The notes under the pieces were generated by a model. That model did not search any database. It was given only the letters and a program-made list of their open reading frames with translations, and had not been told where the DNA came from. Shown in pieces: positions 1-64,000 of a stretch of DNA of 64,000 bases. The DNA is from Novakomyces olei (lineage: Eukaryota), in contig JADEYG010000007.1 in NCBI GenBank assembly GCA_016906335.1, positions 1,550,001 through 1,614,000 on the forward strand, read 5' to 3'. Position 1 is the stretch's first letter; each line of letters starts with the position of its first letter. The position numbers and the translations under genes were made by a program.

Positions 1-116
1 CTTGAAAAACATTAAATTATCATTTCGGTTCTATTCATACATGAATATAAAACTATATTAAGCATAATAAGTTGCTTCTATCTAGTTGTCCAGCTGTACA
101 TCTATGCTTCTATTCC

Positions 117-906
117 TCAGTCATTTTTTGATTGAAATAAATGACTTTGTTCAAATGCCTTATAGGCGGGCCGGTCGAGGCTCTTCTTGGCGACGTCGAT
201 ATCGGTTCGTATATCCCGTATTAAAGCTTCCTTTGACACATAATCATACTCTGGTCTAATATAACCTAAAAACAATACGCGTATCGTGGAACCATAAAAG
301 TCCTTTTCGAAAGATTTCATTATATGAATTTCCTTGACGTAAGAGAAGAATACAGAAATGTTTAAACCCAAAAAAAATAAAAAGATAGAAAAAAAAATAG
401 GGCAGAGAAAAGAGTTAAACAAAGGCAAAACCAGTTAAAGAGAAAAGCTCCTTAAACTCCAAAGGCAATACACCAAAACGTAATGGGAATAGACTTGATT
501 TAACGAATAATTACCACTGCGCGTTTCTCATTATGGTAGAAAGGATTCCATCCACAGCTGGCGACGTAAACAAAGTCAGTAAAAATACTCAGAGTAGCTA
601 ACATATCATTGGGAGCACAGGACCGTCTGCAATCTGTGCAAAGCCATAGTAAACGCCGCTCGGCTGTTGTGCTAAAACCGCAGGTATATCATCATCGCTA
701 ATATTCGCAGTCGGAATCCCTAATTCTTTCGAGCCACGGCCAAATCCGTGCACCACTGTGCCTTGGATGCTTATAGGAAAAGGCTCATTTGGATTTTCAG
801 GGCCGGCAATTGAAGGCCGGTCCTTTGCGTCTAGAGGCGGTACTCCCATACTACTCTGTCCGCCGCCTTTTCTATAATGTTGGAGTATATTTGTTATATG
901 CTCCAT
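117..906 (-). CDS. FMN1: Riboflavin kinase, 3 exons (906 or 849..607, 565..515, 332..117); intron 1 is AT-AC
   Basis: Motifs [23 protein letters not shown], spliced [19 protein letters not shown] and LGYIRPE. The start may be the second ATG at 849. Confidence 0.93.
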
Positions 907-923
907 ATTACTTGATCCAGAAA

Positions 924-938
924 TTAGGGTTAGGGTTA
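924..938. promoter_or_regulatory. Telobox TTAGGGTTAGGGTTA
   Basis: 2.5 telomere repeats just upstream of FMN1; the motif recurs in other intergenic regions. Confidence 0.6.
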
Positions 939-1199
939 ACCTTCCGTATATTACGGTCTAACCTCTTCATAGTGTATCGAGCCTTGGTAACATGGTATAA
1001 ACCTTGTACAAAAATAAGGTTACTTGATGTGTAAAACTGGCGAAACTTCGAATTGTATACATTATACATTGCTTAGTATGTGAACAAGTATAACTGTGTA
1101 ATTGCTAAACTCCAAGTATGCTCAGAGCACATACATCATACGAAGAATTAACGTGCCAATACCTCAGATCTAGAGCCAAGCGAGCCAAGCAAAGCAAGC

Positions 1200-1931
1200 A
1201 TGAAAGCATCAACGACGTTCTTTGTATTGGGCCTTTTCGGTATTGTATCTGCGCAGCTTATTGTTCCAAACGTCTATGGCGAGCACGAGCACCGTCCTGA
1301 GCCGGAGCAGTTGAGAGCCTTAGACAAACTCGCCCAGCTGAGAGAAGCCGCAGTGCAGGAAGAAGCTAGCCGTGGGAAGGACGATTATCGAATTCTGCCC
1401 ATGGACGGATCTACGCCTTCGGGCGCGAATGCAAATCGTTTGCTATGTGACGTACTGCCTTCAGAGCGATCTGTATCTATCTACTTTGATCTTCTCATGT
1501 CGGAGTACAATCTGGTAAGTGCTCCAATTTAACTGTACGATTAACGTAAATCCTAGGCGGATCGCATCCGTAACCAAAAGCAAAATAGCACGTTACTGGT
1601 TCCCAGCAATTTAGCGATTCAATCATTGGGATATAAGCCGTGGCAACCTCCCCAGACGGGAAACTCTATTGGGCAGGATCGGGAGAATGTATTATCCGAG
1701 GACGAAGCTCAGTCCAATATTCGGGAGTTTGTTTCGCGTCACATTGTCCCGGTGTCTCCTCTTTTGGAAGGTCGGCAATATCCTTCAATGAGTCAGTCTT
1801 CGCGCCAAATTTCTTTTGCAAGGACCGATGATGGCTCCATATACGTCAACCCGGGAAGTCGTAAAATGCTCAAGAAGCTGGCGACTTCAAACGGAGAGGT
1901 GTGGATTATTGATGGCGTACTTGACGTTTAA
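1200..1931 (+). CDS. Secreted FAS1/fasciclin-domain protein (YDR262W/mug57-like), intron 1515-1556
   Basis: Signal-peptide-like N-terminus. The GTAAGT..TAG intron joins to NSTLLVPSNLAIQSLGYKPW, and the protein ends NGEVWIIDGVL. Confidence 0.8.
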
Positions 1932-2953
1932 ATAATTTCGGGAATGGTGGGTTACGGTGGCTTTCGTTTATTCGATTATATAGTTTTTGTGCGTTCTTGT
2001 GTTTCGAGAATACATAGGGTATTTCATACTAGGATAGTTTAATTTGATCGCAAAGTCGGGTTGGTAATTTCTCCTATGTAGAGCTCCCGACGTTCACGTA
2101 GAATTTGTAAGCATCAACACGAAGTCGATCAGTTAACCCTAAGGGAGGTGCTCTTTATGAGCACGGAGGGCTCCTTTTTCTCAATTGCTGCATTTCTTTA
2201 ATTAGATTAATTGATTACTATAGATAAATACTGACAATGTTTCACCTCGTTTACGCGCTGATGCAAATACCGAATACCGTGCCGATTCTAGTGATCTTCT
2301 AGCCTATAAATAACAGAAGCTTGTTTGTCTACACAACTGTAAATGGTACCAAAACTAGAATATTCAAATAGCTTTTGTATTTATTTGGCCAATTTATGTA
2401 GAATTGATTAACACCTATAATCAAAGAATTCGGCCGAATACGAAAAAAAGCGACAGTTTTCCTGAGCGTGGCATTTTCCCCGTTTTCTCTTTCAATTTAC
2501 AGACTGTATACTATGCACCTTTCTCAACACACTATTGCACTCGCCATTAAGTCCGTTCACTAAATCTTCGGTCCCCTTTTGATCGATTACCATACTTAAA
2601 AAAACCCTATTCATATTCGTCTGGTCTAGTACCGGTTGACAGCTCATATAATAATAATAATGGCTCATATTACGATTAAAGGAAGGGCTGGCAATTGATG
2701 ACAGATGACAGCAAATACGTCTGGAACGTCTTGTATGGAACTTTTGCTATAGTAAATGGGCAAGAAACAAAAGGCCCGGTAGAGGCACATTAAGCAGGAG
2801 TTCAAAAATATGGGGGGTTTCCTTGTGTTTTTTGGATTTTAAAGGTTCTGGCAGGTCTTTAGTTCCGATGCTCTGTGCACGGGTTTGATTTGGATAGTTT
2901 AATCGAGCGTGAACTTGCTGGATACTAGCAATTGATACAGGAGAGGAAGAAAA

Positions 2954-5900
2954 ATGGCGCGATCGGCTTTACGTAGTTTGCTGCACCGTCTGCGCATTTA
3001 TGTAAGATTTGGCCCTGAAGGCTCTGTTTGGTGGTTTACTTTGCTAACAGAAATATAGCTTGATCGATTTGTCTCCAGCGACGATGAAGAGCAGCTGCGC
3101 GAGCTTGAAGAAATTTCTGAAATATTGAGAATTAGCGCACGCCGCCAGATAAATCTAGTTTTGCAAACTCTAACGTCGTTGCTTGAACATTATGGCAAAG
3201 TAAGTCGGATGATGTTGAAGAGCTTAAACATTGAATATTGTCGTATTCGTTCCATTTATTTATGGCTTCTCTGATTTGTACTCTTATGTTATTTTGTTCA
3301 GTGACTAACTCTAAAAAAGAGACTGGATACGGGGGATACTCAAACAGAAACGTCTCAGCGATCCACTTATCTTCTCAAAACCCTCGACGTTTGTTTAATC
3401 TCGCGGTACGAGGGCGTCAAAGATGATGTACATCCTCCAGATCCTATTTCGGCCGCCCTTTTACGATATTCGTTAAACACGTTTCTCGATGTATATCGCA
3501 TATCTGGAGCCGACCAGAGCTACCGTCAAATTGGGGTGACCTACGGCCACTCTTCTGTGTTTGCAAAGGCTACTCTTTTTGCAGACGAAGGTACAAAGGC
3601 GCTGTGCAACTGTCTTCAAACTTTGTCCTTGCTCGAACCTAATGAGTGCCATCAATATTGTATGGAGCAAATATCGTCGCTGCAATCTAGTCAGAAAGTG
3701 TTTAATTCACTATCGATTGAAGACTGGCGAGATCATCTCGGAGTATTGCTTATAAATTTTATGCATTTCGATGTCCAGATGATCAGTGTCTTGTTAGCGG
3801 AAGTCATAAAGACTTACCGGGCTTTAAAATATTCTGTGAAAGCTTTATTAAACTTCGCTATTGAGAAGGCCGTCTGGAATTCTTTAGAGAACAGCCGAAC
3901 TAATTCAGCGTCAATATTCACCGCATCGCCGCAGTCGCGAGAAAGCTTTGAAAGCTTTTGGAGAATCATACTTAATCAAGTAGACTCTGGGAAACATGTT
4001 GAAGTGTACTGGGGTGTGCTGTGCCAGTTCCAGCTAGTTCTTGCGATTGATCGGCCTTCGTCAAAAGAATCGATTCCTGCGTTAGACGCTTTGATAAGCA
4101 CGTTACAAAAGAACTTGAACGCGAATTCAAACCCACAGCTCGAAATACCATCCCTAATTGGACTAACAAATATCTGCCGGGCTGGATTGTCGCGAAGTCT
4201 GGCTAAAGACACGCCCTTGCATGCTTGCGTAAACAGGGCATCTATAATCATCAGAGGGTATTTCGAAAAGTATGAGGGCTCGGGTGGGAATGAAGCTCTC
4301 GAGGTTGACGCAATGGTTTTTTGTTTTCTGCATTGTATAAGGAGACGGGATACCGACAAGTTTGCGGAGGCTTTTGAATCAAGGCCTTTTACAAACAAGC
4401 ACTCGATAATGATCCTGTCGGCTATACAAATTTATGAAATGAATGCTCGAAAGCCGTTTTCTGGGATCAGCTATGATATCATTAACTTTACTACTTTGTT
4501 TCTCAGGCGGTTTGCGCTGCAAGTGTTGAACGAAGCCCCAGCACCACAAGAGTCAAAGTCAGTTGCCTCCTCAATACACCGTATATCTTCCTCTGCGTCA
4601 TCAGTCGAGGCATCTACTCTTGCAAATTTAGAACGGATGTCTCTTTCAACAAACTCCTCTTCAAAAAGCTCCAAAAAGCTGAAAGACGTTGTGGTCATTA
4701 CAGAGTTTTGGATCCGAATGCCCAGTGCTCTCGACAGATCGGACGAGTACCATAGCGAGCCTGAACTTCTAAATGCGGAATTTTTGACGTGCTTTAGCCT
4801 ATTGAAGGCCTGCCTTGAGTACCCGTACGAAGAAGTATTTCGTAATGCGCTTGTAATCTTGGAAAAACTTAAGCAGCGATCAGGTTTTCGAGATTGCTTT
4901 GCAAAGTACAATATTGACGCAGAAGTGAAAAGAATGCTTTCGTCTCTGCTGGCAGCGGTGTTGGAGCTTGTGTTGAGGCTTCCCCTATCTGATCCTTCCG
5001 TAAGCCATGCGCTTTTAGTAGCAAGGTCTTATTTTTCATGTATATCTTCCATGAAAACGCTGGACAATTGGGATGTCTTTGATACCGCGTCCCGTGTCAG
5101 AGTCTTTGAATCAGCCTTGCTTTTAGCCTTGTGCTCTGGCCGACAGCAGAATATTATAGACGCTGTTGAATGCTTCAAGTACGCTGCGAATCATGATCAT
5201 TCTGTAGCAGCTTCAGAAATTCTTGAGAGCGAATCAATTGATCCTGATTATTCAATGAAAAATTTTTTGACTTATTCAAAACTAGCGTCGGAAGAGCATT
5301 TGATTACCGGCAAAGTATATTTATTGAAGAGGATACGGCGAGTTCTACAGCAAGCAACTTTGGTAGGTCTGGGCCCGATTTATGCTTGGACTGAAGCGTT
5401 CTACCGTTGGCTTAAACACTCGATGATTGTAAAGAGTTTAACGGAGAAAGATTTGAACGACCTGCCAAAGAATACGTATTTGTCCAAGATCTTGAGCGAA
5501 TGGGAAAATTATCTCGGACTTCTGGCTTCAATGGGAGGCGCTTTGACATCGAAAGGTCTTCAAGAGGTTCCTGAAGAATTATTACAAAAAGTCAAGAGTG
5601 CCAATCCTCCAGGGGACGTGACTGACGGGTTAAGTTGTATATACTCCTTTTTACTTGCGGTAAAGGACTTTTTGTTTTGCCCTAATGGAATCGTGCGCGA
5701 ATATACACGGGCTATAATAAAATTCGATCTTCATTCGGCTCTTGTTGTCATTTTCATCTCTGTTCTTGAAAAAGGATTGCATGATAGACTGGTGAGAGAA
5801 CCTCAGATCTTTCTGGGTCCGAAAAATCTTGTTTTACTAGAACAAGTTATATCCGTTTTGATTGTATTGCTTGGTCATTCGCCCGAGTCTATGACGCCGG

Positions 5901-8900
5901 CACGGTACATTAATGACGGCATTTTGTTGGAAAGTATAGCCTCTTTTATTCAGTCAAAGGTGCCCCATGGAAGCGAAAGGCTCCGAATTCATTTCTGTGA
6001 GCTCTGTATAATACTGGTACAAAAGTCTAATGGGTTTGCTCTGCTGCGGGATATTCAGATACATCGCAGTATAATGGCACACGTACGAAGCTGGGCACAG
6101 CTTGATGAAGACGTACATGAGTGGAGAACAATAATGGCTGAAGGTGGCAAGAACGCAACAAATTTACGGGCTCATAGAGAATTGGTCTGTGAGGCGCTTT
6201 TTGCTGTTGCCTCGCTCCTGCAATCATTGCATGTTCGCTCTTCTACCACCACGCCTAGGCCAGAGTCATCAAAGTATATTGAGGATGATATTAAAATGTA
6301 CGCTCAAAAATTTAAGGATGCTCTTGGCCTGTGCCAGAGCATAAAGGAGATGCGCAAGTCTCCGGATGTTGTTAACGATAACGAACGCAAGGCCGTCATG
6401 GAGCTACAAAAAGACGTGGACAAGCTGAGAAACGCTGTTGTTTTAGGGCTAAAGAATCTCTTTAGAGCCGATTTGGAGGCAACTTTGAACGAAACTCAAG
6501 ACATTGCATTGAGCCATCAAGAATTTTTTCGGTCTGTATTCGTTGAGGCTCTAGTGTCGAGCCTGCAGACGTCGAATGATATGACAGGCGTCCTCAAACA
6601 GGACGTGGACAGTCTTATCGATCTTATTTGCGAGCCACGGCTTGCACTGGCTCTGCTCATGAGCTGCTCCATTAAGGACGCTTCCACACTAGGGAAGGCT
6701 TTTGCCAAAGTCCTCGGTATTAAAGGCCAGTCTTCCATAATTTTCAAAACAATTATTCGCATGGAGTTTTGCGAGAAAAGCTCAGAGGCAGATGTCTTTC
6801 GAGGAAATACGATTTACTCAAAAGTCCTGTTTTCCTTTGCCTCTCTTGTGGGCCACGATTATCTAAAAGATGTTGTAAACTCATTGCTGGATACTTATTC
6901 TAGCCTTGAGCCAACCTACTTTGAATTGGATCCAGATAGACTGTCGTCCGGAGAGGATTTAGTTGCGAATCAGAAAATTGCTCGACAAATCTGCGAAAGC
7001 TTTATACACAAACTGTGCTCTTCTGTGAATCGAATGCCCCTTCAAATCAGGGCAATATGCTACTTTATATCTCAGAATGCAATGTCCAAGTTTCCGTCTT
7101 CTCAATTGGCCTGTGTTGGGGCGTTCATCTTCCTGCGGTTTATCTGTCCTGCTATTGTCTCGCCTCAGGAGAACAAGGCACATGGACGAAGGTTTACCAG
7201 TATCAGAGCACGCAGAGGTCTGCTCTATATCGCGAAAATTATGCAGAGCCTGGCCATCAATGTTCTTTTTGGTCCGAAGGAGCCATTCATGGAACCCATG
7301 AATGATTTTCTAGTCAAAAATTTTGACAAATTGTCGTTCTTCTTGAAGTCCATCACATCGATTGAGTCTAATCAGCCAGCGCCCAAAGTCAGTATTGAAG
7401 CGTTAACAACGGTTGACGAAATGAACTTGCACAAAATCATATTTAACGAAAGATTAAAGATTTGCGAGAAGCTTAAAGACGCTAGTCAAGAACTGTCAGC
7501 AGACCTCCCATCAACGTCCACGTCTGTGGATGAATTGCTGCGAACATTTTTGAATATGCTGCAGGATGTCGGGCCCCCACTATACCTGGCTGTTGATTCG
7601 GGTGAGCATTCAGAAAAGCTGCTCCTGACGGAGGACACGCGAGAGCCTTGGAAGAAGTATTTGATGCAGTTTACAGAAAAGGCGCAAGTGGTAAAGGACC
7701 GCAAAAACATTGTGTACCGAACATGCGACTCAAAAGCAGGGAACCCCGTAATTTACTCTGTGCTCGAGATCTTTGACAATAAAAGTATGCACGCAAGCTC
7801 TCTAATATTCCAGTTTTTATCGTGCTTGGAGACAGTGATAGACGGACCGTTTGAGATGCTGATAGACGCGACGTCTTATGGAAGCCGCTGTGATATTCCG
7901 AGCCAGTATGTACAGCTACTGTTCTCACTGCTGCCCGCCCGATTTTTCGACAATTGCCGAATGGTTTACATACTAAACGTGAACACTCTATTTCGACGCA
8001 AGTGTAAGAAATACTTGCGCAACCTTTCTTTGCCAAATATTTCCAAACAGCAGATTATATTTGCCACTGACCCGCGCGAATTGGACGCTTACTTGGACGT
8101 TGCTAAAGTCAAATGGTCCGAGATTGTCACTACACTGCAAAATACAAAAGGAGTCGTGTTCCGTAACGTGGCAAGAACAAGTCAGTCACGGACGGTTGTG
8201 CCAGTGGAGATTGTTGTTGGCCAAAAGTACCTTCAAATTAAATCCCTTAAGCCTCACGAGCTTTTCAATGGCCGCCAGGGAGCACTGCATGAGGTATTCC
8301 CTATTGGCAGTGTCGAGAATATCCAGAGAAGTGCTTCTTCTGACTCGCCGGACTTTGTGATTCTGCTAGAAGGAGGCTCTCTGAGCATAAACCTCAGTTC
8401 CAGGAAACTCAATGCTATTGTATCAACTATTCGAGAAGCACAGTTCGGTTGGAGAGACCTCTACCAAAACAAACAGGGCCACGACGAATTAAATTTATCA
8501 AACAAGCTGGAAACGTTCGTTCTCAATCTGTGCTTTGCCAGCTTTGCCCTAAATTCGCCCTCGCTGTCGATGGAGTGCGTCAGTCTGGTTTCCCTTTTGT
8601 TTGATGGTGGAGTGAGCAACAGTTCAACCCCCAAAATAGAGCTGAATTCTGCGAATATGGCGGTAAACGATTCCCGTATTGCCATTTCATTGGCCTGTGA
8701 GTTTGCAGAAAAGCGACAGGACTTGACGATAGGCTATCTGATAGAATTCTTTTCACAGTTTGGAAGCCTGAGCGACGCTGAACTCAATCTAGCCTCGTAC
8801 TACCTTGTGCCCTGGTTCGAAAACTTGCACCTTTTTTGTGCTGGAGCAAATCAAAAAATATCTGCCATCCGGCTTATCCTCCGTAACCTCGTCAACCTGT

Positions 8901-10750
8901 GCATTAAAAACAAGAGCGTGCAAAACATGTACCTTTACAATGTGTGGTCGTGCATTGCAAAGCAGCCAGTCTTGTGCGAAGTGCTCGTCAATGAGCTGTG
9001 CCAGTACGGACTTAGTTTGGGAGCCGATTCACCACAGACTATATTCATTAGCCAAGTCTTTACGCACGCGGATATTGCGGGCATTAGAGGACGTATTATT
9101 TCTCGGCTGAGAAAGGCGGTGTCCAAATGCTCAAATCAGCCAACTGCGCTCTTGATGGACAATCCGTACTGGAACGAAATCTCTCTGCTGCTTTATTTCT
9201 CCAAGGACCTGACGTTTTCCAGTCGGCTGCAGGGCCACATTTACCTAGCGGATATTGTCTTTATCATTGTGATGACCGCCGGGTGTGGGAACCTGGATAC
9301 CCGAGAATGGGCCTGCAAGTTGGCAGAAAACAGTCTGGAGAGTATTTCAAATGGAAACGTTCTGTCCCCGGACAAGTACCTGATTCTGCAGAAACACTAT
9401 ACAGACTTTCTGGAGGCCAAAAAAGTTCTCTTTGGACTGCCGCTGACAGTAAATCAAATGATCGATTTGCGCTTTGACTCCAAGGACACGATATCCCTGG
9501 AAACACTGGACTCGCTTTGCCAAAAGCTGCTACGTTTCCTCCACCATTCATCGCTGAATCATCATTTAGAAGATTTCATGTACGCCCGACTCACGTCTTA
9601 CGTCGTCTCTTCTATGTTTGAGTCGAATCCACCCATTCAAACACGGTGCTTTTGCCTGTTTGGCAGGATGTCCTTTTGCGAAGTGGACGAGAATATAATC
9701 ACAGGTATCCTGGACCAGTTGCACGTTGCCCTGAGCAACCTTGAAGAGTCAAACTCTGTTTTGTTGGAAAGCATTATATTCTGCCTGGCAAGAACGGTAG
9801 AGAAAATGAAAAAGCAATTGCCCTGCTTGCCCGTGCTCTACTGGATCTCTTTGACTCTTATGCACGGGTCAAATATAAAAATATACTACCGTGCTCTTGA
9901 CCTTATGGCCTCTGTGCTCTCTGCCCACCTTCGCTTCGATATCGATATCGTGGAAAGCTGCCGTGGCTCGCTTGCAGGCGCGGGGTCCTCTGCCTTTGAA
10001 TCGACCTTGAACGAGATCGTTCAGGTGACACAGATGGACTTTATCAGCGATGTCTACATGGGACTGTCAGCCGTCCTCTACAAGGGTGCCCGTGACCCTT
10101 ATTCGCGAGAGCGAGTAGTCACAGTCACAGGGCTTTGTGTGGACCTTGCCTTCCGCTGGCGGAAGCAGACAGAGTTTGGTGACTCGCTGCCGGACGATCT
10201 GTCCGGGTTCCTGTGCTACATGATTCCGTTCTATGAGCTGAGCGATCGAATTGCCGTAATACTGAAACGAGTGGGTATCTGGCAGGAGAGCGATGGAGGC
10301 GTTCCCAACTCGGTTTACAGCTTCTTTGAGCCCAATTCGCCAAAGACAATGGTGCTGGTAGCAGCTTTCTTGGTGGCAATGGTAAATGTAAGCCAAACAG
10401 AGTATGGCAAGCGATCCATATGTCTTTTCATATCCCATCTTGTGGCCCGAAACAAGCAAATGATCTCGTACATGCTTGATGATCTTTTGCCTTATGTGAA
10501 CCGGCTGCTTATGAACCCGGAGAGCCTTGCTGTTGTGCAAAGCGCCCTGAAACTGAGCAAGGCTATTATCGAAAATCATTTGGATACAATAGAATCCACG
10601 ACTCTTCCACTCAATCAACGAGTACAGCGGTACAAGTTTACTGGGCTCTTGGATAATATTACGTTCCACGGAAGCCGACCCCACACACGGTTCCTTTACC
10701 GGCTTTGTGAAAAGCTGACTGTCAGCGCGTTGTCCACACAAAACACTTGA
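2954..10750 (+). CDS. Neurofibromin/Ira1/Ira2-like RasGAP, introns 3002-3058 and 3200-3319
   Basis: Arginine-finger VFRGNT, FLRFICPAIVSP and AKIMQSLA..KEPFM motifs, followed by Sec14-PH-like and helical C-terminal regions. Two short upstream exons splice in frame to the long ORF. Confidence 0.92.
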
Positions 10751-11041
10751 TTAGTTTGCTTTATTTTTGTTTAATTTTGGGACGGATTGTATGCGTATAT
10801 ATAGTATTATTACCATCCCGTTGCCCGGGATGTTGAGCGGTCAATTAATTGATGATTATGAAATAATTCACATTGAATTATCGATGTAGTTCGAGAAAGA
10901 CGATAAACGACGGCCGGTAAACGACCATTTCAAAGTGACGGCAAAATATAGGGTTAAAAACCCGGCTGAAATACTCATGAAACCTTGTTTAAAATATTAT
11001 TTAAAGCCGACTACAGTCTATGTACATTTGTCGAGTGCCGC

Positions 11042-11348
11042 TTAGCTAAAGTCCAAACATAATCCAGCGGCAATTCGTTCCAAGTCTTCTACGTCGAGAA
11101 AAGAGCCCGACGATTCAGACTCGTGCTGTCCAGCAGCTCGCCTTGAGATTAGTCTTTTTGTGCAGTCAGAGAACAAGATACCATATAGCCTCGCGAGTAA
11201 ACAAGTAAAGGTACTCTGAACACAGCTCAAGTGCGGGATGCGATATTCGCGTGCTTTTCGAGCTATCAAAGAAAAGGCTCATAATACGCGCAACAGTTTC
11301 CGGCGGCAATTTTGTGCTGTCCTCCGCAATGGCAACTTGATCTGCCAT
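11042..11348 (-). CDS. MHF2: CENP-X / MHF2 histone-fold protein, intron 11142-11181
   Basis: TRISHPALELCSEYLYLFTREAIW|RA and the C-terminal LDVEDLERIAAGLCLDFS; the 40-nt GT..AAG intron restores the frame. Confidence 0.88.
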
Positions 11349-11442
11349 TTGCACGCGTTCGTTGGCCGCGTGGGGATTGTCGCAGTTGATTGTCGCGTAC
11401 GCTCTACTGCAATCTTACTTGTATATATTCTAATATATGTAT

Positions 11443-11467
11443 TAACCCTAACTAACCATAACCCTAA
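11443..11467. promoter_or_regulatory. Paired teloboxes TAACCCTAA
   Basis: Two copies in the MHF2 promoter / GTR2 terminator gap. Confidence 0.6.
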
Positions 11468-11573
11468 TCACGACATTTACTGAATGCTGATGGGCAGCAT
11501 TCGTGGAGACTGTGAAATTATTATGCAGCCATGTATTCTATGCACAAGCCCGTACGAGCATTGCCGCGTTGTA

Positions 11574-12859
11574 CTATTTGGATACAAACAAATCCTGAAT
11601 GGCGCTCTGTACACACTGCACATTGTACTCCAGGAACCCCGTCCGTTTTAAGCTTTCGTTTCGCAATATACACAATAAAGCTAGGTATCTTTTGAGATTA
11701 GCAGCGGCACAAAACAGTCGCATACCCATTCAGTTCCCGTAAGTAGACGGCCAATCCGTTTCCAAGTTGGATTATTGAGGACGCATCAGTGCGGTAATTT
11801 GGATCATCGTGGTGATCGCCGGGCTCGTACGTTTGGCTGCTCGGTCTAAAGTTAAGTTTGCAGTTCTTTGGACAGTACAAATACCCGTATATTGAGGAGA
11901 CATCGATTATAACATCAATATAATCGGAGCAGACTTCATAGCTCTGCAAATCCACCGGCGACGAGTCTGTTGCAATATAAATTTTGGTTTGTATATCGAA
12001 TAAAAAGGCTTTTTCAACGGCAGAATTCTGGAAATCAGCACAAATGGCTTCAACAAATCAGATACTATATATGTAAACGTACAGAGCAGAAAATGTTTAA
12101 TAAATTCTCGAGCGTTGGTAGTTGTGGGATCAATTTTTGAATCACTTTGGAGAAAGCTTCAAAGATAGAATGGTCAAAGATGCTTGTGAGGTAAAATGAC
12201 ATTTGTATATCCTCATAACCGGCATCCGCAAGCTCGTCCTGAACTCGCTGCTGAATATCGCGCTGAATATCGATCTTGTAGTCGTCCGAAAGCCCATCGA
12301 CTTTGTGGATGAAAATCTCGATATGAATCTCTGGATTTATAGAGTAAGCCCTGACTATGGTCGAGTGTAGTCGCACAAGCGCATCGTAATATTCGTCCTG
12401 GGTTCGTGAGAATTTTGGTTACACTTCCATGCCCATACCTGCGCGTCGATAATGTATATGAGAGCACCTATATGACCAAAAATTGCATCAAAATCAAAAG
12501 TAGGATCAAAGAAATTGAGCTGCCCCGGAAAGTCCCATACTTGAAAGTCGATAAACGAGCTATACGTGAGCCGCTGTTGTACTGATTCGAGAATTGTTAC
12601 CTTATCTGATCTTTATTGATACGGTTCGTAGATTCTAAAAAGAGTGTTTCATTTGGTGCTAATTTATGAAACACAACCTTGAGCCGATTAGAAAAGCACC
12701 CAAAAGTTCAATTACCTTTTGAATACTGGATTTCCCGCTCCTTGAGCCGGTTAGCGACATGCATCAAGTCTCGAATTCTTACCTTCTCAGCCCCATTAGC
12801 AAAAGACGGGGCCGGTCGTCGTCCCCGTCAGTGAGATTCAGGTCGCCTCTTGAAGCCAT
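11574..12859 (-). CDS. GTR2: Rag GTPase Gtr2 (RagC/D), 8 exons
   Basis: Spliced [58 protein letters not shown] and IATDSSPVD. Confidence 0.95.
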
Positions 12860-13152
12860 TCGCGCGTTATAAAATAGCTAATGGCCTCGCCTGTAAGATT
12901 CCTTCGAGTTTGGAACCGGCAATTGCCTTTTCGCCACTCGAATTGTGCAAGAAACCACACACTGTTTATTTGGCGCTGCTGCCTTTTGGGTTTCTGGATG
13001 ATTGATTATTATATGGAGGGCTTTTAATTCAGTTTCTTATCTATTACGAGAATCGAACGCCCTATTAAGCATTTGATAGATAGATAGATAACTGAAATTC
13101 ATATAGCTTTATTGATTAAATTAAATGACTAATCTGTATTCACAAGAGTTGA

Positions 13153-13337
<185 letters not shown>

Positions 13338-13452
13338 CATTTACATTTACATTTGAAAATCTCCTGGTACAAAATTATACTGTCAATTTCTTTTTTATAG
13401 ATTACCGACACAACGTTACGAGCGCAATTTTTTGGTAAATCGGTCAGCGGTG

Positions 13453-15670
13453 ATGTCAGACGCAATTGATGGCGACAAAGGCAGATCAATTGAAGCTGAG
13501 ACAAGCGAACTTGCTGCCGATAACAGCGACCAAAATGATCGCGCCCATAAGCGGTTAAAGACTGAACCTGAGCGCTCAGCGACACAGTTCAAAGAGTCCA
13601 GTGTGGGCATTACAGAGTACATTGACCCTGACCAGCCCGGGTTTGCGTGTATACTGAAGGCGAGGTAGGACGAATTTAATGACGAATTAATGACTTGATT
13701 CTTCCAGACAATGCGAATGAATCGAGTGGAAAGATAATTGTAGTGAAAAAGAAGGAGCAAAATAGGAGAAACCTTTTATTAAACTCGATTCACTAACTTT
13801 TGCAAGGTACTCTGATTTCCTCGTGAACGAGATCGATCTCGAGGGTAACATTGTCCGTCTGACCGACGATTCTGTCCCCGACCGCTTGAAAAAATTGGCC
13901 CCCTCAAACAAGAAAACGGCAGACACTCGGCCAGAGTCAGGCGATGCTGATGTCTCCACTAACGAGCAGCAAAAAGAGCAGCAAAAAGAGCAAAAAGAGC
14001 AGCTCAAGTCTCAGCTGCGTTCAGCATTGGGAGACGAGTGCTTTGCAGAGTTGGAGCAATTGGCTCAGTCAGCGGGGAAGCATACAACTGCAGAAGGCCT
14101 CTCTGTCACGAGTCAAGTAATCGCAGACAAATCTGTTCGACGACTCGTTCATACAAGTACTCGCGAACTATACGCCGGAGCAGTTGACTCTATAAGCACG
14201 GCGGAGTCGCAATTAAAGTTTTCTGCCCTCAATCATGCCCGTACCTTACGGTCGCGTGAGCACCAGGAAACGGCACGCAGTTTTGCCGATCTTGGTGGGG
14301 ATTATTGCCACGCTGTACTGTACAAGGAGAACCGGGACACGCACGAGGTAATGGACAGAATAGCCAAGTCTATACGTATTGCGCCTCGCGCATTGGGCTA
14401 CGCCGGCACTAAAGACAAACGTGCCTGTACTGCTCAACGCGTATCCGTCCACAAGATACGTGTTGAAAGGCTCCGTGGCCTTAATGCCCTGCAACGCTTT
14501 GGATTTAGACTCGGCAATTTTTCCTATAGCGAGCACCCTCTAAAACTCGGTGATTTAAGGGGCAACAGGTTTACTATAGTCCTGAGAAAAGTGCAGTTGG
14601 ACCCGGCTCAAGCTCTGCCGGCCATCCGCACGCTTGAGCAAACAGGATTTTTAAACTATTTCGGTATGCAAAGGTTCGGTATGGCGAATGCCGCAACACA
14701 TACAATCGGTGCCGCTCTACTGCGGCAGGAATGGCAGACAGCTGTCCGTCTTGTTCTAGATCCTCATGATCGGGCGGACAATGATCCGTCACTGCCGGCT
14801 CGACTCGTTTATAAGGAGACGGGTAACGCTGCAGAAGCACTGGCCAAAATGCCTCGACGTTTTGTCGCTGAGTGTGCTCTGTTGAGGGGACTCGCAAAGT
14901 CACCTAACGATTTCTTGGGTGCAATCTACCTGATTCCGCGTAATCTACGGACCATGTACCTCCACGCCTTCCAGTCCTTTGTATGGAACTCGGCGGCCAG
15001 TGCGAGATGGCGACTAGCACGGGACAAGGTGGTCGTTGGCGATTTGGTCTTGAAGAAATGCGATGAAAAGAGCAGTATTGGAAATGACAGCAGCAACGAC
15101 AACGAGGGCAATTACGAGAATAATCAAGAGGATGCTCAGCAAGGACAATCAGCCATTGAGGATGGAGCGTTCAGGCACGCGACAAAAGTGACAGAGAGCA
15201 CGATAGGGCAGTACAGTATCTATGACGTAGTATTGCCCTTGCCTGGTGTGGATGTAATCTACCCCGCAGGCAGTGTCTATGAGACAATTGTCAGGGTAAT
15301 GAGCGAGTCGGGCTTGGACCCGGCAAATATGCAGAGACGGCAGCCCGATTTTAGTCTGGGTGGGACTTACCGTCGACTACTGCAAAAGCCGACACAGTTT
15401 GAACATGTGTTTATGCGCTATGAGAACGATGACGATAGACTCACAGCGACAGATGCCGAAATCATGCAAGGGCTGCAAGAGCCTTACAGTGCTGATTCAT
15501 CAGAGTCAAGGGCTACTACTGCCGATGGAAATGCAGCTATTTACGGTGAGGGAAAGCATCTGGCTCTAAGGCTAAAGTTCAATCTGCCCTGCGGCACGTA
15601 TGCCACAATGGCGCTCCGTGAAGTGTTCAAGCAGGAAACGGATTCGTTGTCTCAGAAAATGCTGATGTGA
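13453..15670 (+). CDS. PUS7: TruD-family pseudouridine synthase Pus7, intron ~13665-13807
   Basis: ILKAR|YSDFLVNEI, YAGTKDKRA, LGDLRGNRFTIVLR, GFLNYFGMQRFG and GTYATMALRE. Confidence 0.96.
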
Positions 15671-16231
15671 TTGTTTGCAGGGAAACGTAAACTGCACTAT
15701 CTCTACAAAAAATCATAATCGTTCCTGCTGCTGCAATGCTGCTATATAATATATAGTGCGGATTATAAAACGAAATTGTGATCAAAAGTATTATACACGT
15801 GTATTTTTCACTGCATATTATTTTGTATTATTCTGATTCCGTTCTGTAGTTGAATTATTCCGTTCAGAATATTTGTACAGGTAATATTTCTGGAGCGAGT
15901 ATATTTCTACTGTGTATCCTCTTCAGAATATTTCTACAGAATATTTCTACAGAGGATTTCTACATACATTACTCTGTATATTCTCTACGGACAAATACCC
16001 GACAGACGAGATATATGATACACATGTTTAAATCATTAATTAACATAAAGTAGTGATAGTCAATCAAAAAGATAAAAGAATTTCCACGCTGTGCAAAAAC
16101 CGAATATAAGAGTAGTGTAGACACAAGTCATCAAGAACGGCACGGTACAAAAAACTGCAAAACCCAGGATATTTTACGATGGTAGAGAGACCGTTGTAAT
16201 AGTATGCAAGCCCATATAATATAGGCAGACT

Positions 16232-17179
16232 CTATCGCACGAGCGAGTCAAGCAGGTCGCATACTCGATCTATTTCTGCCGCCCATTCAGTAGCAGGATC
16301 GAGTTCCTTTTGTACGGTAGGCGCTGCTGCCTTGTTTAACGTATCCTCAGCGCCTATTGATAGCTCATGTACTGAAAACACTTGGGGCGAGAAAGGCCCG
16401 CTCCATCCAAGAAAGGGATTCCGGCAGCTGATCATAGCGTCCGCCGGGTTTGACGATACCGGTCCGAGGTCCGCACCAGAGACAGTACAAGAGGTGTCCT
16501 GTGCCCCAGAGGCCAGAGGCCAGTCGTCAAAAGAGCTCATATTAGCACTCAAACTCAGATCTGCCGGGTTTATATCCTTGCGGGTATATTCGTATAGCCG
16601 ATCATAGATACTTGTATCGGCAGACTTTTCGCTTTCTCCGACACTCGAAGCAGTCGGACTGCTTACGGAGCAAAGCTCCAACACTTGCTCAGGTGCATCG
16701 TCCTCTGCCAGTTTCAAATCTTCATCAAACGAGTCCCATTCCCTCTTATCCTCACTCTTGACTGTGGAAGACGAAGGCAGATCCGGAGCCGGCGTCATAC
16801 TGGAAGACGGCAAGTCCTGTGGCGAAGGTGGTGTGACCATTGACGGCTTTTGAGCCTTCAAACATTTAATCTCGAGTATTAGCCGAGAGTTTTCCTCGCG
16901 GGCAGTTGCCAGCTGCTGTGCTAAATCCTTGGCAGAACTTGTCTGCTCCTTCACGAGCGATTCGAGATGGGAGATATACTCCTTTCTCCGTACACGAAAG
17001 TTCCGTGCCGATACTTTGTTACGCAACTGACGCCGTTCTCGCGCCGAGAGTTTAGGGTTCTCTGCTGCCGCTTCCAAGTCCGCGATTTCCGCTGCGGAAA
17101 TTGCTGTAGGCGACGGTGACCGGTGGCTGGAAGAAAAGGACGCTGGTGTGGAAACTGACTCTGCAGCTTTCAAAGCCAT
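16232..17179 (-). CDS. Fungal bZIP transcription factor
   Basis: Basic region ERRQLRNKVSARNFRVRRKEYISHLE plus a zipper. The start at MALKAAE is inferred; the upstream ORF extension is AT-rich noise. Confidence 0.88.
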   Translation of the reverse strand: MALKAAESVSTPASFSSSHRSPSPTAISAAEIADLEAAAENPKLSARERRQLRNKVSARNFRVRRKEYISHLESLVKEQTSSAKDLAQQLATAREENSRLILEIKCLKAQKPSMVTPPSPQDLPSSSMTPAPDLPSSSTVKSEDKREWDSFDEDLKLAEDDAPEQVLELCSVSSPTASSVGESEKSADTSIYDRLYEYTRKDINPADLSLSANMSSFDDWPLASGAQDTSCTVSGADLGPVSSNPADAMISCRNPFLGWSGPFSPQVFSVHELSIGAEDTLNKAAAPTVQKELDPATEWAAEIDRVCDLLDSLVR

Positions 17180-17864
17180 TAATTCCAAATGAATGAGCAA
17201 GGCCGGTAAGGACGGAAGTGTCTTTGTGAGCCGTTCGAGGGTGGAACAAGGGTAAGTTGTCAAGTGTGTATTGTATTTGAGTGTATTTAAATACGCAAAT
17301 ACAAATATATAAATACGAAAATATATAGATATAGATATATATATAAACATATGTAGACATATACGTGCGTGTAAATATGGTGTGGACTACGCTAGTGGTT
17401 ATCGTTGTATTAGCACATCGATCCTTAACGGACCGACCGTCTGTTGATTCGCCGATAGTATTATTAATAGAAAACCCTGTTCGAGAAGGATATAGAACTA
17501 AAGCCAAGTCTGCCTATCTGGTTACTTGTCACACGCAAGTAATACACTGATCTCCAAGCAATTTCAATTAACGAATCTTAGTCTGTTTATAATGTTAGAA
17601 AAAGGTTGTAATATGTGGAAATTTTTGGGCCGCTCGTAAGCAGCAAGTGGCAACCCGAGATTAACCCTTTGAGAATCTCGTCATCAAACTATCGCAGTTT
17701 TAGCGCTGTTTTGAAATAGTGTCAGTATTTGGTTTCGAAAAGGTTATTTGACTGCACAAGATTAGCGATTGCCACGCGCGCTGTATAAGACATGTATGCT
17801 TCGTATACACTGAGCAGTCGGTATAGGGCATAACATATAGCGTGTTGAACAAGTTCAGACAAGA

Positions 17865-17975
17865 TATAATAATAATAATATTATTATTATTATTTATTAT
17901 TTATTATTCATTATTTATTAATTTATTAATTTATTAATTTATTAATTTATTAATTTATTAATTTATTAATTTATA
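17865..17975. repeat. AT-only tract: (ATA/TTA)n then (ATTTATTA)n
   Basis: Read directly. Confidence 0.9.
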
Positions 17976-18162
17976 TACACAGGATGTCACACAAAACAGC
18001 GACACCTGCAAAGTGCCAAATTTCGTCCTGCTCTGTTTTATTCAACAAACAGGTACATATTTATTAGTTCTCTATACAAGACAATGCCAATGCTAAACTA
18101 ATCGCACACAAAGACCAAAATACAAACTCTGTGCGAGCCCGCCCGTAAACCCTAACCACCAT

Positions 18163-21100
18163 CTACCGATACCACGGGGTCAGGACATCAAAGCTGCCTG
18201 TCCCCAGTTCGGCTACTTTACCCATAACCAGGCTGGCGCTAGGGTTGTGCAGCACATCAGTGTCCCCGTAAAGGGCAGAGTGAGTAAGGAAGTGGCACGT
18301 CGTTTCAAAGCTCATTTTTGCAAAAGGGCTGACGTTTGATTCAAGGCCCATACGATTAAATGGCTTGTACCCACCTTCAAAGGTCATGTAATCCGCAATC
18401 AAACTCAAATGACGCATATCCACACCGATGCCATAAACGCCAAAGACGGCAGATATTTCCCGCACAATAGCATTACGAGCGGCCTCGACTCCGTACGTAC
18501 GCAAAATTGCGGCAATATCGTTTGAGTAAATGCTGTCCACGTCAACAACATCCGAAAACTCCCAAAGTCCGTGGAAATTGACCCCCTCAGTCGACATGTT
18601 TCTCGATTTATCCATCTCCGAGGCCGGTGGGGCGATAAAGGCTCGCGTAATTCCCGCCAGTTCTTGAATGACTGTCAGCTGACAAGCCCGTTCCACAAGC
18701 GAGACCATTAGCAGCTTCTCTGTGTCCAACGGGAACTCGAGATCAATACGGAACCATTCGCCAGTTTCGTCGTCAAATTCGAAATCACGAATGTTTCCAT
18801 ACTTTTCCCTGATCGCCCAGAGTCGTTCCCTATTAAACTTTTGTTTCTGCCGTTGCAATTTGGCTTTTGCTTGGGATTCATAGTAGTGCCCTGCATCCTC
18901 ATCCGAGTCCATATTCATATCAAAATCCTCTTCAGCTTCAGCTTCAGCTTCAGCATTTGCATTTGCATTTACATTGCTTTTACTTTGGCGAGCACCGACA
19001 GCTTCCCGGGACTCCTCATCCTCCGTATCCGTCTCATAGTCGTCCGATTCTTGTGCGTTTTTCATTACCGCCTTATCCTCCTCGTCAGGCCCCTCGTAGG
19101 AAGCAAAATGCTTGGACCGGCTGGCCATCTTCATATCGGTAGCGTCTCCGTCCCCTTCTTCTCCATCGTCTGCGCCCGAGTTTCTTGCAGTTGAGGCCTC
19201 GTCAATCGGCCGTACTGCCCGGCCAACAATATCCATATCGGCATCGCCTTCCGTGCCCTGCTCACCCGCCTCGGACCGCACTCCGTGTCCCGTTTTCTTT
19301 TTTTTCAGTTCGACATTAATCACTTTGAGTAGAGAGCGTATAAAGGCAGTCTTGGCCACTGCCTCAACATCCGCCGGCCGCACAGCAAATTCGTCACCAT
19401 ACTCTGCCGCAGTGTACAGCTGAATGTGGATGGAGTACGTTTTCGTTTGCTCCTCGCTCCCGTACCCTTGCACTCTCTCCTTAACCCTAACCCTATCCGT
19501 AATTTCAGACAGTTTAAGCTTGCTAATGTGCTTGCAAAAGGCTCTTGCCGCCCCGTCCGACGTTGTGGGCAGTAGTGGCAGAGTCATTGCCGGTGTCTGG
19601 ATATTTGCACTCGCTGTCATGACAATCTCACGCAGCCGTGGGATTCCAAGGGTGACGTTTTTCGCTCCGAAACCGGCAAAATGAAATGTGTTTAGCGTCA
19701 TTTGTGTGGAAGGCTCTCCCACAGACTGACTGGCAAGAATTCCCACCATCTCTCCAGGCTGAACCAGCGCTCGCTGGTACTGTAAATTCATAAGCGCCCG
19801 GAAATCTTTAGTAGGCATTGCGTGCTTACTCTGCACTGCCGCCCGTACTTTTTCCCGATCTTTTTCGTCAACAATAGTTTTATTATCATCAAGAGAATGG
19901 TCCTTTTCTCTTTCTCTTTCTCTTTCTCTTAGCCTTTGCCTTTCACCCTCTCTTTTACCAGCCTTGTGCTTGGCGATGAGCAAGTTGTGAGGGTTGGCTT
20001 CAATGTACTCCTCGATTTCATGAGCGAATGCCTCAGAGACGCTGCCCAGGTACCGGCTGGGATCGTACTTGTCCATTACAGGACTGTACTTGCCCGGTTT
20101 CCGGAGTGCCTTCTTTGACAGAGCCGGTGCAGTATCCGTGTCCACTTTCCTGACAACGTCGGCAATATTAAGGCGTGCCAGGAAAGCCTGGCTATTGGCG
20201 ATATTGAAATCGAACTTTGTCAGATACATTTGCCGTGTGACATCGAGGGAGTCGTCGCCATAGTGGAACTGAACGACAGAGTTGTCACTGTCCCTGACGG
20301 TGTTGTCATAGTGCACTTTAATGCCCTCCAAGTGCTTTATAAGGCAGCGCTGGAGGTACCCGGACCGAGAAGTCTTTACTGCCGTATCGATCAGGCCCTC
20401 CCTGCCGGCCATACAGTGGAAGTAGTACTCTTGCGGGCCGATACCCGTCAAGAACCGGCCGGAAATAAACCCACCGGCTTTAGCACTGGTGTCAAACGGA
20501 GGGAAAGACGGCAGAGTCTTGCCGCTCACCATCACTGGCACTCGCCTGCCTTCCAGCTCCTGCTGGCCGAGAAGGCAGGAGATTTGGGACACGTTCACGT
20601 TGCTGCCTTTGGCACCAGACACGGTCATTGCCTGCATATGGTTGTGTGGGAACTGCCTCAGCAGACCACTGGGCAGGCAGTCGTCAATAATCCTCGTCCT
20701 CAGCGGAGCCAGTTTCGTCTTGAATGCGGCATCAAGACCGGCCAGCTTTTCGTCGTCCCTCAGCACCTGCTCCATTCGATCAAGCAGTTCCCTGTCACCT
20801 TTTTCTACACCTAAACTGCCTCTGCCTCTGCCTCTACTTTTGTCTAAACTGCCTCTGTCTAAACTGCCTCTGTCTAAACTGCCTCTGTCTAAACTGACCT
20901 TGTCCAGTCCGACATAGTCCCGGCAGGCTTCAAAGCCGTAAGCGGCTGCGTCCTTGAGCAGCTCTGCCCGACGAGGATCGCCATACTCTGCGTCCAATCG
21001 CAGATCGTCCATACGGCACGTGAACCCACGCATCTGTAGAAACGTAGTAAACAGCCTTCCCAGCGTCGAGAGCAGTCGGCCCGCTGAGGCAGAGCCCCAT

Positions 21101-22414
21101 ACTTCATAGACAGCGTGGACCATTCCGTAAGCACTCGCCCCATACTGCGACTTGTCAAGGACTCCGTGCAAAAGCTGCCCATCGGCTATTAGCACTGACG
21201 CCTCCTCTGGGCCAGTCGGGCCCCAGTACTTGCTCCCGACTTTGGACTTTGAGGTGACATTTATGCCTGGCAGGTAAGTATTACTACTGTAGCTTTTGCT
21301 ACTGCTGTTGCTGTAACTATTGCTGCCCTGATCGTCTATACTGTCACTCCCGACACGAGGCCTTAGATTCAGCAGGATTGTTGAAACTACCTGCTTGCCC
21401 GTCCACAGCCGCACTGGCTTGTGGATAGCCGGCTCCATCAGCTGGATATAGCCTTCCCTCCCACAACTGCCATCGTCGAACCGGAGGGCAGAGCAGACGA
21501 GCTGCTGGTACTCTCTCCGGGAAAAGAACGTGTCCCTGCTCGTCATCCACACTCCGCTGACAATATGGTCCTGGATAAGCCCACGCAGAGGGTCGCCAGA
21601 GGTTGGGACGAGGTACTGCGAGTCCGTATTGGCCAGCAAGACTGCCTCTGCTCTGGCAGCCTCGTTCTGTGGGAAATGCATATTCATCTCGTCACCATCG
21701 AAATCGGCATTGTACGAGTTGCAGTTGGCATAGTGCATTCTAATCGTCTTTTCTCCCGGTAAAATGCGTGCTCTGTGAGCCATAATAGAGGGCTTATGCA
21801 GCGTCGGCTGACGGTTGAGAAGCAACATGTCCCCGTTCAACAGATGCCGCAGTACTTTTTTGTTTGTATTGCTTACACGGTGCATTGAATCGGCTCCCAT
21901 ATGCTGAGCTGCCGCTGAAGGCTGCAGCGTAAGCAGCTGATTGGCCAGGGCAGTTCTCTGCTCAACACTGAGCGTGGCCAGAGCAATTAGCGACCCCTCC
22001 TCATTCTGCACGTGAGAGGCTCCAGGCCACTTGAAGGGACCATTGATTACTGCCCTGCGCAGCTGCCCTACATTGTACTGCGTAACGGGTTCAGGGTACG
22101 TCAGTTTCATGGCGAATACTGGAGGCACTCCTATCTCGTTTGTCTCTATATAAGGATCGGGAGATATTACAGAGCGGGCCGCATAGTTGACCCGCTTGCC
22201 CATCATGTGCTTACGAAAGAGACCCTCCTTCTTCTCCAGCAACTGCTTGATTCCGGGCGGAGGTTCTTTGCCCTGAGGCATTACCTGCGGATTACGATTG
22301 CTGTCCAGGAAACTGTTGACCGCGTTTTGCAGGATTGTAAAGCTTGCGACCAGCTGCTGGACTATACGCTGGCGGGCCTGGCCTACTGACTTTTCGGCTT
22401 CAATACCCATCTCT

Positions 22415-22448
<34 letters not shown>

Positions 22449-23832
22449 TGTCCAGGTCTAAATCGTCAGAGGAAGCCAGCTGAGCGTTCAAGTCACGGAT
22501 TCTCTCACTTGCCAACAGCACTTTGCTCAGCATATCATTCTGCACATTTTCATGCACTTCGTCGCCCATCTTTGACGGCGGACGGAACCGGGTAGGCGTA
22601 ACCGCCAGCAAGTGAATAAAGAACCTGTCTGCCGATACTTCAATACCAGTCTGGCTGCCAGATTGGCTGCCGGCCTCGCCTTCTATCCCAAACAGTTTCC
22701 AGGCGTCCCGTCCACCGTAAAGAATATGCACTAGCCGCCTTTCGCTCCTAAACAGCCGTCGCAAATGGTTACGGGCTTCAGTGGTTGAAATAACCCTTGA
22801 GCCAGGAGCGTTCTTGTGCCTCAAGCTTGCCTTTTCTCCTTCAGTTTCCGCGACAAGGCCATTACTCGGCCCGTTGATTTCAGACTGAAAAACACTGGGC
22901 CTGTGCTTGCCCATGCCGTCCATCAGCTCTTGGTGCTTGGTGGGCAGCTTGTTTTCAAAAATTGTAACTGCTCCGTCCCGTCGTAGAGAGGGCGAAATGC
23001 CTCCACAGTTTTCACATCTTTTCCTCGATAAGATCAGTTTGAGAAAGTCTTTAATGCACTGCCGACGTTCCTCAAACAGCGCGCTTGAAAGCGTCTCGTC
23101 TTCGTCTCGCAGCTTTTTGGCAGCAAGTGCCTCCTCCACAAACTTTTCACGGCGCCTAATCAATGCTGAGCCATCTCGCACTTCATCCTCATCTGCCGCA
23201 CTTTCGTTCCCAGAATCCTGATCGCGTTTAGCCGCCAAAGTAGAATGTTCGGCAATGTGTATCTGATCAACAGCACTCGCCTCGAGCGACAGTCCTGCGC
23301 CCAATAACGTTAATTTGCAAATGTACCTATGCACCTCCGTTTTCAGCAGTCTGAAATGATGGCAGTAAAGGCACATGGACCGCATTAAATGGAACATTTG
23401 GCCGAAAAACATGGGATTGTACGCAGGAATGGGCAGGGAAATATGGCCAAAATGACCAGGGCAAAACCGTTCGTCCATCCTGCATGTTGCGCACCTGTAA
23501 CGTTAGACGGGAAAGTTCTAGAGGCAAGATTGCACCAAACCCACACGGGCCTAACTGGCACAAAGACACAGTAAAAAAAAAAGACTGAAAATTAAAAGGA
23601 TGCAAAAGCTGAGAGACGAAAGCGGCTGCGGAGGGGGTACTTACAACGATCCACGGCCAAGGTAGGGCCCAAGTGCCGTATCATATAGTCCGCCTGGTGT
23701 AGGGTGGCCAAGATTGTCAAGCAGCACAGGATTGTTGATTTCCTTTACAGAAATACGCCGTATTTCGTCCTGACTATAAAAGCCGAATTGTACACTTGAA
23801 ACCTCTGCGCCCACCGGCTGCGCAGTGTTCAT
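18163..23832 (-). CDS. RPA190: RNA polymerase I largest subunit, intron 23495-23644
   Basis: GGLYDTALG, CATC..CPGHFGHI, KKEGLFRKHMMGKRVN, catalytic NADFDGD and TQMTLNTFHFAG. Confidence 0.98.
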
Positions 23833-24039
23833 GGCGTCGGCACCAGTCAATTTTTTTCTCTCTATTATTTGTATAATATTCTTTTAATAGTCGTTGTATT
23901 AATCACTGATATATGGATTATGTGACAGGTCCCTTGTCAGCAAATAAGTATAGATTGTATTTGTAGATATATTCTGGTCTATATATAAATATATATATAT
24001 GTATACATATATATAAAGAGAGATATTATTTTTAGTTTT

Positions 24040-24198
24040 CAATTTGATAATAATCTCAATTATAATCTCAATTATATTTAATCATAATTTAATTATATTT
24101 AATTATAATTTAATTATATTTAATTATAATTTAATTATATTTAATTATAATTTAATTATATTTAATTATAATTTAATTATATTTAATAATTTAATTTT
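24040..24198. repeat. 21-bp AT-only minisatellite (TTTAATTATATTTAATTATAA), about 5-6 copies
   Basis: Read directly; lies in the RPA190/RTT109 divergent promoter. Confidence 0.92.
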
Positions 24199-24263
24199 AC
24201 TATATATTTACGCGAAACTGATAGGCAATTGTAGTGTTGTAATGCTGTAATCGCAGGCGATTC

Positions 24264-25373
24264 ATGCTGCAGTATGAAACGCTTCAGCGCAGCCTGGCGC
24301 GGTGCTTACCAAAAGGCGATACGCAGTACCGTTACACTTACGTGAAAAGCGCACAAAGACGGGCTAAAAGTGACAAAAAAAATGACAGAAAACCTGGCTC
24401 TAGACTGCTTCAAAACGCGACTGACCACCTGCTAGTCGTGTCGGCGAATGGTATAAACACCTTTGCCATCCAAATCACCTCCTACGAGTCTGAGGGCAAT
24501 GCGATTTTGTACATTGGCAAAGCAGATTCTTCCGGGTACGCGACTGGAGCTTCACGGTACAAGCAGATAGCGGCTGTGTTTATTACGTTTCTAGCAAACG
24601 AGAACGCGCAACGGTCAATCACCGTTTCGCTATTCGCTAAATCCCAAGGTCAGTACCTATTCCCCGGATCGGTAAAGAGCAAATCAAAACGTGTTTTGAG
24701 TGATGCGCAACTTGTTAAATGGTGGATCCGCGTACTGGATCTTGTACGGAGCGCAACAGCATCGCCCTCACAGGGTTTTCTCCTCATTCCCGGTCTGGAT
24801 TTGACTGAGCAAAGCCGGTACTTTAGCGCGTCCCCCCATCAGTGGCGTATAGGCCATGTGTGTGACGTCAAGGATGGGAAGGCAGCGGAGATTATCCCAC
24901 GGTTCCCGGACGATCCAAAGCATCGGTTCCTACTTGAGCTGGATCGGACGGGAGAGTCGCGGGATATGTCACTGGCCACGTTTTGGCAGCTCATGGCTCA
25001 CCGCCAGGAATGCTCGCTTGGGCGAATGGTGGGATTTATATCTATAAAATTTGAAAAGAAAGGGCCAATAGGGTCAATGCCGCATTGTGGCCTGTCGGAC
25101 AAGGATTACAAGCGTTTAATAGACGCAATGTACCACGGTGACTACTCGACCGTGGAGGATGCAGAATCAGCCTCTAAATATTTTGATAGCGTCATTGATC
25201 TGTACCGCGATCAGCCTGGTCTTGCCCTTGGCAGTGTTGAGGGCGAGTGGGAGGAGGGGCCGGTACCGGACGGCCATACTACCGGGGACGAGGCGAAAGC
25301 AAAACGCCCGCCTACCGTAGTCAACCAGCTGGCTGGAAGTCTTGTTCGCAAAAAGCCACGGAGGGAGTCGTAG
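24264..25373 (+). CDS. RTT109: Histone H3K56 acetyltransferase Rtt109, intronless
   Basis: YIGKADSSG, LFAKSQGQYLFPGS, LSDAQLVKWW, IPRFPDDPKHRFL and FWQLMAHRQEC. Confidence 0.93.
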   Translation: MLQYETLQRSLARCLPKGDTQYRYTYVKSAQRRAKSDKKNDRKPGSRLLQNATDHLLVVSANGINTFAIQITSYESEGNAILYIGKADSSGYATGASRYKQIAAVFITFLANENAQRSITVSLFAKSQGQYLFPGSVKSKSKRVLSDAQLVKWWIRVLDLVRSATASPSQGFLLIPGLDLTEQSRYFSASPHQWRIGHVCDVKDGKAAEIIPRFPDDPKHRFLLELDRTGESRDMSLATFWQLMAHRQECSLGRMVGFISIKFEKKGPIGSMPHCGLSDKDYKRLIDAMYHGDYSTVEDAESASKYFDSVIDLYRDQPGLALGSVEGEWEEGPVPDGHTTGDEAKAKRPPTVVNQLAGSLVRKKPRRES

Positions 25374-25686
25374 TGCTTTTTGTTTAAGTCCAAGCATGAT
25401 TAAAGCATTGGTTTTTCAAAAAAAAAAAAAAAAAAAAATTATATTCATTAGCACCTCTAGAGTTTTCTGTTTGGCAATGTCTCATGAAGCATAGAATTTT
25501 CGCGTCGACAATCAATTCTAGTAGGATTACACTAAGTATAATTCACAAAAATATATATATTTTGTAACGCGTATAATAATAATGTGTAATGAGTGTCATC
25601 CATTGTTCTATAATAAAATAATAATTTTGCTTATAAAATGGGAAAGCGTATTCTTTCGATAACACTTGTCGACATTGCAGACCAAA

Positions 25687-26586
25687 ATGGCCGACGAGCA
25701 AGAGACAAAACAAGCGCAGAAGGAGGAGAAATTTGTCAAAACTCAAGAGGCAGATGATGACGAGGAAGAGGAAGATGAAGATTTTGCGCCAGATGGAGGC
25801 TCAGAGGGTAATTCAATCTGATATTTATTGAATATTAATTGTTTGGTAGAAGACTCTTCAGCTTCAGACGAAGAGGCGGAGGAAGACAGGTACAAGCCGC
25901 CTGCGGAGGAGCCTGATATTCGGATAAGGACGCGAAGGCAACAGCAGTAAGTTTTTTCTGGTCTATTTGTTTAACAAAATACAGAGAGGAGGACAATGTT
26001 AAAGCTGCAGCTTTACCGGCAATGAACAAATCACGAGCTGATGAATTATGGGCAGAGCTTAATGCACCAGAGAAAAGTGTCGCTACTGAAACTCAAGGTG
26101 AAGGCAAAAAGCCGTCTGATAATGGCCCAAAGCAAGAAATGATAAAAATTGAACAAAAATACGTCTTTGCTGGGAGGGAGACAGTGTAAGTTTTGTAAAA
26201 GACTATGGTCGCTAACTTTTTCAAGGGAGACAAGACTAGTGCCTCGAGACTCTGCTGAGGGACAAGCTTATTTAGCAAAACAGAAGCAGCAGCAGGATGC
26301 TGCCTCTGCCGCTAGTAATGATACTAATCCTGCTTCTCGGTCAAATATGCGGAGGCCAAAGAAACGCGTTTCCCAGTTGGAGGCAAACGCAGCAGCTGCC
26401 AAGAGCCAGAAAGTGAATACTCTGGAAAAATCGCGGCTTGACTGGCTTGGATTTGTGGATAAAGAAGGGATATATGACGATTTAAGGCAGAAGAACAAGG
26501 ACGGATACCTTGAGCGTCAAGACTTTTTAAAGAGAGTGGATGCTAAACAGCATGAAAATTTACGGGATGACCGGCGTCGAAAATAG
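25687..26586 (+). CDS. SWC5: SWR1 subunit Swc5 / BCNT (CFDP1), 4 exons
   Basis: Acidic N-terminus DEDFAP, YVFAGRE, and C-terminal BCNT domain NTLEKSRLDWLGFVDKEGI..DGYLERQDFL. Confidence 0.92.
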
Positions 26587-26822
26587 CAGCTTAATATCTG
26601 GTCACCAGCACCAGCTGTAGTTTATGCGATAAAATGTATATAGACAAAAGTTTTTAAATATATTTATTTAAAATTTTATTTGTTTATTTTTGAAATATTC
26701 ATTTACTTCAAATGATCCCATGTAGTCCCTTTAATGCATGATATAAATTAAAATAGAATGCATATAAAAACGTAGTAGATACGTAAATCTAATTTTCCAC
26801 GTATTTTTTTGCGCTGGTCAAT

Positions 26823-29054
26823 CTAATGGCGCCTGTTATCTTTTCGCCGATTCAGAACGCCCTCAATAACCTGCTTGTCCGGTGTATCCCCACCGGCTTC
26901 TTCAAATCGAGCAATCTCGTACTCGATCCTCTCAGCAATAGGCACAGGGCAGTCTGGCCCATTGTCGGCAAAAAGTCGCAAAACTCCTCTAGCTTCGTCC
27001 AAAAGTCCGTTTTCCAGACAGTGACTCAGAACCTGCAAGTAAGTAGCAGCATGCGGCTTGGCAGTTGACCGGCACATTCGTCTGAATATTGTTACAGCTT
27101 CCTCGCTGCGACCGAGTCTACAAAGCCCATAGATCAGTGTAAGCCATCCGCGTCTGCCTAGCGGGATACTGCTCTCGCCCATTAACTCGTATAGCTGTAA
27201 AGCATCATCCAACATGGGTGGATCAGCAGCGAAAAAAGCCTTCAGCATGGCTCCACACGCATCAATATCGGGCCGGAATCCATGGTCCAGCATGACTTCA
27301 TATACATACAACGTTGCTGGTACATTGACTGCCTTCATCAGCTTCAGCTCTGGATCCTCAATCAAACTGTAAATCTCGTCATTGAACTTTGTGAGTCCAC
27401 ACAATATTGCGGTAAAAGTGGCCGCTGACGGTTTCGGGCCCAGATTCTCCATATTTTTAAGCATATCCCGTGCATTTTGTACACTTTCCGGCCGCTTATC
27501 TGCAAACAACTTGTCCACTAAAACTGTAAACGTGGCCACGTCCATACGGAAGCCCTGGAGTTTCATATCCTTGAAGAGTCGGGCTGCCAGAGTCCAATCA
27601 TCCGCGTGGAAAATGCTGAGTAGAATCGTATTGTACGTTGCCTCATCGGGAGACAATTTAGATTTGTTTCTCATTTGCTGTAGCACTTCAAGGGCCACAG
27701 GCATCTGATGCTGACGGGCCAGTGACCTTAAAACTGCATTGTACAGGGCAACTGAGGGATTAAGCTTATTGGGTTCGGCTTGTAATTCGTTGAAAGCAGC
27801 AATGCCCTCGCGAATAGAGCCTACTTCAATAAGAGCGCAGATCCGGGCTGACCAGAATGAAAGGTTACGCGTAAGACTTGGGTCGCGAGCAATTGCGTCT
27901 TGCCAGATCTTTGCTATACCAAACCTGTCTCTTTGTCTTACACAATATTGTAGCATTTCTTCCCAAATTGTCGGTGAAGGTGGGAAGCCTTTACGCGTCA
28001 TTTCTGCCCATATCTTTTCCGCCTTGCCAATATCGTTTGCACGCAACCAGCCGACTATAAAAACCTGGTAAAAAACACCAGGTAAGTCTACTCGCTTGGA
28101 CATTGCTACTTCGTAAGCCTGCCGGCAGGTGTGATAGTGCCGGTAGCGGAACATTTCACTGACAAAGGCAATGTAGCGCTTTGACGTAGGCGGTACTTGT
28201 TCAATCGCTAGCCGAGCACAAATATGACTGCATTCCTGGACAAAAGGCCCATCGAACCTCTGCCATTTGAGTGATTTAGCCAGCCTCTCCCAGCGCGGGA
28301 TTGGGAATGGTGCCAATACTGATACAACATAAGGCAGCTGCACGCCTTGTACGGTTTCGTTGCGTTTGTCCAGCATTATAATGGCAGCTAAAGCGGCTTC
28401 CGGTCCCGATTCAGCAATGTCCCGATGCCTCTCAAAATCGAGCGAGCCTCCGGCTCCGGGAGACAGTATTTGTACATTTTCCACATTGGTGGGCGGCCCG
28501 TATTGCTGGACGTAGCATTGCTTGAAATGTTCAAACAAGTCCAGGCAGCTGTCCGGGTCTTTTATTTTCAGCAAAGCATGCATCGGCTCCAGTAAGGACT
28601 CTGCCTTTAGAACTTTGTGATTTTGCAGAATAGCAATTGCCTTTGCACGCACCTGCTTGTTAATATCAGTGTTTTTGACACAGCTTCGCCGCACGATTCT
28701 TCCACCAAACTCTGCCAAACTCTCTGGGGACATATCCAACAGATCTGCATAATTTTCCAGCTCTTTTACACCTGTCACCACGTCGCGGCCATAAACGGCA
28801 ATCTTTAGACGGTGCAATGTTTCCCTCACAGCTTGTCTGCGAGCCGCACTGATCGGAGCGGATCTGCCTTGCCGGTCGCCTCTTGGTGAAAGAGTCGAGG
28901 GCCCACTCGCCTTTAGATCGTGCAGCATTGATAACGGGTCGTTATGGTCCTCGCGACGGAGCCTCCTCGATGAGACAGAAGCATTAGCAGCGGCTACATT
29001 GCTTGCCAAACGCCGTCCCGCGATGCGAAATGCCGGCAGCTTTAACAGAGGCAT
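26823..29054 (-). CDS. Mitochondrial pentatricopeptide-repeat protein
   Basis: Basic amphipathic N-terminus and ~35-aa repeats (PSVALYNAVLRSL, PDEATYNTILLS, DVATFTVLVD, PSAATFTAILCG). Confidence 0.88.
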   Translation of the reverse strand: MPLLKLPAFRIAGRRLASNVAAANASVSSRRLRREDHNDPLSMLHDLKASGPSTLSPRGDRQGRSAPISAARRQAVRETLHRLKIAVYGRDVVTGVKELENYADLLDMSPESLAEFGGRIVRRSCVKNTDINKQVRAKAIAILQNHKVLKAESLLEPMHALLKIKDPDSCLDLFEHFKQCYVQQYGPPTNVENVQILSPGAGGSLDFERHRDIAESGPEAALAAIIMLDKRNETVQGVQLPYVVSVLAPFPIPRWERLAKSLKWQRFDGPFVQECSHICARLAIEQVPPTSKRYIAFVSEMFRYRHYHTCRQAYEVAMSKRVDLPGVFYQVFIVGWLRANDIGKAEKIWAEMTRKGFPPSPTIWEEMLQYCVRQRDRFGIAKIWQDAIARDPSLTRNLSFWSARICALIEVGSIREGIAAFNELQAEPNKLNPSVALYNAVLRSLARQHQMPVALEVLQQMRNKSKLSPDEATYNTILLSIFHADDWTLAARLFKDMKLQGFRMDVATFTVLVDKLFADKRPESVQNARDMLKNMENLGPKPSAATFTAILCGLTKFNDEIYSLIEDPELKLMKAVNVPATLYVYEVMLDHGFRPDIDACGAMLKAFFAADPPMLDDALQLYELMGESSIPLGRRGWLTLIYGLCRLGRSEEAVTIFRRMCRSTAKPHAATYLQVLSHCLENGLLDEARGVLRLFADNGPDCPVPIAERIEYEIARFEEAGGDTPDKQVIEGVLNRRKDNRRH

Positions 29055-29139
29055 GCTGAAATTTTTGTTGCAGCTATACTTTAGATTCAGGCCCGAGTCC
29101 TATAATCCGGTAGTAATTTTAGCAGGACTATTAGTTTCA

Positions 29140-29330
29140 ATATTATTTGTTATATATATTTGTTTTATATTATTTGTTTTATACTATCTATCATTATTTA
29201 TTCTTTATTCTTTTATTTATTATTTATTATTTATTCTTTTATTTATTATTTATATTATTTACTCTATTATTTATTCTTTTATTTATTATTTACTCTTTTG
29301 TTCATATAAAAGCCATTTAATATATTAAAC
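29140..29330. repeat. Degenerate (TTATT/TTATTC)-rich low-complexity tract
   Basis: Read directly; lies between divergent genes. Confidence 0.8.
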
Positions 29331-29352
29331 GCGCTGCCCGCTGTCGACGGTG

Positions 29353-30615
29353 ATGACTTCCCTACCGCCACGGCCGCCGTATAGTGATGAGGAATTGGCT
29401 CGGCTGTACCCGCCAGATTTGCGCCTTCTTCAGGTCAATGTGATATTCCGCCATGGCGAACGTACGCCCGTGCGCTACCGCTTACAGAGTGCTGGAGTGC
29501 CCGAGCACTGGCCGCTCTGCGATGCGGCTGCCCGCTTCTCTACAGCTTTAGCCCTTCCTCACAACAGTGACAAAAAGAGCCTAGAGTTCCGTTCAGTACT
29601 CTACGAGAGGCGACTAGAGACCTTTGGCCCGGACGGGCGGCCGTCTGTCGTCGGCGGCGGCAGTATGTGCCTTCTCGGTGAGCTGACAAACAAGGGCCGA
29701 TTGACGACAACAGCGCTGGGCGGCAGACTGCGTGACTTGTACGTGCACCGTCTCCGCTTCCTCAATGACCGACTGAGTGACGCTGAGCAGATTTACCTGC
29801 GGCATACGCCGATGCAGCGGACTGCAGATTCGCTGCACCAAGTCCTGACTGGTCTGTACCCGCCAGAGACAAGAGCGCCTTCCTTTGTACCGACTGTGCT
29901 GCAGCGAGACATTGCCGAGGAGGACCTGTTCCCTAATGAAACGCAGTGCCCTCGGCTGGCTCTGCTGGCGGAGAACTTTGCCCAATTAGCGGCAAAGAAA
30001 TGGAACCCCGTGCTGGCTGGTCGGGCTACCGATACTCTCGGGCCCTTTATAGGCGGCCTTGTCGCCGTCGACGGACACCCGCGTGCCTCGGGTCTGCTCG
30101 ACACGCTAATGTCCGCGTCTGGCAACGGAGTTGTACTGCCCTCCGACTTTCTGGACCCGGCGCTGACTGATGATGTGGAGGGTGCAGCTGTAGACGAATG
30201 GTTTGGCGGGTACATGGCCAGTAAGGAGTACCGCCGCCTCGGTGCTGGCCGGCTGTTGGGCGATATTGTGGACAAAATGCAGAGAGCCTGCCGTACGGAC
30301 TCTTTTAAAATTGGGCTTTATGGTGCACATGATACTACACTCGGGGCAGTTTTGGCCTCACTTGATGCTTTCGACAGACGATGGCCGCCGTACACGTCGT
30401 CACTGGCTTTTGAATTGTTTCAAAGCAGCCAGCGTGCATCGTTCTTTTCGGGACCTGAGCATTATGTGCGTCTACGATACAACGACAAGCCCGTAATAGT
30501 CCCGGCGTGCAAGGGTCATACAAAGGAGGGGGACCCGAGTCTGTGCTCGTTGACACAGTTTGCAAAGATTGTAAAGGAAATTACTCCAAGAGATTGGGTC
30601 AAAGAGTGTTCTTGA
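29353..30615 (+). CDS. Histidine acid phosphatase (branch 2, ACP6-like), no signal peptide
   Basis: RHGERTP and HDTT catalytic motifs; WPPYTSSLAFELF. Confidence 0.92.
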   Translation: MTSLPPRPPYSDEELARLYPPDLRLLQVNVIFRHGERTPVRYRLQSAGVPEHWPLCDAAARFSTALALPHNSDKKSLEFRSVLYERRLETFGPDGRPSVVGGGSMCLLGELTNKGRLTTTALGGRLRDLYVHRLRFLNDRLSDAEQIYLRHTPMQRTADSLHQVLTGLYPPETRAPSFVPTVLQRDIAEEDLFPNETQCPRLALLAENFAQLAAKKWNPVLAGRATDTLGPFIGGLVAVDGHPRASGLLDTLMSASGNGVVLPSDFLDPALTDDVEGAAVDEWFGGYMASKEYRRLGAGRLLGDIVDKMQRACRTDSFKIGLYGAHDTTLGAVLASLDAFDRRWPPYTSSLAFELFQSSQRASFFSGPEHYVRLRYNDKPVIVPACKGHTKEGDPSLCSLTQFAKIVKEITPRDWVKECS

Positions 30616-30792
30616 GCGGATTGATTGCATGCTTCATTATGGCGTTCTACTATTGTACATGGATGACAAACGATAATGGCAAATAAAAATGCGAAATAGA
30701 TGGATAAATGACACTCTCATAACTATATATAGTCATTGTGGATTATAATAAAAAACACGACAGATGAATAATACTGATAAAAATAAATTGCG

Positions 30793-31141
30793 ATTACAAT
30801 AATTACAATAATTACAATAATTACAATAATTACAATAATTACAATAATTACAATAATTACAATAATTACAATAATTACAATAATTACAATAATTACAATA
30901 ATTACAATAATTACAATAATTACAATAATTACAATAATTACAATAATTACAATAATTACAATAATTACAATAATTACAATAATTACAATAATTACAATAA
31001 TTACAATAATTACAATAATTACAATAATTACAATAATTACAATAATTACAATAATTACAATAATTACAATAATTACAATAATTACAATAATTACAATAAT
31101 TACAATAATTACAATAATTACAATAATTACAATAATTACAA
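30793..31141. repeat. (ATTACAATA)n 9-bp tandem repeat, about 39 perfect units
   Basis: Read directly. Confidence 0.99.
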
Positions 31142-31428
31142 CATATGGAAGCTTTCAATATTGATGCTATTTACGTAAAAGACTCCCAATAAAATACGGC
31201 TTTAATCTGCAATATTAATTAATCTTCGAGCATCAGACGCGCCAGAAAACCTGGAGTGTCGGAGTGTCTGAGCTCAAGTGGCGGATTGGCCGAATGCGCA
31301 CTGACTAGACTGTTACAAACAGCATGCAATAAGAGCCAGTACTGTAACGAATAAATGGCGACTCTGGATTTACCAGGGCTGCAGTCTCTCAATGTAGGCT
31401 TCCACGACCCTCCTCTGATCATACTAAT

Positions 31429-32994
31429 ATGCCTTTCCAGGACTCCAGCCCACAGCAAAATGCTACGCAAATCTCATTGCCAACTAACCAGGAGTACCGG
31501 TTCGAGGTTGATTTCGAGAGTACCGTCCATATGACACTCGAAAGCGGTGCTGCAGAGATCTTTGGAGTAGAAATGATGCTTCATCGTCGATACTCTTTTT
31601 CAGGCTACAAGGGCGCTGTTGCGACTTGGGAGGGCTGCTCTCTTACTGTAGAAGGGACGCCGAGCGTCAGTTACATCGGCGAGGAAACTACAATGACTCC
31701 GATCCTCAATTTACATTTTGCACTTGAGAAAATGCGGGATGATGCCTATGATCACGATACTATTGGGCCTCGTGTATGTATTATCGGACCCTCAGATGCC
31801 GGCAAAACGACGCTAGTGAAAACTCTAGCTGGATACGCGACTCGGCTTGGCAAGCATCCGGTGATTGTGAATTTGGATCCTAGTGAGGTATAACACAGAT
31901 TGTAAAATCTACTTGTAACAAGGGACGACAAGAAGGAATAAGGCATGGCAAGAAAAAATTGTAATTAAAAAGAAATCAAATAAAATTTGAAAAAGCCAAA
32001 CAAACAAAGACCTGAAAAATTGACGGAGCTATGATTGGCAAAAGAGGCAATGCTCTCCAGTCGCAGTCAGTATAAATAACAGCTGAAACATTGAGCATGA
32101 CTAACAGTGCAGGGACTGCTAACACCGCCCGGGGTCCTTTCAGCATTCAAAACGCCTAAAGTGCTAGACATAAATACGGACATGGGTTCCACAGACACAA
32201 CGGGCCCTCAGCCCGCTCAGCCTGCTACCCCCGTGGCTTACTTTTACGGGTTTGATACACCGGAGGAATCCAAGCAAAAATATCAACTACTAACATCCCG
32301 GCTCGCTGTCAGTGCACTTTCGAGGCTCAAGGACGACAAGGCTATCTCTGCTGATGGCTGTATTATAGACACGGCAGGCTCCATTGATCAGAGTACGGGA
32401 TATGAAGTTATCGGGAATATAATATCCGATTTTGATGTAAATATTCTTGTGGTAATTGGGAACGAACGATTATACAGCGATATGCACCGACGCTACGATA
32501 AGAATAAGGCAATAAAAATCGTTAAATTTAGAAGGTCCGGTGGCGTAGTTGAGCGTGAGCCTCTTTTCATGCGGAAACAACATGCTCGTGAGTTTCATCG
32601 ATATTTTTACAATACCCCAGAGCACTCACTGAGCCCTTATTCTACTACGGTTCCTGCAAGATCCGTTACAGCGTACCGTGCAACAGATGAATCCGGTGGA
32701 ATTCATTCGTCGGCACTGCCTATCGGATACGAAGCTAGTAATGCACAGGGCGGAGCTCGCCTGGAAAAGCTGGAGTTAGAGAGTATTTCAATTTTACAAA
32801 ACAGTATTTTGGGCGTATCACAGCTTAGTGCAGATGCTGATCCTGCTGATATTCTGAGAGCGCCTATATTGGGCTTTGTTTTTGTTAGCGATGTTAATGA
32901 TACGAAAAACGTTCTAACCATCCTCAGCCCGCTGGCGGGATATCAGCCAAAACACGCTTTACTCCTGGGCGGTCTCAAGTGGCAAGACGCTTGA
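31429..32994 (+). CDS. CLP1: Cleavage/polyadenylation factor Clp1, intron 31888-32112
   Basis: EYRFEV, SGAAEIFGVE, P-loop GPSDAGKTT, IIDTAG and RSGGVVER. Confidence 0.95.
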
Positions 32995-33954
32995 GCGGCG
33001 AGCATCAAACTGTGATAAAAAGTACTATTTAATATGTAATTAAATTAATTAATTAATCAACCAGAATCACCAAGAAGCTGTTTGTAAACTTCAAATTATA
33101 GGTACTGGCACCATATAATCTAGAAAAGTAGACACAGGATGTGCAATCAAACAGTCTGGCCAAGACTCAATTTCTATATAAATAAAACGAGGTATTGTTC
33201 AGAATTAAAGCATCGTTCTATGGAATACATCAATATTTATAAATTCCGCCGCATGATGCGAGACTTATGTGGTCATGATCTGCTTCGACAGTAGTATAAC
33301 CTAAAACTAAACACAACCATCGACTACAGCCAATTTGTGGAAGAAGCGGGTAGTTAGTCTGAAAAGTGATCGGCGAAAACGTAGAGAATATCTGGGAAAG
33401 AATTTACAAAACAATGAGGTTTTAATTACTATTAGTCTGTATCGCCTCTACGGGTCGCTTCCAGTCAGGGAAAGACTGTGCGATCTTGGAAAAGACGAAA
33501 GTTTTCTCTCCTCTAGCATTGATATACGTTCAATTCAGCAACGTTTACGTCGTCTGCCAAACCAAATTCGCAGAGTTTCAACTTTCTAAAGAAAAATTAA
33601 GAGTGACCATTAGGTCTATTTATATTGGTCGCACGGAACATGGCTTGTCTAAAGCAGTATGTAAAAATTATAAATAAGCTGAAAATATTTAGACCTTAAA
33701 ATACGGACGGGGTCCCGTCCACCTTTATACCATTAAGGCAAAAAAGGAAACATGTCAGTCTCGCATATACTTCATATTCATATATTTGTTTGTTTAGCTG
33801 CTTATTTATTTATTCATTTATTTTAATGGCGAACGTTTTAGATATTAAAGTGTAACTCTAACATTAAACAAATACAGTGTTCTAACACAAATTCGAAAAC
33901 CCAATAAATTGCCGATCAGGTTTCACTCATGCCTTCACGACGTACAACAAGCAT

Positions 33955-36060
33955 TTAAAGGTCTGGCAAAATGCCTTTGGATTTGCGTTCGGCCGTCATG
34001 GCCGCAATAACGGCAGCGCCAACACTATGATAAACGTTAGCGATTTTGGTGTATATTCATTAAACACATACCCTGATCCATCAACGGCGGGAACCACTTT
34101 GATCTTTGAGCCCCATTCTTCTCCGAGGATTTCCTTCAAAGCATCTGACCCTCGCCTTTCGAAATGGGGGTACTTGTTGAATACAGAGCCATCTGCTCCC
34201 ACCAAGCATTCCTTGATATTCTTCTTCTTCATGACAGCAGCGATTCCGGTATGACTGAGTCGGGCAGAACGAAGACCGATCAGTTCTGTCAAATGGCGTA
34301 CCAGTAAACGCTCACATTTATCTAGAGATAGATCAAACTCGCGTTCGAAAACTGCAGCAGTTTCACTCAGATTCTCAAAGGGATCGCTATTGAAATTAGA
34401 TGATATATTGATACAAGCGACTTACACTTCGATCTCACTCAAAACTGCCGTATCAATAGCATACTGGCTCTGGATTCGCGAGAGATCCTGGTTGTGCAAA
34501 ATCAAACCTTCAGAATGCAGATCGATGAGAACAAGACGTAATAGCTCGCCGAGGTAAAGACCGGCAATCATTTTTTCAAAAGCTTGCTGGCCCGGTCGAG
34601 GCGACTGTTCGTCAATCATAACGTCATACTTTGTACGTGGCAAATATCGGTGCTCATTGTCAAATGCTCCCCTGATTGTAAGCTAACGTTTGCGACAAGC
34701 ACAAATTATCCTATAGTTTGAAATAAATTATGAAAATAAACCAGTACAGATTCATACCATTCACAATTAATAGCCATTTGCAAATCATCATCAAGGTGTA
34801 AATGCTCCAGTTTCTTTATGTACTTAGCCTCTTCCATGTATGCAGCGTTGCAACCAGTTCCAAAAATGCAGCCCATCTTACAACGGCTGTCCTTATAGGC
34901 AGAAGCAATCATTGTCCCGGTAGTATCATTAATGACTGCAGCAACACGGCAATTGCTGCCGGCCCGCTCTAAAGCCTTATTGAAAATCGGTACAACATCT
35001 TTGCCCTCAGTGTCGGCAATATCAAAACCCTTAGTCCAGCGCTGCAAAATACCGCTCTGAATACTGTTCTGAGTGACAGGGTAAGAAAAGGTAAATCCTA
35101 AATGCAGCTCATCATCATCATCCTTTTCATTATTTTCTTTAATGAAGGTTGCAACACATCCGGCCATAAAGTCCCATAGAGGTTGTGGATCTCCATGCTT
35201 CAATTTTTCGTCCTAAATATGGTTAACAGGATTGTCATTGTCACAAAAAAAGAAGAAAAAAAATTTTCAAGAAAGATAGCGTAAGAGGACCTGAGAATAA
35301 ACCAACAAATATAATTCAGTATTTAGAACTCATTAAAAGAACTAATCGAATGAGCATTTAGAGGCTGAAACATTGGAAGCGATTAGAGTATAAGCTGAAA
35401 ATAAAAATCATAATGGAAAATAATTCCAAAAATACCATTTTGAACTTGTCTTGGATGATATCAAAGCCGCCCTTGCCGTCTAGTGTGACTTCGCAAACAC
35501 GGATATTCGTCCCTCCCATATCAAGAGCGAGGTACCTTCCCTTCTCGTGCCCAGAGGGAAACCCCATCACCCAAGTCGGGTTCATCGGCTAATTTTGTTA
35601 GAAGCGTCTAGTTGAGCTATAAGCGTACAATACTGCCTCCCTCTGGCGATAGACCTGTGGCATAGTTAGTAATTGCCCAGACGGTATTGAGCCATTGCAA
35701 TGCTCTCAAAAACTCAAAAGCTTTTCTCTTTCTGCTACGGTAAACTTACCTTGGTCGAGTTGCTCAATGAACCGATCCGATATGTATTTCAGTTTATCGG
35801 AATCGACTTTGAATTCCATGGTCAGCTTGGTAAGTGCATTTTTGATATTTTCTGGAATGACGTCCCCAAAACCATGACGATGAGGGGTGCGAAACTTGAG
35901 CCCGTTAGCGTCCAATGAAGAATTAAGCCAAGGAAAAAAATCGATTCAGAATAAATGAATGAACCCAATCAAACTCGACACGAAACAAGAGAAACAAAAA
36001 GCAACTTGCTCAGATTTGCTTCGCACTTACAGGAGCAACGTAGGCCTGTTCACGAGACAT
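33955..36060 (-). CDS. Hexokinase, 8 exons
   Basis: LALDMGGTNIRV, LGFTFSYP, WTKGF, INDTTGT, NCEW|GAFD, FEKMIAGLYLGE and DGSG|VGAA. The first exon MSREQAYVAP precedes GTAAGT. Confidence 0.96.
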
Positions 36061-36283
36061 TGCTTGTAATAGTCGTGTACAATTGAAAAGGACGTACTCC
36101 TTTTTCGTTGGAAAGCGCGCCCTTTAAGATCTCGCGAGCCAAGTAACGTATCGGCCACGATTATATCATCAAGATCTTCGGCATTAATGTACGTAATATC
36201 AGTAATGTATGTGATAATGCATATGTAATCCAGTTTGCAGCCAAGAATTATCAGGTTCAACAAAGTCGGATATATATCACTGG

Positions 36284-36284
36284 A

Positions 36285-36327
<43 letters not shown>
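36284..36327. repeat. (ATT)n microsatellite, about 14 units
   Basis: Read directly. Confidence 0.95.
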
Positions 36328-36329
<2 letters not shown>

Positions 36330-36592
36330 CAATATTGGTGTGAATTATTATTATGCCAGACGGAAAATAAGTAAAAGCTTTTATGTATTAAACTGAGTGT
36401 GTAAACGGCTTTATACAACAATTTATAGAAAGACTAGTGCGCCGTAGGGGTAGTAGAGTAGTCTTGCAGTGCATTAAAATTTGCTGGTTCAAGAAAACGT
36501 TTAACTTGCCATTTATGTGTCACTCCCGAATCATAAAAGCAAAGCATTAAACAGGCAAAAATACTTTCATTTCAATGGTATTACTTTTCAGA

Positions 36593-37366
36593 CTATCGGC
36601 CACGTCCTCCACGACTAAAACCACCTCGGCCACCACCTCTAAATCCACCACGGCCGCCAGCTTCAAACCCACCACGACCGCCTCGTCCAGGACCCCCAAA
36701 TGAGCCACCACGGCCCCCACGGCTGAAACCCCCACCACGACCACCTCGTCCAGGTGGACCCCCTCGGCCGCCCCGAGCGCCTCCACGAGCGCCTCCTCCA
36801 CGAGCCCCTCGTTTTTGCACGGAGCCTAGAGGGTTTAGTTTTAATAATTCGTTCAACGTATTAATAAATCTTACCTGACTGCTTGGGTTTCGGCAGGAAC
36901 CGTTCCAGCGGCAAAAGCTTATCCCCGCCAATATAAAAAAGATCGCCAGCCTTGAACGATGTAGCAACAACACCTTCTTGAGGCTTGATGGTAAAGTAAA
37001 CTTGATTCATGGGACCCAATATTTCGTCCACTTTGCCAATTTGCGACTGTTTCACATGTTAGAACAGAACCAAGAGAAAATCAATATGAAAAGGAAATTA
37101 TAGGGTAAGCAAACCTTGTTTTCCAAATACACGGGCGCATTAAAGTATGGAATTTTAACATTGGTTGATTTGCATACGAGATCGCCTTCGCAGCCATGAA
37201 GAAAAGATCCGAGTTCTAAGTTTTAATTAGTCTCGCACGACAATGTTGCTTTGCTACCGAAAACACGGTCAGGCGGACCGAAATTAGCACGATCACCGCC
37301 ATAGCCGCCGCCAAAACCACCGCGACCGCCGCCGCGGCCGCCGCCACGACCACCGCGAAAGCTCAT
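36593..37366 (-). CDS. GAR1: H/ACA snoRNP protein Gar1, 4 exons
   Basis: RGG tails at both ends; core [38 protein letters not shown]. Confidence 0.97.
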
Positions 37367-37851
37367 TACAAGTTTTTGGGTCAGAGGAAGTTTTTTATGC
37401 AATATATTATCTGTGTATTAAAGAGTATGAATTTATAGCGGATTTCTTATTACTATTCTCCGCGAGATTGTATTGAAGTATGGCAATATATTGTGGCAGA
37501 AGCTGCGACAAACCTAGGAAAAGCGTAATACAATTTATCTACGTCTGTGGCTGTATATGGTAGTTTTGTATACAAATTAGTATATGGTAGTTGTGTATAA
37601 TATGGTAGTTGTGTATATTGGATTTTGTACATAATTAAGGTATCATAGTTATAGTTGTATCTTGAGAATCTGTATATAATATTTGTATATGGTATATATA
37701 CAATGGTCACAAGAAATATGACGCCTCACATATTCCTCCACGATTACTTTACAAACGAAAACACAATAATCCAAATTCATAAATATTACGGCACACGTAA
37801 AGACGATCAGTCGCAAGCAAAACAGTTCCAGATCGTGATCCCCTCAACAAT

Positions 37852-38846
37852 ATGGCAACAGTCCAGGCGAAGAATATCGCGCCGTCGATAAGCAAAAAGC
37901 AGGTATCAGATTTCTTCTCATTCTGCGGAAAAATCGCCTCTATCGATTTAGAGCCGTCAAAGGAAGACGATGGAGCTACACAAGTAGCAACCATAAAGTT
38001 TGAGAAAAAGGCAGCCGCGTAAGTTGTTGGCCCATAATGATATATTTTATTAATGGTACAGTGAGACTGCGATCTTGCTGCAGGATGCACAACTGGGTCC
38101 GAACAAAATTGCCATCACTTCCAATGATGTAACAGCCGGTGGAAGCTCAAAGTCTACATCTGCCGCAGCGGCCGCAGCTGCCGCTGGAGCTTCTAATGGC
38201 AGTAGCAGTCCCCTTGAACAAGAGGACAAACCACATTCTGCTATTCTCGCAGAAGTCCTCAGTCACGGCTATGTATGAGACACTTGACTCCTTTTAAGCC
38301 TCTACTTGTTTACGTTTAAGCGTGGTTTACGCCAAGGTCTACTTATTCACGAATGCCATTTTCTGGTTTTGTCACAAATCGGGTTTAGACCATTTAGACT
38401 CACGTTTTTACCGTTGACGTCTATTTTGGCTGAACGCGTCTTGCACTTTTTTTGCTATTTTTATTTAACTTGGACTAACGGTCTAGGCATTGACGGACAA
38501 GACGATCGCTGCCGGTCTAGAGTTGGACAAGCAGCACGGAATTTCCGACAAATTTTACAAGCTGCTCGACAATGCTTCCAGCAACGTGTCACAGATTGAT
38601 CAAAAGCTCCATATCTCGGAGAATGTCTCCCCCTACTGGAACTTGACGACTTCTAAGCTGGGAGAGTTTTTCCAGGCGGCAAAGGAAAGTACGGTCGGAA
38701 GCAAAGTACAAGAGTTCTATTCAGATGGTGTTTCCCGTGTGAATGAAGTACGTGCTGAAGCACGTCGTTTGGCAGATGAGCGCTCTTCTGAGGCCAAGCC
38801 TGAGGCTCAGACTAGCGCGCCCGATAATCCCGCGCCTTCTACTTAG
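37852..38846 (+). CDS. RRM-domain protein, Vip1-like, 3 exons
   Basis: NIAPSISKKQVSDFFSFCGKI, ETAILLQDAQL, QEDKPHSAILAEVLSHGY and LDKQHGIS..EARRLA. Confidence 0.85.
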
Positions 38847-39210
38847 GATCATTACTTTATTTAATAGTATTTGGCTGCACTTTGTCTTGGATGCTTTTTT
38901 TTACCTTACTGTCTCGTTATGGATTATTCAAGGTTTCAATGCAGTCTTTTGCCCCATGAAATATTTGGCAAGGCTTTTTGCCTTGGAAAAATGGTTTAGT
39001 CTGAATATGAAGATTCCTTTTTCTTTTGCCAGCCGGGAGAGGTTTTGATTTTGTCTTGATAGTAATGATAGTGTTTTTTGAACCGTGTTCAATGACGTAG
39101 TACAATTAGTGTTGAATAATTGCCACAATGTTCAGTATCTGATTGTTTTGTTTGAGTATCAAAAAATGGCAACGGGCGCCCACGCACAAATTCTGCACAT
39201 ATATAAAATT

Positions 39211-39263
39211 TAACCCTAAACCTAACGCTAATGATACCACTATGTACCAAGTGGTAACCCTAA
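39211..39263. promoter_or_regulatory. Paired teloboxes TAACCCTAA
   Basis: Two copies between the Vip1-like gene and the MFS gene. Confidence 0.55.
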
Positions 39264-39936
39264 TAACTAGAAAGCACGTTTCCTTATCAGCGTTTGCCAT
39301 ATAATAACTTAATTAACAGAGATTAGGTCAATCTTCAATACATGGTAAATTAGTGTTGAATGAAGCGCAGACAGGAATCGTTACCAAAATGGGAAAACTA
39401 CGCTTGACGGGTTAAGCTTAACGTTGCGCAATAGCACAGGAAAGAAGGCCTGATTACAAATCAACGCTATAATTGCTGTTCTAATATGGGCGCAGACCTA
39501 ATCCAACGGAGTCAAAGTCAGTCTTAATTCTTTCATCGAGCCTGGAAGAAGCAAAGCATTTGCCACGGTCTTTGGAAGTACAAACAGCTTGATCTCGGCC
39601 GCAGAGTGTTTTAATGGATTTAAGGTTCGACAGATGATATGTTTTGCCGATCTTTGAAATTACAAAGAGAATAAAAAAGGGACTGGAAAGGTCAGAGTTC
39701 CTTTCAAGTGACAGAAGTACTCGGTTTTGTGCAGTCAAAAACATATGCGCTTTATTCAATTTGTAACTTGGCTCGCGGATAGCAAGCAAATCTAATTTGG
39801 CATTCAAACTTTCTCCTTTCGACTCAACGGAGGATCAACAAAACTGGAATTTAAAATATTCAAAGGCGAAGAAAAAGACTAATATTACTGAATTAATTAG
39901 CTGAACGGAACAGTGCTTTAAGGAGTGTCTCGGAAA

Positions 39937-42443
39937 ATGAGTTCCAATAGCAAGAACTGCGCCATAGTGGAAATGCCCATCACAAATAGCGAAGGCTCTT
40001 CGTTCAATGGGGCACCCAAAGTGTCAGGTGCGCCACCGATAATTGATCTGCCGCCGCCAGCTCACCGTTCGAATTCAGTGAACTTGGAGAGTTTAGACTT
40101 TTCCAGTATGCATAACCGTGACTATAGGCAGCAAACAGATTTTGCTGCTAGCGAATTAGCAGATGCTCTGTCGGCAGGCCAGTCATCAGTGCCTCCTACA
40201 GCTTCGGTTTCAGCACTTACGTCTACCCAGGTCTCGCGCAGACCAAGTATCTCTGATGAAGAGCAACGACTTTTACGTGAGGGCATGCAAGCTCGTCCTT
40301 CTCAGCTTCGAAATGCCTTGCATGAAGTGCTTTTTGTATTAGTTATGGGATGCTCCCAGCTCGTTTACGTATGCAAAATTGATGGTGAATTATTGAGCTA
40401 ACCAGATGCGTATAGTCCATGATGATGGGTAATGTCACGATGTCGCTCGTGTACATTCAAGATGCGTTTGATGCGCCGGATACCATGCTTCCATGGTTTT
40501 CAGGAGCCTTTTCGTAAGTTGAAATATACCGTTGTTACATCTTTATTTTTACAATTATGGTTAATTTTTGTTTTTCTTTATTTTATTCGTTTATTGTCTT
40601 TGTGAAGTATAAATTTTGCAATTGTGTTTCTTTTTTTTCACACTCGACTTTCTGTTTTTAAAAAATTAAACATCAAATTTTAAGTCTTTATGGACCATTG
40701 TTTTATACCTCTTCTGCTTTACCAGTTGCATTCATCGTCTTAGTTTTATAATCGTGCAATAATACTAATATGTTAGTGTTGCTATGGGCTCGTTTGTTAT
40801 TATATTTGGTAGTTTGGCAGATTTGATTGGACGGCGGCGGGTGTTTATAGGAGGCCTCCTATGGCTCAGCGTATGGTGTCTTGTCGGTGGTTTTGTTAGG
40901 GATATGAATATTTTTTTGCTTGCCCGTGCGTTTCAAGGCCAAGCCTGTAGTGCTCTTCTTCCGTCTGCGATTGGAATCCTGGGATACATTTATTCTCCTG
41001 GCAAACGGAAAAATAGGGGTAAGTTTGGCGATTAATTCTATTTGGAAAATCTAAATTGAAAAATATACAACCACTATTTCAAATACAAGTTGTATTATTT
41101 TTCTATTTATTTGTCTTCTCTTTGTTCTAACCGTAGCTTAGTATTCTCGGCATTCGGTTCGCTTGGTCCTGTCGGATATATTGTGGGTGGACTTCAAGGT
41201 GGTCTTTTCAGCCAGTTTTCGAATTGGCGAGGCATGTTTTGGTTAATGGCCGGCTTGTCTCTAGTCCTCGCACTGGCTTCACACCTAATAATTCCGCCTG
41301 AGAATATCGGGCGATGGTCAAATATTAAATATTTCGATTTTGTCGGCTCTATTCTTGCCATTTGCTCTGTTGTATTTATGGTGTTTGGCTTCACGTAAGC
41401 GATTATCCGTTCAAACTTATGACATGTTTTATCGTTTTATTCGTTTCTCTTCATCTTATCTCATTCCGTCTGCTAATTATCAGTCAAGGACCTACTTCAC
41501 ATTGGGCCCCATACACTTATGCCTTACTCGCAGCCGGCTTTATTATCTTTGTAGGATTTTTGTATTCGCAGCGGCGCGTACATAATCCTATAATGCCACT
41601 CGACGTTTGGTCTACACCATCGTTCAAGCCGCTCATGCTTGCTTTGTTTCTGGGATGGGGAGCTTATTTTGCATGGCAATTTTATTCGTCATTGTTTTAT
41701 ATTAAAATCCAACGCGCCTCCCCTCTCTTGACGACCGCATATTTCTTCCCTAACCTTCCAGTCGGAGTGTTTGCAACTTTTGTCGCTGCCTCCACACTCC
41801 ACCTTTTACCCGGACATTACATTTTTGTTGCGTCATGGTAATGAATTTATTTTGTATTTATTTATATGTCTAATAATTATTCATTATTAAATTATTTATT
41901 ATTCATTGTTCGAATATTGATCACTAGCGTTGCTTTTGGTGTTGGGCCTCTCCTGTTTGCGGTTCAGCCTCACGATGGGCTTTACTGGGCGTATGGGCTT
42001 CCAGCAGTGGCACTATCGACTTTTGGCCCCGATCTGTCTTTTGCTTCCGCCAGTATTTTTGTCACATCTGCCGTTAATCGAAGGCTTCAAGGCACCGCTG
42101 GATCATTGATCAACACGGTTACAAATCTTGGAGGTGCTTTTATCATTGGTCTTGCTGGTGTTGTAGAAGCGCAAACCAATAATAATGGTGCTAATGAACT
42201 TCAGGGCTACCGCCACGCCTGGTAAGTCAACTTGTTTTGCTCATATTATTTGGCTTTTATCCCCTTTTTGTACTTTTGACAAGGCATCAATTTCAATTAG
42301 ATACTTGCTGTACATCCTTATTACTTTATGGCGATTGCTCATATACCAGGTGGTTCGCCTTTGCCCTAGCCATGCTGGCAGCTATTATCGTCATTGGCTT
42401 CGTACGGATATCCAAAACAAAAGAAAAGAACCATCTTGAATAG
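39937..42443 (+). CDS. MFS drug:H+ antiporter (DHA2/Atr1-like), 7 exons
   Basis: GSLADLIGRRR, ARAFQG, WRGMFW, FDFVG and NPIMP; six GT-AG introns join the hydrophobic ORFs. Confidence 0.9.
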
Positions 42444-42564
42444 TACAGAGATCTTTAATAATGTTGGCCAAACAGAATCGAGCAATCAAATATAATAGCC
42501 TTTGAGAAGTATGTCCGTCTTAGAATCAAACGGCCATAATCAGTGGTCCGTAGGAGTAGCTGTA

Positions 42565-42927
42565 TCACTCGCTAAAATACATGTTGTAATGCAATTTGCA
42601 CCCAGGGTTAAAGCGACTGTGGCAGAAAGGACATTTCAGTTCTTCCGAAGAGCCTTCACGGTACTGATCAAAGGTCATTGTTGATTTGCAAGAGCCGCAC
42701 AAGATTGTATGGCTCGTCTTGTCGGCATTTAAACTGTAACGCACTACATTATGATCTGCAAGCTCATTGTGGCACGAATAACATGCATAGTACTGCTCAC
42801 AGCACTTGAATTTGATTGCAATTATATCGAGATCCGAGTTCCAGTGAACGCAGCGAGTCTCGTCATCCACCAGCCTGCCTCTTGCAATAATCGCCATATA
42901 AATCTGGCTCATCTGTACGAAATTCAT
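42565..42927 (-). CDS. HOT13: CHY zinc-finger protein Hot13 (start may be 42897)
   Basis: VDDETRCVHW..DIIAIKFKCCEQYYACYSCH..CPFCHSRFNPGCKLH. Confidence 0.9.
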   Translation of the reverse strand: MNFVQMSQIYMAIIARGRLVDDETRCVHWNSDLDIIAIKFKCCEQYYACYSCHNELADHNVVRYSLNADKTSHTILCGSCKSTMTFDQYREGSSEELKCPFCHSRFNPGCKLHYNMYFSE

Positions 42928-42937
42928 TTATATTTAT

Positions 42938-42956
42938 TTAGGGTTTGTTAGGGTTA
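42938..42956. promoter_or_regulatory. Paired teloboxes TTAGGG..TTAGGGTTA
   Basis: Immediately upstream of HOT13. Confidence 0.55.
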
Positions 42957-43256
42957 TGTGGACTGTTTTCTTGTTCATATGTTGCACGTGTCTAATACTA
43001 CACAATTACAGAAAAATATGGAAAATGAATTAGTATTATGGGGGAAATCTAATTCTACATTGATGTGAGCATTCTGTCGCTCTGCCTTTTTTTAATATCC
43101 CTCAAAAAGAAAAAGGCTACAGCGCTCCTGGCGCAAAAAGCACTGTGTTTTGACTCCCTTTCGCAAATCGAGTATAATCGATAAACGCAAGTACCGGTCT
43201 TCTATTTCAAACAATCTGTATATGATGATAAAAATAAAGCATTGGAAAATAAGGTC

Positions 43257-44673
43257 TTAGCCGCTCTTGAAATAGCCATCGTCCAAAGACTGCAAATTAT
43301 CGTCCTTTGACAACAAATTTTCGGTAGAGCCAGATAAAAGAGCAGGTTCGCGTTTTACGCGGCACCACATGCCAACATTTGGATCGGTAATAAATTGCCA
43401 GATGCAAAATACCCATGAGCGGTGAGCGGGCAGACTGTTATAGAATTCGGGAGCAATACTGTGCAGCTTTGGCAATTTTGTCCATGCAATAAAGGGGCTA
43501 AAATGGTTAGTGGTAAGATTTAAAAGATAGGTTAAATTTATAATATCAAATAATTTATTGTAACAATAAATATATTAAAGCAAAAGTAAGATTGTTCAGG
43601 TAAAAATAGTAGGACAGAAACAAGCAACATGAGATCAGGTCAAATTTGTTTCAAACTCGATAAAGGAAACCCGAACAAGAAAATAGAAATATATTGAAAA
43701 AGAAGTTGATTAAATACTAACAAAAAAAAGAAACAATAAGTCAAGTATTCGTAAATACAACTTACAAATCATGGTGTTCATTGTGATAGCCCACGTTATA
43801 CGTAAAAAAATTCAGAATTCCATAATATGAAAACGTCTCGTCCGCAGTCCGAGAGCCGTCTGGACGAATAGCCACAAGGTTGTAATGTTCACTCAAAAAG
43901 TGTCCAGCGCAAGGGTGCAAACTACCGGCAGTAAAAGAGCTCAACAGCAGATAAATAAGAGAATTCCACCCCCAATATTTGACAATCAAAACATCAATAA
44001 CACCAATGTTCCATATCAAATTTGTCAGGTGAAGAGCTGTCAGTTTCTGTGCGCGGACTATAGTCGGGCGGAGGGCATAAAAAAATATCTGAAAAGTGCA
44101 AAAGAAAGCTTTGCCCAAAACGTTTTGTAGTACAATCATCTCTGCCTTGGTGGGAAGATCTGTATCGGTTCCATCGACGCCGAGAAACTTGTGATGCTCT
44201 AGATGGTAAGGGCGAAAGGCTGCAGAGAAAGGCAGGCCAATTGGAGTATTAGCGAATACAGCAAACCACCTGTTCATTTGTGCACTTTTAAAAGCCAAAT
44301 TGTGACTAATTTCATGAACGGCCAGAAAAATGTTTTGGTTGCAAGTGGCTCCAATAACGTAGACGGTTAAAAGATATGCCCATGAAAATACGGGGGTGTT
44401 TCGCAGCAAATAGGCTACGAGCAATTGCAATGCCACTACTGCGGTCACCACGTATTTTGTGACAGGGTCATGACCGCAAAGTTTTGTCACTTCGGGGTGA
44501 GCTTTAATAATCTCCATGCGACGTGTCCGATGAGGTTCTTCATGATAAACCCAGAGAAAAGAAGGATCTGATGACTGAGAGCTTGTAATCTTAGGGGTTT
44601 GTTCGTTTTGGATTTTATTGGGTTTTGTCCGGCGCACGGAGCTAGTCGCCACTGTTGCTGCTTCCGTCGCCAT
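43257..44673 (-). CDS. DES1: Sphingolipid delta-4 (dihydroceramide) desaturase, intron 43498-43765
   Basis: EPHRTRR and His boxes HEISH, HLEHH, HNEHHDF|P. Confidence 0.96.
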
Positions 44674-45588
44674 GGCTTATGAGGAGGCAAGCGACGCTTG
44701 AGAAAGAAAGACGATTTTGAAAAATAGAATTAAAAAGCACAAGATTTTCTGGAATCGGTACTGGCCAAGTGCGAAAGAATAAGCGACAGAAAAGAAACGG
44801 CAATTCCACCCGCCTTCAACAGATTCGGAAAATTAGCTGAAAATGAGGTTGACAAACGTAAAAAAAAGTAAACAGACTGCCAAATGAATGGAATTAAAGC
44901 ACGAAATAACGCCAATGCAGACTGAGCTCAAGCCTTTGAAAAAGTAGTTGATCGCAGACTACTTTGCACAGATAGTCAGGAGAGTCGAAGAGTCCACTTT
45001 GAACGATTGTAACGTGTACGAGCGATAATAATGTGTCAGCAGCGCCAATTAAGCGCTGTATACACCTTTACCTTTTCGAAATGACCACGAACGAGGGCGG
45101 TGAGAAAATAGATCCGTCAGAACTATCCAGGAAGAGGAGCCCCAGAACAAAATTCCACCCTCCGCAGAGATCACGATAATCCAGCAACGGTAGTACAATC
45201 GCCACTGATGGCTGATCTGCCAAAAAGCACCAGTACAATAAAAAGAACGAAAGCTTCTCAACCGTAGAAGCAATTGCTGTCCTACCACTCAGGCCCCCCT
45301 TCTTGGGAACGTCTCGTATTAAAATTGTTATGGTACATATACTTGTGTGCTACGACAATTACGCGCCACACTCAGCTGATATTCGAGAATATGTATATTA
45401 TCATGCACAAGTCGTACACTATATTCTCACTGTTATAATTGCGGATCTCGAATTTATCTATTATTCTTTTTACACTGCGCGAAAATTATGTAACTAAACG
45501 TCGACACTAACAACGGGTGTCGATACGCGCTATATACATCCTTTATACAAGCAATAATATCGCATTCATAATATCTGTTGGCGGCCAA

Positions 45589-45590
45589 TG

Positions 45591-45657
<67 letters not shown>

Positions 45658-45830
45658 CTCTCTTTACATTCTTAAACGTTTCTATATTTCATTATATTCA
45701 TATATTATATTCATATATTATATTCATATATCATATTCATATATCATATATCATATATCATATATCATATATCATATATCATATATATCATATATCATAT
45801 ATCATATATATCATTATATTATAATAATAA
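45589..45830. repeat. Compound microsatellite (TA)n, (CT)n, (ATATC)n
   Basis: Read directly. Confidence 0.95.
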
Positions 45831-45914
45831 TCATGCAACAATAGTCATACAGCAATAATCATCCATGTTCGTAAATCACAACGTAGAAATCACGAGTCCG
45901 AGGAAGCACTTGTC

Positions 45915-47666
45915 TCAAGCACTTGCACTGGGCGACGGGTATACTGAGCTTTGCTCAGTGCGTGAAGCTTCTACGTCGATACTCAAATTTTTAATTGACC
46001 GGGCGGAAGATGGCCGCTCGCCGTCCTTTACCAAACTTGCCTCCTCTCCTTCATCGACCACGTATCCCAACGTATACTCTTGCCTATCGCCCACAATCAA
46101 GGCACTACGGCCGCCCACCGGCTCGGAACACCATCTAAAATAGCGTAATTCAAAATCCGGTCGGGGAATGTGTATTATACGAGGCTCCGCCCATCGAAAA
46201 CTCCAAAAATAAAGGCGCGCGAGCGACGATGTTTTGATCGATGACAGTTTTCTATCAATACTGGCTCGATGACAATGTAGTACTAGCGTTTGCCTGTCGT
46301 GTGGACACCAGCGAACTGCCTTGATTGGTTCATTATGGATCAGTACAGCTACGGGCGCCAGCATTTGCAGAGACCAGACCCACAGAGTCGTGGGCATTCG
46401 CTCGCTAATAGTTGCTAGCAACGATCCATCACTATTAAAGCTCACAACAGAGACACCGTCTGCCCGCTCATTGCGTGGGATAGCACAAGGTTGACTGGAC
46501 GGGGTATACTGCGTCGCCTCATCGGAGCAAGCTGTTTCCCGCCAAGCGCTTCCATCGAAATCAACGGTGGCTGAATGCCACAGAGAAATGACGGGAGAGA
46601 ATGTCATTGACTCTAGTAGTCGCACTTTATTATCAAAGGAACCGAGAGCCAGTAACGGCCTTAGAGGCCTTGGCATCCACTGCAGACACTTTATACCGGC
46701 CCCGTGTTCGTAAGCCGTGAACGTTCTCACATGGTGTCCACTTATTGTATAAGCATGAAGAGCATAAGTGATTGGTGATTCTGCTACTACAATCCAGCGC
46801 CCATCACTCGACCAGGCCAGGCTTTGAGCATCAACGGTGGGCAGCTGCCACTGTGTCGCCTGCCGCCATACACAGTTTTGGTACTTGTAAATGGCACAGA
46901 AATCATGGCCGCCTCTGCGACAAAGGAGAGCGAAATAATTGTGATTAGGATGGAAGGCCAGGCCATTGCTTGTATGGCTCCCCCGGTGTTCGGTGTCGGG
47001 ATATTTCGGGTCCCGGATCACGTCGCCCCGGGTTTGCGCGAGTGACCACAGGGTTACGCAGAGTTGGACGTCTGACCAGACAAAGATGTTGCGGCCCAGT
47101 GGATCAAATTCAGCTGCACTTACTCCATCATCTGCCTCAATCAAGACTTGCAAGCCTTCGTCAAGCAGAGAGTAAACGGCCACAGCTATATCGGAACTTG
47201 CCATTACCAGATTTTGGCCGTGAGCGTCTGCGGAGGCAGAGGACCATCGAATCTGCTGAGCTCCTTTCAAAGCTGCAGGCAGATCGATAATCCGTTTAAT
47301 AGAAAGCGATTCCGTCGCCCGGATTATCAGCTTGTTTCCTGGCGCAATCGAGGCCAGCCATTCGCCAGTGCTGGATGGCTGAGTCACCGATAGCGAGGGG
47401 AAAAGGGGTCTAAAAGTTAGAACAAATAACGGGCATAGCTTTTGGTAATTGTAGTCTATCAGTTTGAATAGAATGGCAGTAAGGGATAAACAGCGCTTTC
47501 TGTACGGGCGCATGCTGTAATTGAAGAGAACATAAATGCTTAAAGAGAATATAAATGTTTAAAAAGAACATAAATATATAAATGTTTGACACCAGTTCTG
47601 TTTAATTAGGCGTCCTTAAAGAGCCAATGCTCTACCTCAAACAAAGTATACTTACGTGAAATCCAT
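45915..47666 (-). CDS. wdr8: WD40 protein WRAP73/Wdr8, intron 47410-47655
   Basis: Spliced N-terminus MDFT|PLFPS, then GIKCLQW, LALGSFDNKVRLL and MPTTLWVW. Confidence 0.85.
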
Positions 47667-48890
47667 TAGTTAAAGCATCTGAATAAGAGACGAGCTGTGT
47701 CAACTGGCGACGCGCTTTGGGACTCCAAAGCGCGCAAGAACAGACAAATCGGAATCGTGTTGCAGCGGTTAAGTCAGCACCGAATTGACGCTGTTCTCCC
47801 GTGGAAAATCGCTGAATCAAGATCGAGCTTCGGTTTTTCAGTGTAAGAAATACTACGGAAAGAATAGAGCGTGATAGAGCTTAGATCTAATGCTCAGTCG
47901 CGTGTACGTACGCACTTTGGCGCGAGCAAACGCGAAGTGGCAGAAAGGAGCACAGCTAGGGGAAGGCTTTGTTTATTTTTGTAGCATGGCATATTACATA
48001 ATATTTGCCGAGCGCTTTATGTAATCAGAGGCAAGCAAGTATTAATTTGCGGTAGCGAAAATGACGGAACATTACTGAGAATGATAAGTAACTGGCAATA
48101 ATTTATTCCATACTAGCCTAATTTTGCACCCTTTTTTAGCACCTTGTTAAAGCCAGTTCCGAGTGCTGCAAAGGCAAAGGTGTATTTCTCCGTCAGCAGA
48201 CTCACCGATTCCCATATTGCATCGGTGGTAGATGCAAGATCTCACAGGATTACAAGTAATATGTATATATATATGTGCTCTCCCCGCCAACCTTAACTCT
48301 GGAAAGTTTAGTGTGACAATGCGTTAGCGTTATAGCACTACCAATAGCATTGTAATGAGTCCGCAATAGCCACAACCAAGGTATCATATATTGAGTATTC
48401 AATAATGTTAGGACCCAAAACAATATTTGATTTTAAGTAACCTAACTTGTCGAAATGAAACAAGGTAGCGGCGCGCTATTGCAATATATGCGAAACTATA
48501 GGATAACGGCGTCTTGAAGCAGTGATGGTATCAAAGCACTAAGATAATATTAAAATTTATAGAACTATGGGCGAATGAGTCCGTATTTAAGCGCCACGGG
48601 CGGTCGAGCAAATGCATCTTTCGTTCCCTTTGAATGGCATTTTCAACAATTATCCCTCAAAAGTTAGTGGTTTAGGTGGCTACAAGGAGATAAACTGGGG
48701 GTAACCCAATGTTAGATTATCATAACACGATGATGAGCTTAAGCCCTTTCATATAATATATCGAGTATTCAATAAAATATCGAGTGTTCATTGTATAGGG
48801 ATATTGTATAGAGGAAATTGGTGATCTATACGCAATAAATAGGCATGGAATAAAGAACGAAACCAATGTCCTAGGAGCATATTAATCCAA

Positions 48891-49445
48891 ATGGTAAGTC
48901 TCTCGTGATCTGACGGGCCTCATTCTCACATCGTTCAATAGGGCAAACGCAAGGCAAAAAAAGCTGCCCCCAAAAAACGCAGGACGGCGCCGCTTGATAC
49001 TACAGTAAGTCCGACAGAATAATTTGAACTATTCGCTAATGTGTAAAGTTTACTTGCCTTTTCTGTAATCATGAGAAGAGTGTTCAGTGTCATATGTATC
49101 GCAAACTCATTTTATAAAGCTCGACTAATTTTGGCAGAGATAAGGGCGCGATGATTGCTACATTGCGGTGTAAAGTTTGTGGGCAAGGTCATCAGTGTGT
49201 TGCAAATTGTATGACTGAATCCTGATTTTTTCGTTTTTTTTAATTATTAATTTTTCTGTCTTTTTGTTTGTGATCTTCAGCTTATACTAACCGAATAATC
49301 AGCATTAACGGCACCGATCGATGTGTATAGCGATTGGATTGATGCGTGTGATGCTGTGGCGCGCCAAGCTGCTACGGAAGAACTTGATTTGTCACAAGGA
49401 GACTCTTACGCTCGTCAACCAAACGATTTTGATGATTTCAATTAA
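48891..49445 (+). CDS. ELF1: Transcription elongation factor Elf1/ELOF1, 5 exons (48891-93, 48942-49004, 49049-95, 49138-208, 49303-445)
   Basis: Spliced [45 protein letters not shown]; absent from the ORF track. Confidence 0.95.
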
Positions 49446-49559
49446 AAATTTAATTAATGTTAATTGTAATATGCCTAATATACATGAGCGCAGTCTTACT
49501 TTACAATGGTTTTTATTTATTTTATTATAGTACAAAATGTAGAACGGCTGCGTTCTCCG

Positions 49560-50747
<1,188 letters not shown>

Positions 50748-51315
50748 GTTTGCCTATCGTTCGGTATTTGTATGACGCTGATTCTGTAGAATTTTTGAAT
50801 GTAAAACTTACGCACAGATAAGAGAGCGGAAAGTAAGAGCGAGTCCAAATATGGGATGGAAGGAATTGATAAAGTATAGCGGTAGAATAGACATTAACAA
50901 AATAACAAGGTAAAATAAAATAAAGTAAAATAAAATAAAATAAAAAAGAATAATTCAGCTCGACTATGTTTAGTACAGTAGTTTGATTTAATTAATAGAT
51001 TGACATTTTGGCGTGTGACAAGGACTCTCCAACAAACGCAAAGTCGTCTAGACGCATCCTGATAAGGCAACAAGATCAGCGTACACTTGACGCGTAAATC
51101 GTTATCTTGTAGTCTTGTGAAATATTGGCTAATGCTTTCGATCCGTCTAATTACGACACGTATATTGCGGGACAACGTATAACGCGACTTGTTTTTGGTT
51201 ATAATTCGTGTCTGAGCTCGAGCCTGACCGCCATTGCCAATCGACCAATTCAGGTCCACTACTCACATGTATTTTTGGTCTTTCAAATAACCTTTTTGTC
51301 CTTGTTTTCTACCCC

Positions 51316-53340
51316 ATGTCTATATTCGATTTCGAGGAAGGTCCAGTTCCGCGTGTGCGTGAGCCTTTGGCCAATTCACCTGCTGATGCGCATAAAAAAT
51401 CAGCCAAGGTAAACGCTGATGTGCACTCTCCGCCACGGAAAAAGATACGGACGGACGGCAATGAGTCTGGCAGAGCACATACTAGGACTGCCTCTAATCA
51501 GAGCAGTGAATCAGTCGCATCTTCACCACAATTGACGCCAAAGCAATCGTGCGCGTTCAATGAAGTCTTACAGTCTCCTCACTCAAGTTCGCGAAAGCGG
51601 ACTCCTTCGCAACTCTACAATTTGCATTCCAAACCGAGCCTTAGTTTTAGCGAATTTTCGCGTAATCTGCAGGCCGCTGGAAATAGCAGTGGGGGGCACA
51701 GTGGGGATAGTGGGGGCAATAGTGGGGGCAATAGTGGGGGCCATAGCCGGTCAAAGTTGGAAGGTAGCAAGTCAAATTTCCGTGCATTGAAAGGCACCCT
51801 GGTTTCTGGGCGCGGCCCTCGAACTTATGGTGCCCGTCGCTCCTATCTGGCTTTCCCAAACACTTTTACTGATGCACTAGATACAGGTTTAGAATGTGAC
51901 GGTGGGCATTGCAAATCCGGTTTTGAGACTAGCATTCTAAGCGACGATTCTCTATCTTTTGACGCAGTTGCAACGATGGAAAAAGGCTTCAAAACAAGTC
52001 GTGACTTGAAACTGTCTGGCGGAAACCGTCGGTTTGTGCAGGACGTTGAGTTCATATTGGAGTCATTCTTGGATCAAAAGAGTAGCAACAGCAGGGAACG
52101 CATAAACAGTCTAGCTACAATTCTCGAGAGGCTACAAGATCCCCGTTTTGCATTATCATTTAGGGCCAACGGCTTTGCTGATCAAGTTTTTGCTGAAGCG
52201 CACAACGAAACGGACCAGACAGTTCAGTGTTTACTGCTGACAATGTACAATACAATCTTTGGAAACGTTCAATTTGGGTGCGAACAAGATTCTGCCATTG
52301 TTCAGCTCTGCATAGCTGCGCTTGCTTGTCCCCAACAAAAGCCCCTGCAAAGCCAAATTGGCGCCAGTGCCAAGTCTACTATGGACCAGATGGTCGACAA
52401 AGCCCTGAATCGTTTAGAGTCTGCTCGAGTCTCGCATTCTCTCATTGAAATCACCGACATGGCTCTACTTTCCTTACAGCTCTGTCTCGAGACAAGACGC
52501 TCAGAACACAGCACAATTTCAGAAAGTCAATTGCAAGAAGCTTGTGCTCAAATTAACAGGGAAATCACGAAAAATCTTAAAGCAGGTCGGCCATTGAATG
52601 ATTCCAGAATTTTGCTCTGCCTCTCAGTTTTGCTGCAAATAGCCGACTGTCTATATGAAGAGGCCAGTGCAGAGAAAATCCTTCGTGATTTAAGCACAAT
52701 TTATGGTGAAATTCTCTGTGTGCTTCATGCATCAGGTCATAGTCAGGCGTATCATACAATATGCACTCGCATACTCAAGTTTATGGTTGACACGACCAAC
52801 GATTGCTCGAAGCTTTGCCCACGACTTTGCCCTTGCTTCCCTTTTGAGAGAGCAATGAGCCTTCTAGGCCGGTTACCAGATTTTCTGCAGAGCAATTGCT
52901 CAGACTCTTGGATTTTTGAGCATATCTTAATGCTACAGGGGCTCCTGATTAATCTCAGTACAGACTCGGAAGCCTGTCGCAAACAAATTTATGCCTCCCG
53001 TCCGACTATCGATAAACTGGCGAGCATTTTTGCCAGAATGCAAGACAAAATATCACTCGGAAAAAGTGACAATTTTATCGTTGCTCATTTTTATATATCA
53101 ATATTGCTGGCAAACTTGGCGCGGTACAATTGCGAGCCAGAGCAACAAGAGCGTCGTGAATATATTGCCATTATTACAGGTAAGGGATCGCTGCATAAAC
53201 TAGCTGAAAACGTCTCGCGCATTGCCGAGCACCACCTTGAAATTTCAAAAGTGCGATCGGAGGATAAGGCTGCGTTTAGTATGAGAATCGATGTTGCTCA
53301 AGATATTAATATATTAGCAGCAGCTCTCATTGGAGAATGA
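51316..53340 (+). CDS. wpl1: Cohesin release factor WAPL/Wpl1
   Basis: Disordered N-terminus with RTYGARRSYL, then KTSRDLKLSGGNRRFVQDVEFILE and a helical domain with GLLINL. Confidence 0.8.
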   Translation: MSIFDFEEGPVPRVREPLANSPADAHKKSAKVNADVHSPPRKKIRTDGNESGRAHTRTASNQSSESVASSPQLTPKQSCAFNEVLQSPHSSSRKRTPSQLYNLHSKPSLSFSEFSRNLQAAGNSSGGHSGDSGGNSGGNSGGHSRSKLEGSKSNFRALKGTLVSGRGPRTYGARRSYLAFPNTFTDALDTGLECDGGHCKSGFETSILSDDSLSFDAVATMEKGFKTSRDLKLSGGNRRFVQDVEFILESFLDQKSSNSRERINSLATILERLQDPRFALSFRANGFADQVFAEAHNETDQTVQCLLLTMYNTIFGNVQFGCEQDSAIVQLCIAALACPQQKPLQSQIGASAKSTMDQMVDKALNRLESARVSHSLIEITDMALLSLQLCLETRRSEHSTISESQLQEACAQINREITKNLKAGRPLNDSRILLCLSVLLQIADCLYEEASAEKILRDLSTIYGEILCVLHASGHSQAYHTICTRILKFMVDTTNDCSKLCPRLCPCFPFERAMSLLGRLPDFLQSNCSDSWIFEHILMLQGLLINLSTDSEACRKQIYASRPTIDKLASIFARMQDKISLGKSDNFIVAHFYISILLANLARYNCEPEQQERREYIAIITGKGSLHKLAENVSRIAEHHLEISKVRSEDKAAFSMRIDVAQDINILAAALIGE

Positions 53341-53702
53341 TAAATAATAGTACAAAACTTATGAGGAAGCACAAAGCATCAGAGTAATACCCGGAGTCAT
53401 GTACAATACAAAACGGGAAAATAAATGACTAGATGAATAAGATAGGAACAAACAGCACACATTATAAAATCAAATAGACCTAGTAAACTAAAGTTAAATC
53501 AAATAAAAGTGCAATGGAATGGAATGAGCGGTTTTTATTTAATCCAAGAAACATTTTATGTCTCTTCGTTCCCGTCCCTTGTGTCTTGCAAATAGGCAAA
53601 GCTCCGCAACCTTGACCATAACAGAAAAATCTAAACGCAGAAAGATCATTGAAATGAGCCCATTACTGAAATAGATTCGTCAAATTTACTTTTATATTAC
53701 CG

Positions 53703-56029
53703 CTATCGCGGTGGACCAGGAGCAGTATTGTATGAGTAACGAGGCCGTTGGCGTTGGTTAGATAATTGCTGCTGATTAGGACCAGTGAGAGGCCTACTAG
53801 TGGCGGGCCCAGTGGGCGCATTGGGAGGACCAGTGACAGGCCTACTAGCGGCGGGCCCAGTGGGCGCATTGGGAGGGGCACTACTAAACCCCCGATCATT
53901 GCCATATTCAAAGTTCCTCTTATACTGCTGAGGCCCCTGGCCATGTTGATGATAGGGCCCGGCACGGCCTGCAAAGTGCTGCTTGTAGCCCTTTTTTTTG
54001 TCTCTCCAATTGCCTCCGGCTCCACCATTAGTATACCGTTCAGATCCAAACCCGGCTCCAGTTGCAGCCCAATTCCCGGTGTTTTCAGTCCAGTTTCCAG
54101 AGCCATTTTCTGGTCCATTTCCGTCCACTGCTGGCCCATTATTCATAGCTGCTTGTGCCCAGTTTTTCGCACCTATAACTGCTCCATTCGACTCTGGCTC
54201 TTGCCGACGAGCACCGGTAGCCATTATATGTCCAGCATTAACATTAGCAGCCCAGCCTATTGAATTTTGTCGATTTAGAGCCGTATTTTGGGCATTTGTC
54301 GAGGGCATAACTACTCCTTCTTGCAAACGAGAGCTTAACCCTTCATTTCCAACAGCTCCACCGGCCGGAGCAGGAGGTGGTTTCTGAGCGACTCGCGCGT
54401 CTCGCAGTTTTCGCTTGTTTATTTCATGACTTGCACTGTAGGAAGGAATATCTTCTGGTCTCATTGGTAAAGGCTCTGTAGTGAAATAAGGATGATCTAA
54501 TGCTTCTTCCGCACTTAATCGTTTTGCCGGATCAAGCACAAGCAAAGCGCTCAATAAGGCCACCATTGGTGCTCTAAAGCGGGCAAATTGAGCTTCTAAT
54601 GTCCGTTTATAAGGCTTAAACATCTTTTGCCCTTCGCAGCCCGGTAAAGTATCCCAGCCGGGCATATTCTGAGCAGTCGGAGATCCACAAAGCTGGAATA
54701 TCTTGTCAATCTGATCAAGATCGCTTTGTCCGGGCAGAATAGGCCGACCGGTAAACATTTCGGCAAATACACAGCCGACGCCCCATATATCAATTGCCGT
54801 CGTGTATCTGCGCTCCCCCAATAGAAGCTCAGGTGGACGGTACCACCGGGTGACAACCATGTTTGTATAATCACGCCGGGCTCGAGCTAAATGGGGTTTG
54901 CCCGCAACAGGCGGTTCATCGTCAAAGGCTCGAGCTAAACCAAAATCCGCAATCTTCAGTATGCCATTGTTATCGATAAGAAGGTTTGATGCTAGAACGT
55001 TAGTCCCTTTACGCAACTAGGCCACGCTGTATATAAAAGCTAGCAATATATTCCTATTGCATCTGTATACGTATACGTATATTTGAATAAAAATATATTA
55101 TAGCAGATACCTTTCATGTCGCGATGTAATATTTTATTCTGGTCAATTAGCCACACGTCTGCAAAACTTGTCGCAAAAGTGATAATAGGGAAGAGCGATG
55201 AGTGAGGACGCAAAAGATCAATAGATAATTATCTATAGAAAACTAAAAGTAAGAAAAAATCTACAAACAACCGGCTATTCCGAGCACGGCAAAATCAACA
55301 CCAGCCATCAAACAAGCCCACTTGTGGGTGTATTAGAATAAAACGTGATACAAAATTTTCGATAAAAAGTTCGAATAAAAAACGTACCGCGTGTAAGTAA
55401 GCTACGCCACTGAGCAGCTGCTTCAAATAGCATTTGATTTGCGATTCTGAGAAATGTACAACAGAGTTTTCCAAAAGCCCGGAAAGATCGTGGTCCATGT
55501 ACGGGGTCACCATATATATTTTACCCCTCCGTCGTTGCGTACGGTCGCCTGAGTCGTTCTTAGTATACAGTCTATGAAGCATCAACTCCATACCACGAGC
55601 AACGCTCATGTCAACGAGGCGCAGAATATTCGGGTGCGATAATTTTTTCATGATTTTTATTTCACGCAGTGCAGTAATCGGAAACTGAATGAAATTAGCC
55701 AAAGCCAACACATCTCGACCAGCATACTCCTTCCTTTTCGTTGTGCATTAGTATGAGTTTCAAAGCGACAAGTGCGCTGGAGGCCTTGTTGCGGGCCTTG
55801 TAGACTTCGCTTTGACGTTAGATCTAAATGCAGATTTACAGTCTTACCCAAATGTCCCTTCTCCCAGTTTACTAAGGAATTCATAGCAGTCAACATTCGA
55901 GCACCCTGTCGATGTTTGCTGTGCAATCTGCCGTCGCTCTTGTTCTTGCCGCCTTTCCGCCGGTTGCGCCAGCGATGCGCCCGACTCAGCCAATACTGGC
56001 AAAGGCCCGGCTGCTGACTGGTTTTGCAT
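53703..56029 (-). CDS. BUR1: P-TEFb-type CDK (Bur1/Cdk9), 6 exons
   Basis: [42 protein letters not shown] and [14 protein letters not shown]. Confidence 0.94.
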
Positions 56030-56876
56030 CTGATCAACGCATTCCTTCACCTCACAGATTCTTCGCGTGTCTATACTTTGGACAGCAGTTGCACTGTATT
56101 TGCGCAGCAGTGATGCTGGTATAATTATCGTCTGCTCACTTTACAGCAAAACTCAATAAGAAACGAAAAAGATTTGGCGAGCGAAAATGCGTATATCCAC
56201 TGCGTCCGCTACGCTATACAAACCACGCTAATAATATATGGTAAATATGGTTAAACGCGCATAATACTGTAAACACATGGTGCGCACATTAATTATTTTG
56301 TACATTGTTTCTATAATTCAGTATATATTGAAAATAAAGTACGCAGAGCTCTGGTGTACAGCTTACAGCTTACTGCTAAACTCTTTTTTACTTTTATCTA
56401 AGCAGCATTGCACGCAATATAACGTTATCCTCATCGGGTTCCAACGGTACTCTTATCTCTCGATTACTCCACAACTGCGAGCACAAAAAATATTCGTGCA
56501 ATAATTGAACAGTGATTGCCACAGCCTTTAAGGAGCACTCAAACGCAAAGAAAAGATTGCGGCTCTTTAAAAAGTTCGTTAGAGCTTAAAGTGTCTCTGA
56601 CACAGTCGGGACAAAGCAAAGTATATATCAGAACAGTTTGAAGGAGAAAGGTAGCTTTCACCGGCACTGTTGCACGATATATACCAGATTTCTTTACAAA
56701 GGTACGCGCGGTATCTAAACCCTTTGTCAGAGCTATAAGGCGAGTTGATCTTTGCAAGAGACAAATCAGGTTAAGCGCAGAGCTTTGCTCGTCGAATTTC
56801 AATCTCAGTCAGTCTCGAGATAAAGCATTACACGTCTTTTACAAGTCTTATTCTAGTCTTCAAGTCTGAATCGAAT

Positions 56877-57893
56877 ATGGGGAATATTGGAAAGCAGTTT
56901 GCTCCGCCGCCACTGCACGTAGACTGTGTGGTATCGTGCGACCTTTTCCCACCACCACTCTATCGGCCTTCAGCAGCTCTTTGGAACAGGCTCGCTCCAA
57001 TTGCGAAAATGAGGCTACGGGCACTTTTGCCTGACCCTTCGCAGCCGATGCAAGGCGACGGCCGAAATTGGGTGAAGGCTCTTTTCAGCCGGGCGTTTGG
57101 TACCGGCGCAGAGGACCATGACACGGGGATAGTGGAGCTCTATGAGTCTGGTCGGGAAAATGCCGCCTCTCAGTCATCATCGCTTGTAGTCCTGGGCTAC
57201 CTTAAAGTCGACCCCGAAACTTGGCTCGCATTTGTCGCAAACCCTACTGGATCCCCGCGCTTGGCTTACGTGTTTGAGGCTACCGCTCCTGGAAATTCCA
57301 GCGACAATTTCATGCTGGACGACGAGGAGGATCAATTTGATGCTGCACAGAATTCGTGCGGTGATTGGCGGCTGTTGGAGATTGTAATACTGCGGGGCAA
57401 CGAATCGGCCTTGGCTGAAATTGAACAGAAATGCTCTCCGACTGTGCAAGATGCTGTAGGTGCCTATGTTCGCAGACAGTTGGTTCAAGACTCGGCTATT
57501 AGCGATGAGGAGGACGAAGAAGAACAAAAGACTAATAATGTTGGAATTAATGAAGACGAAGACGAAGATGAGAATGATTCAAAAGCGTACTGGGACGAAT
57601 TTTCAATACGTGCAGGGGAGCCTGGATCCGCGCCAACACGGGAAAATCATGGCACAGAGGTGGCAGAGGACGATTACTTCAATTCGTATGACAAGGTCCA
57701 TGGAGATGGAGACGAATCAGGTGTTAGCAGAAAAAGGAACAGTGGTAATGGTTACAATGGAGGGATATTGGGGCAGCACGGTTCTATCCTGAGGCATATA
57801 GATGAGCTATGGCAGCAAGCCCGGGCAGCGGGTCTATCACTCGATCAGTTTCGGCAGTCAGTAGCGGTCGCTGTGAACTCCATCACACCATAA
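56877..57893 (+). CDS. Acidic uncharacterised fungal protein
   Basis: 338-aa ORF with coding-like composition, acidic tracts flanked by YWDEF and DDYFNSY, and a helical C-terminus; function not recognised. Confidence 0.7.
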   Translation: MGNIGKQFAPPPLHVDCVVSCDLFPPPLYRPSAALWNRLAPIAKMRLRALLPDPSQPMQGDGRNWVKALFSRAFGTGAEDHDTGIVELYESGRENAASQSSSLVVLGYLKVDPETWLAFVANPTGSPRLAYVFEATAPGNSSDNFMLDDEEDQFDAAQNSCGDWRLLEIVILRGNESALAEIEQKCSPTVQDAVGAYVRRQLVQDSAISDEEDEEEQKTNNVGINEDEDEDENDSKAYWDEFSIRAGEPGSAPTRENHGTEVAEDDYFNSYDKVHGDGDESGVSRKRNSGNGYNGGILGQHGSILRHIDELWQQARAAGLSLDQFRQSVAVAVNSITP

Positions 57894-58264
57894 TTGTTGC
57901 ATGTATTATAGCTCTGTACGGGTAAAAATGGACGGAATTGGATAGGTTTGGGGAAAAATGTTGAAAGCGTTTTGTGTAGAATATATATAGCTCAATTTAC
58001 AAAGATAGCAAAAGGATTTCAACTGCACAAATTGATTGGGGATGTAATTTGTGTTTTGTCACTTAATGCTCATTTTGATTATTATTATTTTCTATTTTTG
58101 CTCATACCCTTTTATATAAAGGGACTGGGAAAAAGCTGAAAGTAATTAATATAGATCACGATACTGTACCGCTGCCATTATTACTATTATTTTATCATTA
58201 TTATTACTACTATACAAACCCGCTAAAAATACAAGGGTAATAAAAGCTTTCTATTTATAATTGA

Positions 58265-60035
58265 TCAGCCTGCCTTCGGCATGCCTTCGGCAGCAGAGTC
58301 GTCTTGTCTGTCGTCTGTTTCACCGCCAATCAACTGAATCGGCTTCGTCGCATTCATCTGTCTAGAGAGTCGCATCGACAGCTTTTCGTGAAGCACGCTC
58401 AACCTCGGATTAACGCGATCGGGTATGGAAGTAAGAAAGCTGGCGAGACGCAATAATATTGTGTCGGGCAGTATTTGACCCCTCAAGCCTTGCTCGCAAA
58501 CGCAGAGGAAATCAGCCAAAGAGATGGCAATGTCTGCCAATTTCATTTGCTAGAAATTAGTATAAGATCGTTAAATATAGAAGAAGAACCAAATAAGAAA
58601 AAGATAAAAAGATGGAATATATGGAATCTATATTTAATCTTATATATTTTCAAAATTCAAATCTCTTTTCCGGTTTCTCTTTCCACGGGACGACTTACCA
58701 TTCCTAATCCGTGGGTTTCAAGAATCCTGCGGGGAAATCTGTCCAAATGAACGGCCACAGTTTTCGCAACTAATTCGGGCAAATTAATACTAAGGCCCTC
58801 ATCTTCACGGCCAAGACCTAACTTCACTGAGAAAATTGCCCGCTTCCACAGGACGACTCTCATCCATTGCTGAGTAATGAGAAAATCAGCCTGTTGAAGG
58901 TCATTTCCAGGGTATGTCAGGTGCTTCAGATCATTTAAATATCTATCCATGCTGACGAAAAATTTTTGATCGTGAACTTGCGCGGAATCATTCATAAATT
59001 TACCAAACACTTCAAAAAGTCGACAGAGCCGAGTGAATGCGATTATAGAATCCGCATTATCACAGTGCAATTCTGGTAAATCAGGATTCAAATGCAGTAT
59101 GCGTGGCAGATCAAATCGCGTAGTATGACCACTAGAACAGAGTTAGATTCTGATACAAATGGATAGAAAACACAAACATGAATAAAGCGCAAACGAAATA
59201 AAATAAAAGTTAATACAAGTCTTAGAAAGCGGGCATACAGTTCCGTAATGAATAAAATCCACAAAAGCCTTAAATGCGACTGTTGCTCCTCAAAAGGCAA
59301 ATCAGCATAATGTTTTGGCTGGTCGATGGCAAGGAACTGAGCAAATGTTATAGCCTCACGCAGCAAAAGCGTGGCCTTAAAACTTCTGCCCCGATTCGCG
59401 TGGAAGATATGCAGAAAAAACAACACGCTGACCATTTCTTCAGACACCGTTTCCCGACGATAAAGCTCGAAACATGCACGCTCGGATTCATGTACCATGA
59501 AGTCCGTCCTTGAAATCATTTCTGCCTCAGATCCATTGGAAAGCTTTAATTGTGATACAGTAACCGCGCTTAACGAAGTTCCGACAGCATACGCTTCCAG
59601 ATCATTAGGATCAGACAATCGCTGACTGAACTCAATAGCATTAATAATAGGCCAAACTGAGAACAATCTGCGGCGGTAGGCCTCAAGATAATTGCGCAGT
59701 TCGCTTGCTTCAATCGCTGGCTCGAAGCAGTTTTCTCTAAAAGTCTCATTATGCTTCGAGGAACTTGCTTCACAATCCGGGACTGGGGCCTGTTGCTTCG
59801 ATTGTGCGGCTTTGGCAGCAGCAGCTGCTGCTGCTGCTGATGCTTCAGCTTCCAGTCGTTGCCTCCGCCTCATAACCCAGGGACCTTTTGGACCAGGCTT
59901 CTCCTTGGCTCTTTCGGCCCGACAATCGATTCCAAATGCTTTGCATCTTTGGCACCGAGGTTTCTCACGGCTGCAGCGCACTTTTCGAGCCGCACAGGCA
60001 TCGCAAGCTCTCGAGGAAAGCCGCCTCGCTTCCAT
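58265..60035 (-). CDS. Zn(II)2Cys6 transcription factor, MAL-activator/AmyR-like, 3 exons
   Basis: ACDACAARKVRCSREKPRCQRC..C, then WILFITE, QQADFLITQQWMR and ETHGLGM. Confidence 0.9.
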
Positions 60036-62226
60036 CAGGAACAGATTCGAATCATCACCCGCCTGCCGTTCAATACCAGACCCTGACGGGGAAAAAAGAC
60101 AAATGCTTGACAATTAAAGACACAGTGAGAGGAATTGTGAGCCGTTAGCCGTTAATAGCATGCAAATGTGGTATTATCTTGTCCAGTCTAGGCGAGATTC
60201 AAATCGTACTCCAGACTATTTTTATTAGACGTCGCCGATTAATCAAAATTCGGCTTCTCAGATTATGTAATTTTGGCACCAGATCCTGGGCAATCGTACC
60301 AGTTTATGGGTCTACACATGTATTTAGCATGATAAGCATATTTTTCGAATTTATTATTGACTGGTAGCTTCAGAGGCTCACACTTGTGGAGAAAACCCTG
60401 ATTAGACAAATTGCCTAGATTCTTTTTCCGTGCTGATAATAGACGAATCAACAAGTAAATACAACAATAAATACTGTTGGAAATAATCAAAATAATACTG
60501 AGGATTGGATCTACGTTTAGTGATTTAGATAGAAAACTACATAAGTACAGGTAGCACCCAGATTCAGGTCAGGTGACATTCAAGCTAATTTACTGACTTA
60601 TAAAACTCAACTTTACAACAAATACAATAGATACAGTAAATATAGTAAGATAGTGTGGTATCAGCGACGACTAGTGGTGAGTAGAGCAAAGTCGGCCGGC
60701 AAAAAAACTGAATTACTTTAAAAGCAAGCTTTATGCAATGTTTCCAGATACATTAGAAATCTTATCACTGGCTTATCCCCGAAATGAAGGCATAACCCCT
60801 TTTATTTAGCCTATACTAACAAACTATATTTGGGACTAAACCCTTTCTCAATTTACGACACGTGCAACCCATATCCATCCCACGCAACGATTAGCGCCTC
60901 CACGAAAAGATCAGGTAGCGCTCGGGCAATTGTAAAATAGGTACAAAGAACAAAAGCCCAGATTTCCATTAAACTGTAACGGGGACGAAGCTGTTGCTGC
61001 CCTGGAGCCCAACTTTAATCCAAAGGCCTCGAAGGTTCCTGATTTTATCCACGGCGTGCTATTCGTCATAGACTTGCCGAGCACTACCGGGCTATTAGCC
61101 AAATCGTTAAAATTCCGGGGGAGGCTCATTAATGTGGCACAAACGCCGGAATGCAAAGACATTGTTTAAGCATTACGCAGAAAACTTGGAAAATGGTAAT
61201 ATGATCCAAACGACCCTTGACTTATCCGCGACGGCATGCCCTTTTTGGAGATGAGACCATCCGGGTTCAAATTAAAGTGAAAAAAATGGAAAAGCAAAGA
61301 ATACCGAATTTAAAATTTGTTTTTCAAAAAAAATAAAAACAAAATGGAAATATATGAATTTGATTATTTCACGTGCTAAAAATGAATATGCAATAGAAAT
61401 TGTCCGCCCATACTCCCTTGAAACTCGATCTAAAGGCCAGTATAATACTGCGTCTTTGTTCTGAATGACAAATCACGGATCTTATTTCGTACGCTCAGCG
61501 TCGAAAATATACATCTTTGCGGCATGATGCTGCTTGTAATTTTGATGTATTTGCCCGAGGTCAATAAAGGAAAAGATTTTGATTTTATTTATTTTGTCAA
61601 AATTCACAACAAATCCCACTTTTCGCTAATGAGTCACCACATAATACTTTACTGCAACCTCCGCCTGGGGCAAGAATGTCTTTTTATTAGAAACTCGATT
61701 CAAGCCCGTATTGATTTTGTCCTCAAGAGCTAGATTTACCACGTATTTAAATAATAATCATACCGTACCTCCCACGCAACATCATATGCAGCCAGTCAAA
61801 ATACTTGAAATGGACTGATTGACTTCATTAATGCTTACATACAAAAATAAAAAATAAATAAATCAAAATTTCAAATCTTTCCGCATATAAGTCGGAATAT
61901 TATCATAATCGCAAAGTCGAATGCAAACGCAATACTTTGTTTCTTATCTTTGCGCGGTTGAGCATTATTGAACACCAGGTTTTTCCTGTTTGGATTTTCG
62001 AACCTTCTTGACTTTCATTTTTTTTAACTTTTATTTCCGACGGCATACCTCTGTCTTGAGCTGTTGCACTATGATTCGCAATATTTGTCTTGCACGGCAG
62101 CAACAGTTCGAGTAGCAATAGATCTGGATGAGCATCCTATAGGCGCTCGCCATGAGTTGGTAAGCATTAGCTATCTGCTCTAAGGATTAGAACACTCGAT
62201 TGTTGGAAAGGCGACTTTGTCACGAA

Positions 62227-63920
62227 ATGGCAAAGGGGCCATTCGGAAAGAACGGCTTTAGGCAGTATTTTACTATACAGCTGGCCGGCGCTGTTTCGCT
62301 GATCGCTCTTTCTACACTCAATTATGGATTTGATAATCAAGGTATTGCGACTAGCCAAGCAATGGAGGCTTATCGCGAGCAATTTGGAGAGTTCAATCCA
62401 CATACTCACAAATGGGCAATACCGACTTTCTGGACTTCTTTACTAAACAGTTTGAACTTTATCGGGTTTGCTGTAGGTAATAATAAACAAGACTTTAAAT
62501 TAAAAACAAATAATTAAAGGTAATTTGAATTTTTTTTTCTAATCCAAAGGTTTATACGCTGGAAGTTTGGTGAGTGCTCGATTTGGCCGTCGCACTAGCA
62601 TGTTTTGCATGTCAATTTGGGCTATGATGTCAGCGTCTGTTCTTGTTTCATCGGAAACGATCGGCCAGGTACTAGCTGGACGTATCCTTAATTATGCATA
62701 TATCGGTATGGAACTTTCGACGTGTCCTGTTTTTCAGGCAGAGATAGTGCCTGCTCCTGTCCGTGGGTTTGCTGTGGGCACGTACCAAGTCAGTTTACTT
62801 GTTGGCGGTATTATCATAAATAGTATTTGCAGGGGAACGAGCACTATGAGCTCAAATGCTGCTTGGAGAATACCACAAGGTCTTTTTTTTATTGTGCCTA
62901 GTATTGTGGCCTTCTTTGTATGGTTCCTTCCAGAATCACCTCGCTGGCTACTAGTACAAGGCCGTGATGAGGATGCATTAAACGCTTTGAAAAGATTTCG
63001 CAAATGCGATACTTATTCAGATTATGATGCGAATTTGGAACTTGAAGAAATCAAAAAGTCTTTGGGTGAGGAGCAAAGTAAGGGTACGTATATTGAATTA
63101 TTTAAAGGAACAAATCTGAAGCGGACTTTAATTGCCATGGGAATGAATTTTTTCATTCAGGGAACGGGATCACCTTTTACTGCTGCTTATGGAACACTTT
63201 TTGTACAAAGTTTAAATTCCGTTAATCCCTTCAACTATTCGATTATGAGTTCTTGTGTCAATACTATCACGTGTTTATGCTCGATTTTGGTTGTAGATAG
63301 ATTTGGGAGGAGGCCTATTTTGATGTTTGGTGCTCTTCTGCAAGCTTCCTGGTTGTTTATTATGGGAGCCATTGGTACTGTGCATTCTCCCACTGCGGCT
63401 CAGACCCAGGCTATTGTTGCCGCAACTGCTTTGTCTTCTGCAACAATGTGTTTTGGTTGGGACCCGCTGACTTATATCGTCACTACTGAGGTTCCGGCTT
63501 TGAGGCTACGCGACAAAACTCAGCGTGTGGCTTCGATTGTGAATATTGCTACAAAGTAAAGTCTTTTCATTTATTTCTATTTGTGTTATCGTTAATTGGC
63601 AAAGGACTTGAGCTAACCCGCTTTTTGCTTTTAGTTTTGTATTCTCCTTTTTCACTCCATATCTACTTAATGATCCATATGCCCATCTTGAATCAAAAGT
63701 GGGTTTCATTTTTGGGAGCATTGCAGTATTAGGGCTCGGCTTTGCTTTTTTCTGCGTACCAGAGACTAAAGGGTTATCGTTGGAAGACATTCAAGTTCTG
63801 TTTCAGAACAGAATTCCCCTCAAGCATTTTCAAAGTGAAAAAGGTAGAAAGTGTCTGGAGGAGCATAACGAAACGCATGCGCTTCAGTCAGATTCCGTGT
63901 CTTTTCCGACTAAATTGTGA
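62227..63920 (+). CDS. MFS sugar porter (alpha-glucoside/maltose-permease-like), 3 exons
   Basis: ARFGRR, AEIVPAPVRG, PESPRW, VDRFGRR, EVPALRLR and VPETKG. Confidence 0.92.
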
Positions 63921-64000
63921 AGCACAAAAGCTTCTATAGAGTATGATTTATCAAATTATGTATTATTCGAGCATTACTCATTATTTTATAATTTTGTTTT

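Follow-up and report, generated by a model that had tools for sequence, protein, structure and literature searches.

The window, that is, the whole 64-kb stretch of Novakomyces olei DNA that was analysed, carries on its minus strand, at positions 849..117, a gene of three exons. The sequence supports the assignment of its product as a riboflavin kinase, which is predicted to phosphorylate riboflavin to FMN. The gene is organized as follows:

Exon 1, 607..849, minus strand: begins with ATG at 849-847 and comprises 81 codons (MGVPP...GPVLPM); identified by Pfam Flavokinase and by tblastn of the spliced product onto the window.
Intron 1, 566..606, minus strand: 41 nt, AT..AC termini.
Exon 2, 515..565, minus strand: 17 codons, carries the invariant S-x-G-W-N-P motif; identified by column counts and tblastn.
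Intron 2, 333..514, minus strand: 182 nt, GTAATT...CAAG, a canonical GT-AG intron.
Exon 3, 117..332, minus strand: 71 codons followed by the stop codon at 119-117, ending in ...KND*; identified by Pfam Flavokinase.

The Pfam Flavokinase profile PF01687 matches residues 25-80 of exon 1 (profile positions 3-54 of 124, E 2.5e-12, 47.5 bits) as well as exon 3 (profile positions 74-124 of 124, E 3.3e-12, 47.2 bits), both above the curated cut-off of 19.6 bits, and the middle of the profile, which is matched by neither of the two exons, is the part supplied by exon 2. After removal of the 41 nt from 606 to 566 all 169 codons are open, and the spliced product contains the residues that are invariant in the family according to column counts among fungal homologs, i. 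e. Y67, G69, M81, S84, G86, N88, P89, N93 and E99. With respect to intron 2, the donor GTAATT is weak and there is no YTRAY branch motif near the 3' end; the sequence TCTTAC is located 7 nt before CAAG.

Upstream of the riboflavin kinase gene, a divergent gene is located at 1200-1928 on the plus strand; it encodes a signal-peptide-like N-terminus (MKASTTFFVLGLFGIVSA...) and has an apparent intron of 42 nt (GTAAGT...CTAG, 1515-1556). The divergent promoter common to the riboflavin kinase gene and this plus-strand gene at ~1200 contains, 75-88 nt upstream of the riboflavin kinase ATG, a pair of the telomere-like octamer AACCCTAA (= TTAGGGTT). This octamer is present 12 times in the window as compared to 1.79 expected occurrences, and none of 100 shuffles reached 12. 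It is often found in close pairs (924-937, 11444-11467, 39212-39263, 42938-42955; single copies at 2135, 17052, 18148 and 19483), and it presumably resembles the Tbf1/Teb1-type promoter sites of yeasts. The window also contains a perfect 9-base array (ATTACAATA x 38.8, 100% matches, 30793-31141), (ATT)63 at 13153-13341 and an imperfect (TA)113 at 45591-45823, all of them microsatellites of a length and purity unusual in a compact fungal genome.

The junction between exons 1 and 2 is the subject of this study. Here the minus strand reads CCA ATG (609-607), then ATATGTTAGCTACTCTGAGTATTTTTACTGACTTTGTTTAC (606-566, 41 nt), and then GTC GCC AGC TGT GGA TGG AAT CCT TTC TAC. The original prediction for this DNA had proposed an AT..AC segment of 41 nt at 566-606, and both its coordinates and its letters are exact on the minus strand. 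The segment begins with AT at 606-605 and ends with AC at 567-566, and it contains the following elements:

Putative 5' splice site ATATGT, 601..606, minus strand: preceded by the exonic ATG; positions +2 to +6 (TATGT) fit the local GTA[AT]GT.
In-frame TAG, 598..600, minus strand: closes the reading frame of exon 1 when intron 1 is not removed.
Branch-site-like TACTGAC, 575..581, minus strand: branch A at 576, 10 nt from the last intron base, followed by the U-rich CTTTGTTT.
Putative 3' splice site TAC, 566..568, minus strand: the analogue of YAG; no other AC at a usable distance lies closer to the branch site.

Exons 1 and 2 lie in different reading frames in the genomic DNA, and the unspliced exon-1 frame ends after 83 codons at the TAG at 600-598, a stop codon noted in the original prediction as well. 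Since the unspliced frame stops at this codon, splicing would be obligatory for any enzyme made from the gene at 849..117.

To judge these signals we compared them to the other introns of the host. The set consists of 13 local GT-AG introns, i. e. intron 2, which is supported by homology, and 12 introns picked by eye, and thus subjectively, from 65 ORF-joining candidates. The local introns are 39-268 nt long, five of them 39-55 nt, and their donors read GTAAGT, GTATG. or GTACGT (consensus GTA[AT]GT). Among the 13 donors, T is present at +2 in 13/13, A at +3 in 13/13, T at +4 in 3/13 (A in 9/13), G at +5 in 12/13 and T at +6 in 9/13, with the counts at +3 and +5 being partly biased by the pre-selection of 12 of the 13 introns for GT[AG][ACT]G[TAC]. 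The local branch sites are CTAAC, CTAAT, CTGAT or TTAAC/T, and they are located 7-17 nt (median ~8.5) before the YAG end. The length of intron 1 (41 nt), the TATGT at +2 to +6 and the 10-nt distance between the branch A of TACTGAC and the end are all within this range. Judged by these features, the first and the last base are the only positions that set the putative intron apart from the normal local introns. A looser ORF-joining scan, intended to detect AT-AC introns elsewhere in the window, had no power to discriminate between classes of termini: GT..AG pairs were found 91 times, as compared to AT..AC 87, AT..AG 75, GT..AC 73, TT..AC 103 and CT..AG 66.

Which removal restores the protein was addressed by two enumerations that were scored with a profile HMM built from 114 of the 120 listed fungal homologs, those of 140-260 residues being kept. 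The first enumeration allowed any termini and covered all in-frame removals of 0-89 nt with donors at 650-586, resulting in 1388 models. The AT..AC model at 606..566 (41 nt, junction PMVASC) ranked first with 250.6 bits. Removals of 41 nt shifted by 1-6 bases scored 249.5-248.9 bits with the junctions PMICSC, PMIASC and PMISSC; the margin is thus small and rests mainly on the presence of Val82 rather than Ile. The AT..AC model is top-ranked because the columns of the homologs favour the junction ATG|GTC: the residue corresponding to M81 is conserved in 114/114 homologs, V82 in 111/114 (with Ile never found), and S84 in 112/112 filled rows, and only this junction keeps M81, V82 and S84 jointly among the 1388 models. 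The spliced motif matches the family at M81, V82, S84, G86, N88 and P89, whereas two of the twelve motif residues deviate from the family majority, A83 (M in the family) and C85 (L/V/I in the family).

The shifted removals represent an alternative in their own right, an intron of 41 nt whose non-canonical ends are of a different kind and located a few bases away, as in the GT..CG model at 602..562 (PMISSC) or in the TA..CG, AT..GT and TG..TC models (all PMIASC). They come within 1.1-1.7 bits of the best model, and the GT..CG version would even retain the canonical G at position 1. However, all of them replace V82 by Ile, a residue present in 0/114 homologs, the donor GTTAGC has a T at +3, which occurs in 0/13 local introns, and, in contrast to AT-AC, these terminal pairs have no known mechanism and form no recognised class. 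We therefore regard shifted ends as very unlikely.

The second enumeration was restricted to GT-AG, GC-AG and AT-AC pairs between 846 and 520 (donors 846-576, acceptors down to 521). It yielded 498 pairs, of which 158 were in frame; the AT..AC pair at 606..566 came first, and a GC..AG pair at 598..558 was second. No GT-AG pair of intron-like size that restores the frame was present among the 498 enumerated pairs. The best in-frame GT..AG pair, 623..598, spans only 26 nt, deletes P80-M81, is too short and lacks a branch site. Two pairs with familiar termini overlap the AT..AC segment:

GTTAGC..CAG, 558..602, minus strand: 45 nt, puts exon 2 out of frame; the product stops after 100 residues and lacks GWNPFY.
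GCTACT..CAG, 558..598, minus strand: 41 nt, in frame, gives PMICYCGWNPFY; V82 and S84 are replaced.

The 5' border of the former pair is 4 nt, and its 3' border 8 nt, away from the corresponding border of the AT..AC segment, and an mRNA spliced at this pair would be frame-shifted and run into a premature stop codon. The original prediction had argued from the reading frame that this GT..AG pair shifts the frame and destroys GWNPFY, and this part of the argument stood; the in-frame GC..AG pair had been overlooked. GC-AG introns are a commoner non-canonical class. The GC..AG removal is also 41 nt long, it avoids the TAG, the G of which falls inside the intron, and the distance from TACTGAC to the AG would be 18 nt, which is near the local maximum of 17. 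The resulting junction is PMICYC, with a score of 245.5 bits, 5 bits below that of the AT..AC model; V82 (conserved in 111/114) is changed to Ile and the invariant S84 (112/112) to Tyr. Moreover, the donor GCTACT has T at +3 where the local introns have A (13/13), and C at +5 where they have G (12/13). As a rule, GC donors require the rest of the site to match the consensus almost perfectly, according to the available text of PMC1557818, and the donor GCTACT is far from a strong, GCAAGT-like site. An intron with GC-AG ends is therefore improbable.

How often an intron-like AT..AC segment arises by chance was estimated with a pattern for 41-mers that start with A followed by T[AG][ACT]G[TAC], contain YTRAY 5-15 nt before the end, and end with AC. 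Such 41-mers were found ~4.2 times per 128,000 shuffled positions (~3e-5 per position) and three times in the real window, so that there is no enrichment of intron-like AT..AC 41-mers in the window (3 observed vs 4.2 in shuffles). The chance of finding such a 41-mer at the junction picked by homology is ~3e-5. The strength of this argument thus comes from the coincidence of the 41-mer with the junction defined by homology, and not from enrichment.

The comparison with relatives bears on the junction in a different way. Among 80 metagenome loci that encode relatives (best identity 57%), 74 are covered over residues 72-92 of the spliced product by one alignment, in which the residues of M-V-x-S-x-G are spaced identically. 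Gaps are present in 19 of these 74 alignments, and the insertions are in the variable loop before P80-M81, the exception being a gap of one residue after V82; the distances within M-V-x-S-x-G-[WY]-N-P do not vary among the 74. An intron at residues 81/82 was found in none of the 80 loci, and thus the position of the AT-AC intron is not known to be old. In contrast to intron 1, intron 2 is common to several fungi, since four of the metagenome loci (L022, L025, L036, L045) are split at residues 98/99, the position of this intron. Intron 1 was not found in any other sequence among the relatives that were compared (proteins, the 80 metagenome loci and short ORFs), and these did not include a close relative for a comparison of intron conservation: the best identity of exon 1 was 61% to the longer proteins and 56% to short ORF-like proteins of 45-146 aa, among which the organism's own ORF was absent.

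The constant spacing also speaks to the idea that there is no splicing at all and that the ribosome shifts by -1 before the TAG into the frame of exon 2. This frame is indeed open from 688 to 500 and thus over the whole segment. Such a product would have ~13 extra residues between M81 and V82, exactly where the relatives keep the M-V-x-S-x-G spacing; moreover, the sequence contains no slippery heptamer, 626-546 does not fold more stably than shuffled sequences (z +0.87), and the segment carries a full set of intron signals. A ribosomal frameshift thus seems hardly conceivable.

It is also important to know whether the genomic sequence is correct. The DNA sequencing run X1 covers the stretch; it may be the source of the window itself and is thus not independent. 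The run X2 comes from another study, and a contig of 544 nt from this run (record 3) spans 213-756 with 0 differences and 0 gaps relative to the window. Two more X2 contigs, covering 60-219 and 737-939, are also free of differences. Short matches of 31-36 nt from X2-X4 at 568-616 have 4-5 mismatches and were treated as unrelated DNA. Since the X2 contig is identical, the AT and AC termini do not stem from an error of assembly or base calling in a single data set. The sole point in favour of an error in sequencing or assembly that masks an ordinary GT-AG intron or an indel is the rarity of AT-AC introns. The identity of the X2 contig across 213-756 and the fact that errors would be needed at two separate bases make such an error exceedingly improbable.

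If the letters are right, the copy at 849..117 might still be a decaying pseudogene, in which splicing is broken or the 45-nt GT-AG pair is used, with a working riboflavin kinase encoded elsewhere. Some fungi have 2-3 copies, and several species of the Mucorales recur among the listed homologs; in addition, most of the family has other residues in place of A83 and C85. However, the 169 codons are open after the removal, the invariant columns are all kept, and intron 2 is intact and canonical. The two changes are located exactly at the first and the last base of the intron, and they form the sole known compensating pair, which does not look like random decay. Moreover, tblastn did not detect a second riboflavin kinase copy in the 64-kb window, and each species of the Taphrinomycotina appears once among the listed homologs. 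We consider a pseudogene unlikely. The core of the original prediction, an AT-AC intron with U2-type signals the removal of which is needed to make riboflavin kinase, was thus supported by all tests that were run. In our view, 606..566 is likely to be an AT-AC spliceosomal intron that would be excised from the RNA at exactly the 606/566 borders by the major (U1/U2/U4/U5/U6) spliceosome, and its removal would be obligatory for riboflavin kinase.

Two lines of evidence bear on the assignment to the major spliceosome. First, intron 1 has no U12-type signals. The branch-site consensus of U12-type introns is TCCTTAAC; intron 1 reads TTTTACTGACTTTGTTTAC and contains nothing like this consensus 10-15 nt from its 3' end. 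Similarly, its donor ATATGTTA differs from the pattern /[AG]TATCCTT and from the U12-type donor consensus /ATATCCTT that is given in the available text of PMC5029451. Intron 1 resembles the U12-type AT-AC introns in its terminal dinucleotides and in its first four bases (ATAT), but it has neither a /ATATCCTT donor nor a TCCTTAAC-like branch site, and the host groups with the Ascomycota. Second, the phylogenetic position of the host was studied using the gene of the largest subunit of RNA polymerase I, which is located at 18166-23644 on the minus strand and has a 5' intron of 150 nt (23644..23495). The best database identity of this protein is 52-58%, to Saitoella, so that even 5.8 billion clustered proteins do not include a close relative of the organism. 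A quick maximum-likelihood analysis with 28 sequences places the host among the Taphrinomycotina together with Schizosaccharomyces, Taphrina/Protomyces and Pneumocystis (support 83-85% SH-aLRT) and outside of the Mucoromycota and Saccharomycotina clades, which are supported at 100%. For the Ascomycota, the surveys in PMC10639083 and PMC2396436 report, in the sections available, no minor introns or minor snRNAs. An Rfam search of the 64-kb window gave 0 matches. Since U12-type signals are absent and the host groups with the Ascomycota, which lack minor introns, we infer from signals and lineage that the major spliceosome would remove intron 1.

AT-AC introns of the U2 type have been described in other organisms. 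Wu and Krainer reportedly identified such type II AT-AC introns in 1997, for instance in the human genes SCN4A and SCN5A. According to the accessible text of PMC1557818, which defines the class by a U2 matrix for the 5' splice site in which A replaces G1, there are 24 of them among ~610,000 introns of five animal and plant species, and AT-AC introns have been hypothesised in xylanase genes of filamentous fungi. The metazoan donor consensus is given as /ATAAGT in PMC5029451, again for the available part. Like the metazoan type II introns, the riboflavin kinase intron combines AT-AC ends with an otherwise U2-type 5' site (ATATGT as compared to GTA[AT]GT in the host); unlike them, it reads /ATATGT rather than /ATAAGT, it is very short (41 nt), and its branch site is only 10 nt from the end. 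In annotations of fungal genomes, AT-AC introns are rarer than in animals and plants, as far as PMC7072748 is available.

The closest precedent is found in Schizosaccharomyces pombe. There, intron 1 of lea1 (SPBC1861.08c) was found to be an AT-AC intron by spliceosome profiling; it is constitutive, had previously been mis-annotated, was confirmed by RT-PCR, Sanger sequencing and RNA-seq, and is attributed to the major spliceosome in the accessible text (bioRxiv 10.1101/226894). Both introns are short, lie in the coding region, begin with A and end with C, and are, or would be, needed for the correct protein; both hosts belong to or group with the Taphrinomycotina, and, to the extent that the source covers it, S. 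pombe lacks the minor spliceosome and the lea1 intron was missed by standard annotation. The two introns differ in the gene and in the lineage (the RNA polymerase I of the host is <=58% identical to that of any member of the Taphrinomycotina), and the riboflavin kinase intron is known from DNA alone. Given this verified constitutive intron, the class is, on the evidence of this source, less exotic than the original prediction had implied. In Saccharomyces cerevisiae, RPL30 undergoes a nested AT-AC event that gives 1-2% of a side product inside another intron (PMC5029451, available part). As would be true of the intron studied here, AT-AC ends are used in an ascomycete without the minor spliceosome; the 5' site of RPL30, however, resembles no consensus as far as described there, whereas the AT-AC junction of riboflavin kinase would be the only productive splice, and its 5' site fits the host.

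The mechanistic basis for such introns is the interaction between the first and the last base of the intron, which the riboflavin kinase intron would share with a laboratory construct of the yeast actin intron. In 1993, Parker and Siliciano reportedly obtained an A1/C-last double mutant of this intron, in which the G1-to-A exchange was rescued by changing the last G to C. That an engineered AT-AC intron is spliced in yeast is cited from these authors in the available text of PMC5029451. Unlike the actin construct, the intron studied here would be natural, fixed, and located in a metabolic gene. In the literature collection that was searched, no paper combines riboflavin kinase with AT-AC introns; the fungal cases found in print, in the parts of the sources available, are the verified lea1 intron, the RPL30 side product and the hypothesised xylanase introns, and more may be listed in the supplements to the articles on S. 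pombe and S. cerevisiae. Splicing of AT-AC introns by the major spliceosome is thus an established, very small class, to which the riboflavin kinase intron most likely adds one case.

We propose that intron 1 probably derives from a GT-AG intron by exchange of the first G for A and of the last G for C. U1 and U6 would still read positions +2 to +6 (TATGT), and U2 would pair with TACTGAC. Since an A at intron position 1 suits a C rather than a G at the last position, the second step would take the AC 10 nt past the branch A. In this way, CCA ATG would be joined to GTC GCC, resulting in a riboflavin kinase of 169 residues with all family invariants. The suggestion of the original prediction that the AT-AC intron may be rate-limiting for FMN synthesis is speculative. 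A competition between the AT-AC junction and the GT..AG pair at 602..558, in which the ratio between productive and decay-prone mRNA acts as a throttle on riboflavin kinase, FMN and FAD, is conceivable but doubtful.

The intron sits in the gene for a housekeeping enzyme, in a lineage without a close sequenced relative. A gene finder that accepts only GT-AG and GC-AG introns would predict a truncated or wrongly joined gene, and an intact riboflavin kinase would seem to be missing from the organism. Further AT-AC introns of the major spliceosome that have been missed by annotation might exist in the same deep-branching ascomycete lineage. If true, the riboflavin kinase intron would be a second constitutive AT-AC intron in fungi and thus a natural confirmation of the rule that the first and the last base of an intron have to be paired.
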